From contig CAQUUC010000004.1 in assembly GCA_948896235.1 (NCBI GenBank), forward strand, positions 65,554 to 129,553: a stretch of 64,000 bases of DNA, given 5' to 3'. The translations under genes were made by a program, and so were the position numbers. This stretch comes from an uncultured Clostridia bacterium (GTDB taxonomy: Bacteria; Bacillota; Clostridia; TANB77; CAG-508). Below, piece by piece: positions 1-64,000 of the stretch. Every line of letters begins with the position of its first letter. Position 1 is the stretch's first letter. The notes below the pieces were generated by a model. That model saw only the letters and a list, made by a program, of their open reading frames with translations, ran no database searches and was not told the DNA's origin.

Positions 1-1534
1 ATAGCACAAAATATATCGGTAGAAAGTGTGCATATAATAAGTGAGCAAAATGATTTATTCCCAGGAGTAAATATAACAGAAATACCAGTTAGAGCATACA
101 CAAAAGGAAATTTAGCTTCACATATTTTAGGGTATACTTCAAAAATATCTGAAGATGAGTATAAAAATGAAAAAGAAAATGGATATACCTTAACAGATTA
201 TTATGGAAAATCTGGAATAGAAAGAATAGCAGAAAAATACTTAAAAGGAACTGACCGGAGTAAAACAGATTGATATGGCTGTAGATGGAACAATAACAGA
301 CGAATATATACGGTGAACCTGCGATCCAGCGGAGCAGATGTAATATTAACAATAGATGCTTCACTTCAAGAAGTAACAGAAAGGACACTTGCAAATAGTA
401 TAGAGAATATACGAAATGGAAAATATGGAACAGCATATGAAGCAACAGGTGGAGCAATGGTAGTGATGAATGTAAAAACGGGGGAGATACTTGCACTTGC
501 AAGTAATCCAGATTACGATCCATCAAAATTTACATTTGGAATAGATCCAGAAACTTGGGAGATATATAAAAATAGTAATATGAAAAATAGAGCTATAAGT
601 GAAATATATCCACCAGGTTCAACATACAAAATGGTAACAGCAGTAGCGGGACTTGAAACGGGAGCAATAGGTAAAACCACAAAAATAAATGATACAGGAC
701 GTTATACTTATTATAAAGATTATCAGCCAAGATGTTGGAAATCAGGACGGGCATGGATATTTAAATGTAACCTCTGCAATAGAGCGTTCATGTAACTACT
801 TTTTCTATGAAACAGGAAGAAGGATAGGAATAGACAACCTGGCAAAATATACTCGTCACTTTGGATTAGGTAAAAAAACAGGAATAGAACTACCAGGAGA
901 GTCAATAGGAAGGTTAAACGAAAGAAAAGAAGGAGAAACTTGGAATCCGGGAGATACAATACAAGCAGCAATAGGACAATTAAATAATCAATATACACCT
1001 ATACAAATGGCAAAATATACAAGTATGCTCGCAAATGGAGGAAAAAATGTAAAACCTACATTAATAAAATCAATACAAAAAGTAGACGGAGCAGAAATAC
1101 CAAAAGAAGAGTATGAAAAATACTTTAATACAAAATTAGGAATTACTACAGAAGAAGAGGATGGAATAACCATAAACCCAGACAATCTAAAAACAGTACT
1201 AGAAGGAATGAAAGATGTTACAAGTGAAACAGGAGGAACAGCTTATAGATATTTCAAAGACTTTAATATAACAGTAGGTGGAAAAACAGGTACAGCACAG
1301 GTAGGAAGACAAGTAGGAGATAAATATGAAATACTATATTCACATGCCTGGTTTGTTGGCTTTGCACCATTTGATAATCCAGAAATAGCAGTAGTAATTT
1401 TAGTAGAACGAGGAGGAGCCGGAGGATATACTGTTGAAGCGGCAAGAGATGTAATGGCAGAATATTTTGGAATGAACTCAAATAATATACAAGAAAATAC
1501 AAATGCAATACCATCTACAGAAGTACAAAACTAG
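1..1534 (+). pseudogene. mrdA: Class B penicillin-binding protein / PBP2-type transpeptidase; 5' end lies outside window; frame broken 4 times (extra C at 255/256, 311, 330, 748)
   Basis: ORFs 1..273, 313..795 and 689..1534 together spell a PBP dimerisation plus transpeptidase domain (LKGTD.., TIDASLQ, SNPDYDP, STYK, SCNYFFYE, KTGTAQ motifs). Deleting the C of each CGG rejoins the frames to give KGTDGVKQIDMAVDGTITDEYIGEPAIQGADVILTID and CWKSGGHGYLNV. Lies directly upstream of minC, as in mre-pbp-min clusters. Confidence 0.75.
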
Positions 1535-1553
1535 AAAGAAAGAAGGAAATATA

Positions 1554-2162
1554 ATGAGAAATTGTGTAAGTATCGTACTAGGAAAAGAGGAAATAACTTT
1601 AAAAATTAATCAAAAAGCAGAAGAAAAAGAGATAGAAGAATGTTTGAAAGCAAAAATAACAGAACTAAAAAAATTATATCAAAATGAGAAAACACCAATA
1701 TTTGTTACTGGAAAAGTTCTAAAAAACAAGGAAATGGACAAAATAAAACAAATAGTAAAAAAAGATATAGAAGTTGAAGTAGAGTTTGATAGTCCAAAAG
1801 TATTGGGATTACACGGAATAAAGAAAGCATTTGTTGAAGAGATAAAATCTTCCGAAACTAAATTTCATAAAGGATCTTTACGTTCTGGAATGAAATTAGA
1901 ATATGAAGGAAGTATAGTAGTACTAGGAGATGTAAATGCTGGTGCAGAAGTTATAGCAGGAGAGAATATAGTAGTTCTTGGAATTTTAAGAGGTATGGCA
2001 CATGCGGGAGCAAAAGGAAATAAAAAAGCAATGATAGCGTCAGCAAAAATAGAATCACCACAAATAAGAATAGCGAATATAGTAAAAGAGCTAGAAAAAA
2101 GTGAGGAAGAAGCAAGAAAAAACTATGCATATGTACAAGAAAATAAGATTGTATTAGAATAG
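1554..2162 (+). CDS. minC: Septum site-determining protein MinC
   Basis: C-terminal beta-helix motif GDVNAGAEVIAGENIVVLGILRGMAHAG typical of MinC. Start at ATG 1554 preceded by GAAGGA. Longer upstream M at 1503 lacks an RBS. Confidence 0.85.
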   Translation: MRNCVSIVLGKEEITLKINQKAEEKEIEECLKAKITELKKLYQNEKTPIFVTGKVLKNKEMDKIKQIVKKDIEVEVEFDSPKVLGLHGIKKAFVEEIKSSETKFHKGSLRSGMKLEYEGSIVVLGDVNAGAEVIAGENIVVLGILRGMAHAGAKGNKKAMIASAKIESPQIRIANIVKELEKSEEEARKNYAYVQENKIVLE

Positions 2163-2170
2163 ACAAAAGA

Positions 2171-2210
2171 AAAAGACTAGGAAAGCTTAGTGCTACTAGT
2201 CTTTTTATAT
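2171..2210 (+). terminator. Rho-independent terminator after minC
   Basis: Inverted repeat AAAAGACTAG ... CTAGTCTTTT followed by a T-run. Confidence 0.6.
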
Positions 2211-2260
2211 TGTTTACTTGAATTGCTTATCGACGTATTTTTTATGTGACTAATTACCAC

Positions 2261-2647
2261 CTAACTAAGTAACAACAAGATCAATGCAATAAATAATTCT
2301 TGATCTTTAACACCTTCATCATATAAAAACCAAATTAAACATATAAGTAAAATATCATCAAAATATAAATTGATTCCAAAAAGCTGAAACAATGGAGAAT
2401 CTGAACTTGAATTAGAATTGTTTTCTTTTTCTAGATCTTTTGTAAAATTAGTACATTTACTAGCTTTATTATCAAAATTTTTATAATATGAATTGTTTTT
2501 GTTAGGTATAGAAGTAGCGTTATGGAATACAGAACTTGAGTCCATATTAGAGTTTGATTTTCTATAGGAATAATATGGATATCTATATCCATATCTAGAA
2601 TATCTATTATAATAGGGCATACTAAAATAAGGAAGGTGAAACATCAT
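2261..2647 (-). CDS. Hypothetical Tyr-rich protein with C-terminal hydrophobic segment
   Basis: ORF with YYNRYSRYGYRYPYYSY N-terminal region. Start ATG overlaps stop of upstream gene (ATGATG/TGA coupling). Composition resembles spore-coat-type proteins, but no family was recognised. Confidence 0.45.
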   Translation of the reverse strand: MMFHLPYFSMPYYNRYSRYGYRYPYYSYRKSNSNMDSSSVFHNATSIPNKNNSYYKNFDNKASKCTNFTKDLEKENNSNSSSDSPLFQLFGINLYFDDILLICLIWFLYDEGVKDQELFIALILLLLS

Positions 2648-3159
2648 TTTGAATTCTCACCACCATCTTGGTTAAAAGCATCAATTACTTTAGTCATATT
2701 AAATAATTGCACGTATTGTTCTACTTTACTTTTTCTACTTTCCTTTAAGTATGGCTTTAAAGAAAGTAACAAATTTGAACGAGGATCATTCTTATTGGAA
2801 TTCATTTTATCCATTATAGATTTCATTTTAAGTAACATATTTATATCAAAATTCGGAATAGAATTAGTAGAACTATCAGTATTATTAAAATCATTAGAAT
2901 TAGAGGAATTATTAGAAGTAGTATTATTAGAATTACTAAACATATTCATAATATTTTTTAATATATCTGGGTTAATAGAATTATTATTGAAATTATTAGA
3001 GGTATTATTGTTATCAAAATTGTTGTTAAAATCACTATTATTAAACGTGCCACCATTAGAATTATTATTTTTCATATTATTCATCATATTTTTAATATCG
3101 TCTGGTATATTACCATTTTTCATAGCATTTGCTAAATTATTCATAAAATCAGAATCCAT
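2644..3159 (-). CDS. Hypothetical Asn-rich low-complexity protein
   Basis: 171 aa ORF with strong RBS (AGGAGGGTAG). Translationally coupled to the downstream Tyr-rich ORF. Possible sporulation-sigma-like -10 (CATATACTA) about 60 nt upstream. Confidence 0.45.
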   Translation of the reverse strand: MDSDFMNNLANAMKNGNIPDDIKNMMNNMKNNNSNGGTFNNSDFNNNFDNNNTSNNFNNNSINPDILKNIMNMFSNSNNTTSNNSSNSNDFNNTDSSTNSIPNFDINMLLKMKSIMDKMNSNKNDPRSNLLLSLKPYLKESRKSKVEQYVQLFNMTKVIDAFNQDGGENSK

Positions 3160-3575
3160 TTAAACTACCCTCCTTATATTATAGGGGTAAAAGTATGTAA
3201 GTTTTTTCATATATATAGTATATGCTATAAAATTAAAAATGTTACTAAGTTTTATAAAGTACCCAAAAGGTTACTATCCTAAGGGAATTGACAAGAAAAG
3301 AGTCTTTTTGTAATAAAAACTTAATATAAAATTAATAGATTCAAAAAAAACCTTAAAAGACGGTTATTTCCGTAAATAATTATAAGTAATATATATAAAA
3401 TAGTATAAAACATAATTCTTGAAAATTATTAAAAAAATAGTATTATAATATATAAATATATAAAAAAATAAAAATCACACAAAATTATGCAAAAGTACGA
3501 CAAAATATTATATATTTAGACACTATATGACAGCATAAGATATTTTACATAAAACCTTGCTTTTTTATCAAAAAT

Positions 3576-3603
3576 ACTTGAAAAAAAGCTTAAAAAAGCG
3601 TAT
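3576..3603 (+). promoter_or_regulatory. Putative sigma-A promoter for large surface protein gene
   Basis: TTGAAA, 16 nt spacer, TATAAT, about 45 nt upstream of the RBS AGGAGG of ORF 3649. Confidence 0.4.
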
Positions 3604-3648
3604 AATGAAAGGTAGCAGTGTAAAATAAATATAGGAGGAATTAAGAAG

Positions 3649-6600
3649 ATGAATCAAAAATTATTAAGCAAGATACTTGCAACAATGTTAGCAGTAGTTT
3701 TAACATTTACAAACTTTGTATTATTGGGTGTATATGCAACAAATTCATATGCAACAGGAGACTCACTAGAAAATCAAAAAATAGTATCAAACAATGAAAA
3801 TGTAAAGTTTGATGCTTATTTTAAGGATGAGAAAGGAAATAAAATACATACACAGACAAAGGATATAGATGAACATGTAAGATTATTTTTGGAAATACAA
3901 GTTGATAAAGGATACTTAAAAGATTCAAAAATAACAATGTTAGGTCAAGACGGTAAAGAAACAAACTTTAGAATAGCAAGTAAAGATCAAACACTTGATA
4001 TGGTAGAAAGCATTGATGCTGATAACAATAAGATTTCATTAAAGCAAATAAATAGTGGAACAAATGTAATTTTACAAATACCAATTGCTAGTACATATTC
4101 TGAATTATTTGATTTATCTAACTTTAGTAAAATAAATAATATAACATTAACTGGTTCATATATAGATAATAGTGGAAAACAAACTGGGATAGAAAAAACA
4201 ATAAGCATAAGAAATGAATGGGGAAAAGAAGCAAAAGCTATATTAGAACAAGAAACAAAAACATATATTCCATATGAAATTAGAGAGCAAACAGGTACAA
4301 TTTTACAAACCATATTAAGAACAGGAATAGAGAAAAATAGCTTACCAGTTAAACAAACTAAAATAACAGTGAAAGTTCCAGAAATTAATGGAGTAAAACC
4401 AGAAGAGGTAATTGTAACTGCAAATAACACTTATGCAACTAATAATCAAGGAGCAGACAAATTTAGCAAAGACAATTGGTCATATGATAAAGAAACAGGA
4501 ACAATAAGTATAGAAGTAAAAAATGAACCAACAGATAATAAAGTGGCTTGGAAGAAAAACGTTACAGATGAATATGTAATTACATACATATTTAAAGAAA
4601 TGGTTGAAGAAATACAAGCAGAACAAAAAGCAGATGTAGAAATTGAAAGCTATAATAATGTAACAGAAAAAGTAACAGTTAATAATACCTTAGCTATAAA
4701 AGAAAATGAAAATAAAGGAAACATAGTAACAACAAAGATTACATCAAATGATAAATTAAGTAAAGGTTATTTATATTCAAATTCACAAAACAAAATAGAA
4801 TATTTTGAAAACGTTAAATTAGATATTGGATATACAAAATTAATAGATAAAATAACAGTAAAAAATACTGCCGATAATTATATAAACTCTAAAGAAGAAG
4901 AAAATCCAACTACTGTTAATAATAAAAATTATGCTTATTATAAAACTACTACAATTAATAAAGAAAACTTTGAAAGAATATTAGGCAAAGATGGATATAT
5001 AAAAATAATAGGAAAAGATGGAGAAAGGTTAGCAACATTTACAAAAGATACTAGGGTAGATGAAGCAGGAAACTATACATATAATTATGTAAGTGAAATA
5101 AATGAAATAGAAATTGAAACATCAAAACCAATTAATGAAGGAACCTTAGAAATAAATCATATAAAAAGCTTAAAAGGAATAACAGATTATTCTAAAAAGC
5201 AAATAGAAGATTTTCAAAAATTACAATTAAAAACTGTAACAATAGTAGAGTATACAGATATAATAATAGAAAGATATGGCAAAACAAGAAATATTGAACT
5301 TACTAAACCAGCAACAAAGATAGAGGCATCAGTTAATAAAACTGATTTATCTACAATAGTAAAAAATGAAAATGTAGAATTTAGAGTAGCACTAAAAACA
5401 AATGATATAAGTTGTGACTTATATAAAAATCCAAGTTTAGATATAGTACTACCAAGTTATATAACAAAAGTAGATATAAAAGATGTAGATTTATTGTTTG
5501 ATAATGAACTAAAAATAAAAGAATATAGCCAATATGTAAATGGCAATGGAAATATTGTAATAAAAGTAACCTTACAAGGAGAACAAACATCATATAGTGA
5601 AAATGAAGTATCAAAAGGAGCAAATTTAGTAATAAATACAGATATTTTAGTAAAACAATTGTCACCAACAAAACAAGATGTAGTAAAAGTATATATTACA
5701 AACCAAAATGCAACATCTTATGAAAATACTGAAAATTCAAGAGGATATGTAGAAATGCCATTAAAAGCAGTTGCACCAACAGGTATAGTTACAACAAATA
5801 CAATTAATAGTGGAAATGAAATTGTAACAGTTTCAAATGGAGGAGAAGCATTTGTAAAATTAGATGCAAAATCAGCCTCAAAGCAAGCAACAGTTTCAGC
5901 AAACATAATAAATAACTATGAAAATAAAATAAACAATATAAGAATTTTAGGAACTTTACCAAAAGCAGGAAACGTAGATCCAGCTACAAGAAAGGATTTA
6001 GAATCTAATTTTGATACTAGTATAGTAGAGCCAATTAAATTAAATAATTTAAAAGGTAAAATATATTATAGTGAAAATCCAAAAGCAACTCAAGATATTA
6101 ATAATAAAGAAAATGGTTGGACTCAAAGTATAGAAAATATATCTAATGCAAAAGTATATTTAATAGATTTTGAAAATTATGAAATGCAAACAGGAGATAT
6201 GGTATCTTTAGAATACAAAGTACAAATACCTGCAAATCTAGAGTATGATAAAACAGCTTGTACAAACTATGTAGTATATTTTGATAATGTGAAAGAAAAA
6301 GAAACAATAAAAGATAAAGCTATAGCAACAAAAATTGGACTTACAACAGGAGAAGGACCTCATTTAGAAGTTGCAATTAGAAATGATATAGGAGCAAACA
6401 AAGAAGTACAAGAGGGACAAGTTATTACATATACTATATCTGTAAAAAACACAGGAAATACTACAGTTAATAATGTAACAGTAACAGGAAATATTCCAGA
6501 AGGAACAATATATACATATTATGATGGAATACCAAATACAGAAGATATAGTAACTCGAGAATATGATAGCAAGAAAAAAGAATATACTAAAAACCTTGAA

Positions 6601-8583
6601 AGATTACAACCAGGTGAAGTAAAAACTGTTGTATATCAAGTGGAAGCAAGTTCATTAAAGAATGAAACAGAAAAGAAAGTAGAAGTAAAAGCAATTGCTA
6701 AGGTGAAAAATTATGATGCAGAATTTACATCACAAACTGTAAATAATACAATTATACAAGGTTACTTGAAAACAGAATTTAAAATGCAACCTTCATATAT
6801 AGATAAAAAAGAAGGAGAAGAGTTCGATTATATACTAACAATAACAAATGTAAACGATACTGAGAAAAAAGATGTAGTAATTACAGATACTTTACCAGAA
6901 GGAATATCATTTATAAAAGCAACACAAAATGGAGTATATAACAAGGACACAAATACAGTGACATGGAATTTAGGAAATATGGCAGGGAAAGCAAGCCAAA
7001 CTATTGTATTAAGAGTAAAAATAAATGAATTACAACAAGGACAAAGTTTAAGAGAAGTAACAAATTCTATGAATATAAAAACAAGTGAAAAAGAATTGAA
7101 AACAAGTGAAATAGCATTTAAGATATTAAAACCAATACTTACAATTAAACAAAGTACATCTACTAATCAAAAAGTTGTTATAGGAGATACAATAGAATAT
7201 AATATTACCTTAAAAAATTTAGGGGAAATAGATGTACACAATGTAACAATAAAAGACTATTTACCAGATGGATTAAAATATAAAGGAGCAACATATATAG
7301 TAGACGGAAAAACATACGAATCATGGATTGGAAATATTGATGCAACAATTAATATTGATACAATAAAATCTAAAGAAACAGTAGATATAACTATAAGAGC
7401 TTTAGTAGATGATGTTGAAGAAAATAAAACAGAAAGAAAAATAACAAATACAGTAATATTAATGGCAGATGGTATGGCAGATACAGTATCAAATGAAGTA
7501 TCACATATTATAGTAGAAAAAGCAGTTACAGATGATCCATCAGTAGAAGAGCCAGTAACAGGAACCTACAAGATATCTGGAAAAGTATGGCTAGATTCTA
7601 ATAGAGATGGAAAAAGAGATGAGGATGAAACATCATTTGAAAATATTAAAGTAATGTTAGTTGATTCTAATACAGGAAAAATAGTAAAAGATTCAGTAAC
7701 TGGACTAAACAAAGAACAAAATACAAATGGAGATGGAATTTACACTTTTTCTAACTTAAAACCAGGAAAATATTTAGTAGTATTTTTCTATGATACAGAA
7801 AACTATATAGTAACAAAATATAAAGCAGATGGAGTAATAGACAGTAAAAACTCAGATGCAATATCTATGAATGTCACTCTAAATGGAAAAACTAGTAAAG
7901 CAGCAGTAGCAAATAGTATAGAAATACAAAATAGTGATGTTACAAATATAGATATGGGACTAATCACACAAGCAAAATTTGACTTAAAATTAGATAAAAC
8001 AGTATCTAAAATAATAGTAAACAATTCTAATGGAGCAAAAGAGTATAATTATAAAGATGCAAAATTTGCAAAAGTAGATATAAAAGATAAACTTGTTAAT
8101 GAAACTACAATAATTGTAGAATACAAAATTAAAGTAACAAACGAAGGTGAAGTAGCAGGATATGCTAAAAAAATTGTAGATTATATACCAAATGATATGA
8201 CATTTAAATCAGAGCTAAATGAAGAATGGTATATAGGAGAAAGTGGAAATGCTTATAATGCAAGCTTGGCAAATACATTAATAAATCCAGGAGAAACCAA
8301 AGAAGTTACCTTAGTATTAACTAAGAAAATGACAGATGACAATACAGGAACAATTAATAATGTAGCAGAAATATATGAAGCTTCAAACGATTATGGCTTA
8401 AAAGATGTAGATTCTATAGAAGCGAACAAAGTACAAGGAGAAGATGACTACTCACTTGCGGATGTTGTTATTGGTGTAAAAACTGGTGAAGTATATGCGT
8501 ATGTTGTAATAACACTAATTTCAATAACAATTTTAGGAATTGGAATATATTTTATAAACAAAAAAGTTTTAAGGAAAATGTAA
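3649..8583 (+). CDS. Giant secreted cell-surface protein (1644 aa) with DUF11-type repeat domains and SdrD/CnaB-like fold modules; C-terminal membrane anchor
   Basis: N-terminal signal peptide (MNQKLLSKILATMLAVVLTF...YATG). Repeated beta-rich modules (GDTIEYNITLKNLGEIDVHNVTIKDYLPDGL; GKVWLDSNRDGKRDEDE...GIYTFSNLKPGKY). C-terminal ..IGVKTGE plus hydrophobic helix plus KKVLRKM tail. Confidence 0.8.
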   Translation: MNQKLLSKILATMLAVVLTFTNFVLLGVYATNSYATGDSLENQKIVSNNENVKFDAYFKDEKGNKIHTQTKDIDEHVRLFLEIQVDKGYLKDSKITMLGQDGKETNFRIASKDQTLDMVESIDADNNKISLKQINSGTNVILQIPIASTYSELFDLSNFSKINNITLTGSYIDNSGKQTGIEKTISIRNEWGKEAKAILEQETKTYIPYEIREQTGTILQTILRTGIEKNSLPVKQTKITVKVPEINGVKPEEVIVTANNTYATNNQGADKFSKDNWSYDKETGTISIEVKNEPTDNKVAWKKNVTDEYVITYIFKEMVEEIQAEQKADVEIESYNNVTEKVTVNNTLAIKENENKGNIVTTKITSNDKLSKGYLYSNSQNKIEYFENVKLDIGYTKLIDKITVKNTADNYINSKEEENPTTVNNKNYAYYKTTTINKENFERILGKDGYIKIIGKDGERLATFTKDTRVDEAGNYTYNYVSEINEIEIETSKPINEGTLEINHIKSLKGITDYSKKQIEDFQKLQLKTVTIVEYTDIIIERYGKTRNIELTKPATKIEASVNKTDLSTIVKNENVEFRVALKTNDISCDLYKNPSLDIVLPSYITKVDIKDVDLLFDNELKIKEYSQYVNGNGNIVIKVTLQGEQTSYSENEVSKGANLVINTDILVKQLSPTKQDVVKVYITNQNATSYENTENSRGYVEMPLKAVAPTGIVTTNTINSGNEIVTVSNGGEAFVKLDAKSASKQATVSANIINNYENKINNIRILGTLPKAGNVDPATRKDLESNFDTSIVEPIKLNNLKGKIYYSENPKATQDINNKENGWTQSIENISNAKVYLIDFENYEMQTGDMVSLEYKVQIPANLEYDKTACTNYVVYFDNVKEKETIKDKAIATKIGLTTGEGPHLEVAIRNDIGANKEVQEGQVITYTISVKNTGNTTVNNVTVTGNIPEGTIYTYYDGIPNTEDIVTREYDSKKKEYTKNLERLQPGEVKTVVYQVEASSLKNETEKKVEVKAIAKVKNYDAEFTSQTVNNTIIQGYLKTEFKMQPSYIDKKEGEEFDYILTITNVNDTEKKDVVITDTLPEGISFIKATQNGVYNKDTNTVTWNLGNMAGKASQTIVLRVKINELQQGQSLREVTNSMNIKTSEKELKTSEIAFKILKPILTIKQSTSTNQKVVIGDTIEYNITLKNLGEIDVHNVTIKDYLPDGLKYKGATYIVDGKTYESWIGNIDATINIDTIKSKETVDITIRALVDDVEENKTERKITNTVILMADGMADTVSNEVSHIIVEKAVTDDPSVEEPVTGTYKISGKVWLDSNRDGKRDEDETSFENIKVMLVDSNTGKIVKDSVTGLNKEQNTNGDGIYTFSNLKPGKYLVVFFYDTENYIVTKYKADGVIDSKNSDAISMNVTLNGKTSKAAVANSIEIQNSDVTNIDMGLITQAKFDLKLDKTVSKIIVNNSNGAKEYNYKDAKFAKVDIKDKLVNETTIIVEYKIKVTNEGEVAGYAKKIVDYIPNDMTFKSELNEEWYIGESGNAYNASLANTLINPGETKEVTLVLTKKMTDDNTGTINNVAEIYEASNDYGLKDVDSIEANKVQGEDDYSLADVVIGVKTGEVYAYVVITLISITILGIGIYFINKKVLRKM

Positions 8584-8599
8584 GGAAGGAGGTAGTGAA

Positions 8600-11500
8600 A
8601 TGGAAAGTATAAAAAAATATAAAAAAATATTATTAGTATTGATATTTATATTATTGATATCAATATCAATGAAAGTTCAAGGATATGAATTTACAGCTAA
8701 AAATACTGCTAGAGGAACATTTAAGCCATATGCAGCAGATCCTGCTGGAAGTTGGACTTTTTATTGTGCGCAACATCATAACCCATATAGAGCAGATTTA
8801 CCTGCTGGATATGATGAAGGTGCAACCTATGGTGAATGGTGTGAAATATGTGGAGAAGATACGGCTAGTAAACCAACAGGGTTTGATACTGAAAAATATT
8901 CTATGAAGTATAATTGGACCTCAACTATAGACGAAAGATATTATCAAGACGCTGCATATGTTATAGCAACTGCATATGAAGAAGGAAAGATAACAGATCA
9001 ATCTACACAATATTCATTATGGAATACAGCTGTAAATACTGGTAAAGCTGATGATAATAAAGGGGTATATGGAAGAGAAGCAGTAGCATATAAAAATTTT
9101 TACAATGACATACATGTAGATAAAACTGATATATATAGTTCAAAAATTTATGATAAAACAACAATAAATGATGTTACTGTAGAGGTAGACCAAAACTCGA
9201 AAACATATATTGTAGGACCATTTACTATAGAATATCCAAATGGAGACTATGTTGAAGAAGGTACTTCTAGACAACAAAAATGGAGTTATATTACAAATAT
9301 TGAATTATTAAATCAAGATGGTAATGCAATTGGAAATGTGTTAAATAATACAATAGATATAATAGATGATTCAGGAAATGAACTAAGAGATACACTACAT
9401 AATAATAATTTCCCAAATAGTAATGTACCATTTTATGTTAGATTTTCTTCTACTTTAGGAGATATTAATCAGATGCGTTTAAGAGTTAATTTTCAATATT
9501 TAGAATCTTGCACAGCAACATTACAACAATATGATGGAGCAATGTATAGATGGGTTTGGAATGAAGTAGATAGTGGAAAAAGATGTGCATGGGGACATCC
9601 AACAAAAACATGGAAACTGTCTGTAACCAATGCTGGTACTCCACAAAGATTAGTTGCATGGCAGTATATTGAAAATAATATAAGAGCTAATGGAAGAGCT
9701 AGTAAAAATATTAAATATGCAAGCTTAATAGTAGCACCTCAAGGGATTGACTTAACAATGAAAATAAGTGGACAAGTATTTTTAGATAGAGATAATGGAA
9801 AAGTTAATACAGGAAACAACATAATGGATGGAAAAAATGAAGTATTACCAGGGGTTGAAGTTGTTCTATATGATGCTACTACAAATCAAGTAGTAACAAA
9901 AACAAATAGAACATCACAATATCATATACATAATAGTACATGTTATGAATTAAAACCATCAACTATTCTTGTTACAAATCCAGATCATCCATATCATATA
10001 GGAAATTGTGATGAAGGAGGACCTGGAACATGTTTTGAAACTCCAGCAAAACATGTGCATTCTGGAAGTCCAGAACCTGTAGCAATAGGAACGCATAGCC
10101 ATACAGATGCATGCTATAGCGAAGGACATACACATAATGATTTATGTTATGAAAAAAGAACTTATGGACAAGCACAGGATGGCTGTACCAGTGGGGATTA
10201 TGGTTGGCAAAACGGTGTAAAATGTCCACATGGATATACCTATGGTAAACATGAAACTAAAACATTGATATGTGGTAAAAATGAAACATCAAAAGAACTA
10301 ACTTGTGGATATGAAGAAGGAGAAATGATGTATTCTGGTAGTGGTTGCTATACTAAACCAGTTTATCATACGCACAAAGATACATGTTATACTGGCGGAG
10401 GAGAATGCGGAGGTAAAATTAGTGAATCTGAACCTTATCACTCAGGTTGTTTTGATAATGATGGAGATGGATTGTGCGATAGAGGTGGGCAAGCATGTGC
10501 AAATGCAGGAAATCCAGGTCACTGGGATACAACAAAAACTTGTAGCAAGTGTAGTAATCCAGTCGGCAATGCAGGCGAATCATGCAGAAATACATCTGGA
10601 ACACCTACTCTAACTTGTGGATTTAATGAAGGACAAGTTGAACGTTTTGACTTAAACTGTGGGTTTAGTGGTAGTGAAACATTTGGCTGGGAATTATCAT
10701 GTACTATACCAACATTAATAGGAAAAACTACTAATCAAAAGGTATTAACATGTGGTCAATCAGGAACAATAACAGGAAATACTTCTAAAACATTAGTAAA
10801 TCCAGTAATTACAAATGATAATGGATATTACGAATTTGCAGGATTAGATGCTATGAAGAAATACTATGTAAAATTTGTATACAATGGAATGCTTTATACA
10901 AATGTATTATACAATTCAAATAATGCAGATAACGTATCTAAAGCAGACGAAACTTCAAGATATGATTATAGAACACCTTTCAACAATAAATTTGCTGAAA
11001 TAGGTTCATATCCATCAAATTATACAATAGTAAAAAAGATATTTGATAATGAACATTTTAAAGATGGTAAAAATAAAGTATATTTACAAGAAGATATTGC
11101 AGATATATTTAAAAGAATATCAGAAAAAATGGTAAATACACATACAGGTGATTGCACAGCTGCAGCTCAAGCAGTATATCACGATTTAGAAGGAAGCTAT
11201 ACTAGCCAAGAAGAAAAAGTAGAATTACAAAGAAAGATACAATTTGCAGTAGATTGTAGAATTGAATCTCAGACAGTACGAAACTATCCATTGATAGAGC
11301 AATTTACAATAAGTACAGTGGGCAAAAAAATAGGTAATGTATTTTACCCACCAATATACTCAGGAACATACAATCAGCTACATGTAAACTTAGGTACTAA
11401 GGCAAGAACAACCTTTGATATGACACTATATAAAGATGTATTAAAAGCAGAAGTAAGTATAAACGGAAAAACTGAAACTTATAATTATGATTCAAGAAAA

Positions 11501-13990
11501 TCAAGTTCAACATTTAAGTTTGGTGTAAGCGAAGAAGATTATTTAAATGGATTAAGAGGAATGTACCAAAACGGAATTGATTATAAAAATCCTCTAGTAA
11601 CAAGTGGAATAGAAACAGACAATTATGATTTGAATATGAGAACAGAAGAAGTCGCTAATGGTCAAAATACATCTTACAATTCAGGAGTAACAGGTAAAGT
11701 AGATGGAAATTATCAAGTAAATGACAACTATAATTTAGCTGAAGCAGATAGATTAAAAATAAAAGTAACATATAAAATTGCAATTAGAAATGAATCTTCT
11801 GTAACAGGAGCTATTACAGAACTTGTAGACTATTATGATACAAATTATAAATTTGTAGAGGCATATGTAGGAGATGTAAATGGAAATAAAACAGGTGATG
11901 TAACAAAATATGATAATTCAATGTATGCAAACTCAGAATATAAATCTACAAAAAATGCATATACTACAATTTATTTAAGACCAAATGTAGAACAAAGATT
12001 AGATAATGCACAAGAACAATATATATACGTTGTATTAGAATTAATTGGACCATCTGGAGATGCTGGAACATTATTAACAAATAAATTATTAAATGATAAT
12101 TCAACATTAAATACAATGAACTTAGTAGAAATAAATGGATATAAAACCTACAATTCTAAAACAGACAGTACTACACCAGGATTAATAGATAAAGATTCAA
12201 ATCCAGGAAACTTAAACATTAGTAATATAGATGCTCTAACACAAGACAATATTATAAAATATCCAAATATAAGAGCAATGTATGAAGATGATACAAACCG
12301 TGCACCAGTACTTATTTACAAAACTACAAACTCAAAAACAATTGAAGGAACAGTATTTGAAGACTCAACTGGAAAAACTAATGTAGTAACAGGCGCCGAA
12401 AGAAGCGGAAATGGAAAATTAGACTCAGGTGAAACTGGTATACGTGGTGTAATAGTAGAGTTGATTGAAATTAAAAATAACGAAATGATAGTAAGAGCTA
12501 CAACAAAAACAAATCAAAATGGTTGGTATGGATTTACAGGATTTATTCCAGGAGACTATGTAATAAGATATACATATGGAGCAGATAATGATACAGCACT
12601 TTCAAATTCATCAGTATTTGAAAAAGGATTAAATGATAAATCATACAACGGTCAAGACTATCAAGCTACTACATACACTGTAAAAGGAGATACTGCTCAA
12701 GTTAACCCTAAAACAGATTCTAATTTAATTAAAAGATATACAGACAATCATAATGCAAAAAATAGTGAAGAATCAACAGTTCAAGTAACAAGTACTATGA
12801 CAATTGATAAACACAATAATTACTGGTATACAGTAGCAGATGCTAAATCTGATGCAAAAGATTATGCATATAGAGTAAATCAAATAATTGATTATTCTAA
12901 GAAAGAATATGGAAGAGAAATTACAAACCATAAAGCAGAAGTATTTAATGCATATGTTAAACCACAACCAGATCATATTAATAATGCTGATGCAAATAAA
13001 AAACTTGTAAATGAGTTAGAAAGAAGAACATATCGTTATGCATATACACCTGTAATCGAAGTTGAAGTAGAGTATGCTAAAAAAGATACAACAGGCAACA
13101 AAGAGGAAAGTCACAAAATAATGGGAGTAGACTTTGGAATTGTTGAAAGACCAAAATCTGAATTAACGATAGACCAAGATGTAAAACACATTAAAGTAAC
13201 ATTAGCAGATGGAAGAGTTCTATTTGATACAGAAACAGGGACAGACAACTTACAATGGATTGCAAAAGGAGATATCAATAAATACGACAAAAATGAATTA
13301 GTTAATGTTATTATGGATGAAGAATTAATTAATGGTGCAACTATTGAAATAACATATAACATAACAGTAAGAAACAACAGTGAAGTAGGTACAGAAACAA
13401 CACGTGCAAAAACTATTTTAAACTATGTAGCAAACAATTTAAATTATGACCAAGCAGATAATGGAAACTTATGGAAGGTTGTATCAAAAGATAGCGTACA
13501 AAATGATAAAAACTCAACACTTGTAAACAATACAATAGTAGACTTAAGTACACAAAGTGTAATATTACAAGCAACTGAGGAAAATCCACTTGCAAATACA
13601 AACTTAAAACCAGGACAACAAGTAACTACAGAACTTAAATTGAAGAAAGTATTATCAACGGAAAGTTCAACTGATGATTTAACTTATACAAACATGTCAG
13701 AAATAGTAGAAATAGATAATACAATTGGTAGATATGATCACCAAGCAACACCAGGAAATCAAAAACTAGAATTACAACCTAGAGAACACGATACATCTGG
13801 AGCAAGTAAATATACATCATTTGATAGTACAAACCAACCAGATACAAAATATCCACCAGATGGAGTAATTATAGTAACACCACCAACAGGATCAAACTAC
13901 ATCTATTATGTAATAGGAATAACTGGGGCATTAATATTAGCGGTAGGAATATTCTTAATCAAAAAGTTTGTAATAGACAAGAGAAAATAA
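8600..13990 (+). CDS. Giant secreted cell-surface protein (1796 aa) with a Cys/His-rich central module and CnaB/SdrD-like domains; C-terminal membrane anchor
   Basis: Signal peptide (MESIKKYKKILLVLIFILLISISMKVQG). About 240 aa region dense in Cys and His (HPYHIGNCDEGGPGTCF...HSHTDACYSEGHTHNDLCY...). Repeated GKxNxxxGxxDSGExG modules. C-terminal ..TPPTGSN plus TM helix plus KKFVIDKRK. Starts 17 nt after the previous giant gene. Confidence 0.8.
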   Translation: MESIKKYKKILLVLIFILLISISMKVQGYEFTAKNTARGTFKPYAADPAGSWTFYCAQHHNPYRADLPAGYDEGATYGEWCEICGEDTASKPTGFDTEKYSMKYNWTSTIDERYYQDAAYVIATAYEEGKITDQSTQYSLWNTAVNTGKADDNKGVYGREAVAYKNFYNDIHVDKTDIYSSKIYDKTTINDVTVEVDQNSKTYIVGPFTIEYPNGDYVEEGTSRQQKWSYITNIELLNQDGNAIGNVLNNTIDIIDDSGNELRDTLHNNNFPNSNVPFYVRFSSTLGDINQMRLRVNFQYLESCTATLQQYDGAMYRWVWNEVDSGKRCAWGHPTKTWKLSVTNAGTPQRLVAWQYIENNIRANGRASKNIKYASLIVAPQGIDLTMKISGQVFLDRDNGKVNTGNNIMDGKNEVLPGVEVVLYDATTNQVVTKTNRTSQYHIHNSTCYELKPSTILVTNPDHPYHIGNCDEGGPGTCFETPAKHVHSGSPEPVAIGTHSHTDACYSEGHTHNDLCYEKRTYGQAQDGCTSGDYGWQNGVKCPHGYTYGKHETKTLICGKNETSKELTCGYEEGEMMYSGSGCYTKPVYHTHKDTCYTGGGECGGKISESEPYHSGCFDNDGDGLCDRGGQACANAGNPGHWDTTKTCSKCSNPVGNAGESCRNTSGTPTLTCGFNEGQVERFDLNCGFSGSETFGWELSCTIPTLIGKTTNQKVLTCGQSGTITGNTSKTLVNPVITNDNGYYEFAGLDAMKKYYVKFVYNGMLYTNVLYNSNNADNVSKADETSRYDYRTPFNNKFAEIGSYPSNYTIVKKIFDNEHFKDGKNKVYLQEDIADIFKRISEKMVNTHTGDCTAAAQAVYHDLEGSYTSQEEKVELQRKIQFAVDCRIESQTVRNYPLIEQFTISTVGKKIGNVFYPPIYSGTYNQLHVNLGTKARTTFDMTLYKDVLKAEVSINGKTETYNYDSRKSSSTFKFGVSEEDYLNGLRGMYQNGIDYKNPLVTSGIETDNYDLNMRTEEVANGQNTSYNSGVTGKVDGNYQVNDNYNLAEADRLKIKVTYKIAIRNESSVTGAITELVDYYDTNYKFVEAYVGDVNGNKTGDVTKYDNSMYANSEYKSTKNAYTTIYLRPNVEQRLDNAQEQYIYVVLELIGPSGDAGTLLTNKLLNDNSTLNTMNLVEINGYKTYNSKTDSTTPGLIDKDSNPGNLNISNIDALTQDNIIKYPNIRAMYEDDTNRAPVLIYKTTNSKTIEGTVFEDSTGKTNVVTGAERSGNGKLDSGETGIRGVIVELIEIKNNEMIVRATTKTNQNGWYGFTGFIPGDYVIRYTYGADNDTALSNSSVFEKGLNDKSYNGQDYQATTYTVKGDTAQVNPKTDSNLIKRYTDNHNAKNSEESTVQVTSTMTIDKHNNYWYTVADAKSDAKDYAYRVNQIIDYSKKEYGREITNHKAEVFNAYVKPQPDHINNADANKKLVNELERRTYRYAYTPVIEVEVEYAKKDTTGNKEESHKIMGVDFGIVERPKSELTIDQDVKHIKVTLADGRVLFDTETGTDNLQWIAKGDINKYDKNELVNVIMDEELINGATIEITYNITVRNNSEVGTETTRAKTILNYVANNLNYDQADNGNLWKVVSKDSVQNDKNSTLVNNTIVDLSTQSVILQATEENPLANTNLKPGQQVTTELKLKKVLSTESSTDDLTYTNMSEIVEIDNTIGRYDHQATPGNQKLELQPREHDTSGASKYTSFDSTNQPDTKYPPDGVIIVTPPTGSNYIYYVIGITGALILAVGIFLIKKFVIDKRK

Positions 13991-13994
13991 AATA

Positions 13995-14030
13995 AAAAGG
14001 ACGATTTTTAAAAATCGTCTTTTTTATTTT
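13995..14030 (+). terminator. Rho-independent terminator after surface-protein operon
   Basis: AAAAGGACGATTTTT / AAAAATCGTCTTTT hairpin followed by a T-run. Confidence 0.6.
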
Positions 14031-14276
14031 ATTGCTATTATATTGTTATTCTTTAACTTTAATTTTTAGAATATAAGCAAAAAGCATTGAAAAAAAAGCC
14101 AAAATATTATAAAATACTTCATATAAATAAGTTACCTACAGAAGAAAAAGTCATAAAAGAAAGAGATATGTAAAAACAAGAAGAAAACTTTTTTAAATAA
14201 ATTACTAAATATGACAAACAATTTAAAAACATAAGATTAGAATAAGATATATTTAAAAAAGTGAGAGGTGGTAACA

Positions 14277-16783
14277 ATGTTTCAAAATCTTCGGAGGACA
14301 AGTTGAGGTCCAAGAGGAATTTAATGATAATTATGAAAAAAATTATAAAATAAAAATATTCTTAAAGGATTCATTTACAATTCAAAAAATAGTATTATAC
14401 ATACTTAGTTTTATGCTATCTACCATATCAGGTATAAGTGGTATTGCGCCATTTGGAATTTCAATATTTGCAGCAGTACTATCCAACAAAATACCAGCGT
14501 TAATTGTATATATATTAACAATAATAGGAACTTTTGTTGGATTAGGTAGCGCACAAGCTCTAACATATATATTAACATCCCTTGTTTTTGTTGTAATGAC
14601 TCTAGTATTTAAACCAAGGGAAAGTGAAGAATACCAAAATGAAAAATTAAAACTTCGGTAAGTATGTATTTATATCTACACTTTTAGTACAAGCTTCAAG
14701 TTTTATATTTAAAGATTTTATGGTATATGACCTATTAGTATCAATAGGTGTTGCAATATCATCATACATATTTTATAAAATATTTGCAAATTCAGTAATA
14801 GTAATAAATGAATTTGGAATAAAAAAAGCTTTCGCAATTGAAGAAGTAATAGGTGCTAGTATTTTACTTGCTATATCTGCTTCAAGCTTTAGAGAATTAA
14901 GTATATTTGGGTTTGAAATAAGAACAATATTAAGTATTTTAATAGTTTTAGTATTAGGCTGGAAAAACGGAGTATTAGTTGGTGGAACAACTGGTATTAC
15001 AATAGGAACAATTTTAGGTCTAACCAATATGGAAATGCGGAAGTTTAGAGATAGCATCATATGCACTTTCACGGAATGATTGCGGGAATTTTTTCAAAAC
15101 TTGGAAAAGTTGGGGTAATAGTAGGATTTATATTAGGAAATGGAATTCTTGCATATGTTGCAACAGGAAATATGCGGGGGAACAGTAATATACTTTAAAG
15201 AAATACTAATTGCATCATTAGGTTTATTGTTAGTACCAAATAATATTAGTATAGATATAGAAGAAATACTTGGAAAATCAAAATTATTACCTTCAGGACC
15301 TGTAAGTAGACTCGAAAATAATAAAGAAACAATATATAGATTAAATAATGTATCTGAAACTATTTCTGAAATTGCTGATACATATAAAGAAGCTGCAGCA
15401 ACAGTTGTTGAAGAAGATGAAATACAAGAAAACAAAAACTTAAAAATATTTATAGAAGAGCTACAAAACAATTTAGAGGGATTAGAAGAAAATATTTTAT
15501 ATGAAGATTTACAAAATGAGGAAAATGAAGAAATTTTAAAAGATATTTTTAACCTATTACTAGAATGTGGAAAAATTACAAGAAATGAATTATTAGAAAT
15601 ATTTGCAAATCATAATAACTATATAATAGGCTTTGATAATGTAGAAATTAGTATGAAACTAGAAGAAGATATAAAATGTATTATGGATATTATAAATGAA
15701 ACCTATAAAAAGCTTAAATTAAATTTAATTTATAAGCAAAAGATAGATGAAAATAAACGTAATCTAGGAAATCAATTAGATGGTGTATCAAAAGTAATAT
15801 CTTCACTTGCAGATAGTTTGGAAAAGAATATAGAAGATGAAACCAAAAAATTTATAGCCAAGAGAGAGGAAATAATACTACTGGCAAGAGAGAAAAATAT
15901 AGATATACAAGATTTAAATATAAGACAAGAAAAAACAGGTAGATACATAGTAAATGTATATGTAGATTCATGTATTGGACCGGAAGATAAAAGAGGATGT
16001 TCTGTTCAAGTTATGGAAAAAATACTTTCTAAAGTATTAGGAGAAAAAATAGTATTACAAAAAAGTAATTGTGGCTTCAAAAATGAAACAAATCTATGTG
16101 TAAATACATATGCATCGCTAGATAAATATATATTACAGCTTGGATTATCTAAGAAAACAAAAGATGGTTCAAGTGTGTCAGGAGATTCCTGTTTAACATT
16201 AAAATTAGATGATGGAAAATATCTACTTGCAATAAGTGATGGAATGGGTACAGGACCAAAAGCAAGAGGGGCTAGCCAAATAGCAATAAAAATGTTACAA
16301 AGACTATTATCTAGCGGATTCGATAAGGATACATCAATAGAATTAATAAATTCTACATTATCTCAAACTACTGAAGAAGATACCTTTGCAACTTTAGATA
16401 TTGCAATACTTGACCTTTATGCAGGAAATATAGAATTTATAAAAAATGGGGCATGTCCAACATATATAAAGGAAAATAATAAAAAAGTACAAATAATAAA
16501 AGCATTAACATTACCTGCAGGCATATTAGAAAACATTAATCTAGTAGTGTATGACAAAGATATAGAAGAAAATGATATATTATTAATGTGCTCAGATGGA
16601 ATAATGGAATCAAATACAGAATATCAAAACAAAGAACTATGGCTAAGAGACATCTTAGAAAGTATAGAAACAGATAATGTTCAAAAGATTGCAGATATAA
16701 TAACAAAAGAATCAATAGATAATGGCTACGGTATAGCAAAAGATGATATGACAATTATAGTAGCAAAATTTATAAAAAGATAA
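14277..16783 (+). pseudogene. spoIIE: Stage II sporulation protein E (PP2C phosphatase, membrane); frame broken 5 times (extra C at 14292, 14656, 15038, 15072, 15175)
   Basis: N-terminal multi-TM region (ISGISGIAPFGISIFAAVLS..., GMIAGIFSKLGKVGVIVGF) and C-terminal PP2C domain (LAISDGMGTGPKARGAS...LMCSDGIMES). Pieces lie in ORFs 14413..14661, 14720..15079 and 15140..16783 plus an unlisted N-terminus from ATG 14277 (RBS GAGAGGTGG). Each junction sits at a CGG whose C removal gives Gly and rejoins the frames. Confidence 0.8.
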
Positions 16784-16784
16784 T

Positions 16785-16813
16785 TTGACAAATTTGAATT
16801 ATATGTGTATAAT
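16785..16813 (+). promoter_or_regulatory. Consensus sigma-A promoter (TTGACA-17-TATAAT) driving a small RNA
   Basis: Perfect TTGACA at 16785-16790 and TATAAT at 16808-16813 with a 17 nt spacer, immediately after the spoIIE stop. Confidence 0.55.
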
Positions 16814-16820
16814 AAAATAG

Positions 16821-16906
16821 GAAATGAAAACCACAATTTGTGGTTGCCACATATATTGTAACAACACATCTGCTGGGCAAAGCAAGGATGTGTTGTTTTG
16901 TTTATT
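16821..16906 (+). ncRNA. Putative antisense small RNA (type I antitoxin candidate), about 85 nt, two hairpins, intrinsic terminator
   Basis: Starts about 7 nt after the consensus -10. Hairpin AACCACAA/TTGTGGTT. Terminator hairpin AACAACACATC...GATGTGTTGTT followed by TTTGTTTATT. Convergent with, and overlapping the 3' end of, the minus-strand peptide gene. Confidence 0.4.
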
Positions 16907-17003
16907 CCTTATTCAACAAAATTATGTATATAATCGCTAATAAGGCTACGTTTATAGTTAGGGAAATTCCCAATGCATATATTAAAAATAATATAAATTC
17001 CAT
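16902..17003 (-). CDS. Small hydrophobic peptide, 33 aa (MEFILFLIYALGISLTINVALLAIIYIILLNKE); type I toxin candidate
   Basis: Strong RBS AAAGTGAGGTGG 8 nt before ATG. Single predicted TM helix with charged C-terminal tail. Stop lies inside the shared bidirectional terminator hairpin. Not in the supplied ORF track (too short). Confidence 0.4.
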   Translation of the reverse strand: MEFILFLIYALGISLTINVALLAIIYIILLNKE

Positions 17004-17222
17004 AAACACCACCTCACTTTCTTATAGCTAACACTATAAAGTAAAGTGGCAACACTCTTGCTTATCTCATTTCCTATGATAAATACTATACTATATGTTT
17101 TACAAAAAAGCAAGTAAATAATTTTAATTTTATAAAAACTATTTTTCAGTCTCGTACTTTTCTTTTACTTTAAAGTATGATATAGTATAAAATGTAAAAT
17201 AAACCTTGGAGGTATTAAAAAT

Positions 17223-18743
17223 ATGAGTAGAAGAGCAAAAGGAAAAAGATATGATACTAATGAGAAACTTAATATAAAAAAAGTAATAGCTGTTATCGTT
17301 GCGATTGCTGTAATGGTTATGTTTGTTGTAGGAATTAAAACTCTACTTACTGAAAATCCAATCAAGAATACTGAGCAGACAAGCTATTATCCTGTATATA
17401 CAAACAACAAATGGGGTGTAATTAATCAAAAAGGAGAAATTGTAATTGTACCACAATATGATGAAATGATTACAATACCAAACTCTAAAATAGATTTATT
17501 TATATGTGTTTACGATGTGGATTATGAAAATAATACATACAAAACAAAAGTAATAAATTCAAAAAATGAAGAAAAATTTACAGAATACGAATTAGTTGAA
17601 AGTATAGAAAATATAGATAAAAACAACATTTTATGGTATGAAGAAAATGTTTTAAAAGTTAAAAAAGATGGCTTATATGGATTAATAGATTATTCTGGAA
17701 AACTAATATTACCTACAGAATATTCTAGTATCGAAACTTTAAAAGGAGTAAAAAATAGCATAATAATAAAGAAAAATGACAAAGTAGGCTTATGTGATAA
17801 CAAAGGAAATATAATAGTTTCTCCTGAATATAAGGAAATAAAAGCTATAGAAGAAGATTACAAAAATGGATATATTGTTATAAATAATGATAATTTATAT
17901 GGATTAATAGACTTTACAAAAACTATGATATTAGAGCCTATATATGAAGAAATAAAGCCAGTTTATTCAAGTAATATATTTATCGTAAAAGAAAATGGAA
18001 AACTAAAAGCTATAAATAAAGATAAGAAAACTTTAATAGAAAATAAATTTAATGATGTAAAAGAAATAAATTCAGACAATTTGATTTTTATAAAAAATGG
18101 AAAATATGGAATTATAAATATAAAACAAGAAGAAAAGATAAAAGCAGAATATGATGACTTAAAATATGCATTTGGAGATTATTATATAGCAAAAAAAGGA
18201 AATAAATATGGAATTATAAATCTGTCAAATGAGACATTGTTACCATTTGAATATTCTACAATAGTATACAGAAAAAATGCAGGTTTTATAGAAGCTGAAA
18301 AAGAAGGAAATATAAATACAGAGATTCTAAATAATAAATTAGAAAAAATGCTAGAAGGAATAATAACAGATATAGATGAAATAAAAGCATATATGAGAAT
18401 TAGGATAAATGATGAATATAAATACTATAACTTTAAATTTGAAGAAATAAAAGCTAGTGATGTATTAACCAATACAATGTTTTTAAGCAAAAAAGATGGA
18501 AAATATGGTTTCGTAGATAGTATGGGAAAAGTAGTAATAGACTATATATATGAAGATGCCCAAGAACAAAATTCATATGGTTATGCAGCAGTAAAACAAG
18601 ATGGAAAATGGACATATATAAATAGTAAAGGAGTACAAGGAACAGAAAAATATGAACTAAGAAATAATATAATAATAGACTTCATAGGAAAATGGCATTT
18701 AGCAGAGGACTTAAATTCATACTATTATACAGATGCAGAGTAG
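17223..18743 (+). CDS. Membrane-anchored protein with multiple WG-containing beta-propeller-like repeats (KWG/WG_beta_rep type)
   Basis: N-terminal TM helix (VIAVIVAIAVMVMFVVGI), then about 8 repeats of G(K/L)YG(L/I)I(D/N)..G..I..P.Y..I. Confidence 0.65.
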   Translation: MSRRAKGKRYDTNEKLNIKKVIAVIVAIAVMVMFVVGIKTLLTENPIKNTEQTSYYPVYTNNKWGVINQKGEIVIVPQYDEMITIPNSKIDLFICVYDVDYENNTYKTKVINSKNEEKFTEYELVESIENIDKNNILWYEENVLKVKKDGLYGLIDYSGKLILPTEYSSIETLKGVKNSIIIKKNDKVGLCDNKGNIIVSPEYKEIKAIEEDYKNGYIVINNDNLYGLIDFTKTMILEPIYEEIKPVYSSNIFIVKENGKLKAINKDKKTLIENKFNDVKEINSDNLIFIKNGKYGIINIKQEEKIKAEYDDLKYAFGDYYIAKKGNKYGIINLSNETLLPFEYSTIVYRKNAGFIEAEKEGNINTEILNNKLEKMLEGIITDIDEIKAYMRIRINDEYKYYNFKFEEIKASDVLTNTMFLSKKDGKYGFVDSMGKVVIDYIYEDAQEQNSYGYAAVKQDGKWTYINSKGVQGTEKYELRNNIIIDFIGKWHLAEDLNSYYYTDAE

Positions 18744-18757
18744 AAAAGGAGAAAAGA

Positions 18758-19994
18758 ATGGAACTAAAGACAAAATACCAATATACCTACTTCATATATC
18801 CATACATAATTAATGAAAACAAATATGATAAATATATATTAAAACTATTAAACCGAAAAGATATAAAGGTAAGATTTTTCGAAAAAGAAAAAGATTTAGA
18901 TATATATTCATATTTTTTACCAACAATAAAAGAATTTATGTTTCAGGGATTTGAGTTTAATAAGGAAAAAATAAACAAATTTGAAGAATTCAATAAAGAA
19001 ATGCAAACTATGATACTATCTAAATATCCCTGTACAGTTTTTGAATATAGTATAACAACAGAGCTTCAAGGAAAAGCAGGAGAAGAAGAGGGGATTTTTT
19101 TCAAAATTCAAAAAATAGAATTAATCTGTTTTAATACAGGAATATGTTTTTTGGTAATAAAAACAAATATAGAAGATAGTAAAGAATTTATTGATGTACT
19201 AAACTTTAATTATAAGTTTAGAGACATATATTCAGAATTTAAAGAATTAAAAGAATATGAAAATATAAGACTTCAAACTACGACATTTGGGGATGTTAAG
19301 AAATTAAAAGATCTTATACATGAACTTACTGGAAATGTTCGGAGATGCAAAAATGTTAGATATAAACACAAATAGATTCTTAACATATGCCTATACATGT
19401 ATAGACCAATTAGATTGGAATGAAAATAAATCATTCAAAAATATAGAGTTCGAATTTTTTAAATATGCAAACATATTTCCAAGTTCATATAAATCAAATT
19501 TTGATAAGAAACATATGGAAACACTTTCAAAGTGGCGTTTTATACATACAGGATTTACAAAAGAAGGAATGGCACTTTTAACATCAAGTATAGATGTTCA
19601 TAATTACACGGTATTGCCACACGTATATGAAAATCAACATCTATATACTTATATATTAGTACAATATCAAAAATTGTATCTAAAAAAGATAGAGAATGAA
19701 TTTAAAGATAAAGCTACAATGGAATCAGCAAGAGAAAACTTTATTAAATTTACAAAAAAATTATGGATACAAGAAATAACAAATGATGATGTAGGAACAA
19801 ACATTTATAAAAAAGCACGCCATGTTTGTGAAATTGAAAAGATATATAACAATATAAAAAATAAATTTGATATAGCATATAAAGAATTAAATATTGAAAA
19901 AGAAAATAAAGTTAATAAAATTATTTTGGTTATACTTGGGATTTCTTTATTACTAAATGTAGTTAATTTTATTGCATTACTAAGATTAATGTAA
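18758..19994 (+). pseudogene. Hypothetical protein with C-terminal TM helix; one frameshift (extra C at 19340)
   Basis: ORFs 18692..19375 and 19320..19994 join after removing the C of gttCGGaga (..HELTGNVGDAKMLDINTNRF..). Start at ATG 18758 with RBS AAAAGGAGAAAAG. Confidence 0.55.
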
Positions 19995-20047
19995 GTTGTA
20001 GGTAAGGATTTTTGACAACTATTATGTAACACATTTTAAGGAGGAAA

Positions 20048-20422
20048 ATGATGCAAGTTACTTGTGGAACTGATATTATAGAAATAGATAGAATAAAAGA
20101 ATCAATAGAAAACTTACAAGATAGGTTCTTGTATAGAGTATATACTCAAAATGAAATAAACTACTGTGAAAGCAAAAAAAAGGTAAAGTATCAACACTAT
20201 GCTGCAAGATTTGCAGCAAAAGAAGCGGTATTTAAGGCTATATCCTCGTATTTAGATAATAAATATAATATTGAATGGAAAGATATAGAATTAATTAATG
20301 ACGAAACTGGAAGACCCAAAATTAATTTCGTAAATATGAAAATAGAAGAATTAAAACAATGTGATATAAGCATATCACATTGCAAAGAATATGCAGTAGC
20401 AAATGTAGTTTGTGTGTTTTAG
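20048..20422 (+). CDS. acpS: Holo-[acyl-carrier-protein] synthase (4'-phosphopantetheinyl transferase)
   Basis: GTDIIEIDRI...FAAKEAVFKA...ISISHCKEYAVANVV matches AcpS over its full length (about 124 aa). Confidence 0.8.
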   Translation: MMQVTCGTDIIEIDRIKESIENLQDRFLYRVYTQNEINYCESKKKVKYQHYAARFAAKEAVFKAISSYLDNKYNIEWKDIELINDETGRPKINFVNMKIEELKQCDISISHCKEYAVANVVCVF

Positions 20423-20448
20423 TATGAACGCATTTAAATTTACCAAGT

Positions 20449-20667
20449 TTTAAATTAAATAAAGTAGAATGTAAATGTTGGACTTACTCTTATGGGGATA
20501 ATGATAGCTATTTTAATATAAATAAAGTAGAATATAAACAAATAATCTGTTGCTAGTTTATCTCTGGACCATCTACAAGTTATAATATAAATAAAATAGA
20601 ATATAAAGAGGTCATTATTTTTCAGCAAAAGGAATGAGAATGTAATATAAGTAGATTAGAATAAAAT
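20449..20667. repeat. Four copies of an about 24 nt AT-rich direct repeat (ATAAATAAAGTAGAATRTAAA) at 62-70 nt period in the acpS-tatD intergenic region
   Basis: Copies start at 20449, 20511, 20579 and, degenerate, 20641. Intervening unique segments are 33-42 nt. Confidence 0.5.
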
Positions 20668-20711
20668 ATGTTTAAGTAGTATATCAGATGTGTTAAAGAA
20701 AGTGAGATAGT

Positions 20712-21486
20712 ATGAAATTGTTTGATTCACATTGTCACTTAGATGATGAAAAATTTAATATAGATAGAAAAATATTAATAGAAAAACTATTTAAAGAAGG
20801 AATAGAAAGATTAATCACAGCGGGATATAGCTTAGAAGGTTCTAAAGCAGCATTAGAGATAGCAAAGGGTTATCCACGGTATATATGCAACTTGTGGAAT
20901 ATCACCAAATGATATAAAAGAAAATGTGGAAGAAATAGACAAAGATATAAAAGAAATAGAAGAACTTGCAAATAATAAGAAAATAGTTGCTATAGGAGAA
21001 ATAGGGTTAGATTATTATTGGAATACAGAAAATAAAGAATTACAACAATATGCGTTCATAGAGCAAATAAATCTAGCAAATAAATTAAATTTACCAATTG
21101 TAATACATACAAGAGAAGCGGTACAAGATACTTTAGAAATATTAAAGAAAAATCCTGTAAATAAAAAAGGAGTATTTCATTGTTGCCCGTTAAATAGAGA
21201 ACTTGTAAAAGAAGCATTAAAATTAGACTTTTATATATCTTTTGCAGGACCGGTAACATTTAAAAATTCGAAAAATGCAAATGAAATAATAGGTATGGTA
21301 CCACAAAATAGAATGCTAATAGAAACTGATAGCCCATACCTTGCACCTGAGCCACATAGAGGAACAAGAAATGACCCAAGAAATGTAAAATATATAGCTG
21401 AAAAGATAGCTGAAGTAAAAGAAATTCAAGTAGAAGAAGTAGAAAGAATTACTTATGAAAACACTTGTACATTATTTAATATATAG
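20712..21486 (+). pseudogene. tatD: TatD-family metal-dependent DNase/hydrolase; one frameshift (extra C at 20877)
   Basis: FDSHCHLD start motif, IGEIGLDYYW, IHTREA, ETDSPYLAPEPHRG. Removing the C of ccaCGGtat gives ..AKGYPGIYATCGISPNDIKE.., which joins ORFs 20712..20912 and 20926..21486. Confidence 0.8.
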
Positions 21487-21530
21487 TAAGATAAGTACAA
21501 AGTTAATTTAATAAATCATATATTTAAATA

Positions 21531-21560
21531 AAAAATCCTCAATTTACTGAGGATTTTTTA
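21531..21560. terminator. Bidirectional terminator between tatD and lemA
   Basis: AAAAATCCTCA / TGAGGATTTTT hairpin flanked by A- and T-runs. Confidence 0.5.
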
Positions 21561-21563
21561 TTA

Positions 21564-22118
21564 CTAATTATTAAAATCTACTTTTACATTTTGTCTTGCT
21601 TCACTTGAATCTACCTTAAAAAAGCTTTCTGGTTTAAAACCGAATATTGAAGCAACAATGTTAGAAGGTATTACTTCTAATTTCATATTATACATTGTAA
21701 CTGTATCATTGTAAAATTGTCTAGCAAAGGCAAGCTTATCTTCTGTACTTTTTAACTCTTCTTGTAAATTAATAAAATTTGTATTTGCTTTTAAATCTGG
21801 ATAACTTTCAGAAACAGCCATAATTGTTTTAAGTGCACCAGATAATTGATTATCAAGTTCTGCTTTCTCAGCTACTGTTGTAGAGTTTGCCCAAGAAGTT
21901 CTAAGCTCTGCAATTTTTGTTAAAGTTCCTTCTTCATGATTCATATAACCTTTAACAGTATTAACTAAATTAGGAATTAGGTCAAATCTTCTTTGTAAGT
22001 GTACATCAATTTGACTCCAAGCATTTCTTACTCTTTGTCTTAATTTAACTAAAGTGTTATAAATACTGATAACAAATAAGACAAGTAATAATGCAATTAT
22101 AAGTATAATCCATCCCAT
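21564..22118 (-). CDS. lemA: LemA family membrane protein
   Basis: N-terminal TM helix then the LemA signature (NTLVKLRQRVRNAWSQIDVHLQRRFDLIPNLV...). Confidence 0.8.
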   Translation of the reverse strand: MGWIILIIALLLVLFVISIYNTLVKLRQRVRNAWSQIDVHLQRRFDLIPNLVNTVKGYMNHEEGTLTKIAELRTSWANSTTVAEKAELDNQLSGALKTIMAVSESYPDLKANTNFINLQEELKSTEDKLAFARQFYNDTVTMYNMKLEVIPSNIVASIFGFKPESFFKVDSSEARQNVKVDFNN

Positions 22119-22213
22119 ATTAAATCCTCCTTTAAATATTTATATAAAGATAATTCAAATAATATCATAAAAACTTTATAAATACAACTAAAGCAAATAA
22201 TTATTTGTATATA

Positions 22214-22705
22214 TTAAGCAAAGATAGCACTGGCAGCACCAAACACTCCAGCTGAAGCAAGCCCCATAAGTATTCCTGCAAGAATAACTCCAGCCATTAT
22301 AGCTATTACACTCTTTTTAAAGTCCATATCTAAAAAACTTGCAGCTAGAGTTCCTGTCCAAGCACCTGTACCAGGAAGTGGAATTCCAACAAAAAGGAAT
22401 AGTGCAAAATATAAGCCACGTCCAGCAGTTTCTTGTAACTTTTTACCTCCTTTTTCTCCTTTTTCTAAACAGAAAGTAAAAAATTTACCAATGAACTTCT
22501 TATTAGCTCCCCATTCTAACACTTTTCTTGCGAAGAAAAATATAAATGGAACAGGAAGCATATTACCAATAATACATATTATATAAAGCTGAATTATTGG
22601 TAGAGCATCTCCTAAAAAAGTACTTAAACCAATAGGTACAGCACCTCTTAATTCTATAAGTGGTACCATTGATACTAAGAATACTAATAAATATTTTTTT
22701 AACAT
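22214..22705 (-). CDS. Small integral membrane protein, 'small multidrug export' (COG2426-like) family
   Basis: Four predicted TM helices and a PLIELRGAVPIG motif. Start at MLKKYLL with RBS AAAGGAGA. Confidence 0.5.
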   Translation of the reverse strand: MLKKYLLVFLVSMVPLIELRGAVPIGLSTFLGDALPIIQLYIICIIGNMLPVPFIFFFARKVLEWGANKKFIGKFFTFCLEKGEKGGKKLQETAGRGLYFALFLFVGIPLPGTGAWTGTLAASFLDMDFKKSVIAIMAGVILAGILMGLASAGVFGAASAIFA

Positions 22706-22772
22706 AATAATCTCCTTTTTATAATTACTTATAACTATTGTTATTAATTTTACTATATACAATTTCTAATGT

Positions 22773-23367
22773 CTATAATTCTTTAAAAGAATTTTTTATA
22801 TTGCTAAATATAGTTTTGTATTTTTCTGCATTTTCATTTTTTACTTCAAAATTTAATATATAGATATTATTTGAAGTTTCAATCCATACAACATGGCAGT
22901 AAAAATCTTTTTTATAATTTGAATCATAATAAACTAAACTATATTCAAAAGCTTTATTACCATTTATTTTGGTTTCCAAAATACCGTGAATCATCACGTA
23001 AATTCTCTTTGTTTTTAAAATAAGAGGTTTTATCATCATTTGCAACATCATATAAATTAAGTTCACGTACTTTAGATATAGTTGTAGCATACATAAACAT
23101 CTCATCATTTTCAGAATACAAATCAATTGTAAAATCATTATTAGGAACTGAGTTTTGTCTATATTTTATAGTACTGGGTAATTCAATACTAAATTTTTGA
23201 TCAGACGATATTAAAGTAGTATAATTAGTTTCTTTGTTTCTATTAACAAAATAAAATATAGTAGTCAAAAGTATCATAATAACAGAAATAATTGCAATAA
23301 TTATATATATTTTTTTATTATCAAGAGTTTTATTATTTATATTCCAGTAGTCTTGCACGTTATTCAT
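22773..23367 (-). pseudogene. Hypothetical N-terminally anchored membrane protein; one frameshift (sense-strand extra C; plus-strand G at 22985)
   Basis: ORFs 22957..23403 and 22773..23138 join by removing the C of tcaCGGtat (..ENLRDDSGILETKINGNKAF..). Start at ATG 23367 with RBS AAAGGAGA. Confidence 0.5.
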
Positions 23368-23540
23368 TTCTCCTTTTAAATATTTGTAACTATTATATAC
23401 CAAAATTAATTCATTTACAATAAAAAAATTTTGTGTTATATTATAACAAGAAATATTTTGCTTAATACAAATGAAATGTATAATTTAAAAGTAAATATAA
23501 ATAGTACAAATTTATTAGAAATTTTAAAGGAGAAATTATA

Positions 23541-24074
23541 GTGCAAGAGTTATTACAAAAGCAAGAAAAAAACAAATTAAAAAACATATTTGTAGCAATA
23601 GATGTTGAAACAACAGGTTTATCGCCAATATCCAATGAATTAATTGAAGTAAGTGCAATTAAATATGAGGGACAAAAGAAAATAGATACATTTACTAGTT
23701 TAATAAAACCAAAAGTTAGAATACCATATTATATAACAAATATTACAGGAATAACAAATGAGATGGTAGAAAACTCTCCAGCTGTTGAAGAAATTATGCC
23801 AAATTTAATAAATTTTATAGGAGAAAATCCAATAGTAGCACATAATGCAAATTTTGATTATAAATTTATCCAAAATTATTCAAATAATGCCTTTTCAAAT
23901 AACCTATTAATAGATACAGTGCAAATAGGAAGAAAGTTATATCCTAATCTACCAAATCACAAGTTAGGAACAATTGCAAAGCATATAGGGATAACAGAAG
24001 ATGGTTTTCATAGAGCAGAGTTTGATTGTGAGTGTTGTGCTAAGATTTATATGGAGTATCAAAAATCTATATAA
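23541..24074 (+). CDS. DnaQ-like DEDDh 3'-5' exonuclease (DNA polymerase III epsilon family)
   Basis: Exo motifs DVETTG, HNANFDYKF and HRAEFD. GTG start with RBS AAAGGAGAAA. Confidence 0.75.
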   Translation: MQELLQKQEKNKLKNIFVAIDVETTGLSPISNELIEVSAIKYEGQKKIDTFTSLIKPKVRIPYYITNITGITNEMVENSPAVEEIMPNLINFIGENPIVAHNANFDYKFIQNYSNNAFSNNLLIDTVQIGRKLYPNLPNHKLGTIAKHIGITEDGFHRAEFDCECCAKIYMEYQKSI

Positions 24075-24140
24075 AACACTTTACAAATTATGTAAAGTGT
24101 GATAAAATATTAAGGAACGAAAACCCAAAGGGGAATTTTT

Positions 24141-24365
24141 ATGAATTATTATCAGGAAGTAATTTATGACACATTAAAAGGAATGAGGATTCGGGCTATT
24201 ACCACAAAAATAAGGGATGATCACCAATTAAAAGACTTGTGTGATTATTTAAAAGAGCACGACGTAGATATGTTTTATGAAGAACTGAATGATGGAACAT
24301 TACCCCAAAACGTCATAGATCAGTATGGATTGTTCTGTGATATCATACAGGAAATTGTTCAATAA
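24141..24365 (+). CDS. Hypothetical 74 aa protein; locally elevated GC and C-ending codons
   Basis: Complete ORF with RBS-like GGGGAA. Followed by a GC-clamped hairpin. Codon usage (cag, cgg, gac, ccc) differs from its neighbours. Confidence 0.45.
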   Translation: MNYYQEVIYDTLKGMRIRAITTKIRDDHQLKDLCDYLKEHDVDMFYEELNDGTLPQNVIDQYGLFCDIIQEIVQ

Positions 24366-24370
24366 AAAAA

Positions 24371-24395
24371 GGCCACCGCGATTGTCGCGGTGGTC
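24371..24395. terminator. GC-rich perfect hairpin (CCACCGCGA ttg TCGCGGTGG) flanked by an A-run and T-rich sequence; bidirectional terminator
   Basis: 9 bp perfect GC-rich stem in a 27% GC background. Confidence 0.5.
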
Positions 24396-24500
24396 TCTAT
24401 AATAAAATAAATTTAAAATTAAATAGGATTCTGTTATAAGAAATAATTGACTTTTGAAGATGTAATAAGATACAATATAATAAAAATTAGGAGGTATAAT

Positions 24501-24755
24501 ATGGAATATAGATATAAAACCAGTGGAGTATGTTCACAAGAGATAATAATAGAAATAGAAAAGGATATAATAAAAAAAGTAACTATAATAGGTGGCTGTG
24601 CAGGTAATACAAAAGGAGTAAGTAAATTAGTAGAAGGAATGAAAATTGATGATGTAATAAATAAATTAAAAGGAATTCCTTGTGGATTAAAAGGAACCTC
24701 CTGTCCAGACCAACTAGCAAGAGCATTAGAGGAATTAAAAAAAAGTCGTAATTAA
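24501..24755 (+). CDS. TSCPD-domain protein (TIGR03905 family)
   Basis: C-terminal GIPCGLKGTSCPDQLARAL motif. Start at ATG 24501 with RBS AGGAGGT. Promoter-like TTGACT-17-TACAAT upstream. Confidence 0.7.
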   Translation: MEYRYKTSGVCSQEIIIEIEKDIIKKVTIIGGCAGNTKGVSKLVEGMKIDDVINKLKGIPCGLKGTSCPDQLARALEELKKSRN

Positions 24756-24805
24756 TATTATATTAGTAAATATTACTAATATAAATATATGTAAGGAGGA
24801 AGAAA

Positions 24806-25556
24806 GTGAAAGCATTAGTAACAGGAGCTTCTTCTGGGATAGGAAGAGACATAGCACGAGTTTTAAGCAATATGGGATATGACATTATTGCAGTAGCAAG
24901 AGATGGAGTAAAGTTAAATGAATTAAAAAATGAACTAAGTACAAAAGTAGAAATAATAGCAGTAGATTTAAGTGATGCAGAAACTTGTAAAGAATTATAT
25001 AAAACCGTAAAAAATAAAGGCGTTGATGTGTTAGTAAATAATGCAGGATTTGGAGAATTTGGAGAATTTACTACCACCAATTTAGACAAAGAGCTAAGTA
25101 TGATTAATACAAACATAACAGCAGTGCATATTTTAACTAAGCTATTTTTACAAGATATGGTGAAAAGGGATAAAGGATATATCTTAAATGTAGCATCAAT
25201 TGCAGGATTTATGCCAGGGCCGTTAATGGCAACATACTATTCTACAAAATCATATATTGTTAGACTAACTCGGGAGTATATATACAGAGTTAAAAAAGAA
25301 AAAATCAAATGTTCATATAAGTGTATTGTGTCCAGGTCCAGTTGCAACAAATTTTAATAAAGTGGCAGGAGTAAAATTTAATTTAAGATCAATGAGTAGT
25401 CAATATGTTGCTTCATATGCTGTAAAAAAAATGTTTAAGAAAAAACTAATAATATTACCAGGAATTAAAATAAAAATTGCAAGAATTTTAGCAAAAATTT
25501 CACCAGAAAAATTAGTAGCAAGAGTTTGTTATCATATGCAAGAAAAAAAGAAATAA
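24806..25556 (+). pseudogene. Short-chain dehydrogenase/reductase (SDR) family oxidoreductase; one frameshift (extra C at 25271)
   Basis: TGASSGIGRD Rossmann motif, NNAG, and YSTKSY catalytic Tyr/Lys. Removing the C of actCGGgag yields ..RLTGSIYTELKKKKSNVHISVLCPGPVATNF.. and joins the ORF 25326..25556 reading. Confidence 0.75.
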
Positions 25557-25648
25557 TAAATATTACACAAATTTTAAATTATATAAACATTTACAGTATA
25601 AATAATATATGTTAAAATAAAATTATTAAGAAAGAAAGAGGTATAAAA

Positions 25649-26251
25649 ATGAAATTATTTGATTGGATTAAAAAACTTTTAGGAAAAAATAATGATACAC
25701 AATTACTTAATGCACCAGAACAAGAAAAGACTTTATCAGCAGAAGAAGAATTTAGAATGCAATGCGCAGAAAGTGCACAGCTATCAGAAGAAGAAAGACA
25801 AAAAGTATTAATGCAAAAGGAAAGAGATAGACAAATACGTGTTGCAGGTTATAATGTAATAAATAATATGAATAATTTAGATAATGGAGATATAACAAGA
25901 AAATTAGAAAATACATTATGGAATTTAAGAACAGAGCAATTAAGTCATTCTGGTAGATCAGATTTATCAACAGAAGTTGTTTTATCAGACTTAGATGTAG
26001 AAACATTAAAACATATACATTTTGCAATACAAAGAGATCCACAACTTAGTGACTATTTAAATAGTGTTAGTTCACTAACAGGAGATAACAATATAGTTGA
26101 AGTTGTAAATCGTATGGAGCAAATAGCAAGAGATGAAGCTAGAAATTGGGGACAAGTAGAAAGTGAAGCAGTTAATTATATGCCAAATGCAAGTAATATA
26201 ATTAATCAGTTACAAAAAGAGCAACAAGAACAACAAATGGAGCAAGAATAA
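25649..26251 (+). CDS. Hypothetical Gln/Glu-rich cytoplasmic protein
   Basis: 200 aa ORF with RBS AAAGAGGT. No family recognised. Confidence 0.45.
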   Translation: MKLFDWIKKLLGKNNDTQLLNAPEQEKTLSAEEEFRMQCAESAQLSEEERQKVLMQKERDRQIRVAGYNVINNMNNLDNGDITRKLENTLWNLRTEQLSHSGRSDLSTEVVLSDLDVETLKHIHFAIQRDPQLSDYLNSVSSLTGDNNIVEVVNRMEQIARDEARNWGQVESEAVNYMPNASNIINQLQKEQQEQQMEQE

Positions 26252-26260
26252 AACAATAAA

Positions 26261-26298
26261 AATAGGTTTAGAAATTAATGTTCTAAACCTATTTTTTT
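26261..26298. terminator. Bidirectional terminator between convergent genes
   Basis: AATAGGTTTAGAA / TTCTAAACCTATT hairpin followed by TTTTTT. Confidence 0.5.
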
Positions 26299-26304
26299 AC
26301 TCTA

Positions 26305-28521
26305 TTATTTCAAGATAACTTTGACAACAGTTCCTTGTTCTACAGAACTTCCAGCAGCAGGAACTTGTGTTTCGACTGTTCCAGTTCCTTCTACAGTTAT
26401 ATTTAAATTTTTAGATTTTAGTGAATTTGCAGCTCTTGCAGCACTCATACCATTTAAATTTGGAACAGTAGTTGAAGTTCTAACATTATTTTCAGCGGTG
26501 TATAACATTACAAGCGAATTTTTGGCAAGTCTAGTTCCTGCACTAGGTACTTGGTCTGTTACCAAAACCTCATTTTTATTTCCTGTTACATTAAATTCAC
26601 ATCTAAATCCTGCATTTGTTAATACCTTCCAGGCTTCAGCAACAGTTTTATTTTCTACATTTGGTATAGAGACTAAAGAAGTGCTAGAAGATGTACCTAC
26701 ATCTATTTTATCGTGAGATATTCCAAGGTATGGCAATACTTCTTCTAATATGCTAGAGGCAACAGGACCTGAAACAGTACCACCATGATAATTTTTAACT
26801 TGTGGATCATAAAGAGCTACAAGTACTACAACTTCTGGATTTTCAGCAGGAGATACAGCAATAAAAGAAGCCACATATCCAAAATCTTTATCTTCAACAG
26901 GAGGTTCACTAGTTCCTGTTTTTCCACCGACAGAATATCCCTTAACAGCACCAGTTTTTCCAGTACCATCTGTAACAACAGATTCCATCATATCAAGCAT
27001 TTGAGTTGCTGTTTCAGATGAAATTACTTGTCTTACTTCTACAGGTTCAATTGTTGTAACTGCATTTGTATCTGTATTTATAATTTCCTTAACAATACGA
27101 GGTTGCATTAATACTCCATCATTTGCAATAGAAGAAATTGTAGTTATAAGTTGTAAAGGAGTTATTTTAATTCTTTGTCCAAATCCCATTGTAGCAAGTT
27201 CAGTTACACCAACATTATTTTCTTGGTGAAATATACTACTTATTTCTTCTGGTAATCCAACTCCAGTTTTTGAAAATAATCCAAAAGCTTGGTAATATTT
27301 ATATAATGTTCTAGTACCAATTTTTTTTACTAGTTGCATCATTCCAGGGTTACAAGAATTTTCTAGTACTTTTCTTAGACTTTGTGGACCATGAGCACCA
27401 CTTGTCCAACATTTTATTTTAGTCTTTCCAAACATTTCATATCCTAAACAATTAAATTCACCAGCAGTATCTGTTTCTACTAAATCTTCTTCAAGAGCAA
27501 TTGCGGCATTTATAAGTTTAAAAGTAGAACCTGGTTCATATCTGCTAGATACCATTATATTACGATACATTTCAGTTTTCTCACTAGAACTTAAAGAATC
27601 CCATTTATTTATCCAGTAACTAGAAGTAGGGGTAAAAGGATTGTTTAAGTCATAGTCTGGATATTGAGCCATAGCCAAAATATCGCCGGTAGAAGGTTTC
27701 ATTATAATAACATTACCATTACGAGCATTATTTTTTTCAACAGCTTCTTTTAAATACTTTTCAGCAATTGATTGAATATTTACATCTATAGTAAGTACAA
27801 CATTATTACCATTTTCAGCTTCAATGTGTTGACCTTCTTCACCAGAAATCTCTTTACTATTTACATCTGTAGAAGTAACGATTTTACCAGGAGTACCAGT
27901 CAAATATGAATTATAACTTCTTTCTATACCATATATACCTTGGTTATCACTATTACAAAAGCCTATAACATAAGCGGCTAAATTATTATACGGATAATAT
28001 CTTCTTGTATCTTCATCAATATTTATCCCAGTAGATATTTTATTTTCTTTCATCCACTCTTTTAATTTTTCTATTTTGTCTTGTTCTACTTTTCTTGCAA
28101 TAGTTTGAATAGAAGAATTACTAGTAACTTTTTCTAAAGTTTCTTCATAATCTAATTCAAAAATTTCAGAAAAAGCTTTTGCAAGTTTTTCTTGTTTATC
28201 TTTTGTTTCTTTATCGTTTTTTCCCTTTATTTTTGTGGGATTTATAGAAACTGTATCAACTTGTGCACTAATAGCTAAACTCTTACCAGTTGTATCTAAA
28301 ATGTTACCTCTTTTTGCACTTACTAATTTACTCATAGTTTGTTGTTTAACTGCCTTTTCTTTATAATCAGCTCCTTTAACTATTTGCAAAAATCCAAGTC
28401 TAAAGATAAGTGCTAAAAGTAATACAAATAAAACCAGCATAGCACATTGAAGCTTCTTAGATGTTACAGTATTTGCAGGTGTTTTTGTTTTCTTATTCTT
28501 AAAATTAAATTTATTTTCCAT
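26305..28521 (-). CDS. Class B penicillin-binding protein with two C-terminal PASTA domains (SpoVD/FtsI-like)
   Basis: N-terminal TM anchor, transpeptidase motifs (STFK, SCN, KTGT), and C-terminal PASTA repeats (VPNLNGMSAARAANSLKS...). Start placed at M35 (MENKFNF..) with RBS GGTGAGAG. Confidence 0.8.
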   Translation of the reverse strand: MENKFNFKNKKTKTPANTVTSKKLQCAMLVLFVLLLALIFRLGFLQIVKGADYKEKAVKQQTMSKLVSAKRGNILDTTGKSLAISAQVDTVSINPTKIKGKNDKETKDKQEKLAKAFSEIFELDYEETLEKVTSNSSIQTIARKVEQDKIEKLKEWMKENKISTGINIDEDTRRYYPYNNLAAYVIGFCNSDNQGIYGIERSYNSYLTGTPGKIVTSTDVNSKEISGEEGQHIEAENGNNVVLTIDVNIQSIAEKYLKEAVEKNNARNGNVIIMKPSTGDILAMAQYPDYDLNNPFTPTSSYWINKWDSLSSSEKTEMYRNIMVSSRYEPGSTFKLINAAIALEEDLVETDTAGEFNCLGYEMFGKTKIKCWTSGAHGPQSLRKVLENSCNPGMMQLVKKIGTRTLYKYYQAFGLFSKTGVGLPEEISSIFHQENNVGVTELATMGFGQRIKITPLQLITTISSIANDGVLMQPRIVKEIINTDTNAVTTIEPVEVRQVISSETATQMLDMMESVVTDGTGKTGAVKGYSVGGKTGTSEPPVEDKDFGYVASFIAVSPAENPEVVVLVALYDPQVKNYHGGTVSGPVASSILEEVLPYLGISHDKIDVGTSSSTSLVSIPNVENKTVAEAWKVLTNAGFRCEFNVTGNKNEVLVTDQVPSAGTRLAKNSLVMLYTAENNVRTSTTVPNLNGMSAARAANSLKSKNLNITVEGTGTVETQVPAAGSSVEQGTVVKVILK

Positions 28522-28675
28522 ACTCTCACCATTTTCTTTTAAATAGTAGTTTAAAACATTGTATATTAAATGGAAAGAAAAATCAATAAAAGTAAAAAAA
28601 TCTCGAAATATTTTTGTTGACAAAAGTCATACTTAAATATAAGATATATGTATAAAACAAAAAAGGAGGTCTATT

Positions 28676-31276
28676 ATGGCAGGAGAGTTTGAAGAAGAGG
28701 AAGCAAGAATAAAAGAGATGATTGATAATCTTGTTAAAAGAGCAAAAGTTGCATCTAAAAAATATTTAGAACTTGATCAAGAAACAGTAAATAAAATTAT
28801 TAAAAAAATGTCTATGGCAGGACTTGAAAATCATATGAAACTTGCAAAAATGGCAGTTGAAGAAACAGGAAGAGGAATATACGAAGACAAAATTACAAAG
28901 AATATGTTTGCGACAGAATATGTATATCATAGTATAAAATATGGTAAAACAGTTGGTGTGATTAATGAAAATGAAGAAGAGGGTTATGTAGAAATAGCAG
29001 AACCAGTTGGAATAATAGCAGGTGTAACACCAGTTACAAATCCAACATCAACAGCAATGTTTAAATCTCTAATAGCAGCAAAAACAAGAAATGTTATTAT
29101 ATTTGGATTTCATCCATCAGCACAAAAATGCAGTGTTGAAGCAGCACGTATTGTAAGAGATGCTGCAATAAGCGCAGGTGCACCAGAGGATTGTATATTA
29201 TGGATAGAAGAGCCATCAATCACAGCAACAAATCTTTTAATGAATCATCCAGATGTGGATTTAATACTTGCAACAGGTGGAACTGGAATGGTAAGAGCAG
29301 CATACTCTTGTGGAAAACCAGCATTAGGAGTAGGGCCTGGAAATGTTCCTTGTTATATAGATTCTACAGCAAAATTGAAAACAAGTGTAAACGATTTAGT
29401 ATTATCAAAATCATTTGATAACGGAATGATTTGTGCATCAGAGCAAGCGGCTATAGTAGATAGAGAAATTCACGAAGAATTTGAAGAATTAATGAAACAA
29501 GCAGGATGTTATTTTATAAACCCTGAAGAAAAGGAAAAACTAAAAAATAGTATGTTTGATGAGTCAAAAGGATATACTCTAAATTCTACTATTGTAGGGC
29601 ATAGTCCATACGAAATAGCACATAATGCTGGAATAGAAGTTCCAAAAGATACAAAGGTATTAGTAGTGTATGAAGAGGGAGTAGGACCAGAGTACCCATT
29701 CTCAAGAGAAAAACTAAGTCCAGTACTTGCATATTATATAGTAGAAAATAAAGAAGAAGGAATATCTAAAGCTGAACAATTGCTTGAATTTGGTGGGCTT
29801 GGACATTCAGCAGTTATACATTCAGAAGATAAAGAAACAGTATTACAATTTTCTGAAAGAGTAAAAGTAGGAAGAATTATTGTAAATTCTCCATCAACTC
29901 ATGGAGCAATTGGTGATATATATAACACTAATTTACCATCACTTACACTTGGATGTGGTACCTTTGGAGGAAACTCAACAACTTCAAATGTATCAAGTGT
30001 AAATTTAATAAATGTAAAAAGAGTTGCGAAGAGGAGGGTTAATATGCAATGGTTTAAAGTTCCAGAAAAAATATATTTTGAAGCAGGTTCAATTCAGTAC
30101 CTAGAAAAAATGCCTAATATATCAAAAGCTTTTATAGTTACAGATGAATCAATGGTAAAATTAGGGTATGTAGATAAAATTTTATATCATTTAAGAAAAA
30201 GAGAACAATATGTTCACTCTGAAATATTTGCAGAAGTAGAGCCAGATCCATCATTTGATACAATAAAAAGAGGAGTAAAGGCTATTGAAGCTTTTAAACC
30301 AGACGTAATAATTGCAATAGGTGGAGGAAGTGCAATGGATGCAGCAAAAGGAATGTGGTTATTCTATGAGCACCCAGATGCAGATGTAGAAGGATTAAAA
30401 CTAAAATTTATGGATATACGTAAGCGTACTTATAAATTTCCTAAATTAGGAGAAAAAGCCAAAATGGTAGCCATACCAACAACCTCAGGTACAGGTTCAG
30501 AAGTAACATCATTTGCAGTAATTACAGACAAAACACAAAACAAAAAATATCCACTTGCAGATTATGAATTAACACCAGATGTCGCAATAATAGATCCAGA
30601 TCTTGTTATGACATTACCAAAAAGGATAACAGCAGATACTGGAATGGACGTTTTAACACATGCAATTGAAGCATATGTATCAAATATGGCATCAGATTAT
30701 ACTGATGGACTTGCAGAGAAAGCAACAGAACTTGTATTTAAAAATTTATTAAAAGCATATGAAAATGGTAATGATCAAAAAGCAAGAGAAAAAATGCATA
30801 ACGCAAGTTGTATAGCAGGAATGGCATTTACAAATGCATTTTTAGGATTAAACCATTCAATAGCACATAAAATCGGAGGAGAATTCCATGTTCCACATGG
30901 AAGAGCAAATGCAGTTTTACTTCCATATGTAATAAGATATAATGCTACAAAGCCAACAAAATTTGTATCATTCCCAAAATATGAATACTTCATAGCAGAT
31001 GAAAAATATGCTGAGATTGCAAGAAAAAACGGATTTAAAGCAGACACTACAGAAGAAGGAGTAACATCATTAATTGAAGCTATAAAAATACTAATGCAGA
31101 ACTTAGAAATGCCAACAAGTTTCAAAGAATGTGGAATAGAAGAACAAGAATTTTTATCAAGAGTAGATGAACTTGCAGACCGTGCATTTGAAGATCAATG
31201 TACAACAGCAAACCCAAGACTACCACTTGTAAGTGAAATAAAACAAATATTATTAGATGCTTACTACGGAGCATAA
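28676..31276 (+). CDS. adhE: Bifunctional acetaldehyde-CoA/alcohol dehydrogenase
   Basis: Full-length match (866 aa) to the AdhE architecture: N-terminal aldehyde dehydrogenase domain (catalytic Cys in GMICASEQA) and C-terminal iron-containing ADH domain ([10 protein letters not shown], histidine cluster). Confidence 0.95.
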
Positions 31277-31285
31277 AATAAATGG

Positions 31286-31318
31286 GAAAGAGGACTCATG
31301 TTTATGAGTCCTCTTTGA
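31286..31318. terminator. Bidirectional terminator after adhE (overlaps 3' end of the convergent gene)
   Basis: AAGAGGACTCAT / ATGAGTCCTCTT hairpin. Confidence 0.6.
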
Positions 31319-32420
31319 TTAATGTGCCATACCCCAAAGCTTCATTGAATTTGATTTCATCGCCAATGTTAATATTGGACCAATCTTCAAAAGAAAAAGT
31401 ATATGTTTTTTCTTTTTCTTTTATAAAACCGGTAACATAGTACTCTTCAGTTTTAGACCCAGTCCGTTCATCATCAGCAAGAGTAACTTTACCCCAATAG
31501 GGGGTATCGGTTGTACCAGAAGTTTTTACACTTCGTTCATAGATCCATTTATCGATTTCATAATAATACTTAGTATCATACACAGGAACACTGATATAAA
31601 CTGGTTCTTCGTATTCTTCCTCATAATATTCAGTTCGATAAATTGGAATTTGTGAAGTGATTTCTTCTGCATACCCATTGCCCAAATCCCTATAACCTGT
31701 CACTACTTCCTCGTATCCATCTAAGACTTCTTCACTTACAGTACGAGTCTTGGTTTCATAGTGATCAACAACTTGGTCATACCCTGAAATTTCTTCTTGG
31801 GTATAATGCAAGCGAGCACCAGATGGTAACGACCAGCCGCTTTCGTCAACTGTTTGAAGTCGATCAATGTTGATAGACCGTTCCCAAGATAAAGCAGTAA
31901 CTTGCATAGTTTTCTCTTTAGGGATAAGAGCATATACAAGTCCAGAAAATCCCAGAATAGATAATAAAACAATAATGATAATCTGGAAATTAAATCTTGA
32001 GGCTAAGGTACTATGGAGTTTTTTGGAAGCATTACTTTTGGGTGATGAAGAAGGGGCAGTGTTGGTATCAGAATAATGAGAGTCAGTATCATACACAGAA
32101 GTTTTTGTTTCTGCTACTTTCTCTTTTTGAATCTCAAAATAGTTCTTGCTCTCATTTGTTCTTGGAGCACCGCATGACACACAAACAGAATCGTTATCTG
32201 AGTTGTAAGAGTCGCAGAAATTACATCTCCAATGAGGATTTCTGTTTATGTGTACTGCTTCTTCATCTGATACATAGTTACTCTTTACGTCGCCAGGTAG
32301 ATGATACTTCAAATCTTTACCCATAGGCTGTCCACAATTCGGACATTCCCGTAAAGGGCCACTAATGCCTTTAGTTCCGCAGAATGGACAATCCCATTCC
32401 ATTTTAATTAATCTTCCCAT
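31302..32420 (-). CDS. Membrane protein with N-terminal tandem zinc-ribbon domains
   Basis: CPFCG..CPNCG and CNFCD..CVSCG zinc ribbons, central TM helix, extracellular Tyr/Glu-rich domain. Strong RBS AGGAGG. Confidence 0.6.
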   Translation of the reverse strand: MGRLIKMEWDCPFCGTKGISGPLRECPNCGQPMGKDLKYHLPGDVKSNYVSDEEAVHINRNPHWRCNFCDSYNSDNDSVCVSCGAPRTNESKNYFEIQKEKVAETKTSVYDTDSHYSDTNTAPSSSPKSNASKKLHSTLASRFNFQIIIIVLLSILGFSGLVYALIPKEKTMQVTALSWERSINIDRLQTVDESGWSLPSGARLHYTQEEISGYDQVVDHYETKTRTVSEEVLDGYEEVVTGYRDLGNGYAEEITSQIPIYRTEYYEEEYEEPVYISVPVYDTKYYYEIDKWIYERSVKTSGTTDTPYWGKVTLADDERTGSKTEEYYVTGFIKEKEKTYTFSFEDWSNINIGDEIKFNEALGYGTLIKEDS

Positions 32421-32661
32421 ACTCTTCCTCCTAAAATAATATAATCTTCTTGTAAATATTCATAAAAGCCAATACAGGAATAAATAAAAGAAGTTATATA
32501 AATTATAGCATGCTTTATGTAACTTTACAACATATAATTAGAATTTATATTATAGCAATACACAAAAATTGACAAAAAGAACAAAATGTATTGAAATTGA
32601 TACGAACATATGTTACATTAGTAATGCCTTTCTATAAAAGGTAGAAGGGAGGTACATAAAA

Positions 32662-32730
32662 ATGCGAAACTTACTAAAACTATTAGCACTCATTATAGTT
32701 TACTTAATTGTAAATGATAATAAAGACTAA
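32662..32730 (+). CDS. Small hydrophobic peptide, 22 aa (MRNLLKLLALIIVYLIVNDNKD); Fst-like type I toxin candidate
   Basis: Strong RBS GAAGGGAGG 8 nt upstream. TM helix plus acidic tail. Followed by a bidirectional terminator. Its SD/start region (GGTACATA..TGCGAAACTTACT) is duplicated about 120 nt downstream inside a convergent promoter-driven antisense transcript. Confidence 0.45.
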   Translation: MRNLLKLLALIIVYLIVNDNKD

Positions 32731-32735
32731 TAGTA

Positions 32736-32770
32736 AAAGACTAAGGACTGGCATCCTTAGTCTTTTTTAT
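32736..32770. terminator. Bidirectional terminator shared by peptide mRNA and convergent antisense RNA
   Basis: AAGACTAAGGA ctggca TCCTTAGTCTT, followed by TTTTTT on the plus strand and preceded by an A/T-rich run. Confidence 0.5.
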
Positions 32771-32806
32771 TGCGGTACATATTTGCGAAACTTACTGCAA
32801 TATTAC
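32736..32806 (-). ncRNA. Putative antisense small RNA (type I antitoxin candidate), about 70 nt
   Basis: Transcribed from the minus-strand promoter at 32813-32842. It contains the reverse complement of the duplicated GGTACATATTTGCGAAACTTACT segment, so it can pair with the SD and start codon of the peptide mRNA. Ends at the shared terminator. Confidence 0.4.
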
Positions 32807-32812
32807 AATAAT

Positions 32813-32842
32813 AGTATACTATATTTTCTACTATATGTCAAA
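32813..32842 (-). promoter_or_regulatory. Putative sigma-A promoter on minus strand (TTGACA-18-TATACT) for the antisense RNA
   Basis: Reverse complement shows TTGACAtatagtagaaaatatagTATACT, located between the clpE stop and the repeat copy. Confidence 0.4.
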
Positions 32843-32878
32843 TTTTCTAAAAGTTTTATGGAATAATTTTCATATTTT

Positions 32879-35167
32879 TTATTTCTTATTAAAAGTCAAT
32901 GTATCATTTGAATAGTCGACAATAACATTTTCGCCTTCTACTAATTCAGTACGTAAAATCATTTCACTTAAAACATCTTCTATATATCTTTGGATAGCAC
33001 GTCTTAAAGGTCTTGCTCCATATTTATAATCTGTACCTTTACTTAATAAGTACTCTTTTGCAGAAATTGTTACTTCTAAAGAAATGTTTTTATTTTGTAG
33101 AGCCTTTTTAGTATCTTCAAGCATAATATCTACAATTTGTAGTAATTGTTCTTTATTTAAACTATCAAAGATAATAATTTCATCAATTCTATTTAAAAAT
33201 TCTGGTCTAAAAGTTTCTTTTAAGCTATCCATAGTTTTATTTTTATCCATAGTTTGTTTTCCAAAACCAATAGAATTTCCATTTAAATTTGAACCAGCAT
33301 TTGAAGTCATTATAATAATAGTATTTTCAAAACTTACAGTATTCCCTTGAGAATCAGTTAATTTTCCATCATCTAAAACTTGAAGAAGAATATTAAATAC
33401 ATCATGGTGGGCTTTTTCAATTTCATCAAACAATACAATTGAATATGGATTTCTCTTAACCTTTTCAGTTAACTGCCCTGCATCATCATAACCAACATAT
33501 CCAGGAGGAGAACCAATAAGTTTAGAAGTAGAATGACTTTCCATATATTCAGACATATCTATTCTAATAATAGAATCTTCCTTACCAAACATTTCATATG
33601 CTAAAGATTTTGCAAGTTCAGTTTTACCAACACCAGTAGGTCCAACAAATATAAAAGAAGGTGGTCTTTTTGTACTCTTTAAACCAGCACGATTTCTTCT
33701 AATAGCACGTGATACAGCTGAAACTGCTTCATTTTGTCCAACAACTCGTTTATGAAGGTTATTTTCAAGACTAAGTAATTTTTCGGTTTCTTCTTGAGTA
33801 ATTTTCTTAACAGGAATTTTAGTCCAATTTTCAATAACAAGAGCAATATCTTGAATAGTTAATTGTTTAGGCTTTAATTTATTACTTAAAGTATCAATTT
33901 CTTCTTGTAATCTACATTCTTTAGTTTTAAGGTCAGCAGCTTTTTGGTAATCCTCAGTAGAATCAGCATCAGCTGCTTCTTCTTTTTCTTCTTGAACTTT
34001 TTTAAGCTGATTTTTTAGTATTTCCAATTTATATAAATCCTTATTATCTAAATTAATTCTAGAGCAAGCTTCGTCTAAAATATCTATTGCTTTATCAGGC
34101 AAAAATCTATCATGAATATACTTTTCAGACATTATAACAGCATTTGAGATTACATCATTTGAAATCTTAACTTTATGATAATCTTCGTAATATTTTTTAA
34201 TTCCTTCTAGTATTTTTATTGTATCTTCCACATTTGGTTCTTCAACAATAACAGGTTGAAATCTTCTTTCTAATGCAGTATCTTTTTCAATATATTTTCT
34301 ATATTCTCTAAGAGTAGTAGTACCAATAAGTTGAATATCACCATTTGCTAAAGAAGGTTTCAAAATATTTGCAGCATTAGTTGCATTTTCAGCATCACCT
34401 GCACCCATAATATTATGAATTTCATCAATTACTAAAATAATATTACCACACGCTTTACATTCATCAATAATAGCCTTCATACGTGCTTCAAATTGGCCTC
34501 TAAACTGAGTTCCAGCAATAACTGCTGTCATATCTAGTAGATATACTTCTTTGTTTAAAAGTTTTGCAGGTACTTTTGAATTTGCAATTTTAATAGCAAG
34601 ACCCTGTGCAATAGCAGTTTTACCAACACCAGGTTCACCAATTAAACAAGGGTTATTTTTAAGACGTCTATTTAAAACTTGTATAATTCTTTGGATTTCT
34701 CTATCCCTTCCAATAACAATATCAAGTTCGTTATTACGAGCTTTAGAGGTTAAATTTGTTCCGTAAGTATCTAAATATTTAGTCTTTTTTTGTTTATTAA
34801 TTTTTTTATCTACTTTAACCTTTTTATTAGAATTACTAGAAGACTCTTGCTCTTTATTTTCTTGTTTAACTCCAAAAATAGCACCAAGAGGAATAGCAGT
34901 ACCATTCATACCGTCAAGACTTAAGTCACTATTGGATAAAGTTTCAGTTATATCTTTAAAAATATCTTCAAATTGACTTGACATATCTTCTAAATTAACT
35001 TTATCCCCATCTAAAATATTAGACTGATTTGCAAGTACTTCTAAAGGATTGATCCCTTTTTCTTTTGCACAATTATAGCAAAAACCATCTAATTTATCTT
35101 CACCATTATCCTCTTTATTATTAACAAAAATGATAGCGGGATTTTTCTTACATATTGAACATAACAT
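32879..35167 (-). CDS. clpE: ATP-dependent Clp protease ATP-binding subunit ClpE (N-terminal zinc finger, two AAA+ modules)
   Basis: N-terminal CxxC...CxxC zinc finger (MLCSICKK..CYNCAKE). Two Walker A/B nucleotide-binding domains (GEPGVGKT; GPTGVGKT). ClpP-binding loop region. Start chosen at the internal Met (MLCSIC) with RBS GGAGAAAT. Confidence 0.85.
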   Translation of the reverse strand: MLCSICKKNPAIIFVNNKEDNGEDKLDGFCYNCAKEKGINPLEVLANQSNILDGDKVNLEDMSSQFEDIFKDITETLSNSDLSLDGMNGTAIPLGAIFGVKQENKEQESSSNSNKKVKVDKKINKQKKTKYLDTYGTNLTSKARNNELDIVIGRDREIQRIIQVLNRRLKNNPCLIGEPGVGKTAIAQGLAIKIANSKVPAKLLNKEVYLLDMTAVIAGTQFRGQFEARMKAIIDECKACGNIILVIDEIHNIMGAGDAENATNAANILKPSLANGDIQLIGTTTLREYRKYIEKDTALERRFQPVIVEEPNVEDTIKILEGIKKYYEDYHKVKISNDVISNAVIMSEKYIHDRFLPDKAIDILDEACSRINLDNKDLYKLEILKNQLKKVQEEKEEAADADSTEDYQKAADLKTKECRLQEEIDTLSNKLKPKQLTIQDIALVIENWTKIPVKKITQEETEKLLSLENNLHKRVVGQNEAVSAVSRAIRRNRAGLKSTKRPPSFIFVGPTGVGKTELAKSLAYEMFGKEDSIIRIDMSEYMESHSTSKLIGSPPGYVGYDDAGQLTEKVKRNPYSIVLFDEIEKAHHDVFNILLQVLDDGKLTDSQGNTVSFENTIIIMTSNAGSNLNGNSIGFGKQTMDKNKTMDSLKETFRPEFLNRIDEIIIFDSLNKEQLLQIVDIMLEDTKKALQNKNISLEVTISAKEYLLSKGTDYKYGARPLRRAIQRYIEDVLSEMILRTELVEGENVIVDYSNDTLTFNKK

Positions 35168-35337
35168 ATAAATATTTCTCCAATCTAATTTAAGCATTTA
35201 ATTTTCTACCAAAATATAATACATTAAATATAGCTAAAAGTCAAGGAAAATAAGGAATTCTTAATGTGTACGTTTTGTGAAAAATTTAGGTATAATTCCA
35301 AAAAAGGTAACAATACTATAAACAGGAGTTGATTATT

Positions 35338-35478
35338 TTGAAAGATATTAAAGAAAAAATACTTGAATTAATAGAAGAAATAGATGAAATGATAAGAAAT
35401 AATGTAGATAAGAAAAAGATTGAAATTAAGAGAAAGGAATTAGATAAATTATTGCTTATATATATTAAAGACATCTAA
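35338..35478 (+). CDS. Spo0E-like sporulation regulatory protein (aspartyl-phosphate phosphatase family), 46 aa, TTG start
   Basis: Not in the ORF track (TTG start). RBS AGGAG 7 nt upstream. Sequence LKDIKEKILELIEEIDEMIRNNVDKKKIEIKRKELDKLLLIYIKDI carries the Spo0E-type (S/K)ELDKL(I/L) motif. Confidence 0.5.
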   Translation: MKDIKEKILELIEEIDEMIRNNVDKKKIEIKRKELDKLLLIYIKDI

Positions 35479-35574
35479 TGCAATAAAAACGAACAATATA
35501 CGCAAATAATTCATTTATACTATTAGAAAAATTTGTTAGCATATTAATATATTAGTAGATAAAGGTGATAATAA

Positions 35575-35916
35575 ATGAAGAAAAAAAGTATAATAACAAT
35601 TGGAGAAAACTTACAAAAGATTAGAAAGAGTAACGGATATACGCAAGAAATGTTAGCAGAAAAATTGGAATGCTCTACAAGATACATAAGTGATGTAGAA
35701 CAAAATAATTCTAAACCTTCTTATGAAATATTAATTAAGTTTTGTAATGTTTTTAATATTGGACTAGATGATATATTTAAAGATTATTTAAATATAGATA
35801 AAGGTAGAATTGTTAACTACGAGCTAAATGGATATGAGAATTTGAAAACAAAAGATAAAAGTACAATAGCACATTTAATCAGTTTCTTTAATAAAGAAAT
35901 TAATAATAAGAAATAA
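35575..35916 (+). CDS. XRE-family helix-turn-helix transcriptional regulator
   Basis: N-terminal HTH_XRE (GENLQKIRKSNGYTQEMLAEKLECSTRYISDVEQNNSKPSYEILIKFCNVFNI). Confidence 0.75.
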   Translation: MKKKSIITIGENLQKIRKSNGYTQEMLAEKLECSTRYISDVEQNNSKPSYEILIKFCNVFNIGLDDIFKDYLNIDKGRIVNYELNGYENLKTKDKSTIAHLISFFNKEINNKK

Positions 35917-35941
35917 ATTCTTAAAAAAATATAAAAAGTGG

Positions 35942-36110
35942 TTGACAGCTTAGCATATATGAGATATAATAATTACATTCTTAAAAGAAGAAGTCATCCG
36001 CTTCTCACCTTATCTAATTTGGGAGAAAGGTTATAAACAATAGTTTATAGTGCTAATTGATTAGCATGGGTTTTAAAGTGGATTGACTAAAAAGTCAATC
36101 TTATTTTTTT
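35942..36110 (+). promoter_or_regulatory. infC-rpmI-rplT promoter (TTGACA-17-TATAAT) and L20-leader-type 5' UTR with terminator/attenuator hairpin
   Basis: Consensus promoter at 35942-35970. About 130 nt structured leader ends in GATTGACTAAAAAGTCAATC plus a T-run immediately before the infC RBS, the typical L20 autoregulatory leader arrangement in Firmicutes. Confidence 0.6.
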
Positions 36111-36123
36111 GGAGGTGTTTTAT

Positions 36124-36639
36124 ATAAAACAAGAATTACCAATTAATGAACAAATACGTTTAAAACAAATACAACTAATTGATGACGAAGGTCAAAAAAG
36201 AGGAACAATGGATACGCATGAAGCTTTAGAAATTGCGTATGAGAAAAACTTAGATTTAGTATTAGTGGCACCAAATGGAAATCCACCTGTTTGTAAAATA
36301 ATGAACTATGGTAAATACAAATTTGAACAAGCGAAAAAAGAAAAAGAAGCAAAGAAAAAGCAAAAAACCTTCGAACTAAAAGAACTTAGAATTACACCAA
36401 ATACAGAGGAACATGATTTTAATTTCAAAGCAAAAAATGCTAGAAAATTCATTGAAGATGGATGTAAAGTGAAAATTACAGTTCGTTTTAGAGGAAGAGA
36501 ATTAAACTATGTAAAACAAGGTGAAACTATATTAAATCAATTTATAGAAGAATTATCTGATATTGCTACACCTGAAAAAAAACCTGTATTAGAAGGTAAA
36601 AATATGTTTATTATATTAGCTAAAAAAGCTGAAAAATAA
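36124..36639 (+). CDS. infC: Translation initiation factor IF-3 (non-AUG start, probably AUA at 36124)
   Basis: LPINEQIRLKQIQLIDDEGQ...NPPVCKIMNYGKYKFEQ matches IF-3 end to end. SD GGAGGTG sits 6 nt before ATA. IF-3 genes characteristically use AUU/AUA starts. Confidence 0.85.
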   Translation: MKQELPINEQIRLKQIQLIDDEGQKRGTMDTHEALEIAYEKNLDLVLVAPNGNPPVCKIMNYGKYKFEQAKKEKEAKKKQKTFELKELRITPNTEEHDFNFKAKNARKFIEDGCKVKITVRFRGRELNYVKQGETILNQFIEELSDIATPEKKPVLEGKNMFIILAKKAEK

Positions 36640-36669
36640 TATAAAAGTAATGGAAGGGAGTTTTAGATT

Positions 36670-36870
36670 ATGGCAAAATTAAAAACAAATAAAGCTGCAA
36701 GTAAAAGATATAAATATACAGCTACAGGAAAAGTAAAAAGAACAACAGCAAACGGAAGACATAGATTAGCAACAAAAACACCTAGACAAAAAATGTCTAG
36801 AAAGGCTAACACTTATGCTGATAAAACAGTAGAAGCAGGAATTAAAAAATTATTACCATACGGTAACTAG
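36670..36870 (+). CDS. rpmI: 50S ribosomal protein L35
   Basis: MAKLKTNKAASKRYKYTATGKVKR... is the L35 signature. 66 aa. Confidence 0.9.
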   Translation: MAKLKTNKAASKRYKYTATGKVKRTTANGRHRLATKTPRQKMSRKANTYADKTVEAGIKKLLPYGN

Positions 36871-36906
36871 AATTCGGGTATAAAGGTAGAAAGGAGAAAA
36901 TAAAAA

Positions 36907-37257
36907 ATGGCAAGAGTAAAAAGTGCAATTATAACACGTAAAAAACATAAAAAAATATTAAAAAGAGCAAAAGGATATTATGGAGCAAAACATTACAGAT
37001 TTAGAATGGCAAAACAAGCTGTTATGAAATCAGGAATGTATGCATATGTAGGAAGAAAAGATAAAAAGAGTAATTTTAGAAAATTATGGATAACAAGAAT
37101 TAATGCAGCAGCAAGAATGAATGGTTTAACATATTCTAAATTAATCTCAGGATTAAAAAAAGCAAATGTTACAATTAATAGAAAAATGCTTGCAGAAATA
37201 GCTGTAACAGATATGGCTGCATTCGCAAAAATAGCTGAAATTGCAAAAAATGCGTAA
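36907..37257 (+). CDS. rplT: 50S ribosomal protein L20
   Basis: [28 protein letters not shown]... is the L20 signature. 116 aa. Confidence 0.9.
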
Positions 37258-37358
37258 GATTTTAAATAAAAGGTTACATTTAAAAAGTAGCCTTTTATTT
37301 TTATATTAAGCTATCTATAAAGGATGAGTTTATGTTATAATTATAAATAGGGAGTATT

Positions 37359-37943
37359 ATGAAAAGAAAAATTAAATTAATTATATGTATAATAGTAATT
37401 ACCTTTTTAGTAGTATCGATATCTTTATCAATAGGATATTTGATAGAAAAAAATAATAAGTTGGGTAATTATAAATTAGTTGGTGGAATAATAACAGAAT
37501 TTGGACAAAATTATCTAGAAAATGTAACACATCATATAGATACTACAAATAATTTAAATACAGTAAGTAATACGGAAAATATGAGTGAAGAAGAATATCA
37601 GAAGGCTTTAAAACAAAAAAGTATTGATAATGTAAGTATAAAAATAAAAGAGGAAACAATTACAAAAAAAGGTGCAACATTTAGTATTACAGATAAAAAC
37701 AAAATACATTATTTATTTGGAAAGTATTACAGAATTGACAAAAAGAATGGTGATAAATGGGAATATTTAAAACCAATATCTAATGAAATAATTTGGGAAC
37801 TTACCGCATGGACGTCAATATATGATGAATATGATTATAGGGTAGACTGGTCAGAGATTTATGGAGAATTAGAGAGTGGAGAATATAGACTTATGAAAGA
37901 AATAGACGATATAGAGATATATGCTGAATTTACAATAAAATAA
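37359..37943 (+). CDS. Hypothetical N-terminally anchored extracytoplasmic protein
   Basis: 194 aa ORF with an N-terminal TM helix. No family recognised. Confidence 0.45.
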   Translation: MKRKIKLIICIIVITFLVVSISLSIGYLIEKNNKLGNYKLVGGIITEFGQNYLENVTHHIDTTNNLNTVSNTENMSEEEYQKALKQKSIDNVSIKIKEETITKKGATFSITDKNKIHYLFGKYYRIDKKNGDKWEYLKPISNEIIWELTAWTSIYDEYDYRVDWSEIYGELESGEYRLMKEIDDIEIYAEFTIK

Positions 37944-37976
37944 TAGGATTGCAAATTGCAATCCTATTGTTTTTTC
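37942..37976. terminator. Perfect palindromic bidirectional terminator (AATAGGATTGCAA/TTGCAATCCTATT)
   Basis: 13 bp perfect inverted repeat plus a T-run. Overlaps the spoVAEb stop. Confidence 0.55.
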
Positions 37977-38323
37977 ATTTTAGGTTTAGAAATAAGAGAT
38001 GCAATATAGCCAAAGAATATTGCAGCAGCAATACCTCCTGCAGCAGCTTTGGTTCCACCAATAAATGCACCAACGAGTCCAGATTTTCCTACTTCTTCAA
38101 TAGCACCTTTTGCAAGAGCATTACCGAAACCAGTTAATGGAACAGTTGCGCCACATCCTGCAAAATCAACTATATGTTGATAAATTCCAAGTCCCCCTAA
38201 GATAGCACCAGTCGTAACAAATATAACTAAAATTCTTGCAGGAGTTAATTTAGTTTTATCAATTAAAATTTGACCAATTATACAAATAAGTCCACCTACA
38301 ACAAAACATCTTAGCATTTGCAT
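37964..38323 (-). CDS. spoVAEb: Stage V sporulation protein AE (SpoVAEb)
   Basis: 119 aa multi-TM protein with the Gly-rich SpoVAC/SpoVAEb family signature (GATVPLTGFGNALAKGA). Confidence 0.75.
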   Translation of the reverse strand: MQMLRCFVVGGLICIIGQILIDKTKLTPARILVIFVTTGAILGGLGIYQHIVDFAGCGATVPLTGFGNALAKGAIEEVGKSGLVGAFIGGTKAAAGGIAAAIFFGYIASLISKPKMKKQ

Positions 38324-38390
38324 CCAATCTATACTTCCGAAAAAATTCCATAATTGTAATCTCCTTTATTTTTATATTATATATTAAAGC

Positions 38391-39397
<1,007 letters not shown>

Positions 39398-39426
39398 TAA
39401 AAATCACCTTTCCCTAAATCTTAAAT

Positions 39427-39891
39427 TTATACAAGAGTTATAGCTTGTGTATTAAAAATTAAATACACGATACCTACTACAATTGAAGCTGATATACCAA
39501 ATACTAAAACCGGACCTGCAACAGTAAACATTTTTCCACCAACTCCCATTACATATCCTTCAGATTTATATTCCATTGCAGGTGAAACTATGGAATTTGC
39601 AAAACCTGTGATAGGAACAAGTGAACCTGCACCTGCAAATTTGCCAATTTTATTAAATAAGTTTAATCCTGTTAAAAATGCACTAATTCCAATTAGTATA
39701 ATAGAAACTATAGTATTAGAAAGTTGTACATCCATCCCACGGAATTTACAATAATTAAAAATAATTTGACCAATAGAACAAATTAGTCCGCCAACCCAAA
39801 ATGCATTAAAGCAGTTTTTTATAATAGGAGAATTAGGCGACTTTTTATCTACATAGTCCTGATAATCTTTTTTTGTTTCAATAGGTTTCAT
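39427..39891 (-). CDS. spoVAC: Stage V sporulation protein AC
   Basis: 154 aa 4-TM protein with the SpoVAC signature (FWVGGLICSIGQII; GAGSLVPITGFANSIV). Confidence 0.8.
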   Translation of the reverse strand: MKPIETKKDYQDYVDKKSPNSPIIKNCFNAFWVGGLICSIGQIIFNYCKFRGMDVQLSNTIVSIILIGISAFLTGLNLFNKIGKFAGAGSLVPITGFANSIVSPAMEYKSEGYVMGVGGKMFTVAGPVLVFGISASIVVGIVYLIFNTQAITLV

Positions 39892-39905
39892 AGTATCCTC
39901 CTTTA

Positions 39906-40118
39906 CTAATCTCTATCTCTGTCAATTACAAAAGATAGATCTAAATCTACAGAATATTCTGTTATTTTTTTGCCATTTATTTTAGCCTTTTGTTCTAAAA
40001 CGGTAACACTAGTTAAATAATCAATAGTTTTAGAAGCTTCATTCACAGTTTGAACAATAGCATCTTTCCAAGAAACACTAGATGTTCCAGTTACTTTTAA
40101 ATGTTTTTCAACAGCCAT
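39906..40118 (-). CDS. Dodecin-family small flavin-binding protein, co-oriented 14 nt upstream of spoVAC
   Basis: 70 aa: KVTGTSSVSWKDAIVQTVNEASKTI..L..VTVLEQ..KINGKKITEYSVDLDLSF fits the dodecin fold pattern. Confidence 0.6.
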   Translation of the reverse strand: MAVEKHLKVTGTSSVSWKDAIVQTVNEASKTIDYLTSVTVLEQKAKINGKKITEYSVDLDLSFVIDRDRD

Positions 40119-40287
40119 GTATAATCACCCTCCGTTTTAATTAGATAAACATATATTTTCCAAAATTTTAAAGATTATACAAAATTTAAAAAAATAGTAA
40201 AAATCATAACTAATCATAAATTTACTTAAAATAATGAAAATTAAAATTAGTTGTGTTATAATAAAGCACGAAAAGGGGGAGATAAAA

Positions 40288-41178
40288 GTGGGACTAAAAG
40301 TAACAAATGTAACAAAAAGTTTTTTAGATAAAAAAGCAGTAGATAATATTTCATTTAGTATAGAATCACCAGGAGTTTTTGGACTACTTGGAACAAATGG
40401 AGCAGGAAAAACAACGACAATTAGAATGATGCTTGGAATAATAAAGAAAGATAGTGGAGAAATTACTTGGAAGGGAAAGGAAGTAACAAGAAAAAATGTT
40501 AATTTTGGATATTTGCCAGAAGAAAGGGGAATTTATCCAAAATCTAAAATAATGGATCAATTAGTTTATTTTGGAAAACTAAAAGGAATGAAAAAAGATG
40601 AAGCAATAGAAAAAGTAAAATATTGGGCAAAAAAACTAGAAGTAGAACAATATTTAGAAATGCCAGCAGAAAAATTATCAAAAGGAAATCAGCAAAAAGT
40701 TCAATTTATTATAGCAGTAATGCATAACCCTGAACTAATCATTTTAGATGAACCATTTAGCGGACTTGATCCAGTAAATGCTAAGATACTAAAAGATGTT
40801 ATTCTAGAACTTGTGAAAATGGGTAAATATATAGTTATGTCATCACACCAAATGACACAAATAGAAGAATTCTGTACTGATGTAGTAATTTTAAACAAAG
40901 GTGTAACAGTACTTAAAGGAAATTTAAAAGAAATAAAAAATAGTTATCCTTGTAATAAACTAGAAATTAGTACAAAAGAAAACATAGAGGATTACATAGA
41001 AAATGTAGGTTTAACAGTTAACTTTAGTAAAAATAATGAATACATTATTGATATTAATGGAGAAGAAAAAGCAAATGAATTATTAAAAACACTTACTTTA
41101 AATAATATAAAAATTATGAAATATGAATTAAAAAGACCAAGTCTACAAGATATATTTATTGAAAAGGTAGGTGAATAA
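40288..41178 (+). CDS. ABC transporter ATP-binding protein (ABC-2 exporter type)
   Basis: Walker A GTNGAGKTT, signature LSKGNQQK, Walker B ILDEP. GTG start at 40288 with RBS AAAAGGGGGA. Confidence 0.8.
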   Translation: MGLKVTNVTKSFLDKKAVDNISFSIESPGVFGLLGTNGAGKTTTIRMMLGIIKKDSGEITWKGKEVTRKNVNFGYLPEERGIYPKSKIMDQLVYFGKLKGMKKDEAIEKVKYWAKKLEVEQYLEMPAEKLSKGNQQKVQFIIAVMHNPELIILDEPFSGLDPVNAKILKDVILELVKMGKYIVMSSHQMTQIEEFCTDVVILNKGVTVLKGNLKEIKNSYPCNKLEISTKENIEDYIENVGLTVNFSKNNEYIIDINGEEKANELLKTLTLNNIKIMKYELKRPSLQDIFIEKVGE

Positions 41179-41179
41179 A

Positions 41180-42418
41180 ATGAGAGATTTAATAACAGTA
41201 GCAAGCTATACAATAAAAGAAATGATAAAAAGAAAATCTTTTATAATTTCAAATATAATAATACTTTTAATAATTGTATTAGGATTTAATGTACCCAATA
41301 TTTTAGATGCTTTAAAAGGCGATGATACAGAAAATTTAAGTAATAATAATGTATTAATAATAGATGAAGATAATATATTTGAAGGAAATTTGGAAGCATT
41401 AAACCAAATGGAATTAGGAAAAAACTTTAAAATACAAAATGAAAGTGTAACAAATGAAGAATTAAAACAAAAGATAGATGATGGAGAAATATTTGCTAGT
41501 CTTATATTAAAGAAAGAAAATGGTACTATAAATATACAATATGTAATAGATAGTATAACTATGAATGAATTACCACAATATGTAATAGAAGCATTATCTA
41601 AAATATACACCAATATGCAAATTGAAAAATTAGGTCTTACAACTGAACAATTAGCAAGTTTGGAGGTAGGATTTAATGTAGAAGTAACACAAACAAATGA
41701 AAATCCAGCCAGTGGAAATGTATTTGCAATAATGCTTTTATCAATTGTACTATTTTATGCAATATATTTTTGTGCATATCAAGTATCAAGTTCAATAACA
41801 ACAGAAAAAACCTCAAAAATAATGGAAACATTAGTAACATCTACAACACCTAGAACAATAGTACTTGGAAAAACTATAGGAATAGGAATAGTGGGATTAT
41901 TACAAGTTAGTTTAATAATATTAGTAAGTGTTATTTCTTGTAATTTATTCTTAGACCCTAACCTATTATCTTCTATAATAGATGTATCAAAAATAACACC
42001 AATGCTTGCTATATCAGTAATAGTATATTTTATTTTAGGGTATGCAATATATTCATTACTATATGCACTAACAGGTTCGACTGTAAGCAAGCCAGAAGAC
42101 ATAAATTCAGCTAATGGACCAGTTGCAATTTTAGCAGTAATAGGATTTTATTTATCATATTTTGCAATGATGAATCCTACCAGTGAAATAAATGTATTTG
42201 CATCAATATTTCCATTTTCGGCACCCTTTAGTATGCCCTTTAGAATAATGATGGGAACAGCAACACCTATTCAAATTTTAATATCATTAGGAATAATGGT
42301 ATTAAGTATAATTGTAATAGCACATATATCAATAAAAATTTATTCTTCTGCAATATTTAATTATGGTACAAAAATGAGCATAAAAGATATTTTGAAAATG
42401 TATAAAGATAAAAATTAA
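41180..42418 (+). CDS. ABC-2 family transporter permease
   Basis: N-terminal TM helix, large extracytoplasmic loop, then 5 TM helices. Translationally coupled to the ATPase gene. Confidence 0.7.
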   Translation: MRDLITVASYTIKEMIKRKSFIISNIIILLIIVLGFNVPNILDALKGDDTENLSNNNVLIIDEDNIFEGNLEALNQMELGKNFKIQNESVTNEELKQKIDDGEIFASLILKKENGTINIQYVIDSITMNELPQYVIEALSKIYTNMQIEKLGLTTEQLASLEVGFNVEVTQTNENPASGNVFAIMLLSIVLFYAIYFCAYQVSSSITTEKTSKIMETLVTSTTPRTIVLGKTIGIGIVGLLQVSLIILVSVISCNLFLDPNLLSSIIDVSKITPMLAISVIVYFILGYAIYSLLYALTGSTVSKPEDINSANGPVAILAVIGFYLSYFAMMNPTSEINVFASIFPFSAPFSMPFRIMMGTATPIQILISLGIMVLSIIVIAHISIKIYSSAIFNYGTKMSIKDILKMYKDKN

Positions 42419-42423
42419 AAAGT

Positions 42424-42458
42424 GAGGGAGCAACCTAAAGTACAGGTTGCTCCCTTTA
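42424..42458. terminator. Bidirectional terminator
   Basis: GAGGGAGCAACC taaagtaca GGTTGCTCCCT hairpin. Confidence 0.55.
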
Positions 42459-42483
42459 GCCAACTTGAATATACAAGTTGAAG

Positions 42484-42600
42484 CTATTTGACCCCTAACA
42501 TACCCTGCCTAAATTCGGCTGAGTTGTAGAAGTCAATACGATCTTCTTTTTCCGGAGTTTCCTCTACTACATTTTTGGTAACTGTTGTGTCTTTGTCCAT
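42484..42600 (-). CDS. Small hydrophilic protein, 38 aa (MDKDTTVTKNVVEETPEKEDRIDFYNSAEFRQGMLGVK)
   Basis: Strong RBS GGAGGAAAGAG 6 nt before ATG. Ends at the bidirectional terminator. Not in the ORF track (too short). Reminiscent of small spore-associated proteins, but no family assigned. Confidence 0.35.
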   Translation of the reverse strand: MDKDTTVTKNVVEETPEKEDRIDFYNSAEFRQGMLGVK

Positions 42601-42791
42601 AGTGCTCTTTCCTCCATTTTCTAAAAGATAGCTTTATTGATTGTTAACATAAATATTATACTGCAATAATTTGGAAAAATCAAGAAAAATTTATAAAATA
42701 CTTGAAAATTAGTATAAAAAATTATAAATTATATATTATATATGAAATTTATAAAAATATATAGGAAAAATAAAGAAAGGTAAAAATAAAA

Positions 42792-44102
42792 ATGGATTTT
42801 GCAAGGGAGACTGCTTTAAAAATATTGTATAAAATAGATGTAGAAAAAGCATATTCTAATATTGTTTTAGATGAATATTTGAATAATTATAGACAAAAAT
42901 TGAGCCCAAAAGATATAAATTTAATTTCTGAAATAGTTTATGGTACAGTTACTTGGAAACTAACAATAGATACTATATTGCAAAAATATTCTAAAATAAA
43001 ATTAAAGAAAATGTCTAATTGGGTATTAAATATTTTAAGAATAGGAGCATATCAAATTCTGTTTTTAGATAAAATACCTAAAAGTGCAGCAGTAAATGAA
43101 AGCGTTAATCTTACAAAAAAATACGCGTTTAAATCAACAAGTCTTGTTAATGCTATTTTAAGAAAAATTGAAAAGAAAGATTATAAAGATCTTTTTTTAA
43201 TAGAAAATATAGAGGAAAAAATATCAAAAATTTATTCAATGCCTAAATGGTTAGTAGAAGAATTACTAAAAGAATATTCAGTTAAAGAAGTAGAAGATAT
43301 ATGTAAATTTTCAAACGAAAAACCTAAAACAACAATTAGGATTAACCTACTAAAAATAAGTAAAGAAAATTTTTTAAAGAAACTAAAAGAACTTAAGCTA
43401 GAATATGAAGAAACTGAGATTGAAAATTACCTACATATCAAAAATGTTAAAAACATAGGAGAATTAGACCTATTTAAAGAAGGGCTTTTTACAGTTCAGG
43501 ATGTGGGAGCTGGAAAAATCGGACTAATGCTTGCGCCAAAAGCAGGTGAGAGGGTTTTAGATGCTTGTAGTGCGCCAGGAGGAAAAACTACTGAACTTGC
43601 AGAAATCATGAAAAATGACGGAAAAATTGTAGCAAGTGATGTTTATAAACATCGCATTAAACTTGTCGAAGAAAATGCAAAAAGACTTGGAATAAATATA
43701 ATAGAGACCTATGAACAAGATGCTACAATTTTAAATGAAGATTTTATTCAAAAATTTGATAAAGTTTTAATTGATGTTCCATGTCTTGGCTTTGGAGTTA
43801 TGAAAAGAAAACCAGATATAAAATGGCAAAGAAAAAAAGAAGATATTGAAGAAATTATAAAAATTCAATTCGAAATATTAAAAAACTCTGTTAAGTATTT
43901 GAAAGTAGGCGGAGAAATAGTTTATTCAACATGTAGCATTTTAAAAAATGAAAATGAAGCTATAATAGAAAAGTGGTTAAAATCAGCAAGAGAGGAAGAA
44001 ATAAAAACACATATAAGATATGAAATAGAAAAGGTAGAAAAAATATTACCAGGGAAAAATACAGATGGATTTTTTATATGCAAAATTATACGTATAAGTT
44101 AG
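42792..44102 (+). CDS. rsmB: 16S rRNA (cytosine967-C5)-methyltransferase RsmB/Sun
   Basis: N-terminal NusB-like domain and C-terminal SAM-dependent MTase motifs (DACSAPGGKT; DVPCLG; catalytic TC in YSTCS). Confidence 0.8.
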   Translation: MDFARETALKILYKIDVEKAYSNIVLDEYLNNYRQKLSPKDINLISEIVYGTVTWKLTIDTILQKYSKIKLKKMSNWVLNILRIGAYQILFLDKIPKSAAVNESVNLTKKYAFKSTSLVNAILRKIEKKDYKDLFLIENIEEKISKIYSMPKWLVEELLKEYSVKEVEDICKFSNEKPKTTIRINLLKISKENFLKKLKELKLEYEETEIENYLHIKNVKNIGELDLFKEGLFTVQDVGAGKIGLMLAPKAGERVLDACSAPGGKTTELAEIMKNDGKIVASDVYKHRIKLVEENAKRLGINIIETYEQDATILNEDFIQKFDKVLIDVPCLGFGVMKRKPDIKWQRKKEDIEEIIKIQFEILKNSVKYLKVGGEIVYSTCSILKNENEAIIEKWLKSAREEEIKTHIRYEIEKVEKILPGKNTDGFFICKIIRIS

Positions 44103-44315
44103 AAAAAATAAGTATTACAACAATATTACAATTAGGTGACAATTAAGTTAAAACTATTGACTTTAAGCATAAAAATAATAAAATAATGAATATAATAATA
44201 AAATGGAAAAATAACGAAAAAAAAGTCAAAATTTCTTAAAACAATTTGTATGAAATTTTGAAAAAATGTAAAACATAAGAATGAAAAAATAAAATATAGT
44301 AACAAAGGAGAAAAA

Positions 44316-45959
44316 ATGTCAACTAGTTTAGGTTTGTATATAGAAGATAATGTAATTAAATATGCTAAAGTTTCAAAAGACAATGATGTTGTTAAAATTG
44401 ACTCCTTTGGAATTAAGTTCTATGATAAAATTAGTGAAGCAATTTCTCAAGTAATAGAAGAAACATACAGTTATAAAGTACCAATAAGCATTAATTTATC
44501 AAATGAAAACTATAATTATTTTTATTTATTTAGTTTGCTAAATAAAAAGGATATGCAAAGTGTAATAAACACAGAATTTGAATCTTTATGTTATGATAGA
44601 GGACTAAACAAAGAAGCCTTTGATACAAGATATGTATTAGTAAATGATTTAGAAGATAAAGAAAAAGTAAAAGCAATACATGTTTCAGCAAGTAAAGCAG
44701 ACTTAGCTAAAAAAGAACAACAATTAGAAGGATATAAATTAACCTATGCTTCACCAATGGGAACTACTATTGGAAATTTATTAGATTACAAAGATAAAGA
44801 AAATGTAATGATAGTAAATATTGAAGACAAAACAACCATAACCACAATAGTAGATAAAAAAATAATAGATATACAAACGATTGATGAAGGAACAAGCCAA
44901 ATATTATCAAAAATTAATGCAAAAGAAAACTCATATTTAAAGGCATATGAAATATGTAAGAATACAACAATATACACTCAAGAAGGAAAAGATTTACAAT
45001 ATGAAGAAAATGATTACTTAGATGATATTATGCCTACATTATATAATATAGTTGGAGAAGTTAGAAAAATTACAAACAACAGCTTAAATAAAATAGATAA
45101 AATATATCTAACAGGAACTGCATCAGTTATAAATAATATCGATATTTATTTTCAAGATTATTTAAAAGACATAAAATGTGAAATATTAAAACCATATTTT
45201 ATAAAAAATTCAGTAAGTAAAATAAATATAAAGGATTATATAGAAGTTAATTCTGCTATAGCTTTAGCTTTACAGGGACTAGGCGAAGGGCTAAAAGGTA
45301 TGAACTTTAAAAAAGAAACTTTAAAAGATAAGATACCAGAATTTTTAACAATGGAAATAGGTGGCTCTAAAAAAGGGAAGGTTTCTAAAACTAATAAGAA
45401 AATAAATTTGAATATTGATATGGATTTAAAAGGAGAGCTAACAGCGTTAGAACAAACCTTAATAAGAATTGCATATGGAATATTAATGCTTATAATAGTT
45501 TATAGTGCAATATCAATATTTCTAAATAGTTCAATGAATAAAAAAGCAGAAGAAATTGAAGAAGCAACAAAACAAGTAAATGCTCAAATAGCTTCAATAA
45601 ACAATGATACTTCAATAATAAAAGCAAATAGAAGTAAATATGAAACAATGACAAAAAGATTAACAGATTTAAATACATCCATAGAAGAAAAAAGAAAAGT
45701 GAAAAATGCAATACCTACATTATTAAATCAAATAATGTTTAGCATACCAAAGGGAGTACAAATAACTTCTATTGAGAATACAAGTGGTACAAAAATAATT
45801 ATAAATGCTCAAGCTAATACTTATGATCAATTAGGCTATTTAAAAGCAAGCATTAAAAATTATAATATACTAATAAATGTAGTATCTGATAGTGGACAAA
45901 AAACTTCACAAGATGGACCAATAAAAACAACAATAGAGGGAGACCTACCAATAGGATAA
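44316..45959 (+). CDS. pilMN: Type IV pilus assembly protein PilM-PilN fusion
   Basis: Actin-like PilM N-terminal part followed by a single TM helix and PilN-like coiled-coil/periplasmic domain (..LIRIAYGILMLIIVYSAISIFL..). Confidence 0.7.
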   Translation: MSTSLGLYIEDNVIKYAKVSKDNDVVKIDSFGIKFYDKISEAISQVIEETYSYKVPISINLSNENYNYFYLFSLLNKKDMQSVINTEFESLCYDRGLNKEAFDTRYVLVNDLEDKEKVKAIHVSASKADLAKKEQQLEGYKLTYASPMGTTIGNLLDYKDKENVMIVNIEDKTTITTIVDKKIIDIQTIDEGTSQILSKINAKENSYLKAYEICKNTTIYTQEGKDLQYEENDYLDDIMPTLYNIVGEVRKITNNSLNKIDKIYLTGTASVINNIDIYFQDYLKDIKCEILKPYFIKNSVSKINIKDYIEVNSAIALALQGLGEGLKGMNFKKETLKDKIPEFLTMEIGGSKKGKVSKTNKKINLNIDMDLKGELTALEQTLIRIAYGILMLIIVYSAISIFLNSSMNKKAEEIEEATKQVNAQIASINNDTSIIKANRSKYETMTKRLTDLNTSIEEKRKVKNAIPTLLNQIMFSIPKGVQITSIENTSGTKIIINAQANTYDQLGYLKASIKNYNILINVVSDSGQKTSQDGPIKTTIEGDLPIG

Positions 45960-45978
45960 AGGAGAAAATAGGTATATA

Positions 45979-46581
45979 TGAGAAAAATTTTAATATCCAT
46001 ATTAATTGTTTTGCTACTAGCAGTTGGATATTTGGTAATATTCAAAGGAATAAATGTATTTGGACTTGATATTTTATCTATTACTCGGAATTAAGAAGAA
46101 AAATGAGGAGTTAGATAGTGCATTAGAAAAAGTAAGTACATTAACAAGCGTAGATGAGCCAAAAGCTGTACTGGAATTAAATGAAAATGCAAAACAATTA
46201 GTAACAGCAAAAGAAGAATATAATGATAAAGTTTTAAATAGTTCAAATGAAGATATTAAAGAAGCAAGAATAACAAGACCATATGAAACTGAATATCTAC
46301 AAACAGTAATAGGAAATCATGCTAAAGATAAAGGAATTAATTTAAGATATGAATTAAGACAAGCAAATACTGGAGTAGCAGGTGAATATGATATATATTT
46401 TACCATTACAGGAAGTTATGTTTCAATATCTGAATTTGTGGCAGCAATAGAAAATAATTCTTCATTGAATTTTAGAATTGAAGCTTTTAAATTAGTACCT
46501 ACAACAAACGATACAGAAAACTTACAAGCAACTTTTAATGTAAAAGGAATTAGCGTTAAAGTTGATAGAACAAGCAATTAG
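45979..46581 (+). pseudogene. pilO: Type IV pilus assembly protein PilO-like; one frameshift (extra C at 46085)
   Basis: ATG 45979 (MRKILISILIVLLLAVGYLVIF..) in one frame and ORF 46054..46581 in another. Removing the C of actCGGaat yields ..LSITGIKKKNEELDSALEKV.. as a continuous bitopic PilO-like protein. Confidence 0.55.
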
Positions 46582-46616
46582 AATTTTAATTATTAAACAA
46601 AGGAGGACACTTTAGG

Positions 46617-47006
46617 GTGAAGTCGATTATAAAGGAAATAATAATTGTACTTTTATTATTGTTAGCAATTATTTTAGTACTAGGAGTATTTTTGTATGAT
46701 TATATACCAACCAGTAAAATAGTACCTAAAATTGAACAATATCAAGTACCTAATAATATTAAAGAAGAATTAGAAAAGAATGTAAATGATACTGAAGAAA
46801 AACAACCACAAATAGTATATGAAGTAGATGGTAAAGATTTAAAAAATGCAGAAAAGTCAAAAGATTATCAAAAAGGAAAAGTAAATCCTTTTTCACAAAA
46901 TACGGAAGGAAATACTGCTGTAAACAATACAAATAAAAATAATACAGCAGGTACAAATAATTCGAATTCAGTAGGTAATTACTTACCACAAACTGGAACA
47001 AAATAA
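46617..47006 (+). CDS. Hypothetical bitopic membrane protein in pilus cluster; C-terminus ends ..NYLPQTGTK
   Basis: GTG start with RBS AAAGGAGGA. N-terminal TM helix. Asn/Thr-rich C-terminal region ending in an LPQTG pentapeptide with no following anchor. Confidence 0.4.
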   Translation: MKSIIKEIIIVLLLLLAIILVLGVFLYDYIPTSKIVPKIEQYQVPNNIKEELEKNVNDTEEKQPQIVYEVDGKDLKNAEKSKDYQKGKVNPFSQNTEGNTAVNNTNKNNTAGTNNSNSVGNYLPQTGTK

Positions 47007-47068
47007 TATAGGTTATATTTATTTATATAGATATATCAAAAGAAAAAATATTTAAGGAGGAATTTTTT

Positions 47069-47284
47069 ATGTTAAAAGGACAAAAAGGTATCACATTAGT
47101 AGCATTAGTAATTACAATCATAATATTATTAATATTAGCTGGTGTAACAATTTCATTAACTTTAGGAGATAATGGATTATTTAAAACAGCTGAGAATGCT
47201 GCAGGTAGTTATAAAAATGCAGCAAATGCAGAAATGAATCTTGTAAATGATTTAAACCAATATGTTAAAAACCATGCACAATAA
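47069..47284 (+). CDS. Very short prepilin-like protein (71 aa) with non-canonical class III signal (MLKGQKG|ITLVALVITIII..); candidate major pilin
   Basis: Strong RBS AAGGAGG. Basic leader ending in Gly then a 22-residue hydrophobic helix. Followed immediately by a strong hairpin terminator. Ala replaces the usual Glu5. Confidence 0.5.
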   Translation: MLKGQKGITLVALVITIIILLILAGVTISLTLGDNGLFKTAENAAGSYKNAANAEMNLVNDLNQYVKNHAQ

Positions 47285-47301
47285 TTAATAAATCATCAAC
47301 T

Positions 47302-47334
47302 AAATGGCATATGCAGATTATGTATATGCCATTT
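47302..47334 (+). terminator. Strong hairpin terminator after the short pilin gene
   Basis: AAATGGCATAT gcagattatgt ATATGCCATTT. Confidence 0.6.
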
Positions 47335-47367
47335 AGCTTAACAGTATGAATAAGAAAAGAGGAAAAT

Positions 47368-48177
47368 ATGCTACAAATCGTACTATTAATTATAATATTT
47401 ATATTAGGAATATATTTTGGTAGCTTTTTTACACTTGCTACATATAGACTTCCTAAAAAAGAAGATATAACACATAAACATTCTTATTGTCCAAATTGTA
47501 ATAATAAATTGGGTGCTTTAGATTTAGTACCTGTATTTAGTTATATATTTTTAAAAGGCAAATGTAGATATTGTAAAAAAAACATAGGTATACGTTATTT
47601 TTTGTTTGAAATATTAACAGGAGCAGTTTTTGTGTTATTTAGCCTTTCATTAAAAATAGATGTTTATAATTTAAAGGTTAGTACAATATTTTATTTTATA
47701 ATAGCAATTTTATATTTTTCTAGCTTATTTATACTTGCAGGGATCGAAAAAGAAAAAGGTATAATCCAGAAATCTGTATTAATTTATGGTGTTTTTGTTG
47801 CATTGGTTTATATGATATATTCATATACACTAATTAAAACAAATGTATATGAATATGTTATATATTTAAGTTTTATGATTATTTTATTACTTGTAGATAC
47901 TAAATTATTAAAGAAGAAGCTAAATTATAATTATTGGATACAAATATTAATTTTAATACTTTATATGTTAATATTTACAGGAGTGCATAATACTATAGGA
48001 ACAATAATTTTAGCAATATTATCAATTGGAATTAGAAACATAATACAGTTTTTTAAAATAAAAAAATCTAAAATAGTTAAAGTAAACAAATTGTCACCAA
48101 TAGCTTTTTATTTATGTGTATCAAATATTATAGTGCTTATATCTATGAATTTTATTGTTAATTATTTTATGAAATGA
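47368..48177 (+). CDS. pilD: Prepilin peptidase (A24 family) PilD
   Basis: N-terminal Zn-binding CPNC...CRYC tetracysteine motif and 7-8 TM helices typical of type 4 prepilin peptidases. Confidence 0.85.
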   Translation: MLQIVLLIIIFILGIYFGSFFTLATYRLPKKEDITHKHSYCPNCNNKLGALDLVPVFSYIFLKGKCRYCKKNIGIRYFLFEILTGAVFVLFSLSLKIDVYNLKVSTIFYFIIAILYFSSLFILAGIEKEKGIIQKSVLIYGVFVALVYMIYSYTLIKTNVYEYVIYLSFMIILLLVDTKLLKKKLNYNYWIQILILILYMLIFTGVHNTIGTIILAILSIGIRNIIQFFKIKKSKIVKVNKLSPIAFYLCVSNIIVLISMNFIVNYFMK

Positions 48178-48254
48178 TTAAAATCAAATATACAAATTTT
48201 ACTATTTAGGAGAGTAAAATTTTACAGAAGTTTAGAGAAAGGGAAGAAAATATC

Positions 48255-48681
48255 TTGAAAATATTTAAATGTACAAGTAATAAAGGATTTACAACAGCTG
48301 AAATAATAATTTCTATAATAATTATAATAATATTCACTTCAATAATTACTAGTGCTTTTTACAATTATTATATAAGTATTAAATCAAAAAATAGAAAAAC
48401 TATAGCTACGAATATAGTAATAGATATCATAGAAAATGTAGAGATGATGAAATATGAAGAAGTCACTCAAGACAAAGTAAATACATTAGTACAGACCTTG
48501 AAAGATAATGGAACTATTCAAAATCGGATATTCTGTTACAGTTACTCTAAACAGATATGATGAAATAGAAGGGAATCAAGATAAAAAAGATTTAATAAAG
48601 CTTTTAACAGTTAAAGTAGAATATACGGTAAATAACAAGCCAGAAAAAAATGAAGTTAGTAGATTAATAATAAAGAAATAA
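48255..48681 (+). pseudogene. Type IV minor pilin (canonical prepilin signal KG|FTTAE); one frameshift (extra C at 48526)
   Basis: MKIFKCTSNKGFTTAEIIISIIIIIIF is a class III signal peptide with Phe+1 and Glu+5. Removing the C of aatCGGata gives ..DNGTIQNGYSVTVTLNRYDEIEGNQDKKDLIKLLTVKVEYTV.. through to the stop at 48681. Confidence 0.65.
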
Positions 48682-48723
48682 TTATAAAACATTAAATTTA
48701 AAAATGAAAGTAAGGAGGTAGCA

Positions 48724-49143
48724 ATGGGCTCATCAAGAGGTGTTACAACTGCAAATTTAATTATATATGTAATTGCAATGCTAATTGTAATAGGGATTAT
48801 TGCAACTATTACTTCATTTTTTTATACCAACGTAAACAATTTAGAAGATAGTAGTAGTAATGTATCAGAAATTACAAAATTTAATATGTATTTTTTACAA
48901 GAAGTTAAAAATGTTAACAATGATATTATTATTCTAAATGAAAAATCCATTACATTTTTAACAGGAAATACTTTCACCTTTCAAGATAATAGCATTTATA
49001 TGAATAGTAGTAGAATTAGTGAAAATATAAAAGATTTAAAATTTTCTTTAGAAGAGATAAATGAAAAAAAAGTTATAACTGTTTTAATAACCATAGGAGA
49101 AAATCTAGAATATACAAAAACAACAAAATATGTAATGAATTAG
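48724..49143 (+). CDS. Prepilin-like protein (MGSSRG|VTTANLIIYVIAMLIV..), putative minor pilin
   Basis: RBS GGAGGT. Short basic leader ending in Gly, hydrophobic N-terminal helix, beta-rich C-terminal domain. Asn at +5. Confidence 0.45.
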   Translation: MGSSRGVTTANLIIYVIAMLIVIGIIATITSFFYTNVNNLEDSSSNVSEITKFNMYFLQEVKNVNNDIIILNEKSITFLTGNTFTFQDNSIYMNSSRISENIKDLKFSLEEINEKKVITVLITIGENLEYTKTTKYVMN

Positions 49144-49234
49144 TAATTTATGTCAAAACACTAAAACATATATAAAAAAGGAAAAATATACGGTATAATA
49201 GAATTAGTACTTAAAAACAAAGGAGGAAATCTAT

Positions 49235-50854
49235 ATGGCAAGACAACCAATAGGAATCGAGTTAGTTAGAAAAGGAGTAATAAACGAAGGAGATATTGAA
49301 AAAGCATTAGAATATCAAAAATCACATCCAAATAGAAAAATGGGTGATATATTAAATATTTTACAAGTAGCTGATTCTTATACATTAATAAAGGCAATAG
49401 GAGAAGTTTTAGATGAAAAAGCAATGATTTTAACTAATAACGATATAAAAATCAATATACAAGATTATATAGGCATAGATGTTCTAAAACAAAATAAGGC
49501 GATACCTTTTGAAATAGATAATGGAAGAATAAAAGTATGTTTTTCAGATACAGCAAATAGAAGAACAGTAGATACAATTAGATTATTATTACTAAATAAG
49601 GGATTAGTAATGGATAAATATATTACCTTTGAAAGTAATATTGAAGAAGTTTTAAGATCATTAGAAGGAAATAGTAAAAATGATATAAAATCAACAAATG
49701 ATATAACAGGAATGGTAGATACAGTAATAAAAAAAGCTATGGATAAAAGAGCAAGTGACATACATTTTGAACCAATGGAGGATTCGTTAAGAATTCGTTA
49801 TAGAATAGATGGGGAATTATATACAGTTGCAAATTTAGAAAAAGAAAAACAGTCTCAAATTATAGGAAGATTAAAAGCAATTTCTAATATGCATCAAGAA
49901 AAACAAGAAGCACAAGATGGTAGAATTATTCTTTATCCAGATTATAATATACGTGTATCTTCACAACCAAATGTATATGGAGAAAAATTTGTATTAAGAC
50001 TATTAAAGAAAAATTCAGATGTAAAGAGACTTTTTGATTTGGGATTTCCAAAGGAGGAAGAACTAGTAAATAAAAGTTTCAATAAGAAAAACAGTGTAAC
50101 TATAATGGCTGCACCTACAGGAGAAGGAAAAACTACAACCCTATATAGTGTGGTAGATTATTTAAACAAACCTAGTATAAATGTAACCACCATAGAAGAT
50201 CCTGTTGAAATTAGAATTCCGGGCTTAAACCAAGTAGAAATAGATGCAAAAACAACTTTTTCAGATTCATTAAGAACAGTATTAAGACAAGATCCTGATA
50301 TAATTTTAGTTGGAGAAATAAGGGATGCAGAAACTGCAGAAATTGCAATGCAAGCAGGACAAACAGGTCATTATGTACTTTCAACAATACATACAATAGA
50401 TAGTGTAGAGGTAATAACAAGACTAAGAAAAATGGGAATATCAAATTATGACATAGCAAGTACCCTTGCTACCAGTGTATCACAAAGATTAGTTAGAAAA
50501 ATCTGTCCACATTGTGCAAAGAAAAGAGATTTTACAGAAGAAGAAATAGATATAATAACGAAATTAGGAAAAAAATATGGAGTAGAGTTTAATACTAATG
50601 GAAAAACTACATATGATGCTGTGGGCTGTGAATACTGTAACAATTCTGGATATTATGATAGAATAGGAATATTTGAAATATTAATAATTGATGATGATAT
50701 AAGAGAATTAATAACAAATGATGCTTCAACCTTAAAAATAAAAGAAGAAGCATTAAAAGGAAAATATAAACCTTTAGTAATAGATGGTTTAAACAAAGTA
50801 TTAAATGGAGTTACTACATTACAAGAATTAAATAAAAAACTAGTTATATTTTAA
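49235..50854 (+). CDS. pilB: Type IV pilus assembly ATPase PilB (GspE family)
   Basis: GspII_E N-terminal domain, Walker A APTGEGKTT, Asp box, His box, and tetracysteine motif CPHC...CEYC. Confidence 0.9.
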   Translation: MARQPIGIELVRKGVINEGDIEKALEYQKSHPNRKMGDILNILQVADSYTLIKAIGEVLDEKAMILTNNDIKINIQDYIGIDVLKQNKAIPFEIDNGRIKVCFSDTANRRTVDTIRLLLLNKGLVMDKYITFESNIEEVLRSLEGNSKNDIKSTNDITGMVDTVIKKAMDKRASDIHFEPMEDSLRIRYRIDGELYTVANLEKEKQSQIIGRLKAISNMHQEKQEAQDGRIILYPDYNIRVSSQPNVYGEKFVLRLLKKNSDVKRLFDLGFPKEEELVNKSFNKKNSVTIMAAPTGEGKTTTLYSVVDYLNKPSINVTTIEDPVEIRIPGLNQVEIDAKTTFSDSLRTVLRQDPDIILVGEIRDAETAEIAMQAGQTGHYVLSTIHTIDSVEVITRLRKMGISNYDIASTLATSVSQRLVRKICPHCAKKRDFTEEEIDIITKLGKKYGVEFNTNGKTTYDAVGCEYCNNSGYYDRIGIFEILIIDDDIRELITNDASTLKIKEEALKGKYKPLVIDGLNKVLNGVTTLQELNKKLVIF

Positions 50855-50875
50855 TCCATAGGAGGAAAAATACTA

Positions 50876-51976
50876 ATGATACAAATAGAAAAAATATTAG
50901 ATTATGCAATCGAAAAAGATGCGTCAGATATACATTTTATCTGTGGCATAAAGCCAATGTTAAGAATTATAAGAGATTTAGTAGAAGTAGAAGCTTCAGA
51001 TATTCTAACACCAGAAGATATGAATGAAATCTATGATTACTTAGTGAGAGGAAATATAGATAAAGATAATGTATTTCAAAAAACAAAAAAATTAGATACT
51101 TTTTTAGAATATACAGATAAACGTTTTAGAGTAAATATTTCATTATCAGAAGATATACCACTTTTTACATTAAGAATAATAAAAAATGAATTACCAAAAT
51201 TTGAAGATTTGGGAGTGCCAGATATTGTAAGAAGAATGACATTCCAACCACAAGGACTAATGTTGGTTACAGGAAAAACAAACTCTGGTAAAACTACAAC
51301 CTTGAATGCTCTAATAAATGAAATAAATGAAACACAAAATAAAAAAATCTTAACTTTAGAAAGCCCAGTAGAATATAAACATCATTCTAAAAAATCAGTA
51401 ATAGTACAAAAAGAAGTAGGAATAGGTGGGGATTCATTAAGTTATAGTGATGGTGTTAAAAACTCATTAAGAGAAGATTGCGATATAGTAGTAGTAGGAG
51501 AAATTAGAGATAAAGAAACAATGGATGCAGCAATAGAAACTGCAGAATCTGGGCATTTAGTAATAGGAACTCTTCACACAAAATCTTGTGCAGAAACAAT
51601 AGATAGAATGATAAATTTTTATGATATAAGTGATCAACCAACAGTAAAATATTTAATAGCATCATTGTTAAAACTAGTAATTTCACAAAGATTACTAAAA
51701 GGAACAGATGGAAAATTAGTATTAGTTCCAGAAGTAATGGTAGTAGATAATATTGTAGCTGGACTAATAAGAAAAGATAAAATAAGTGTATCAGAAATAG
51801 AAGATGCAATACAAAGTAACTTAGAAAAAGGAAGTATAGGCCTAATAAATTCAATTGCAGAACTATTTGTAGATGAGAAAATCACATTAGAACAAGCAAA
51901 AGCACAAATAGAAGAAAAAAATATAGAAACATTAAATAGAACTATTATGCAATTAAGGATAAAAAGAAATAAATAG
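50876..51976 (+). CDS. pilT: Twitching motility / pilus retraction ATPase PilT
   Basis: Walker A GKTNSGKTTT, His box, and the AIRNLIREDK-like motif (AGLIRKDK). Confidence 0.9.
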   Translation: MIQIEKILDYAIEKDASDIHFICGIKPMLRIIRDLVEVEASDILTPEDMNEIYDYLVRGNIDKDNVFQKTKKLDTFLEYTDKRFRVNISLSEDIPLFTLRIIKNELPKFEDLGVPDIVRRMTFQPQGLMLVTGKTNSGKTTTLNALINEINETQNKKILTLESPVEYKHHSKKSVIVQKEVGIGGDSLSYSDGVKNSLREDCDIVVVGEIRDKETMDAAIETAESGHLVIGTLHTKSCAETIDRMINFYDISDQPTVKYLIASLLKLVISQRLLKGTDGKLVLVPEVMVVDNIVAGLIRKDKISVSEIEDAIQSNLEKGSIGLINSIAELFVDEKITLEQAKAQIEEKNIETLNRTIMQLRIKRNK

Positions 51977-52033
51977 ATATAGGTTTTATAAGCAACTTTC
52001 ATGGACCTAAATATAAGAAAGGAGAAGCAAGTA

Positions 52034-53386
52034 ATGGCAGTATACAGGTATAGAGCATTAACTCCAAACGGTGTTATTGTTAGTAATAGAATAGAAGATA
52101 ACAACAGAAGTTCTGTAATAAGAAAGCTAAAAAGAAATAACTTAATTCCAATTAGCATTACAGAACAAATTGCAATAACTAAAAAACCAGTAAAAACAAA
52201 CAAAAGAAATATAAAAGACATTGAAGATATTATGAAAAATGTTAATACCTCTAACATTATAAAAAATAGAGAAAAAAACAGAGAAACTTATATACAAAAA
52301 ATCAATAATGCTCTAGCAAAGACTGAAAAAATAACCAAAAGAGATTTAGTTATCTTTACTCAAAATTTTTATTTGCTAAAGAAGGCAAATTTTAATAATA
52401 TTCACGCATTACAGACAATAATTGCCAGTACAGAAAATTATATATTTAAAGGGATACTAGAGGATATATTAGCTGGTGTAGAAGCCGGTGAAAATATGTA
52501 TACTACAATGGAATATTATAGTGATGTATTTCCATATATATATATAAATATGATACGTGTAGGGGAATTATCAGGCTCACTTACCAAATCATTACAACAA
52601 GCAGTGAAATATTTAGACGATACAGCAGATTTAAATAAAAAGTTAAGAAATATTTTAATACCAAACATTATACAATTTGTATTATTAATTGTAATGTTAG
52701 TAGTTGGAACATTATTTGCAATTCCTGCAATTCAAAATGTTTTTGATGCGGTAGGAAGTACAGATAAATTACCAGGAGTAACTTTATGGTTTAAAAATTT
52801 CTTAGATACATTAATTCAATTCTGGTATATACCAACAATAATAATAGTTGGTATTGTAACTGGTATTTTGATGTATATTAGAACACCAAAAGGAAAATAT
52901 AATTTTGACTATTTTAAATATACTATGCCTATATTTGGTGAATTAATATTTTCTTTAGATTTTTCAAGACTTGTAAAGGCAATGCTTTTAAACTTAAATA
53001 ATGGTATGAGAATACAAGAAGCCCTAGAAGTAAGTAAAGGATTATCTAAAAATTATGTTATGCTATCAATAATTGAAACATCAATTAATAATATATTAAT
53101 TGGAGAAAGTTGGATAGAACCCTTTGAAAAATCTGGACTAGCTTCATCAATGATTACAGAGATGTTAAAAATTGGTATGCAAACAGACTTATCTGAAATG
53201 ATGGAAAAGCTAGTAGAATATATGGAAATAGATATTAACAATATAATGGATAAGATTATGCAAGTATTACCACAAGTTGTATATAGTATTGTTGGCGTAG
53301 TTTTAATATTCTTCGTATTAGTAGTACTTGTACCATGCTTACAAGTATATATGGGTACTTTCTTACTATCAGCAGCCGGATATTAA
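52034..53386 (+). CDS. pilC: Type IV pilus inner-membrane platform protein PilC (GspF family)
   Basis: Two T2SSF repeats with 3 TM helices. Start at ATG 52034 with RBS AAAGGAGAAG. Confidence 0.85.
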   Translation: MAVYRYRALTPNGVIVSNRIEDNNRSSVIRKLKRNNLIPISITEQIAITKKPVKTNKRNIKDIEDIMKNVNTSNIIKNREKNRETYIQKINNALAKTEKITKRDLVIFTQNFYLLKKANFNNIHALQTIIASTENYIFKGILEDILAGVEAGENMYTTMEYYSDVFPYIYINMIRVGELSGSLTKSLQQAVKYLDDTADLNKKLRNILIPNIIQFVLLIVMLVVGTLFAIPAIQNVFDAVGSTDKLPGVTLWFKNFLDTLIQFWYIPTIIIVGIVTGILMYIRTPKGKYNFDYFKYTMPIFGELIFSLDFSRLVKAMLLNLNNGMRIQEALEVSKGLSKNYVMLSIIETSINNILIGESWIEPFEKSGLASSMITEMLKIGMQTDLSEMMEKLVEYMEIDINNIMDKIMQVLPQVVYSIVGVVLIFFVLVVLVPCLQVYMGTFLLSAAGY

Positions 53387-53470
53387 TAAAAAATATAAAT
53401 TAAAGCGAAAAGTGACAGTGAAGATAGAATTCATTTAAACTTTTCGTTTTTGTTCTATTAGGAGGAATGT

Positions 53471-54382
53471 ATGAGAATAGGAATAGATATCGGTGGGAGT
53501 CATATTGGAGTTGGACTAGTAGATGAGAACGGAAATATTATAATAAAAAGAGAAAAAGACTTAGTAAAAAAAGAAAATCTAGATATAGAAACTATAATAA
53601 TAGATACAGTAATACAATATATAGATAAAATTATGTTTGAGAAAAGTTTAAATATTAATAAAATTAAATTTATTGGTATTGCTTATCCAGCTTCTTTACG
53701 AAATGGTAAAATTGGAAAATCCACAAATTTGGGATTTGTAGAAGGAGAAAAGATAAAGGAAACTATAAAGCAACATTTTAATATACCAGTATATATTAAA
53801 AATGATGCAAAATGTGCAGCTATTTGTGAAAAAAAGTATGGGAGTTTAAAAGAATATTCAAATTGTGTATTCTTGACAATAGGAACAGGAATTGGTGGAG
53901 CAGCATTTATAAATGATACACTGCTAAGTACAACTCAAAATGACCTATTTAAAATAGGACATATAACTATAAAAAAAGATGGGATAGAATGTAAATGTGG
54001 TAAAAAAGGGTGTTTTGAACAGTATGCATCAATTACGTCATTAAAAAGAGAAGTAAAAGATAAATATAATATTAATGAGGAACTAACAGGAATAAAACTA
54101 TATAAGCTTATTAATGACAATATACAAGACGAAAAGATGAAAAAAATAGAAAAAGAATATATTGAAAATATATGTATAGGACTATCAAATATAATCAAGC
54201 TATTTGAGCCAGAAGCAATATCAATAGGTGGAAGTTTCGCCTATTATGAAAATATATTTTTGGAAGCATTAGAGGAAAAATTGAAACAAAATCAAATGGT
54301 ATCTGGAGATAATTGCCCTAAACTACTAATAGCTACATATAAAAATGATGCAGGTATTATAGGTGCAGCAAATATAGTATAA
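53471..54382 (+). CDS. ROK-family sugar kinase (glucokinase-like)
   Basis: N-terminal GIDIGGSHIGVGLVD ATP-binding motif. ROK zinc motif CKCGKKGCFE. Confidence 0.8.
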   Translation: MRIGIDIGGSHIGVGLVDENGNIIIKREKDLVKKENLDIETIIIDTVIQYIDKIMFEKSLNINKIKFIGIAYPASLRNGKIGKSTNLGFVEGEKIKETIKQHFNIPVYIKNDAKCAAICEKKYGSLKEYSNCVFLTIGTGIGGAAFINDTLLSTTQNDLFKIGHITIKKDGIECKCGKKGCFEQYASITSLKREVKDKYNINEELTGIKLYKLINDNIQDEKMKKIEKEYIENICIGLSNIIKLFEPEAISIGGSFAYYENIFLEALEEKLKQNQMVSGDNCPKLLIATYKNDAGIIGAANIV

Positions 54383-54384
54383 AA

Positions 54385-54428
54385 AAGATAAACACCAGTA
54401 ATTTTTTATTGGTGCTTATCTTTTTTTG
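54385..54428 (+). terminator. Rho-independent terminator
   Basis: AAGATAAACACCA ... TGGTGCTTATCTT hairpin followed by TTTTTT. Confidence 0.55.
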
Positions 54429-54436
54429 TAAAATAA

Positions 54437-54754
54437 TTAGCTAATAAGAAGTTCGAGTTTTGATATTCTCTTATCAAAATCATTATGTTCATATTGATTA
54501 TTATTAGCGATAGAAATTAAAGTGTTTAATCTTTCAGTATGGATATTTAATAAATCTGTATTTTTTAGTAAAATCTTATGGTCATCTTGTTGAAGAGTAT
54601 AAACAGTGTCAACGTCATCTCTTAAGCCTTTAACATTCTTTTGTACAGTTTTAACATCATCTTGTACAGTTTTGACATGATCTTGTACAGTTTTAATATC
54701 ATCTTTCATCTCATCAAGACGATTTAAAATAAGATTTAAAACATCATTTTCCAT
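54437..54754 (-). CDS. Hypothetical coiled-coil protein with tandem VKTVQDxV heptad-like repeats
   Basis: 105 aa ORF. Internal repeats KTVQDHVKTVQDDVKTVQKNVKGLRDDV. Confidence 0.45.
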   Translation of the reverse strand: MENDVLNLILNRLDEMKDDIKTVQDHVKTVQDDVKTVQKNVKGLRDDVDTVYTLQQDDHKILLKNTDLLNIHTERLNTLISIANNNQYEHNDFDKRISKLELLIS

Positions 54755-54885
54755 ACATTTTCACCTCCTATGTTAAAAAATATATATCCCCAATAAACAT
54801 TATTCTTAAATAGGTGCAACAAAGTTTTGCAAAAGCATGTTATCACAATAAGACAATAAAGTCAATAAAAAAGTAAAGATTTTTC

Positions 54886-54914
54886 TTGACTTTTAAAATA
54901 CTTCGTGATAAAAT
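54886..54914 (+). promoter_or_regulatory. Putative sigma-A promoter of the str operon (TTGACT-17-TAAAAT)
   Basis: TTGACT at 54886-54891 and TAAAAT at 54909-54914. A second TGgTAAAAT extended -10 lies about 30 nt downstream. Confidence 0.45.
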
Positions 54915-55010
54915 ATTAAACGTTATGGTAAAATGCTATAAATGGCATTTCCGTAAAGGTTTCATTTTGTAACATAATGAAACAATAAAATTATAGGAGG
55001 TGAAATTTAA

Positions 55011-55424
55011 GTGCCAACAATTAATCAATTAGTAAGAAAAGGAAGAAAAACAGCTAGTACAAAATCAACAGCACCAGCTTTACAACATGGATACAATTCA
55101 AGAAAAAAAGTTGTAACAGATGCTAGAGCACCACAAAAAAGAGGTGTATGTACAGTTGTAAAAACAGTTACTCCAAAGAAACCAAACTCAGCTTTAAGAA
55201 AAGTTGCCAGAGTTAGACTTTCTAATGGATATGAAGTAACATCTTATATTCCTGGTATAGGACACAACTTACAAGAACACAGTGTTGTTTTAATAAGAGG
55301 TGGAAGAGTAAAAGACTTACCTGGTGTTAGATACCATATTATAAGAGGAACATTAGATACAGCTGGAGTTAAGGACAGAATGCAAGCTCGTTCAAAATAC
55401 GGAGCAAAAAGACCTAAAAAATAG
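55011..55424 (+). CDS. rpsL: 30S ribosomal protein S12 (GTG start)
   Basis: [11 protein letters not shown]...[14 protein letters not shown]...[13 protein letters not shown] is the S12 signature. Confidence 0.95.
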
Positions 55425-55581
55425 AATGTTTTTTAGAAAATTAGTGCTCGTATAATACTTACTAAGTTTTAAGGTACTTAAATTTAGAAATATTATATAG
55501 CGCTATACGGAAAAATTTAAATTTTTCAGAGTACCTAGATACTTGGGATATAAGTATCAAAATAATAAGGAGGGAAGAATA
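55425..55581 (+). promoter_or_regulatory. Unusually long (157 nt) structured rpsL-rpsG intercistronic spacer; possible S7 autoregulatory site
   Basis: Long imperfect inverted repeat AAGGTACTTAAATTTAG...ATTTAAATTTTTCAGAGTACCT. By analogy to S7 binding of the str mRNA intercistronic region in E. coli. Confidence 0.3.
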
Positions 55582-56052
55582 GTGCCAAGAAAAGGATATA
55601 TAGCAAAAAGAGATGTTTTACCAGATCCAATATACAATAGCAAAGTTGTTACAAAATTAGTAAACAACATAATGTTAGATGGTAAAAAATCAATTGCTCA
55701 AAACATAGTTTATGATGCATTTGATATCATAAAAGAAAAAGAAGGAAAAAATCCATTAGAAGTTTTTGAAGCTGCACTTGAAAATATTATGCCAGTTTTA
55801 GAAGTTAAAGCAAGAAGAGTTGGTGGTGCAACATACCAAGTACCATTAGAGATTAGACCAGAAAGAAGACAAACTTTAGGTTTAAGATGGCTTGTAACAT
55901 ATGCTAGAAAAAGACATGAAAAAACAATGGCTGAAAAATTAGCAGGAGAAATTACTGACGCAATCACTGGAAATGGTGGAGCATTCAAGAAGAAAGAAGA
56001 AACACATAGAATGGCAGAAGCAAATAAAGCCTTTGCTCATTACAAATGGTAA
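55582..56052 (+). CDS. rpsG: 30S ribosomal protein S7 (GTG start at 55582)
   Basis: [20 protein letters not shown]... is the S7 signature. RBS AAGGAGGGAAG. ORF-track M at 55543 is upstream of the RBS. Confidence 0.95.
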
Positions 56053-56157
56053 AAGATAGGTTAGAAGTTAGAATTTGAAAGTTTTGGATTAAAGAATTTT
56101 TAAAATCCAACTTCAAATTTTAAACCTAAGACCTCAAAGAAAAAGGAGGAAAATAAG

Positions 56158-58242
56158 TTGGGTAAAAGAGAAGTTTCATTAGAGATGACTAGAAATATAG
56201 GAATTATGGCTCATATTGATGCTGGTAAAACAACAACAACAGAGAGAATACTTTTCTATACAGGTCGTGTTCATAAAATTGGTGAAACCCATGAAGGTGC
56301 AGCAACAATGGACTGGATGGCTCAAGAACAAGAAAGAGGTATCACAATTACATCAGCTGCAACAACAACACATTGGTTAAATCACAGAATTAACATTATC
56401 GATACTCCAGGTCACGTTGACTTTACAGTTGAAGTACAAAGATCATTAAGAGTATTAGATGGTTCCGTAACAGTATTCTGTGCAAAAGGTGGAGTTCAAC
56501 CACAATCAGAAACTGTTTGGAGACAAGCTGATAAATATCATGTTCCAAGAATGGCATATGTAAATAAAATGGATATTACAGGAGCTAACTTCTTAGGATG
56601 TGTTGCTCAAATGAAAGAAAGATTAAATGCAAATGCAGTTCCAGTGCAATTACCAATTGGTGCAGAAGATAACTTCCAAGGAATTGTAGATTTAATCAAA
56701 ATGAGAGCATTCGTTCATAAAGACGATTTAGGTAAAGAAATTGAAGAACAAGATGTTCCAGCTGATATGTTAGAAGAAGCTAAAAAATATAGAGAGCAAA
56801 TGGTAGAAGCAGCAGCTGAACAAGATGATGAATTAATGATGAAATACCTAGATGAAGGGGATTTATCAGAAGAAGAAATAAAAAAAGGACTACGTAAAGG
56901 AACAATTGCAAACAATATCGTTCCAGTATGTTGTGGTTCTTCATATAAAAACAAAGGTGTTCAAGAATTATTAAATGCAATAGTTGATTATATGCCATCT
57001 CCACTAGACATACCACATATTAAAGGTGTAGATTTAGATGGAAATGAAATAGAAGCAAAAACAGGTGATAACGAACCATTTGCATCACTTGCATTTAAAA
57101 TTGCAACAGACCCATTTGTTGGAAAACTTTGTTTCTTTAGAGTTTATTCAGGAACATTACAAGCAGGAACTACTATATTAAACTCAACAAAGGACAAAAA
57201 AGAAAGAATAGGAAGAATATTACAAATGCATGCAAATCATAGAGAAGATATTGAAGAAGTATTTTCAGGTGATATTGCAGCAGCCGTAGGTTTAAAAGAT
57301 ACAGCAACAGGTGATACATTATGTGATCCTGCTCATCCAGTTATTCTAGAATCTATGGAATTCCCAGAACCAGTTATTGATATTGCTATCGAACCTAAAG
57401 ATAAAGTAGCAAGTGAAAAAATGGGAATCGCTCTTGCAAAACTTGCAGAAGAAGATCCTACATTTAAAACATATACAAATCATGAAACAGGTCAAACAAT
57501 TATCGCAGGAATGGGAGAATTACACTTAGACATTATCGTTGATAGATTAAAAAGAGAATTTAAAGTAGAAGCAAATGTTGGTAAACCACAAGTTGCATAC
57601 AAAGAAACTATCCGTGAAGCTGTTAGAGTAGAAGGAAAATTCATTCGTCAATCAGGTGGTCGTGGACAATATGGTCATGTTTGGTTAGAAATGGAACCAT
57701 TAGAGCCAGGATCAGGAATTCAATTTGAGAGCAAAATCGTTGGTGGTGTTGTTCCAAAAGAATATATTAAACCAATTGAAGAAGGAATTCGTGAAGCAGC
57801 AGATAGTGGTATACTTGCAGGATACCCAGTTATCGACTTTAAAGCTACACTTGTTGATGGTTCTTACCATGAAGTTGACTCTTCAGAAATGGCATTCAAG
57901 ATTGCAGGATCTATGGCATTCAAAGAAGGATGTAAAAAAGGTAAAGCTGTAATATTAGAGCCAATTATGAAAGTTGAAGTAACAGTTCCAGAAGAATATA
58001 TGGGAGATGTTATAGGAGATATAAACTCAAGACGTGGAAAAATGGAAGGAATGGAATCAAGAGCTGGTAACCAAATAATTCGTGGATTTATTCCATTATC
58101 AGAGATGTTTGGTTATGCAACAGACTTACGTTCAAAAACACAAGGTAGAGGAACATATGCAATGGAACCATCTCACTATGAAGAAGTTCCAAAATCAGTA
58201 TTAGATGCAATAGTAGCATCACGTGCTAAAAAGGAAGAATAG
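56158..58242 (+). CDS. fusA: Elongation factor G (TTG start)
   Basis: G-domain [24 protein letters not shown]; domains II-V. 694 aa. Confidence 0.95.
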
Positions 58243-58384
58243 AACTTAAAAAGTTAATAGTTAAGAGTGAAAAATATACTAAAACTATTGCAAAAATGGA
58301 AAAAGTATTATAAAATACTTATGCAAATTAATAAATTCGTTATTAAATTTTAAAAATAAAATAAAAATAAGGAGGAATTCAAAA

Positions 58385-59587
58385 ATGGCAAAAGCTAAAT
58401 TTGAAAGAACAAAACCACACGTTAATATCGGTACAATTGGTCACGTTGACCACGGAAAAACAACAACAACAGCAGCTATTACAAAATATTTAGGATTATT
58501 AGGAAAAGCTCAATACGCAGCTTATGATCAAATCGATGGAGCACCAGAAGAAAAAGCAAGAGGAATCACAATTAACACAGCTCACGTTGAATATGAAACA
58601 GACAACCGTCACTATGCACACGTTGACTGTCCAGGACACGCTGACTACGTTAAAAACATGATTACAGGTGCTGCACAAATGGATGGTGCAATATTAGTTG
58701 TATCAGCAGCTGATGGACCAATGCCTCAAACAAGAGAGCACATCCTACTTGCAAGACAAGTTGGAGTTAAATATATCGTTGTTTACTTAAATAAATGCGA
58801 TATGGTTGACGATCCAGAATTATTAGAATTAGTTGAAATGGAAGTTAGAGACTTATTATCAAGCTATGATTTCCCAGGAGATGATATTCCAGTTATCAAA
58901 GGATCTTCATTAAAAGTACTAGAATCTACAGCAACAGATCCAAATGCACCAGAATATGCATGCATGAAAGAATTAATGGAAGCAGTTGATAGCTATATAC
59001 CAACACCAGAAAGACCAGTTGATCAACCATTCTTAATGCCAGTTGAAGACGTATTCACAATTACAGGACGTGGAACAGTTGCAACAGGTAGAGTAGAAAG
59101 AGGAATTGTAAAAGTTTCTGATGAAGTTGAAATGGTTGGACTATCTGCAGAAAGAAGAAAAACAGTTGTTACAGGTGTAGAAATGTTTAGAAAACTATTA
59201 GACCAAGCTGAAGCTGGAGATAACATTGGTGTTCTATTAAGAGGTATTGATAGAAAAGATATCGAAAGAGGTCAAGTTCTAGCAAAACCAGGAACAATCA
59301 ATCCACATACAAAATTCAAATCTGAAGTATACGTTCTAACAAAAGAAGAAGGTGGACGTCATACACCATTCTTCAACGGATATAGACCACAATTCTACTT
59401 CAGAACAACAGACGTTACAGGTGTTATCGAATTACCTGCAGGAACAGAAATGGTTATGCCAGGAGATAACATTGCAATGACAATCGAACTTATTACTCCA
59501 ATCGCTATCGAAAAAGGATTAAGATTCGCTATTCGTGAAGGTGGAAGAACAGTAGGTTCAGGAATCGTTTCTGAAATTATTGCTTAA
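58385..59587 (+). CDS. tuf: Elongation factor Tu
   Basis: [21 protein letters not shown]; 400 aa, colinear with EF-Tu. Confidence 0.97.
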
Positions 59588-59611
59588 TTGTAAGCTAAAA
59601 TAGACTTATAG

Positions 59612-59652
59612 CAAGGGTTACAAAAAATTGTAATCTTTGCTATTTTTTTCTT
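59612..59652 (+). terminator. Putative terminator after tuf
   Basis: TAGCAAGGGTTACAA aaaat TGTAATCTTTGCTA imperfect hairpin followed by TTTTTTT. Confidence 0.45.
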
Positions 59653-59748
59653 TCTATACAAACTAGTCAGACATATTGACATTACTGTTACTTAATAATA
59701 AAATAAAAAGAGAAATAAAATTCATAACATATAAAATGGAGAAGAAAT

Positions 59749-61011
59749 ATGAATATAGAAAGAGAAGAAATAATAAAAAAAGCAGAACATTGTTTAGGAT
59801 GTAAAGTAAAAATGTGCCAAAAGGGATGTCCATTAGGAAATGATATTACAGAATTTATTAGATTTGTAAAAGAAGAAAAATATAAAGAAGCATATGAAGT
59901 TTTATCTAATACTACTATATTACAACCTATTTGTGGAAGAATATGTCCACATAAAAGCCAATGTGAAGGAAGTTGTGTAAGAGGAATTAAAGGAGAATCA
60001 GTTAGCATAGGAGATTTAGAAGCATATATAGGAGATTTAGCAATAGAAAATAATTATGAAATTACCAAATTTACTAATGAATTAAAGAATAAAAAAGTTG
60101 CTGTTATTGGTGGAGGTCCAGCAGGACTTTCATGTGCAGCACATCTTGCAAGAAATGGATATAAGGTTACTATATATGAAAAATATGATAAACTTGGGGG
60201 AATATTAAGACACGGAATTCCTGATTTTAGATTAGATAAAAATATATTAGATAAACAAATTGAAAGAATATTAAAATTAGGGATAGAAGTAAAATATAAC
60301 CAGACTCTTGGTAAAAATATTACTATTCAAGAATTAGAAGATGAATATGATGCAGTATTTCTAGCATTTGGTGCAAATATATCTTCTAAAATGGGAATAG
60401 AAGGAGAAGATTTAGAGGGTGTATATGGAGGGAATGAATTGCTAGAAAGTGGTAACCATCCAAATTATACTGGTAAAACAGTTTCAGTAATGGGTGGTGG
60501 AAATGTAGCAATGGATACAGCAAGAACAATAAAAAGGTTAGGCGCAAAAGCTGTCAAGGTAATTTATAGAAGATCAGAAGTATGGATGCCAGCAGAGAGA
60601 AAAGAAATTCAAGATGCAAAACTTGAAGGAATAGAATTTTTATTTCAAAATAATATAGTTAAAGTTATAGGTGATAAAAAAGTAGAAAAAATAGAATGTA
60701 TAAAAACTGAACTTGTAAAAAAAGAAGGGGAAACAAGAGAAGTTCCTATCGATATAGAAGGAAGTAATTACGTAATGGATATGGATTATGTAGTAATGGC
60801 AGTAGGTTCAAAACCTGAAAAAGATATAGTAGAAAACTTAGGACTAGAACTTACTAAAAAAGGAAATATACAAATAGATGAAAATCATAGGACTTCTAAA
60901 GAAAAAATATTTGCAGGTGGAGATTTAAGTGGAGAAAAAGCAACTGTTGCATGGGCATCAAGAGCTGGAAGAGATGCAGCAAATGGAATTATGAGATTTC
61001 TAGAGAAATAA
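59749..61011 (+). CDS. Glutamate synthase small-subunit-like NAD(P)H-dependent FAD/Fe-S oxidoreductase (GltD/PydA family)
   Basis: N-terminal Cys clusters (CLGCKVKMCQKGCP; CGRICPHKSQCEGSC), two dinucleotide-binding motifs (VIGGGPAG; VMGGGNVAMD). Confidence 0.75.
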   Translation: MNIEREEIIKKAEHCLGCKVKMCQKGCPLGNDITEFIRFVKEEKYKEAYEVLSNTTILQPICGRICPHKSQCEGSCVRGIKGESVSIGDLEAYIGDLAIENNYEITKFTNELKNKKVAVIGGGPAGLSCAAHLARNGYKVTIYEKYDKLGGILRHGIPDFRLDKNILDKQIERILKLGIEVKYNQTLGKNITIQELEDEYDAVFLAFGANISSKMGIEGEDLEGVYGGNELLESGNHPNYTGKTVSVMGGGNVAMDTARTIKRLGAKAVKVIYRRSEVWMPAERKEIQDAKLEGIEFLFQNNIVKVIGDKKVEKIECIKTELVKKEGETREVPIDIEGSNYVMDMDYVVMAVGSKPEKDIVENLGLELTKKGNIQIDENHRTSKEKIFAGGDLSGEKATVAWASRAGRDAANGIMRFLEK

Positions 61012-61036
61012 AAAAATGGCGTAAAGCCATTTTTTT
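61010..61036. terminator. Bidirectional terminator
   Basis: AAAAATGGC gtaaa GCCATTTTT. Confidence 0.55.
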
Positions 61037-62120
61037 ATTCTTCTACATATATATTATTACCAATAAATAATCTTTTTATCTTACTAATAAGAATAGAAAA
61101 CAAATTTCGCTTTATAGCGACCAAGGATAATTCTTGGCTATTTTCAAAAGCATAACATTTTCTTTCTAGTTCAGCCATTTTTTGAATGTAATAGTCATTA
61201 AAAAATGTATAATTTGCTGTTGTACCAATTAAATTCTTATAATTATATAATTGTCTTCTATATTTTTCTACTTGCTCTAAATTTACGATTGATTTTAAGT
61301 TACTATCAAAATAGCTAGTCAAAATTAAATTCTGTGTATTAATAAATAATTCACTAATTTTTAAACGTAAATTAGAGATTTCATTTTCTATTTTATTTAT
61401 AACTTTAATTGAAAGATCACTATTACCAAGTTTTGTAACTTCAGCACTTAAAGTATCTTCTAATTCAATAAGTTTATCTAAATTACCTTGAATTTTATAA
61501 AATGCTTTTTCTGAAGTTAAAGAAATGAATTTTCTTTTAAAGCTATCATTACTATATAAAGTACTATTAAATAAAGCATATTCACCTGTAATATAAGCCA
61601 TTTGATTAATTAGATTACATTCCAAGGCATAATAATATGGACTGTTTGTAGGAAATGTTATATCAAAATATTTAACAATATCAGTTTTTTCATTTAAAGC
61701 TTTAGAACTCATAAGTTGTACAGCAGCTTCATTTAGTGCCATACCAGGTAACCTAGAATCTGTGAAATCACAAAGTCCTAAGTGAATAAGATTATGCTTT
61801 GTATCACGAAGTTCTTGTAAATAATGGATACATTCATGTGTAGCATATGAATCTATATTAGAAAAATCTATATCATTACTAAAATAAATTGAAGAATTTC
61901 TATAATAATATTTAGCTTGGGCCATACTATGAGGCATTTTTGCAATATACATATTAAGTCTTGAAAGCCTAATAAACAATTCATTACAATTTAAATTCTG
62001 CTCAGGAAATGCCATTACAAGTTTTGTAGCGACATTTTTTGCAATAGTTATAACACTAAGAGTATCTAGTGGTTTTATTACTTCAATTCCTTCTTTTTTC
62101 AATTCTGTTTTTATACTCAT
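61035..62120 (-). CDS. Hypothetical protein with HExxH zinc-metallopeptidase motif (ATHECIHYLQ) and C-terminal coiled-coil region
   Basis: 361 aa ORF. A single HEXXH. No signal peptide. Family not recognised. Confidence 0.5.
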   Translation of the reverse strand: MSIKTELKKEGIEVIKPLDTLSVITIAKNVATKLVMAFPEQNLNCNELFIRLSRLNMYIAKMPHSMAQAKYYYRNSSIYFSNDIDFSNIDSYATHECIHYLQELRDTKHNLIHLGLCDFTDSRLPGMALNEAAVQLMSSKALNEKTDIVKYFDITFPTNSPYYYALECNLINQMAYITGEYALFNSTLYSNDSFKRKFISLTSEKAFYKIQGNLDKLIELEDTLSAEVTKLGNSDLSIKVINKIENEISNLRLKISELFINTQNLILTSYFDSNLKSIVNLEQVEKYRRQLYNYKNLIGTTANYTFFNDYYIQKMAELERKCYAFENSQELSLVAIKRNLFSILISKIKRLFIGNNIYVEE

Positions 62121-62307
62121 TTAAATTTTCTCCTTAGTAAATTAACAACCAATATTATATAACAAAATCTAACTTAATGTGTTTCTAACGTATTAAACTT
62201 TTGTTACGTTTAAGTTACAAAATACAAATACTGGAAAAAAGTAAATTTATGTGTTATAATATAAGTATAGTAGTTTAAAGTTCATCGAGAAAACAGGAGG
62301 AAAAACA

Positions 62308-62661
62308 ATGACTACATTTCAGTATCAAAATGGCGAGAAACTGGAGAGATTTGCAGACCAATTCTTCGGGGAAAAAGGGGACGTTGAAAAAATCTCAGGA
62401 ATTGGTTCGGTAAAAGTCTACAAGTACTTGTTGGCTTACTGTATATCCTTCAGGAACAGTTTCAACCTTAAGACCTGTGAATGGTTGGAGGAAAAGGCAA
62501 ATATTATCGACTGGGGGATTCAAAACCGGATATTCTTTGAGAAAGCCAAGATGAAAGTAACTGTAAAGGATACCATCTATTTCGAGAATTATATGAAAAT
62601 GATGGAAAAAGATAAGGGCTTTCTCTCAGAATGGTATGCATATTTTGCAGAAGTGGCCTAA
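62308..62661 (+). CDS. Hypothetical 117 aa protein encoded by a GC-rich (about 40% vs about 27%) segment with C/G-ending codons; probably horizontally acquired
   Basis: Marked codon-usage shift (ttc, gac, atc, tac, acc, ctg). Possible helix-hairpin-helix (ISGIGS). Followed by a GC-clamped terminator. Confidence 0.5.
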   Translation: MTTFQYQNGEKLERFADQFFGEKGDVEKISGIGSVKVYKYLLAYCISFRNSFNLKTCEWLEEKANIIDWGIQNRIFFEKAKMKVTVKDTIYFENYMKMMEKDKGFLSEWYAYFAEVA

Positions 62662-62670
62662 GATGAACAA

Positions 62671-62700
62671 GGGCGGAACCAGTATGGTTCCGCCCAAAAA
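62671..62700 (+). terminator. GC-rich rho-independent terminator (GGGCGGAACC agtat GGTTCCGCCC + A/T run)
   Basis: 10 bp perfect GC-rich stem, atypical for this genome. Confidence 0.6.
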
Positions 62701-62726
62701 CTTATATTAATTTAAATTGGATAAAA

Positions 62727-64000: not shown

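Follow-up and report, generated by a model that had tools for sequence, protein, structure and literature searches.

A putative type I toxin-antitoxin cassette with a predicted fold-back mRNA, lying downstream of spoIIE in a clostridial genome

Two convergent transcription units behind spoIIE

The locus lies within a 64-kb stretch of DNA, the whole of which is referred to here as the window, directly behind an ORF ending at 16783 whose product was identified as SpoIIE (PF07228, E=1.4e-30). As shown in Table 1, a promoter with a perfect match to the consensus is present on the plus strand, its −35 hexamer beginning 2 nt past the spoIIE stop codon, exactly where the first-pass annotation had placed it. 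Two such 12/12 sites were found in the window compared to 0.23 expected by chance, the other being located upstream of infC. A lone perfect promoter is weak evidence, but its conservation across homologous cassettes is not.

The small RNA (sRNA) predicted from this promoter is of essentially the size first proposed (~85 nt) and contains the two hairpins then described, the second of them a terminator. From 5' to 3' it consists of a single-stranded leader AUAGGAAAUGA (block A), the hairpin SL1, a single-stranded spacer that includes GUUGCCAC (block B) and a conserved CCAC motif, the terminator hairpin SL2 and a U-tail. A covariance model of this RNA (R1) scored 87.4 bits at 16820..16905, the only strong match within the window.

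Table 1. Predicted features of the locus, in window coordinates
Feature	Position	Strand	Details
Segment lacking a counterpart at the same site in related genomes	16784..17140		~357 bp; replaces ~14 nt
Conserved cassette core, sRNA promoter to peptide promoter	16785..17125		~340 bp
sRNA (putative antitoxin) promoter, TTGACA-17-TATAAT	16785..16813	+	12/12 consensus match; spacer sequence varies freely in the family
Predicted sRNA	16820..16905	+	~86 nt; fold MFE -29.1 kcal/mol, z = -3.5
sRNA hairpin SL1	16829..16845	+	reverse-complementary to the terminator-like hairpin in the peptide mRNA
sRNA SL2, intrinsic terminator and T-tract	16860..16906	+	stem 16860-16897
Peptide-mRNA 3' end	16817..16850	-	B' GUGGCAAC 16850-16843; SL1' terminator-like hairpin; A' UCAUUUCCUAU ~16828-16817
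33-codon ORF and stop, putative membrane toxin MEFILFLIYALGISLTINVALLAIIYIILLNKE	16902..17003	-	sense codons 17003..16905; stop 16904-16902
ORF-internal alternative anti-SD AUAAACGUAGCCUUAUU	16940..16957	-	complementary to SD and start region
Shine-Dalgarno (SD) AAAGUGAGGUGG and 5-nt spacer to ATG	17004..17020	-	by sequence reading; near-invariant in the family
Local SD-sequestering hairpin, 5' UTR	17008..17050	-	anti-SD CCACUUUAC pairs with GUGAGGUGG; apical stem variable
Peptide-mRNA 5' end	17046..17077	-	block A 17077-17066 AUAGGAAAUGAG; block B 17053-17046 GUUGCCAC
Predicted peptide-mRNA promoter, TTGCTT-17-TATAGT	17085..17113	-	8/12; +1 near 17077

On the opposite strand, the hydrophobic 33-aa peptide that had been read there was confirmed as an ORF with a strong SD, the core of which (GAGGTGG, 17015-17009) is placed 5 nt ahead of the ATG. 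Its residues 3-30 carry no charge and are for the most part hydrophobic, and a polar NKE tail follows. A GTG at 17012 was discarded as the start codon, as it falls inside the SD and the ATG at 17003 never varies, its 5-nt spacer being fixed as well. The promoter scan gave overlapping weak sites at the predicted peptide promoter, and the family alignment shows conservation of its −10 and −35 columns.

A terminator scan of the minus strand detected a hairpin at 16845-16829, followed by TTCATTTCCT. This terminator-like hairpin of the peptide mRNA is the reverse complement of SL1. The peptide mRNA probably crosses the whole sRNA gene, and the sRNA lies wholly downstream of the last sense codon of the ORF, on the opposite strand. 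The convergent layout first likened to txpA/RatA and bsrG/SR4 was retained, whereas an overlap limited to the hairpin was not; the peptide stop codon, formerly placed inside the terminator hairpin, is actually in the T-tract, 5 nt beyond the stem. The frame at 16840-17031 (plus) was open in 56/60 copies, with lengths of 44-112 aa and no fixed start or stop, so it is a shadow ORF opposite the peptide coding sequence, and its dismissal as spurious was justified.

When the window was compared to the 4227 models of Rfam, 0 matches were obtained at gathering thresholds, and the best local match allowed at E up to 10 had E = 0.61. No tRNA or tmRNA was detected by a scan of the window, and no paralogues of the peptide or cassette were found within it; a 38-nt similarity at 61379-61414 was rejected as AT-rich coding sequence. 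The exact look-up of the 33-aa, 36-aa and 63-aa products gave no match. With the peptides, Pfam-A (hmmscan) and NCBIfam at E up to 10 returned 0 families, Fst_toxin not being among them, and PHROGs assigned no family, the phage holin phrog_920 reaching a non-significant E = 0.3-0.4. No match was obtained among GenBank phages or PLSDB plasmids by DNA or protein, and the peptide strings LFLIYA and TINVALL did not occur in a full-text literature search, in which shorter strings retrieved unrelated words only.

Spread and conservation of the cassette

The segment carrying both genes was missing after spoIIE in 5/5 related genomes, as assayed by blastn and by alignment against L001-L003 and L005, and a scan of L001-L005 with the sRNA model produced no match. 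The ~14 nt that it replaces include the left arm of the native spoIIE terminator; a native, different terminator is retained in L001-L003. Another insert present at the same site in L005 was discarded as a relative of the cassette, having no match to the model and no hydrophobic ORF. The link to spoIIE suggested at first did not hold in these relatives and, since the insertion is peculiar to this genome, the adjacency of the cassette to spoIIE is regarded as incidental and devoid of functional weight.

The search for homologous peptide and sRNA pairs was productive, as the cassette was found at ~100 other sites (among them 80 metagenome loci plus L008-L021), including dozens of contexts unrelated to spoIIE. 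The core showed 89% identity over 323 bp to the only two viral contigs matched in IMG/VR (L006 and L007, both from one sample), where it adjoins endolysin, holin and tail-fibre genes. In an alignment of 31 representatives, homology stopped sharply just outside both promoters. Its neighbours were phage endolysins, conjugation genes, tRNA genes and housekeeping genes; flanking genes included those for Peptidase_M23 (18 loci), Amidase_2 endolysins (~13 loci, in two protein clusters of which one was scanned against Pfam), a T4SS coupling protein (10 loci), HTH_3 and a DUF2806 protein with a sub-threshold match to Abi_alpha. In three loci (L035, L087 and L090) tRNA genes lay ~50-100 nt from the cassette, and three others (L076, L083 and L091) contained two copies each. 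Judged by these surroundings, the unit is best described as an accessory, mobile-element-associated cassette of gut Clostridia, prophages and conjugative elements. A fragment of an IS3-type transposase was sometimes found close to it.

The peptide ORF proved to be conserved, being intact in 39 distinct variants of 32-37 aa whose frame and C-terminus are kept despite the length differences, although this intactness is partly an ascertainment effect because most homologues were retrieved through the peptide. The C-terminus reads NKE, NKQ or DKE; the longer variants extend this to KIDKE at most. With the peptide as a query, phmmer matched P0001, P0002, P0004 and P0005 (E = 2e-7 to 5e-4), and an alignment of six variants (A3) contained 15 invariant columns, among them L5, L7, I8, S14, T16, N18, L21 and L22. 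The homologous peptides are all unnamed, and gene calling had missed most copies. The dN/dS of ~0.42 supports purifying selection on the ORF, with the qualification that variability at third codon positions does not exceed that at first positions, so that constraint at the RNA level confounds the coding signal.

Among 60 distinct cassettes, the sRNA promoter matched the consensus at 12/12 positions in 39 and at 11/12 in 18 (57/60 with at least 11/12), whereas the best matches for the peptide promoter were mostly 8-9/12. As the sRNA promoter recurs away from spoIIE, the possibility left open by the first-pass annotation that the RNA was spoIIE read-through can be set aside, and the promoter is taken to be independent. 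The alignment of SL1 structures by MAFFT was inadequate, and per-sequence folds and realignment to the covariance model were used instead. By the former, the same sRNA architecture was common to 26/28 distinct homologues. The SL1 stems differ among them (CCAC/GUGG, ACACACA/UGUGUGU, ACAUACA/UGUAUGU, UAACCGCA/UGCGGUUA). The covariation expected of the hairpins was present, with compensatory change in 4/6 pairs of SL1 after realignment and in 7/12 pairs of SL2, in which 96.9% of cells were paired; as the sequences are related, these counts, like those given below, do not represent independent events.

Predicted folding of the peptide mRNA

Two structures are predicted to cover the SD. In the 5' UTR hairpin, the basal helix was 85.8% paired with compensatory change in three pairs, and the apical stem had compensatory change in 6/6 pairs. 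The alternative anti-SD within the ORF forms two 8-bp helices, which were 97.7% and 94.2% paired in 28 sequences with no compensatory change, and its GC-rich codons AAC and GCC are kept despite the 28% GC content of the genome. When the 3' UTR was blocked in the model, the SD paired with the 5' UTR anti-SD with a probability of 0.8-1.0 in most homologues, and occlusion of the SD was predicted in all modelled states of the mRNA.

A fold-back of the peptide mRNA, absent from the first-pass annotation, is the new finding of this analysis. RNAalifold predicts pairing of block A in the 5' UTR with A' at the 3' end; this helix was 97.3% paired, with compensatory change in 6/12 pairs, and its pairing probability was 0.81-0.97 in 29/29 sequences. 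The B:B' helix was 82.8% paired with compensatory change in 4/10 pairs. According to the prediction, the first ~35-45 nt of the mRNA pair with the last ~45-50 nt in a panhandle, the 3' end being itself inferred; only ~8 nt of A' would be present if most transcripts stopped right after SL1'. On average, the 5'/3' duplex reached -36.9 kcal/mol on the mRNA strand vs -29.8 kcal/mol on the opposite strand, and it was more stable on the mRNA strand in 33/33 haplotypes (G:U 30 vs A.C 7).

The 3' end of the mRNA that pairs with its 5' UTR is also fully complementary to the 5' half of the sRNA, and blocks A and B at the mRNA 5' end repeat the 5' sequence of the sRNA; the sRNA model gave a weak match to this 5' region (17003-17077, minus). 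The 5' half of the sRNA resembles the mRNA 5' UTR because the 3' arm of the panhandle is the target of the sRNA, which, as read from these sequences, would have to compete with the 5' UTR for it. A direct action of sRNA block B on the SD in trans was considered weak, as it would involve ~6 bp (CCAC:GGUGG) with two wobbles.

A type I toxin-antitoxin reading and its alternatives

The comparative data support every computable part of a type I toxin-antitoxin interpretation. With 33 aa and a predicted membrane location, the peptide is within the size and hydrophobicity range of type I toxins (<60 aa, membrane-targeted), the computed sRNA is a cis-antisense RNA with its own promoter and terminator, and the modelled mRNA would be structured against premature translation by the anti-SD hairpin, the ORF-internal anti-SD and the panhandle. 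The toxin mRNAs of type I systems are characterised by a sequestered SD and by 5'-3' interactions over long distances (PMC8594479). We give a probability of roughly three in four to the cassette representing a new type I toxin-antitoxin family, in which a 3' overlap similar to that of txpA/RatA is combined with a hok-like fold-back, the toxin role of the peptide being putative.

With txpA/RatA and bsrG/SR4, from the skin and SPbeta prophages of B. subtilis, the cassette shares the convergent genes, the small hydrophobic peptide, an antisense RNA directed against the 3' part of the toxin mRNA and the carriage by prophages or other mobile elements. Binding of the antitoxin at the 3' end of bsrG promotes decay and tightens SD occlusion (PMC3834814), and the latter refolding is that predicted for the cassette mRNA. 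In contrast to these systems, the overlap of the cassette takes in the complete sRNA and does not extend beyond the 3' UTR, and no similarity in peptide or RNA sequence was detectable with Pfam, NCBIfam and Rfam. To our knowledge, a long 5'-3' panhandle with an sRNA resembling the 5' UTR has not been described for either of them.

In hok/Sok of plasmid R1 and aapA1/IsoA1 of Helicobacter pylori, the toxin mRNA is activated by 3' trimming. Before this, it is kept inert by base pairing between the 5' and 3' termini, supported by covariation, and by layered SD occlusion (PMC8594479), to which the cassette fold-back corresponds as a prediction only. The antisense RNAs of these systems target the 5' or translation-initiation region, whereas the cassette sRNA targets the 3' arm of the fold-back; in addition, the cassette belongs to a Gram-positive host, has no homology to Hok or AapA and no mok-like overlapping leader ORF was seen upstream of its peptide ORF.

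SprA1/SprA1AS of S. aureus also consists of a ~30-aa membrane peptide and a cis-antisense RNA with a 3' overlap. SprA1AS possesses a separate 5' domain with a regulatory role of its own. Through this non-overlapping domain it acts in trans on the SD and start codon, whereas the 5' half of the cassette sRNA is within the overlap, and the weak 6-bp pairing described above is the one contact that this sRNA could plausibly make with the SD. The par system (fst/RNA II, E. faecalis pAD1) is similar in its convergent transcription, its 33-aa hydrophobic peptide, its translation-limiting 5' structure and the short blocks that are repeated at both RNA 5' ends. However, the par repeats are direct in the DNA, which makes the 5' ends of the two RNAs complementary to each other, and one bidirectional terminator serves both, whereas the cassette blocks are inverted, in such a way that both RNAs share their 5' sequence and it is the mRNA 3' end that provides the complementarity; also, the peptide has no match to the Fst/Ldr Pfam family.

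The C. difficile pairs, such as CD0956.2/RCd10, CD2907.1/RCd9 and CD0977.1/RCd11, share with the cassette the clostridial host, the convergent overlapping genes and the association with prophages (PMC6563280). Their toxins measure 34-53 aa, have a transmembrane helix at the N-terminus and are set apart, by their published description, by Lys-rich charged tails compared to NKE, NKQ or DKE in the cassette peptide (PMC6563280). Moreover, they often occur together with CRISPR arrays or c-di-GMP riboswitches and with SigB promoters, whereas the cassette promoter fits the sigma-A consensus and neither a CRISPR array nor a riboswitch was noticed around the examined copies.

If the preferred reading is right, the weak sigma-A promoter on the minus strand would produce a ~260-nt mRNA for a single-helix membrane peptide, presumably a toxin, and the perfect promoter an abundant sRNA fully complementary to the mRNA 3' UTR. 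The folded mRNA would be a stable, poorly translated store, with its SD occluded by either of the two predicted anti-SDs. An excess of sRNA would invade the 3' UTR and form a duplex of ~85 bp open to RNase III cleavage, as in txpA/RatA and bsrG/SR4, and its binding would free the 5' UTR to lock the SD in the local hairpin. Clostridial type I systems are found in prophages, their toxin mRNA being stable and their antitoxin RNA unstable (PMC6563280). For the cassette, the features with a bearing on such a difference in stability are the unequal promoters (12/12 vs 8-9/12) and the predicted panhandle; after loss of the cassette or its element, the short-lived sRNA would decay first and the stable mRNA, possibly trimmed, would yield the membrane-damaging peptide. 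More tentatively, at somewhat worse than even odds, we propose that the antitoxin RNA mimics the toxin-mRNA 5' UTR and displaces it from the hok-like panhandle, a single step that would make the 3' UTR duplex accessible to RNase III and let the freed 5' UTR clamp down on the ribosome-binding site, in a family widespread in human-gut Clostridia, prophages and conjugative elements and absent from all the protein and RNA family libraries searched.

Type I systems are almost invisible to annotation, and those of Clostridia have been experimentally characterised only in C. difficile (PMC6563280); the cassette family would add another case from Clostridia, with no sequence relation to the first. It would unite in one small unit the 5'-3' folding of the mRNA and an antisense pairing to its 3' end, both already known as means of control, providing a compact model for antisense binding that switches translation from a site distant from the ribosome-binding site, and ~100 natural variants suffice for reading its RNA structure from covariation. 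Such cassettes stabilise prophages and conjugative elements and could be used as counter-selection markers in gut Clostridia that are hard to engineer.

An unlikely reading of the same data, although the best placed of the alternatives, is that of a non-toxic small membrane peptide, such as a membrane-protein modulator or a phage-exclusion or holin-like accessory factor, tuned by the cis-antisense RNA without any addiction or toxin logic. The short NKE tail differs from classic toxin tails, lacking the Lys-rich or bulky charged end of many type I toxins, the peptide matches no known toxin family, and some copies lie directly after phage lysis genes. The faint similarity to the phrog_920 holins would agree with this but is non-significant, and the multi-layer SD occlusion, the fold-back mRNA, the consensus antisense promoter opposite a weak sense promoter and the patchy, mobile distribution with multiple copies are specific hallmarks of type I toxins and not of ordinary membrane proteins of small size.

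It is quite improbable that the sRNA is the real product, acting in trans as a regulator on mobile elements, with the opposite transcript mainly a decoy or sponge and the ORF incidental. The strongest signals are indeed those of the sRNA (perfect promoter, covarying hairpins), whose CCAC motif could target SD-like GGUGG sequences elsewhere, but the length, start codon, SD and C-terminus of the ORF are kept in the 39 variants with the dN/dS given above, and length differences preserve the frame, unlike in an incidental ORF. Even less credit is given to a MITE-like, non-coding mobile repeat in which A/A' and B/B' would be DNA-level features such as transposase or recombinase sites. A small indel of ~340 bp with internal inverted repeats, present at many unrelated sites and sometimes near tRNA genes or the IS3-type fragment, could be expected from such an element; however, the repeats are internal, coinciding with the two transcription starts instead of the limits of homology, the window junctions showed no target-site duplication, conservation extends to the ORF and promoters, and the better pairing of one strand in all haplotypes is not expected of repeats acting as DNA.

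Finally, a plus-strand RNA that is just the spoIIE 3' UTR and terminator, with a chance ORF opposite, might be suggested by the promoter abutting the spoIIE stop codon, but it is refuted by the absence of the segment from five relatives, by the native terminator kept in L001-L003 and by the presence of the cassette with its promoter in dozens of contexts unrelated to spoIIE. In the present genome, the sRNA hairpin is now the sole terminator after spoIIE and, the left arm of the native one having been lost, spoIIE transcripts therefore probably end at SL2, carrying antitoxin sequence.

Insertion site downstream of spoIIE and copies elsewhere

The ORF ending at 16783 was identified as SpoIIE (PF07228 and SpoIIE_N), and five related loci (L001–L005) were retrieved with its C-terminal domain (62–93% identity). 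In L001–L003, about 14 nt stand in place of window 16784–17140 and complete the native spoIIE terminator (AGUACGAG...CUCGUACUUUUCUUUU), of which the window keeps the right arm alone, the left arm having been removed by the insertion. Nothing comparable to the window insert was present at this site in L004, and the sRNA covariance model found no copy in L001–L005. As judged from these sequence comparisons, the cassette is an insertion and not part of spoIIE. Since the left arm was lost, the sRNA terminator should be where spoIIE transcripts now stop, so that these include the complete sequence of the putative antitoxin; its level could in this way become tied to spoIIE expression when sporulation begins.

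The same site in L005 holds a different insert of ~190 bp, with a right junction common to the window (AAACTATTTTTCA). Its minus strand carries a TTGACA site resembling a promoter as well as a hairpin with a T-run behind it, and its plus strand carries GAAAGTGAGG, similar to the cassette SD region. No hydrophobic ORF and no match to the sRNA model were found in this insert, which is perhaps a remnant or else another kind of small-RNA cassette. In spoIIE itself, the N-terminal membrane portion is split over at least three reading frames; the break just ahead of MEFLHMLQ is common to L001 and L005, L002 reads through the junction, and the split is either conserved or a pseudogene, or else a recurrent error common to these assemblies.

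The search for homologous peptide and sRNA pairs proposed in the first-pass annotation yielded ~100 copies, mostly from human-gut samples. A terminator-stem search detected two IMG/VR viral contigs (89% identity over 323 bp) with an intact peptide (85% identical) and a perfect sRNA promoter with unrelated spacer; in one (L006) an amidase-holin gene pair stands on either side of the cassette, and a tail-fibre gene follows the second pair. Searched in full with phmmer, a set of 1.84 billion representatives contained four true relatives (E = 2e-7 to 5e-4). In three of these the call is a longer ORF that has the peptide as its C-terminal part; the contigs of the four relatives together with a metagenome scan using the peptide alignment provided the remaining copies. 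Peptide relatives bear no protein names in the public collection, and no copy of the cassette was found among GenBank phages or in PLSDB plasmids. Homology between copies breaks off sharply a short way past either promoter, and the unit therefore measures ~340 bp.

Genes of many kinds flank the copies, including Peptidase_M23 (18 loci), phage Amidase_2 endolysins (~13 loci; their proteins form two similar clusters, of which one was run against Pfam), T4SS coupling proteins (10), sigma-70-like (7) and HTH_3 (4) genes. Some copies lie between housekeeping genes, one product resembling purM (AIRS domains); products beside others we take, from reading their sequences and not from Pfam, to be recG-, groEL-, sbcD- and miaB-like. 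No tRNA was found in the window, and elsewhere tRNA genes lie within ~50–100 nt of the sRNA-promoter end, as would fit cassettes at the border of elements that have integrated at tRNA genes. Three contigs hold the cassette, or its sRNA, twice, as diverged copies within 1.2–1.8 kb; those in L076 lie on either side of a gene whose product has a DUF2806 domain and matches Abi_alpha below threshold (the only such locus), which suggests a defence-island setting. In L011, L015, L018 and L019, a further small-peptide module might be formed by two very small called genes (57 and 30 aa), which lie ~1 kb upstream of the cassette in a DNA_alkylation/AIRS context. The L075 copy, in which the ORF is kept, the sRNA promoter and block A' are gone and homology breaks past SL1', may be decaying or rearranged.

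The two predicted convergent genes

Features of the window and of related loci
Feature	Coordinates	Strand	Description
sRNA promoter, TTGACA-17-TATAAT	16785–16813	+	Perfect match; begins one base past spoIIE stop codon
Predicted sRNA	start ~16820, ~86 nt	+	Leader, SL1, spacer, terminator hairpin with U-tract
sRNA leader		+	AUAGGAAAUGA; single-stranded, first part
SL1 hairpin	16829–16845	+	Predicted fold
sRNA spacer		+	Includes GUUGCCAC; between SL1 and terminator hairpin
SL2, long terminator hairpin	16860–16897	+	Followed by U-tract
Terminator hairpin, expected end of spoIIE transcripts	16860–16906	+	
Peptide ORF, 33 codons	ATG 17003, stop 16904–16902	-	MEFILFLIYALGISLTINVALLAIIYIILLNKE; SD GAGGUGG 5 nt ahead of ATG
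Peptide-mRNA promoter, TTGCTT-17-TATAGT	17113–17085	-	Weak; predicted mRNA start near 17077
5' UTR matched by sRNA model	17003–17077		Weak match
Frame opposite peptide CDS	16840–17031	+	
Native spoIIE terminator	17141–17165		Left arm removed
spoIIE N-terminal part	14413–15198		ORFs 14413–14661, 14720–15079, 15061–15198, then 15140–16783
spoIIE break, L001 and L005	around 4998		
Insert, L005	6636–6830		
Second TTGACA-N17-TATAAT	35942–35970	+	Leader to 36108; ~140 nt upstream of infC
infC	36109–36639		
tRNA-Gly(UCC) or tRNA-Leu(CAA)	L035 3287–3361; L087, L090 3261–3343		
Paired copies	L076 3001 and 4625; L083 about 589–680 and 1798–1883; L091 1325–1417 and 3001		
Small genes, L015	3678–3851 and 3922–4014	-	
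Copy in L075	about 2991–3081 and downstream		

The consensus promoter noticed directly after spoIIE in the first-pass annotation is borne out by its conservation: among 60 distinct cassettes, it matched 12/12 positions in 39 and 11/12 in 18, with a freely varying spacer, compared to only 8–9/12 for the peptide promoter, a result that does not depend on the way in which the loci were retrieved. Perfect matches numbered two in the 64-kb window vs. 0.23 expected by chance. The second precedes infC, which is followed by rpmI-like and other genes; this upstream region, with no Rfam family at gathering score, is probably of the L20-leader type.

The RNA of ~85 nt with two hairpins, the second a terminator, was likewise predicted, with a fold of -29.1 kcal/mol (z = -3.5) and a leader-SL1-spacer-SL2 shape common to 26 of 28 distinct sRNAs with differing SL1 sequences. 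In the model-based alignment, SL2 was 96.9% paired with compensatory change at 7/12 pairs and SL1 78% paired with change at 4/6, so that the covariation check of these hairpins was positive; the observed score was reached by none of 500 shuffles, and slid controls dropped to 35–50% paired. No Rfam family was present in the window.

On the minus strand, the strong SD and hydrophobic 33-aa ORF stand as described, except that the stop codon, placed within the hairpin by the earlier reading, is in the terminator T-tract outside the stem. The sole terminator-like site on this strand is the reverse complement of SL1 followed by UUCAUUUCCU, and the mRNA is therefore expected to span the whole sRNA gene. 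All 39 distinct peptide variants (32–37 aa) were open, partly an ascertainment effect since most copies were retrieved via the peptide, and the ATG-SD distance was fixed. An alignment of six variants (A3) had 15 invariant columns, including L5, L7, I8, S14, T16, N18, L21 and L22; the C-terminus is NKE, NKQ or DKE, longer variants are still in frame, and the tail is not Lys-rich. Pairwise dN/dS was ~0.42. Third codon positions were no more variable than first positions, thus indicating an extra constraint at the RNA level, and GC-rich codons (TCC, AAC, GCC, TAC, AAG) were kept against a 28% GC background. The plus-strand frame opposite the CDS, suspected from the start to be spurious, is a shadow frame, open in 56/60 cassettes but with ends that vary (44 to 112 aa). 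Gene callers at times choose this frame or a 5'-extended peptide ORF (as in the related database proteins P0002, P0004 and P0005) and not the 33-aa gene.

Predicted folds of the peptide mRNA

In 29 full-length mRNAs, RNAalifold paired nt 1–12 (block A) with the last 12 nt (A'), at a probability of 0.81–0.97 in 29/29 sequences, and the MFE fold of the window mRNA added pairing of GUGUUGCCAC with GUGGCAAC.CAC close to the 3' end. From alignment counts, A:A' was 97.3% paired with compensatory change at 6/12 pairs (e.g. ACAAGAAAUG/CAUUUCUUGU in L011 and AUAGAAAAUAAG/CUUAUUUUCUAU in L076), and B:B' 82.8% paired with change at 4/10. The 3' arm of this panhandle is the complement of the sRNA 5' half; therefore, the blocks of the 5' UTR recur in the sRNA, and 5' UTRs, that of the window included, were weakly matched by the sRNA model. 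Because a DNA inverted repeat whose arms are homogenised could show the same pairing pattern, strand asymmetry was tested. The 5'/3' duplex averaged -36.9 kcal/mol on the mRNA strand vs. -29.8 on the opposite strand and was more stable on the former in 33/33 haplotypes, with 30 G:U pairs against 7 A.C mismatches. In these modelled duplexes, the asymmetry favours a panhandle formed at the RNA level.

In the minus-strand 5' UTR fold, the SD is hidden by pairing of CCACUUUAC with GUGAGGUGG. This local hairpin was 85.8% paired with three compensatory pairs, and its apical stem showed compensatory change at 6/6 pairs; a second partner of the SD/start region, internal to the ORF (AUAAACGUAGCCUU), was 94–98% paired without compensatory change. 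The ensemble calculations left the SD mostly paired in every modelled state. Within the panhandle, its pairing often moved to the ORF-internal partner and the SD was somewhat more open (unpaired probability 0.02–0.39), and with the 3' UTR blocked, as with sRNA bound, it paired with the 5' UTR anti-SD at 0.8–1.0 in most homologues.

Proposed mechanism and classification

At the sequence level, the parts of the cassette are conserved and its structures covary; the predicted panhandle cannot form together with the sRNA:3' UTR duplex, and the two promoters differ in strength as predicted by consensus match. The sRNA in excess would pair with the 3' UTR of the peptide mRNA, and the duplex would be cut by RNase III, as is established for txpA/RatA and bsrG/SR4. 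The released 5' UTR would then clamp the SD, in the way that SR4 clamps that of bsrG (PMC3834814). Without sRNA, a stable folded mRNA would in time yield peptide, the panhandle being either a hok-like store of inactive mRNA or the form open to translation.

The layout agrees with type I TA systems in general (PMC8594479), which among Clostridia have been described from C. difficile alone (PMC6563280), and we put the probability that the cassette is such a system at about three in four. Peptide and RNA matched no described family in Rfam, Pfam, NCBIfam and PHROGs searches, and we class the cassette as a new family within these systems. A 3'-targeting putative antitoxin that resembles the 5' UTR is possibly a new variant.

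Follow-up and report, generated by a model that had tools for sequence, protein, structure and literature searches.

A par-like, putative type I toxin-antitoxin module with a 22-residue peptide between clpE and a zinc-ribbon gene of an uncultured mouse-gut Clostridium

In the chromosome of an uncultured mouse-gut Clostridium, two ordinary genes, clpE and a zinc-ribbon gene, flank an intergenic, single-copy cassette of approximately 280 bases in which a very short open reading frame (ORF), a hairpin, a repeat and an oppositely directed promoter lie close together. Do these elements work together and, if so, at what? A first-pass annotation had seen in them the logic of the par locus, namely convergent promoters, a shared terminator and a repeat of the toxin start region. 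All three hold in the present analysis, which covers the window (the whole stretch of 64 kb of DNA that was analyzed) and related contigs, and that interpretation is further backed by purifying selection, co-variation of the repeats, compensated stems and toxin-only loss. We consider it likely, judging from sequence, that this chromosomal locus follows the plan of par(pAD1)/Fst-RNA II and is a type I toxin-antitoxin-like module. Its features are collected in Table 1; a second copy was not found within the window.

Table 1. Predicted features of the module, with positions counted from the first letter of the window
Feature	Position	Strand	Basis or detail
Toxin-mRNA promoter region, two overlapping sigma-70-like candidates	32569..32619	+	promoter scan and reading
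5′ stem-loop sequestering the SD: CCUUUCUAU (32627-35) pairs with GUAGAAGGG (32641-49)	32627..32649	+	predicted folds
Shine-Dalgarno sequence (SD) GAAGGGAGG, 9 nt 5′ of ATG	32644..32652	+	invariant in all alleles
Repeat copy 1, predicted antisense target on the mRNA	32651..32675	+	GGTACATA (32651-58), TGCGAAACTTACT (32663-75)
22-codon ORF, putative toxin, MRNLLKLLALIIVYLIVNDNKD	32662..32730	+	ORF translation; stop position kept in L012
Long imperfect hairpin in coding region and 3′ end of ORF	32679..32734	+	inverted-repeat search and mRNA fold
Bidirectional intrinsic terminator, common to both predicted transcripts	32735..32768	.	13-bp stem, folds
Predicted antisense (antitoxin) RNA, ~72 nt, ends predicted	32735..32806	-	folds, z = −6
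Repeat copy 2; the minus-strand transcript reads AGUAAGUUUCGCA-AA-UAUGUACC, the antisense recognition sequence	32774..32796	-	repeat search, folds
Antisense promoter TTGACA-17-TATACT	32813..32841	-	11/12 to consensus

The hydrophobic 22-residue ORF is present where it had been claimed, and the strong ribosome-binding site described ahead of it was found as the SD of Table 1. Of the acidic tail ascribed to the peptide, the tail exists but is of mixed charge (NDNKD, net −1) and not plainly acidic. Judged by comparison of the window with the related contig L038, the ORF is under purifying selection: there are five synonymous changes and one conservative A→V exchange (pN/pS 0.06), and the stop codon is changed from TAA to TGA in place. 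The contig L012, which carries a diverged allele (allele B), keeps the 22 codons as well, and the two peptides share the pattern M[RK]NLLK.L.L..[VI]YLIV....D. In both alleles M-[RK]-N is followed by LLK.L.L..[VI]YLIV and then by a polar charged tail (NDNKD or KHLND), so that the peptide has the charged N-terminus, hydrophobic helix and charged C-terminal tail by which Fst/Ldr toxins are recognized. The mean hydrophobicity of the core is comparable to that of Fst and IbsC; with approximately 14 residues and a conserved Lys at position 6 the core is short for a membrane span. In L011 and L039 a 2-nt insertion frameshifts the ORF, which means either that the peptide can do without its exact C-terminus or that the gene is in decay in these two contigs.

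The peptide could not be placed in any known family. Pro, Gly and Cys are absent from both alleles, which leaves no room for the PXXXG(C) motif, of which P and G are essential for Fst toxicity and which is defining together with a conserved Trp (PMC7472228); Trp is absent too, Tyr14 being the sole conserved aromatic residue. Profile searches of Pfam and NCBIfam with both peptide alleles returned 0 families at E ≤ 10, and sequence searches of PHROGs and PDB gave nothing meaningful (a single PHROG of unknown function, E = 0.039). Rfam yielded no relevant match at E ≤ 10 for positions 32000-33300, the RNA II model included, and nothing at gathering score for the whole 64-kb window, where riboswitch and leader families were also without a match. 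The lack of PXXXG, of Trp and of any Pfam, NCBIfam or Rfam match indicates that the peptide is not a member of the Fst family. An exact look-up in a collection of 15 billion proteins did not find the 22-residue peptide, which thus has never been called as a complete gene.

Of the two candidate promoters for the toxin mRNA, P1 was read from the sequence as TTGACA(32569-74)-17-TGAAAT(32592-97), with a predicted start near 32604, and P2 came from the promoter scan as TTGAAA(32591-96)-17-TGt-TACATT(32614-19), which matches at 9/12 with TG and has a predicted start near 32626. The promoter region is near-invariant in 5/5 module-bearing sequences. The −10 hexamer of P2 is changed from TACATT to TGCATT in L011 and L039; reading this as promoter inactivation was dropped as over-interpretation, P2 being one of two candidates. 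The predicted mRNA, of ~144–166 nt, is at or just under the usual 150–400 nt. Its SD stem-loop is seen in the MFE, centroid and alignment folds, with 9 pairs invariant in all alleles, and is the analogue of the 5′-SL carried by par RNA I (PMC7472228); if P2 is used, it forms the extreme 5′ end of the mRNA. The 5′-UH helix of par, by which the 5′ end of the mRNA is protected, was not identified in the mRNA folds, for which the 5′ end is predicted (P1 or P2). L012 preserves the hairpin in the ORF, 6 of its pairs having changed on both sides.

The shared hairpin with A/T runs, placed at 32736..32770 by the first-pass annotation, was found as a perfect stem at 32735-32766. Its arms (32735-32747/32754-32766, 13 bp) are 100% complementary and enclose a 6-nt loop, CTGGCA, and the stem is flanked 5′ by a run of A and 3′ by a run of T; in the minus direction there are only four U. 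In L012 the terminator stem is equally long but of another sequence, AAAAGGACTAGGA/TCCTAGTCCTTTT: four positions differ from the window on both arms, and both sequences form perfect 13-bp hairpins. The loop of allele A, CUGGCA, contains CUGG (YUNR), whereas that of allele B, AUGGUAC, is without YUNR, a motif that is not found in all par homologues either (PMC7472228). The minus-strand TTGACA/TATACT promoter is likewise present and aimed at the terminator, but its spacer is 17 nt and not 18, and its end is at 32841. With TTGACA at 32841-32836 and TATACT at 32818-32813 it is the best promoter-like site in 32300-33000, and its TTGACA is kept in all alleles, including L012 (where the −10 is TATTAT) and the toxin-less L052. 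The predicted antisense RNA folds into a 5′ hairpin, which holds the anti-start-codon sequence in a loop of ~16 nt, followed by the terminator hairpin, and this two-hairpin shape is also that of allele B, where the stem sequences are unrelated.

How could so short an RNA recognize the toxin mRNA outside the terminator? The duplication of a 23-nt segment around the toxin start is real, but because of a 2-nt indel between the copies it consists of two exact blocks, of 8 and 13 nt, which are separated by 4 nt in copy 1 and by 2 nt in copy 2, rather than of a single 23-mer in which four positions are free: GGTACATA-AAAA-TGCGAAACTTACT (32651-32675) and GGTACATA-TT-TGCGAAACTTACT (32774-32796). Copy 2 lies where it had been placed, whereas copy 1 starts at 32651, not at 32654, and covers the end of the SD (2 nt), the spacer, the UG of the start codon and codons 2–5. 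By virtue of this direct repeat the predicted antisense RNA is complementary to the toxin start region at positions −11 to +14 around the AUG. RNA-RNA pairing prediction, which had been proposed as a check, bears this out: the cofold contains exactly 21 intermolecular pairs (32651-58/32774-81 and 32663-75/32784-96), which cover the SD end and the AUG, with a gain of −23.4 kcal/mol over the monomers. The mRNA-antisense duplex has −31 kcal/mol, which was reached in 0/1000 shuffles (z = −6.9). A direct repeat of at least 13 nt within 200 nt occurred in 18/2000 dinucleotide shuffles of the intergenic region, and therefore the 13-mer by itself is only moderately unusual.

Further evidence comes from the relatives, although it should be noted that the sample comprises a few closely related metagenomic contigs, with three near-identical A-type variants and one deep A-vs-B comparison. 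The absence of repeat and pairing from related genomes had been named as an observation that would speak against a par-like module; L012 keeps both, with allele-specific pairing. In this contig both repeat blocks are changed in both copies and the pairing is kept: block 2 is AAAACCTACTTA in both copies, and block 1 is GTTTGCAA in one and GTCTACAA in the other, both differences being G.U-compatible in an RNA duplex. The cognate duplexes of the A and B alleles have −29 to −33 kcal/mol, the A-by-B duplexes only −15 to −17 kcal/mol. Part of the concerted change of the two direct repeats could be due to gene conversion rather than to selection for pairing. In RNAalifold the covariation term came out near zero, since three of the four sequences hardly differ from one another and the terminator of L012 is mis-registered by MAFFT; the stem compensations were therefore read from the individual folds. 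In L052 (GCA_022791395.1), a deletion of 31326-32776 has removed the zinc-ribbon gene and the toxin gene, and the antisense promoter and recognition sequence are retained, fused to the AdhE terminator. A toxin without the antisense gene is found in none of the contigs seen.

The module is patchy among close relatives, near-identical genomes included, and its carriers are a few very closely related uncultured gut Clostridia; one copy only was seen. A scan of JGI metagenomes with the peptide alignment yielded one contig only, with an identical module. Searches of plasmids and phages with blastn and tblastn gave chance-level matches or none; among viral contigs the 5′-UTR pattern had 0 matches, and the peptide pattern gave 470 candidates, none of which was confirmed. 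In relatives with 85–95% ClpE identity, clpE is followed by a T-box-type leader of aspS or by unrelated genes and not by the module, and L013, in which the zinc-ribbon protein is 71% identical, lacks the module and differs in its upstream neighbour. A generic scan for an SD with a 15–45-aa hydrophobic ORF and a start-region repeat beyond a downstream hairpin, applied to both strands of the window and 41 loci (~0.4 Mb), returned only the module and its orthologues. On our best reading, this is a narrowly distributed and previously undescribed module in which the circuit is of par design and the peptide of no known family.

Such a circuit would work as follows. The plus strand would give an mRNA of ~145–165 nt that encodes the 22-residue hydrophobic peptide and holds its SD in the 5′ stem-loop, and the convergent minus-strand promoter would give an antisense RNA of ~72 nt ending at the same bidirectional terminator. 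Pairing, possibly begun by the complementary terminator loops, would involve 8 + 13 bp around a small internal loop, cover the ribosome-binding window and thus block peptide synthesis. Whenever the antisense RNA falls, the peptide would be translated and insert into the membrane, and growth would be arrested. The elements themselves, their conservation and co-variation and the purifying selection on the ORF are seen in the sequences; transcription from the predicted promoters, translation, the pairing-based translational block and toxicity are all steps that we infer.

Type I systems generally combine a hydrophobic protein of 20–60 aa on a short mRNA with an antisense RNA (PMC8594479, PMC6563280), and here the small peptide is accompanied by a predicted ~72-nt RNA of allele-specific complementarity. 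The closest resemblance in design is to par(pAD1) (Fst/RNA I-RNA II) of Enterococcus faecalis and the par-like loci of Firmicutes, which have convergent promoters, a bidirectional intrinsic terminator common to both transcripts, two direct-repeat blocks that are read oppositely so that the sRNA pairs over the SD-to-start region, an SD-sequestering 5′ stem-loop and an antisense RNA without ORF overlap, just as is predicted for the module (PMC7472228). Complementary terminator loops are also common to both, the A-allele mRNA loop of the module, unlike that of allele B, carrying the YUNR-type CUGG, and Fst, like the module peptide, is small and hydrophobic, charged at the N-terminus and polar and charged in its tail. 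There are differences, however: Fst has ~30–33 aa and the module peptide 22, that is 11 residues fewer; PXXXG(C), the conserved Trp and an HMM match are all wanting in the peptide, and the module RNAs do not match the Rfam model of par RNA; the par toxin mRNA has ~210–230 nt as compared with the predicted ~145–165 nt; and the host is an uncultured gut Clostridium rather than Enterococcus faecalis.

Other systems share single traits. In SprA1/SprA1AS (PepA1) of Staphylococcus aureus the antisense RNA is likewise encoded 3′ of the toxin gene and overlaps its 3′ end only, and repression is the work of a 5′ domain outside this overlap, which pairs with the translation-initiation region (PMC8594479); PepA1, with 30 aa, belongs to the Fst family and is unrelated in sequence to the module peptide. 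The Ibs toxins of Escherichia coli are, like the peptide, very short and hydrophobic almost throughout. Of these, IbsC, with 19 aa, remains toxic at 15 aa with 10 hydrophobic residues, which indicates that 22 aa are enough for a type I toxin (PMC8309996). The Sib RNAs, however, fully overlap the ibs ORF on the opposite strand, and Ibs/Sib, found in Gram-negative hosts, has no direct-repeat or shared-terminator design. The type I modules of Clostridioides difficile (CD2517.1-RCd8, CD0956.2-RCd10 and others) come from the same class, Clostridia, have convergent genes, and encode toxins that, as here, are without homology to other families; these toxins are larger (34–59 aa) than the 22-aa peptide and have Lys-rich tails, their genes are located in prophages or adjoin CRISPR arrays, and the long perfect cis overlap of their RNAs suggests mRNA degradation, in contrast to the repeat-derived, trans-like pairing predicted at the start codon in the module (PMC6563280).

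The same RNA circuit could also serve a peptide that is not a toxin, e.g., a small membrane peptide modulating a membrane protein and tuned by the cis-encoded antisense RNA. Conservation and co-variation back a translated peptide under antisense control and are silent on toxicity; the peptide resembles no known toxin, its hydrophobic core is short, and the locus is chromosomal, single-copy and next to housekeeping genes. We nevertheless think this reading unlikely. Silencing as heavy and many-layered as this, by a sequestered SD and by an antisense RNA that covers the start codon, is a hallmark of toxic products (PMC7472228), presence and absence are patchy among near-identical genomes, losses are one-way, the toxin going first and the antisense part being kept, and recognition sequences that differ between alleles are more in keeping with an addiction-type module than with a housekeeping peptide. 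A related question is one of ancestry, and its answer is compatible with the mechanism proposed above: is the peptide a true, extremely diverged and shortened Fst, with its RNA II? The regulatory layout parallels that of par in one feature after another (PMC7472228), some Clostridia are reported to have Fst-like sequences (PMC6563280, PMC7472228), and the sequence of charged N-terminus, hydrophobic core and polar charged tail is that of Fst; homology is nonetheless quite improbable in view of the missing motif and Trp, the length deficit of 11 residues and the empty searches of Pfam and NCBIfam at E ≤ 10 and of Rfam for RNA II.

More sceptical readings take the cassette apart. The hairpin might be no more than the terminator of clpE and of a small ORF that is spurious or decaying, the repeat the scar left by a local duplication and the promoter a chance match. 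Indeed, this AT-rich region has many promoter-like matches (8 found, 5.0 expected), the 13-nt repeat alone appears in ~1% of shuffles, and since there is no terminator between the clpE stop (32879) and the hairpin in the window, the hairpin probably ends clpE transcripts there too. An absence of joint function is very improbable all the same: every element is retained in an allele that has strongly diverged from the ORF through repeat and terminator, with compensations in both repeat copies and three stems, selection on the ORF is purifying, nothing else of this kind turned up in the ~0.4 Mb of the generic scan, and in L038 and L052 a DUF2442 or DUF4160 cassette lies between clpE and the module, so that there the antisense part cannot be a clpE 3′ UTR. 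Least probable, and rejected, is that the short ORF, with a terminator hairpin directly 3′ of it, is a leader-peptide attenuator, or that the minus-strand promoter, which is directed at the zinc-ribbon gene, forms with the hairpin a regulatory leader of that gene. Since clpE converges on the terminator, no plus-strand gene follows it in the window, and the downstream plus-strand cassette of L038 and L052 apparently has its own promoter (TTGACT-17-TATAAT, read by eye). The zinc-ribbon gene likewise has a conserved promoter of its own (TTGTAA-17-TGc-TATAAT, 32530-32502), a stretch conserved even in the module-less L013, and riboswitch or leader families were not matched.

Going beyond the par-type module favored here, we entertain, at somewhat less than an even chance, that the peptide represents an unrecognized family of ultra-short (22-aa) type I toxins, which is unrelated to Fst, is controlled by a complete par-type circuit with co-evolving and mutually non-cross-reacting alleles, and resides in a hypervariable adhE-clpE interval. 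To our knowledge, type I modules systematically escape annotation, and Clostridia other than C. difficile have yielded very few. The practical weight of the finding is limited by its narrow distribution in a few uncultured mouse-gut species. The two natural alleles, with apparently orthogonal recognition, offer a ready test of the specificity of RNA antitoxins, and could also act as compact, portable translational switches. If the reading is true, the shortest type I toxins are joined by a new family; of the toxins compared, only Ibs is shorter. The par regulatory design would then not be tied to Fst-type peptides, and the par architecture would either predate the Fst family and reach further than it, or have been re-invented by convergence.

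The 458 nt of intergenic space between the genes of a zinc-ribbon membrane protein and a ClpE-type ATPase (clpE) hold what is most likely a type I toxin-antitoxin-like cassette working like the par locus of pAD1. The first-pass annotation had described here a 22-codon ORF behind a strong Shine-Dalgarno sequence (SD), a hairpin with A/T runs on both sides, a minus-strand promoter and a direct repeat of the start region, and this observation is real apart from small errors: the promoter hexamers TTGACA and TATACT are spaced by 17 nt and not by 18 nt, and the start region is indeed duplicated in the antisense gene, but copy 1 of the repeat begins at 32651 and the copies differ by a 2-nt indel, the spacer between the two exact blocks being 4 nt in copy 1 and 2 nt in copy 2. 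The antisense promoter is the top-scoring promoter-like site of the region. Between the −35 and −10 elements of P2, one of the two toxin promoter candidates, lies a perfect 10-nt palindrome, AACATATGTT (32605-32614), which does not vary among the module alleles and may serve as the operator of a DNA-binding regulator.

Features of the module and its flanking genes (window coordinates)
Feature	Position	Strand	Remarks
Zinc-ribbon membrane protein gene	31302-32420	minus	
Toxin promoter candidate P1		plus	TTGACA-17-TGAAAT; predicted start ~32604
Toxin promoter candidate P2		plus	TTGAAA-17-TGt-TACATT; predicted start ~32626
Shine-Dalgarno sequence	32644-52	plus	GAAGGGAGG; ATG 9 nt downstream
Repeat block 1	32651-58 and 32774-81		GGTACATA; exact
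Putative toxin ORF	32662-32730	plus	22 codons; product MRNLLKLLALIIVYLIVNDNKD
Repeat block 2	32663-75 and 32784-96		TGCGAAACTTACT; exact
Terminator hairpin	arms 32735-47 and 32754-66		perfect 13-bp stem, 6-nt loop; A-run on one side, T-run on the other
Predicted antisense promoter	TTGACA 32841-36, TATACT 32818-13	minus	TTGACA-17-TATACT; 11/12 to consensus
clpE	32879-35197	minus	intact, 772 codons

The predicted antisense transcript, about 72 nt from a start near G32806 to the terminator hairpin, forms two hairpins in its fold (−24 kcal/mol, z = −6); the loop of the 5′ one, about 16 nt long, displays the complement of the start-codon region. In the toxin mRNA, CCUUUCUAU (32627-35) is paired with GUAGAAGGG (32641-49) in every fold, so most of the SD is predicted to be sequestered. 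Pairing of the antisense RNA with the toxin start region via the repeat, as had been proposed, is also what cofolding of both RNAs predicts, with exactly 21 intermolecular pairs (32651-58/32774-81 and 32663-75/32784-96) and an energy gain of −23.4 kcal/mol relative to the separate folds. On the toxin mRNA the paired stretch takes in the last bases of the SD (two of them) and everything up to codon 5. It lies within the ribosome-binding window established by initiation-complex footprints, and pairing would repress translation. A 13-nt repeat by itself is not rare in such AT-rich DNA (18 of 2000 shuffles), but not one of 1000 shuffles attained the energy of the predicted duplex (z = −6.9). When both strands of the window and of 41 loci fetched from metagenomic contigs (L-numbers) were searched generically for the full set of elements, nothing but the module and its orthologues came up.

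The repeat and its pairing, which had been expected in relatives, are both kept in a deeply diverged allele (allele B, in L012; the window and its near-identical variants carry allele A). The 5′ UTR and SD of L012 are almost as in the window; from just past the SD up to the antisense promoter (TTGACA-17-TATTAT) divergence is strong. Nevertheless, the ORF has kept its 22 codons and stop position (product MKNLLKVLKLYLIYLIVKHLND), block 2 reads AAAACCTACTTA in both copies, and block 1 reads GTTTGCAA versus GTCTACAA, both mismatches becoming G.U pairs in the RNA duplex. The terminator, too, has a perfect 13-bp stem, of different sequence. As in the window, the fold of the antisense RNA consists of a 5′ hairpin, whose 16-nt loop holds the recognition sequence, and the terminator, but the stem sequences are unrelated to those of the window. 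Cognate duplexes have energies of −29 to −33 kcal/mol and A-by-B combinations of −15 to −17 kcal/mol; the two alleles are apparently orthogonal. A hairpin within the ORF has six pairs preserved by changes on both sides. These comparative data, which amount to essentially one deep comparison (A versus B) among metagenomic assemblies, argue that the peptide is translated, that the mRNA is structured and that pairing of the repeat copies is under selection. Some of the shared changes could stem from gene conversion between the direct repeats.

Many metagenomic contigs, from MAGs of uncultured Clostridia and mouse-gut metagenomes, carry the identical zinc-ribbon protein, and their intergenic region is that of the window. 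L048-50 differ from it solely in the stop codon (TAA to TGA), and L038 in five synonymous changes, A9V and a TGA stop (pN/pS 0.06), which indicates purifying selection on the ORF. Two independent assemblies, L011 and L039, share the L038 substitutions and have a 2-nt insertion right before the stop, by which the ORF is frameshifted and, reading on past the terminator, reaches about 50 codons. It is an AA added to the A-run there, in the segment that aligns to window 32719-32730 (about 4700 in L011); this lineage also has TGCATT for TACATT in P2.

Where ClpE identity is 95% or more, the stretch between adhE and clpE (window 31277-32878) is hypervariable and has the look of a hotspot at which small cassettes are inserted and deleted. 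It contains the zinc-ribbon gene and the module in the window, these plus a DUF2442 gene in L038, a DUF4160/DUF2442 pair with only the antisense half of the module in L052, the shared terminator alone in L054, and aspS with a T-box-type leader in L042-44 and L053, the last arrangement being found also in the more distant L045 (ClpE 92%) and L046 (ClpE 88%). Comparison of L052 (4403-4960, reverse complement) with window 31277-31330 and 32770-32845 reveals that the equivalent of 31326-32776 has been deleted, the junction showing GT microhomology. Lost are the zinc-ribbon gene, toxin promoter, ORF and terminator; the antisense promoter and recognition sequence remain as an "orphan antitoxin" and now run into the adhE terminator, which could work for the minus strand. 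The hairpin of this terminator (AAAGAGGACTC...GAGTCCTCTTT, window 31285-31316) reaches into the convergent zinc-ribbon gene, covering its stop and final codons; in L054 it is the terminator shared by adhE and clpE, and in L052 it provides the orphan antisense gene with a new 3′ end. Thus, one lineage (L011/L039) has a frameshift in the toxin gene and another (L052) has lost it by deletion, and no toxin-bearing locus lacks the antisense gene; in this small sample, loss is toxin-first, which is the order expected for a toxin-antitoxin pair. In L013, the next relative by zinc-ribbon protein (71%), the module is absent and the upstream neighbor is different.

In several relatives' assemblies (L001, L011, L012, L041) clpE is broken near residues 545-580 into a pair of overlapping ORFs (567 + 203 aa in L001), which could be a real frameshift/pseudogene or an assembly error. 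Upstream of clpE, at 35329-35916, the window has, in divergent orientation to clpE, the gene of a 113-aa HTH_3-family regulator and a small ORF (about 46-49 codons); both are kept in most relatives' loci reaching that far, L046 and L047 excepted.

Known par loci have in common convergent promoters, a bidirectional intrinsic terminator, direct repeats (DRa and DRb) with complementarity over the toxin initiation site, an SD-sequestering 5′ stem-loop, a 5′ upstream helix and often a YUNR loop (Weaver review, PMC7472228). The module has the first four, the promoters being predicted, and belongs to the par design class; an upstream helix was not found in it, and of the terminator loops the A-type one has a YUNR sequence (CUGG) and that of allele B has none. 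The interpretation as an Fst/par-like module is supported. The peptide itself shows none of the specific marks of the Fst/Ldr family: it lacks the PXXXG(C) motif and the conserved Trp and has 22 rather than about 30-33 residues. Its length nevertheless fits the range of known type I toxins, since IbsC has 19 aa and is still toxic at 15 (PMC8309996). Those type I modules that are known from Clostridia, in C. difficile, differ in having longer, Lys-rich toxins and long cis overlaps (PMC6563280). The peptide had no match in Pfam or NCBIfam and no detectable relative in any library searched; the module RNAs had none in Rfam. Over the whole 64-kb window no Rfam family reached its gathering score, which leaves it with no riboswitch, T-box or sRNA of a curated family. 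The peptide is thus not an Fst family member. The sequences themselves show the elements, that these are conserved together and co-vary, and that the ORF is under purifying selection; that the predicted promoters are active, that pairing represses translation and that the peptide is toxic are inferences. The mechanism is familiar and the distribution very narrow; what makes the locus worth an experiment is a natural pair of apparently orthogonal alleles and a non-Fst peptide in a par-type circuit.
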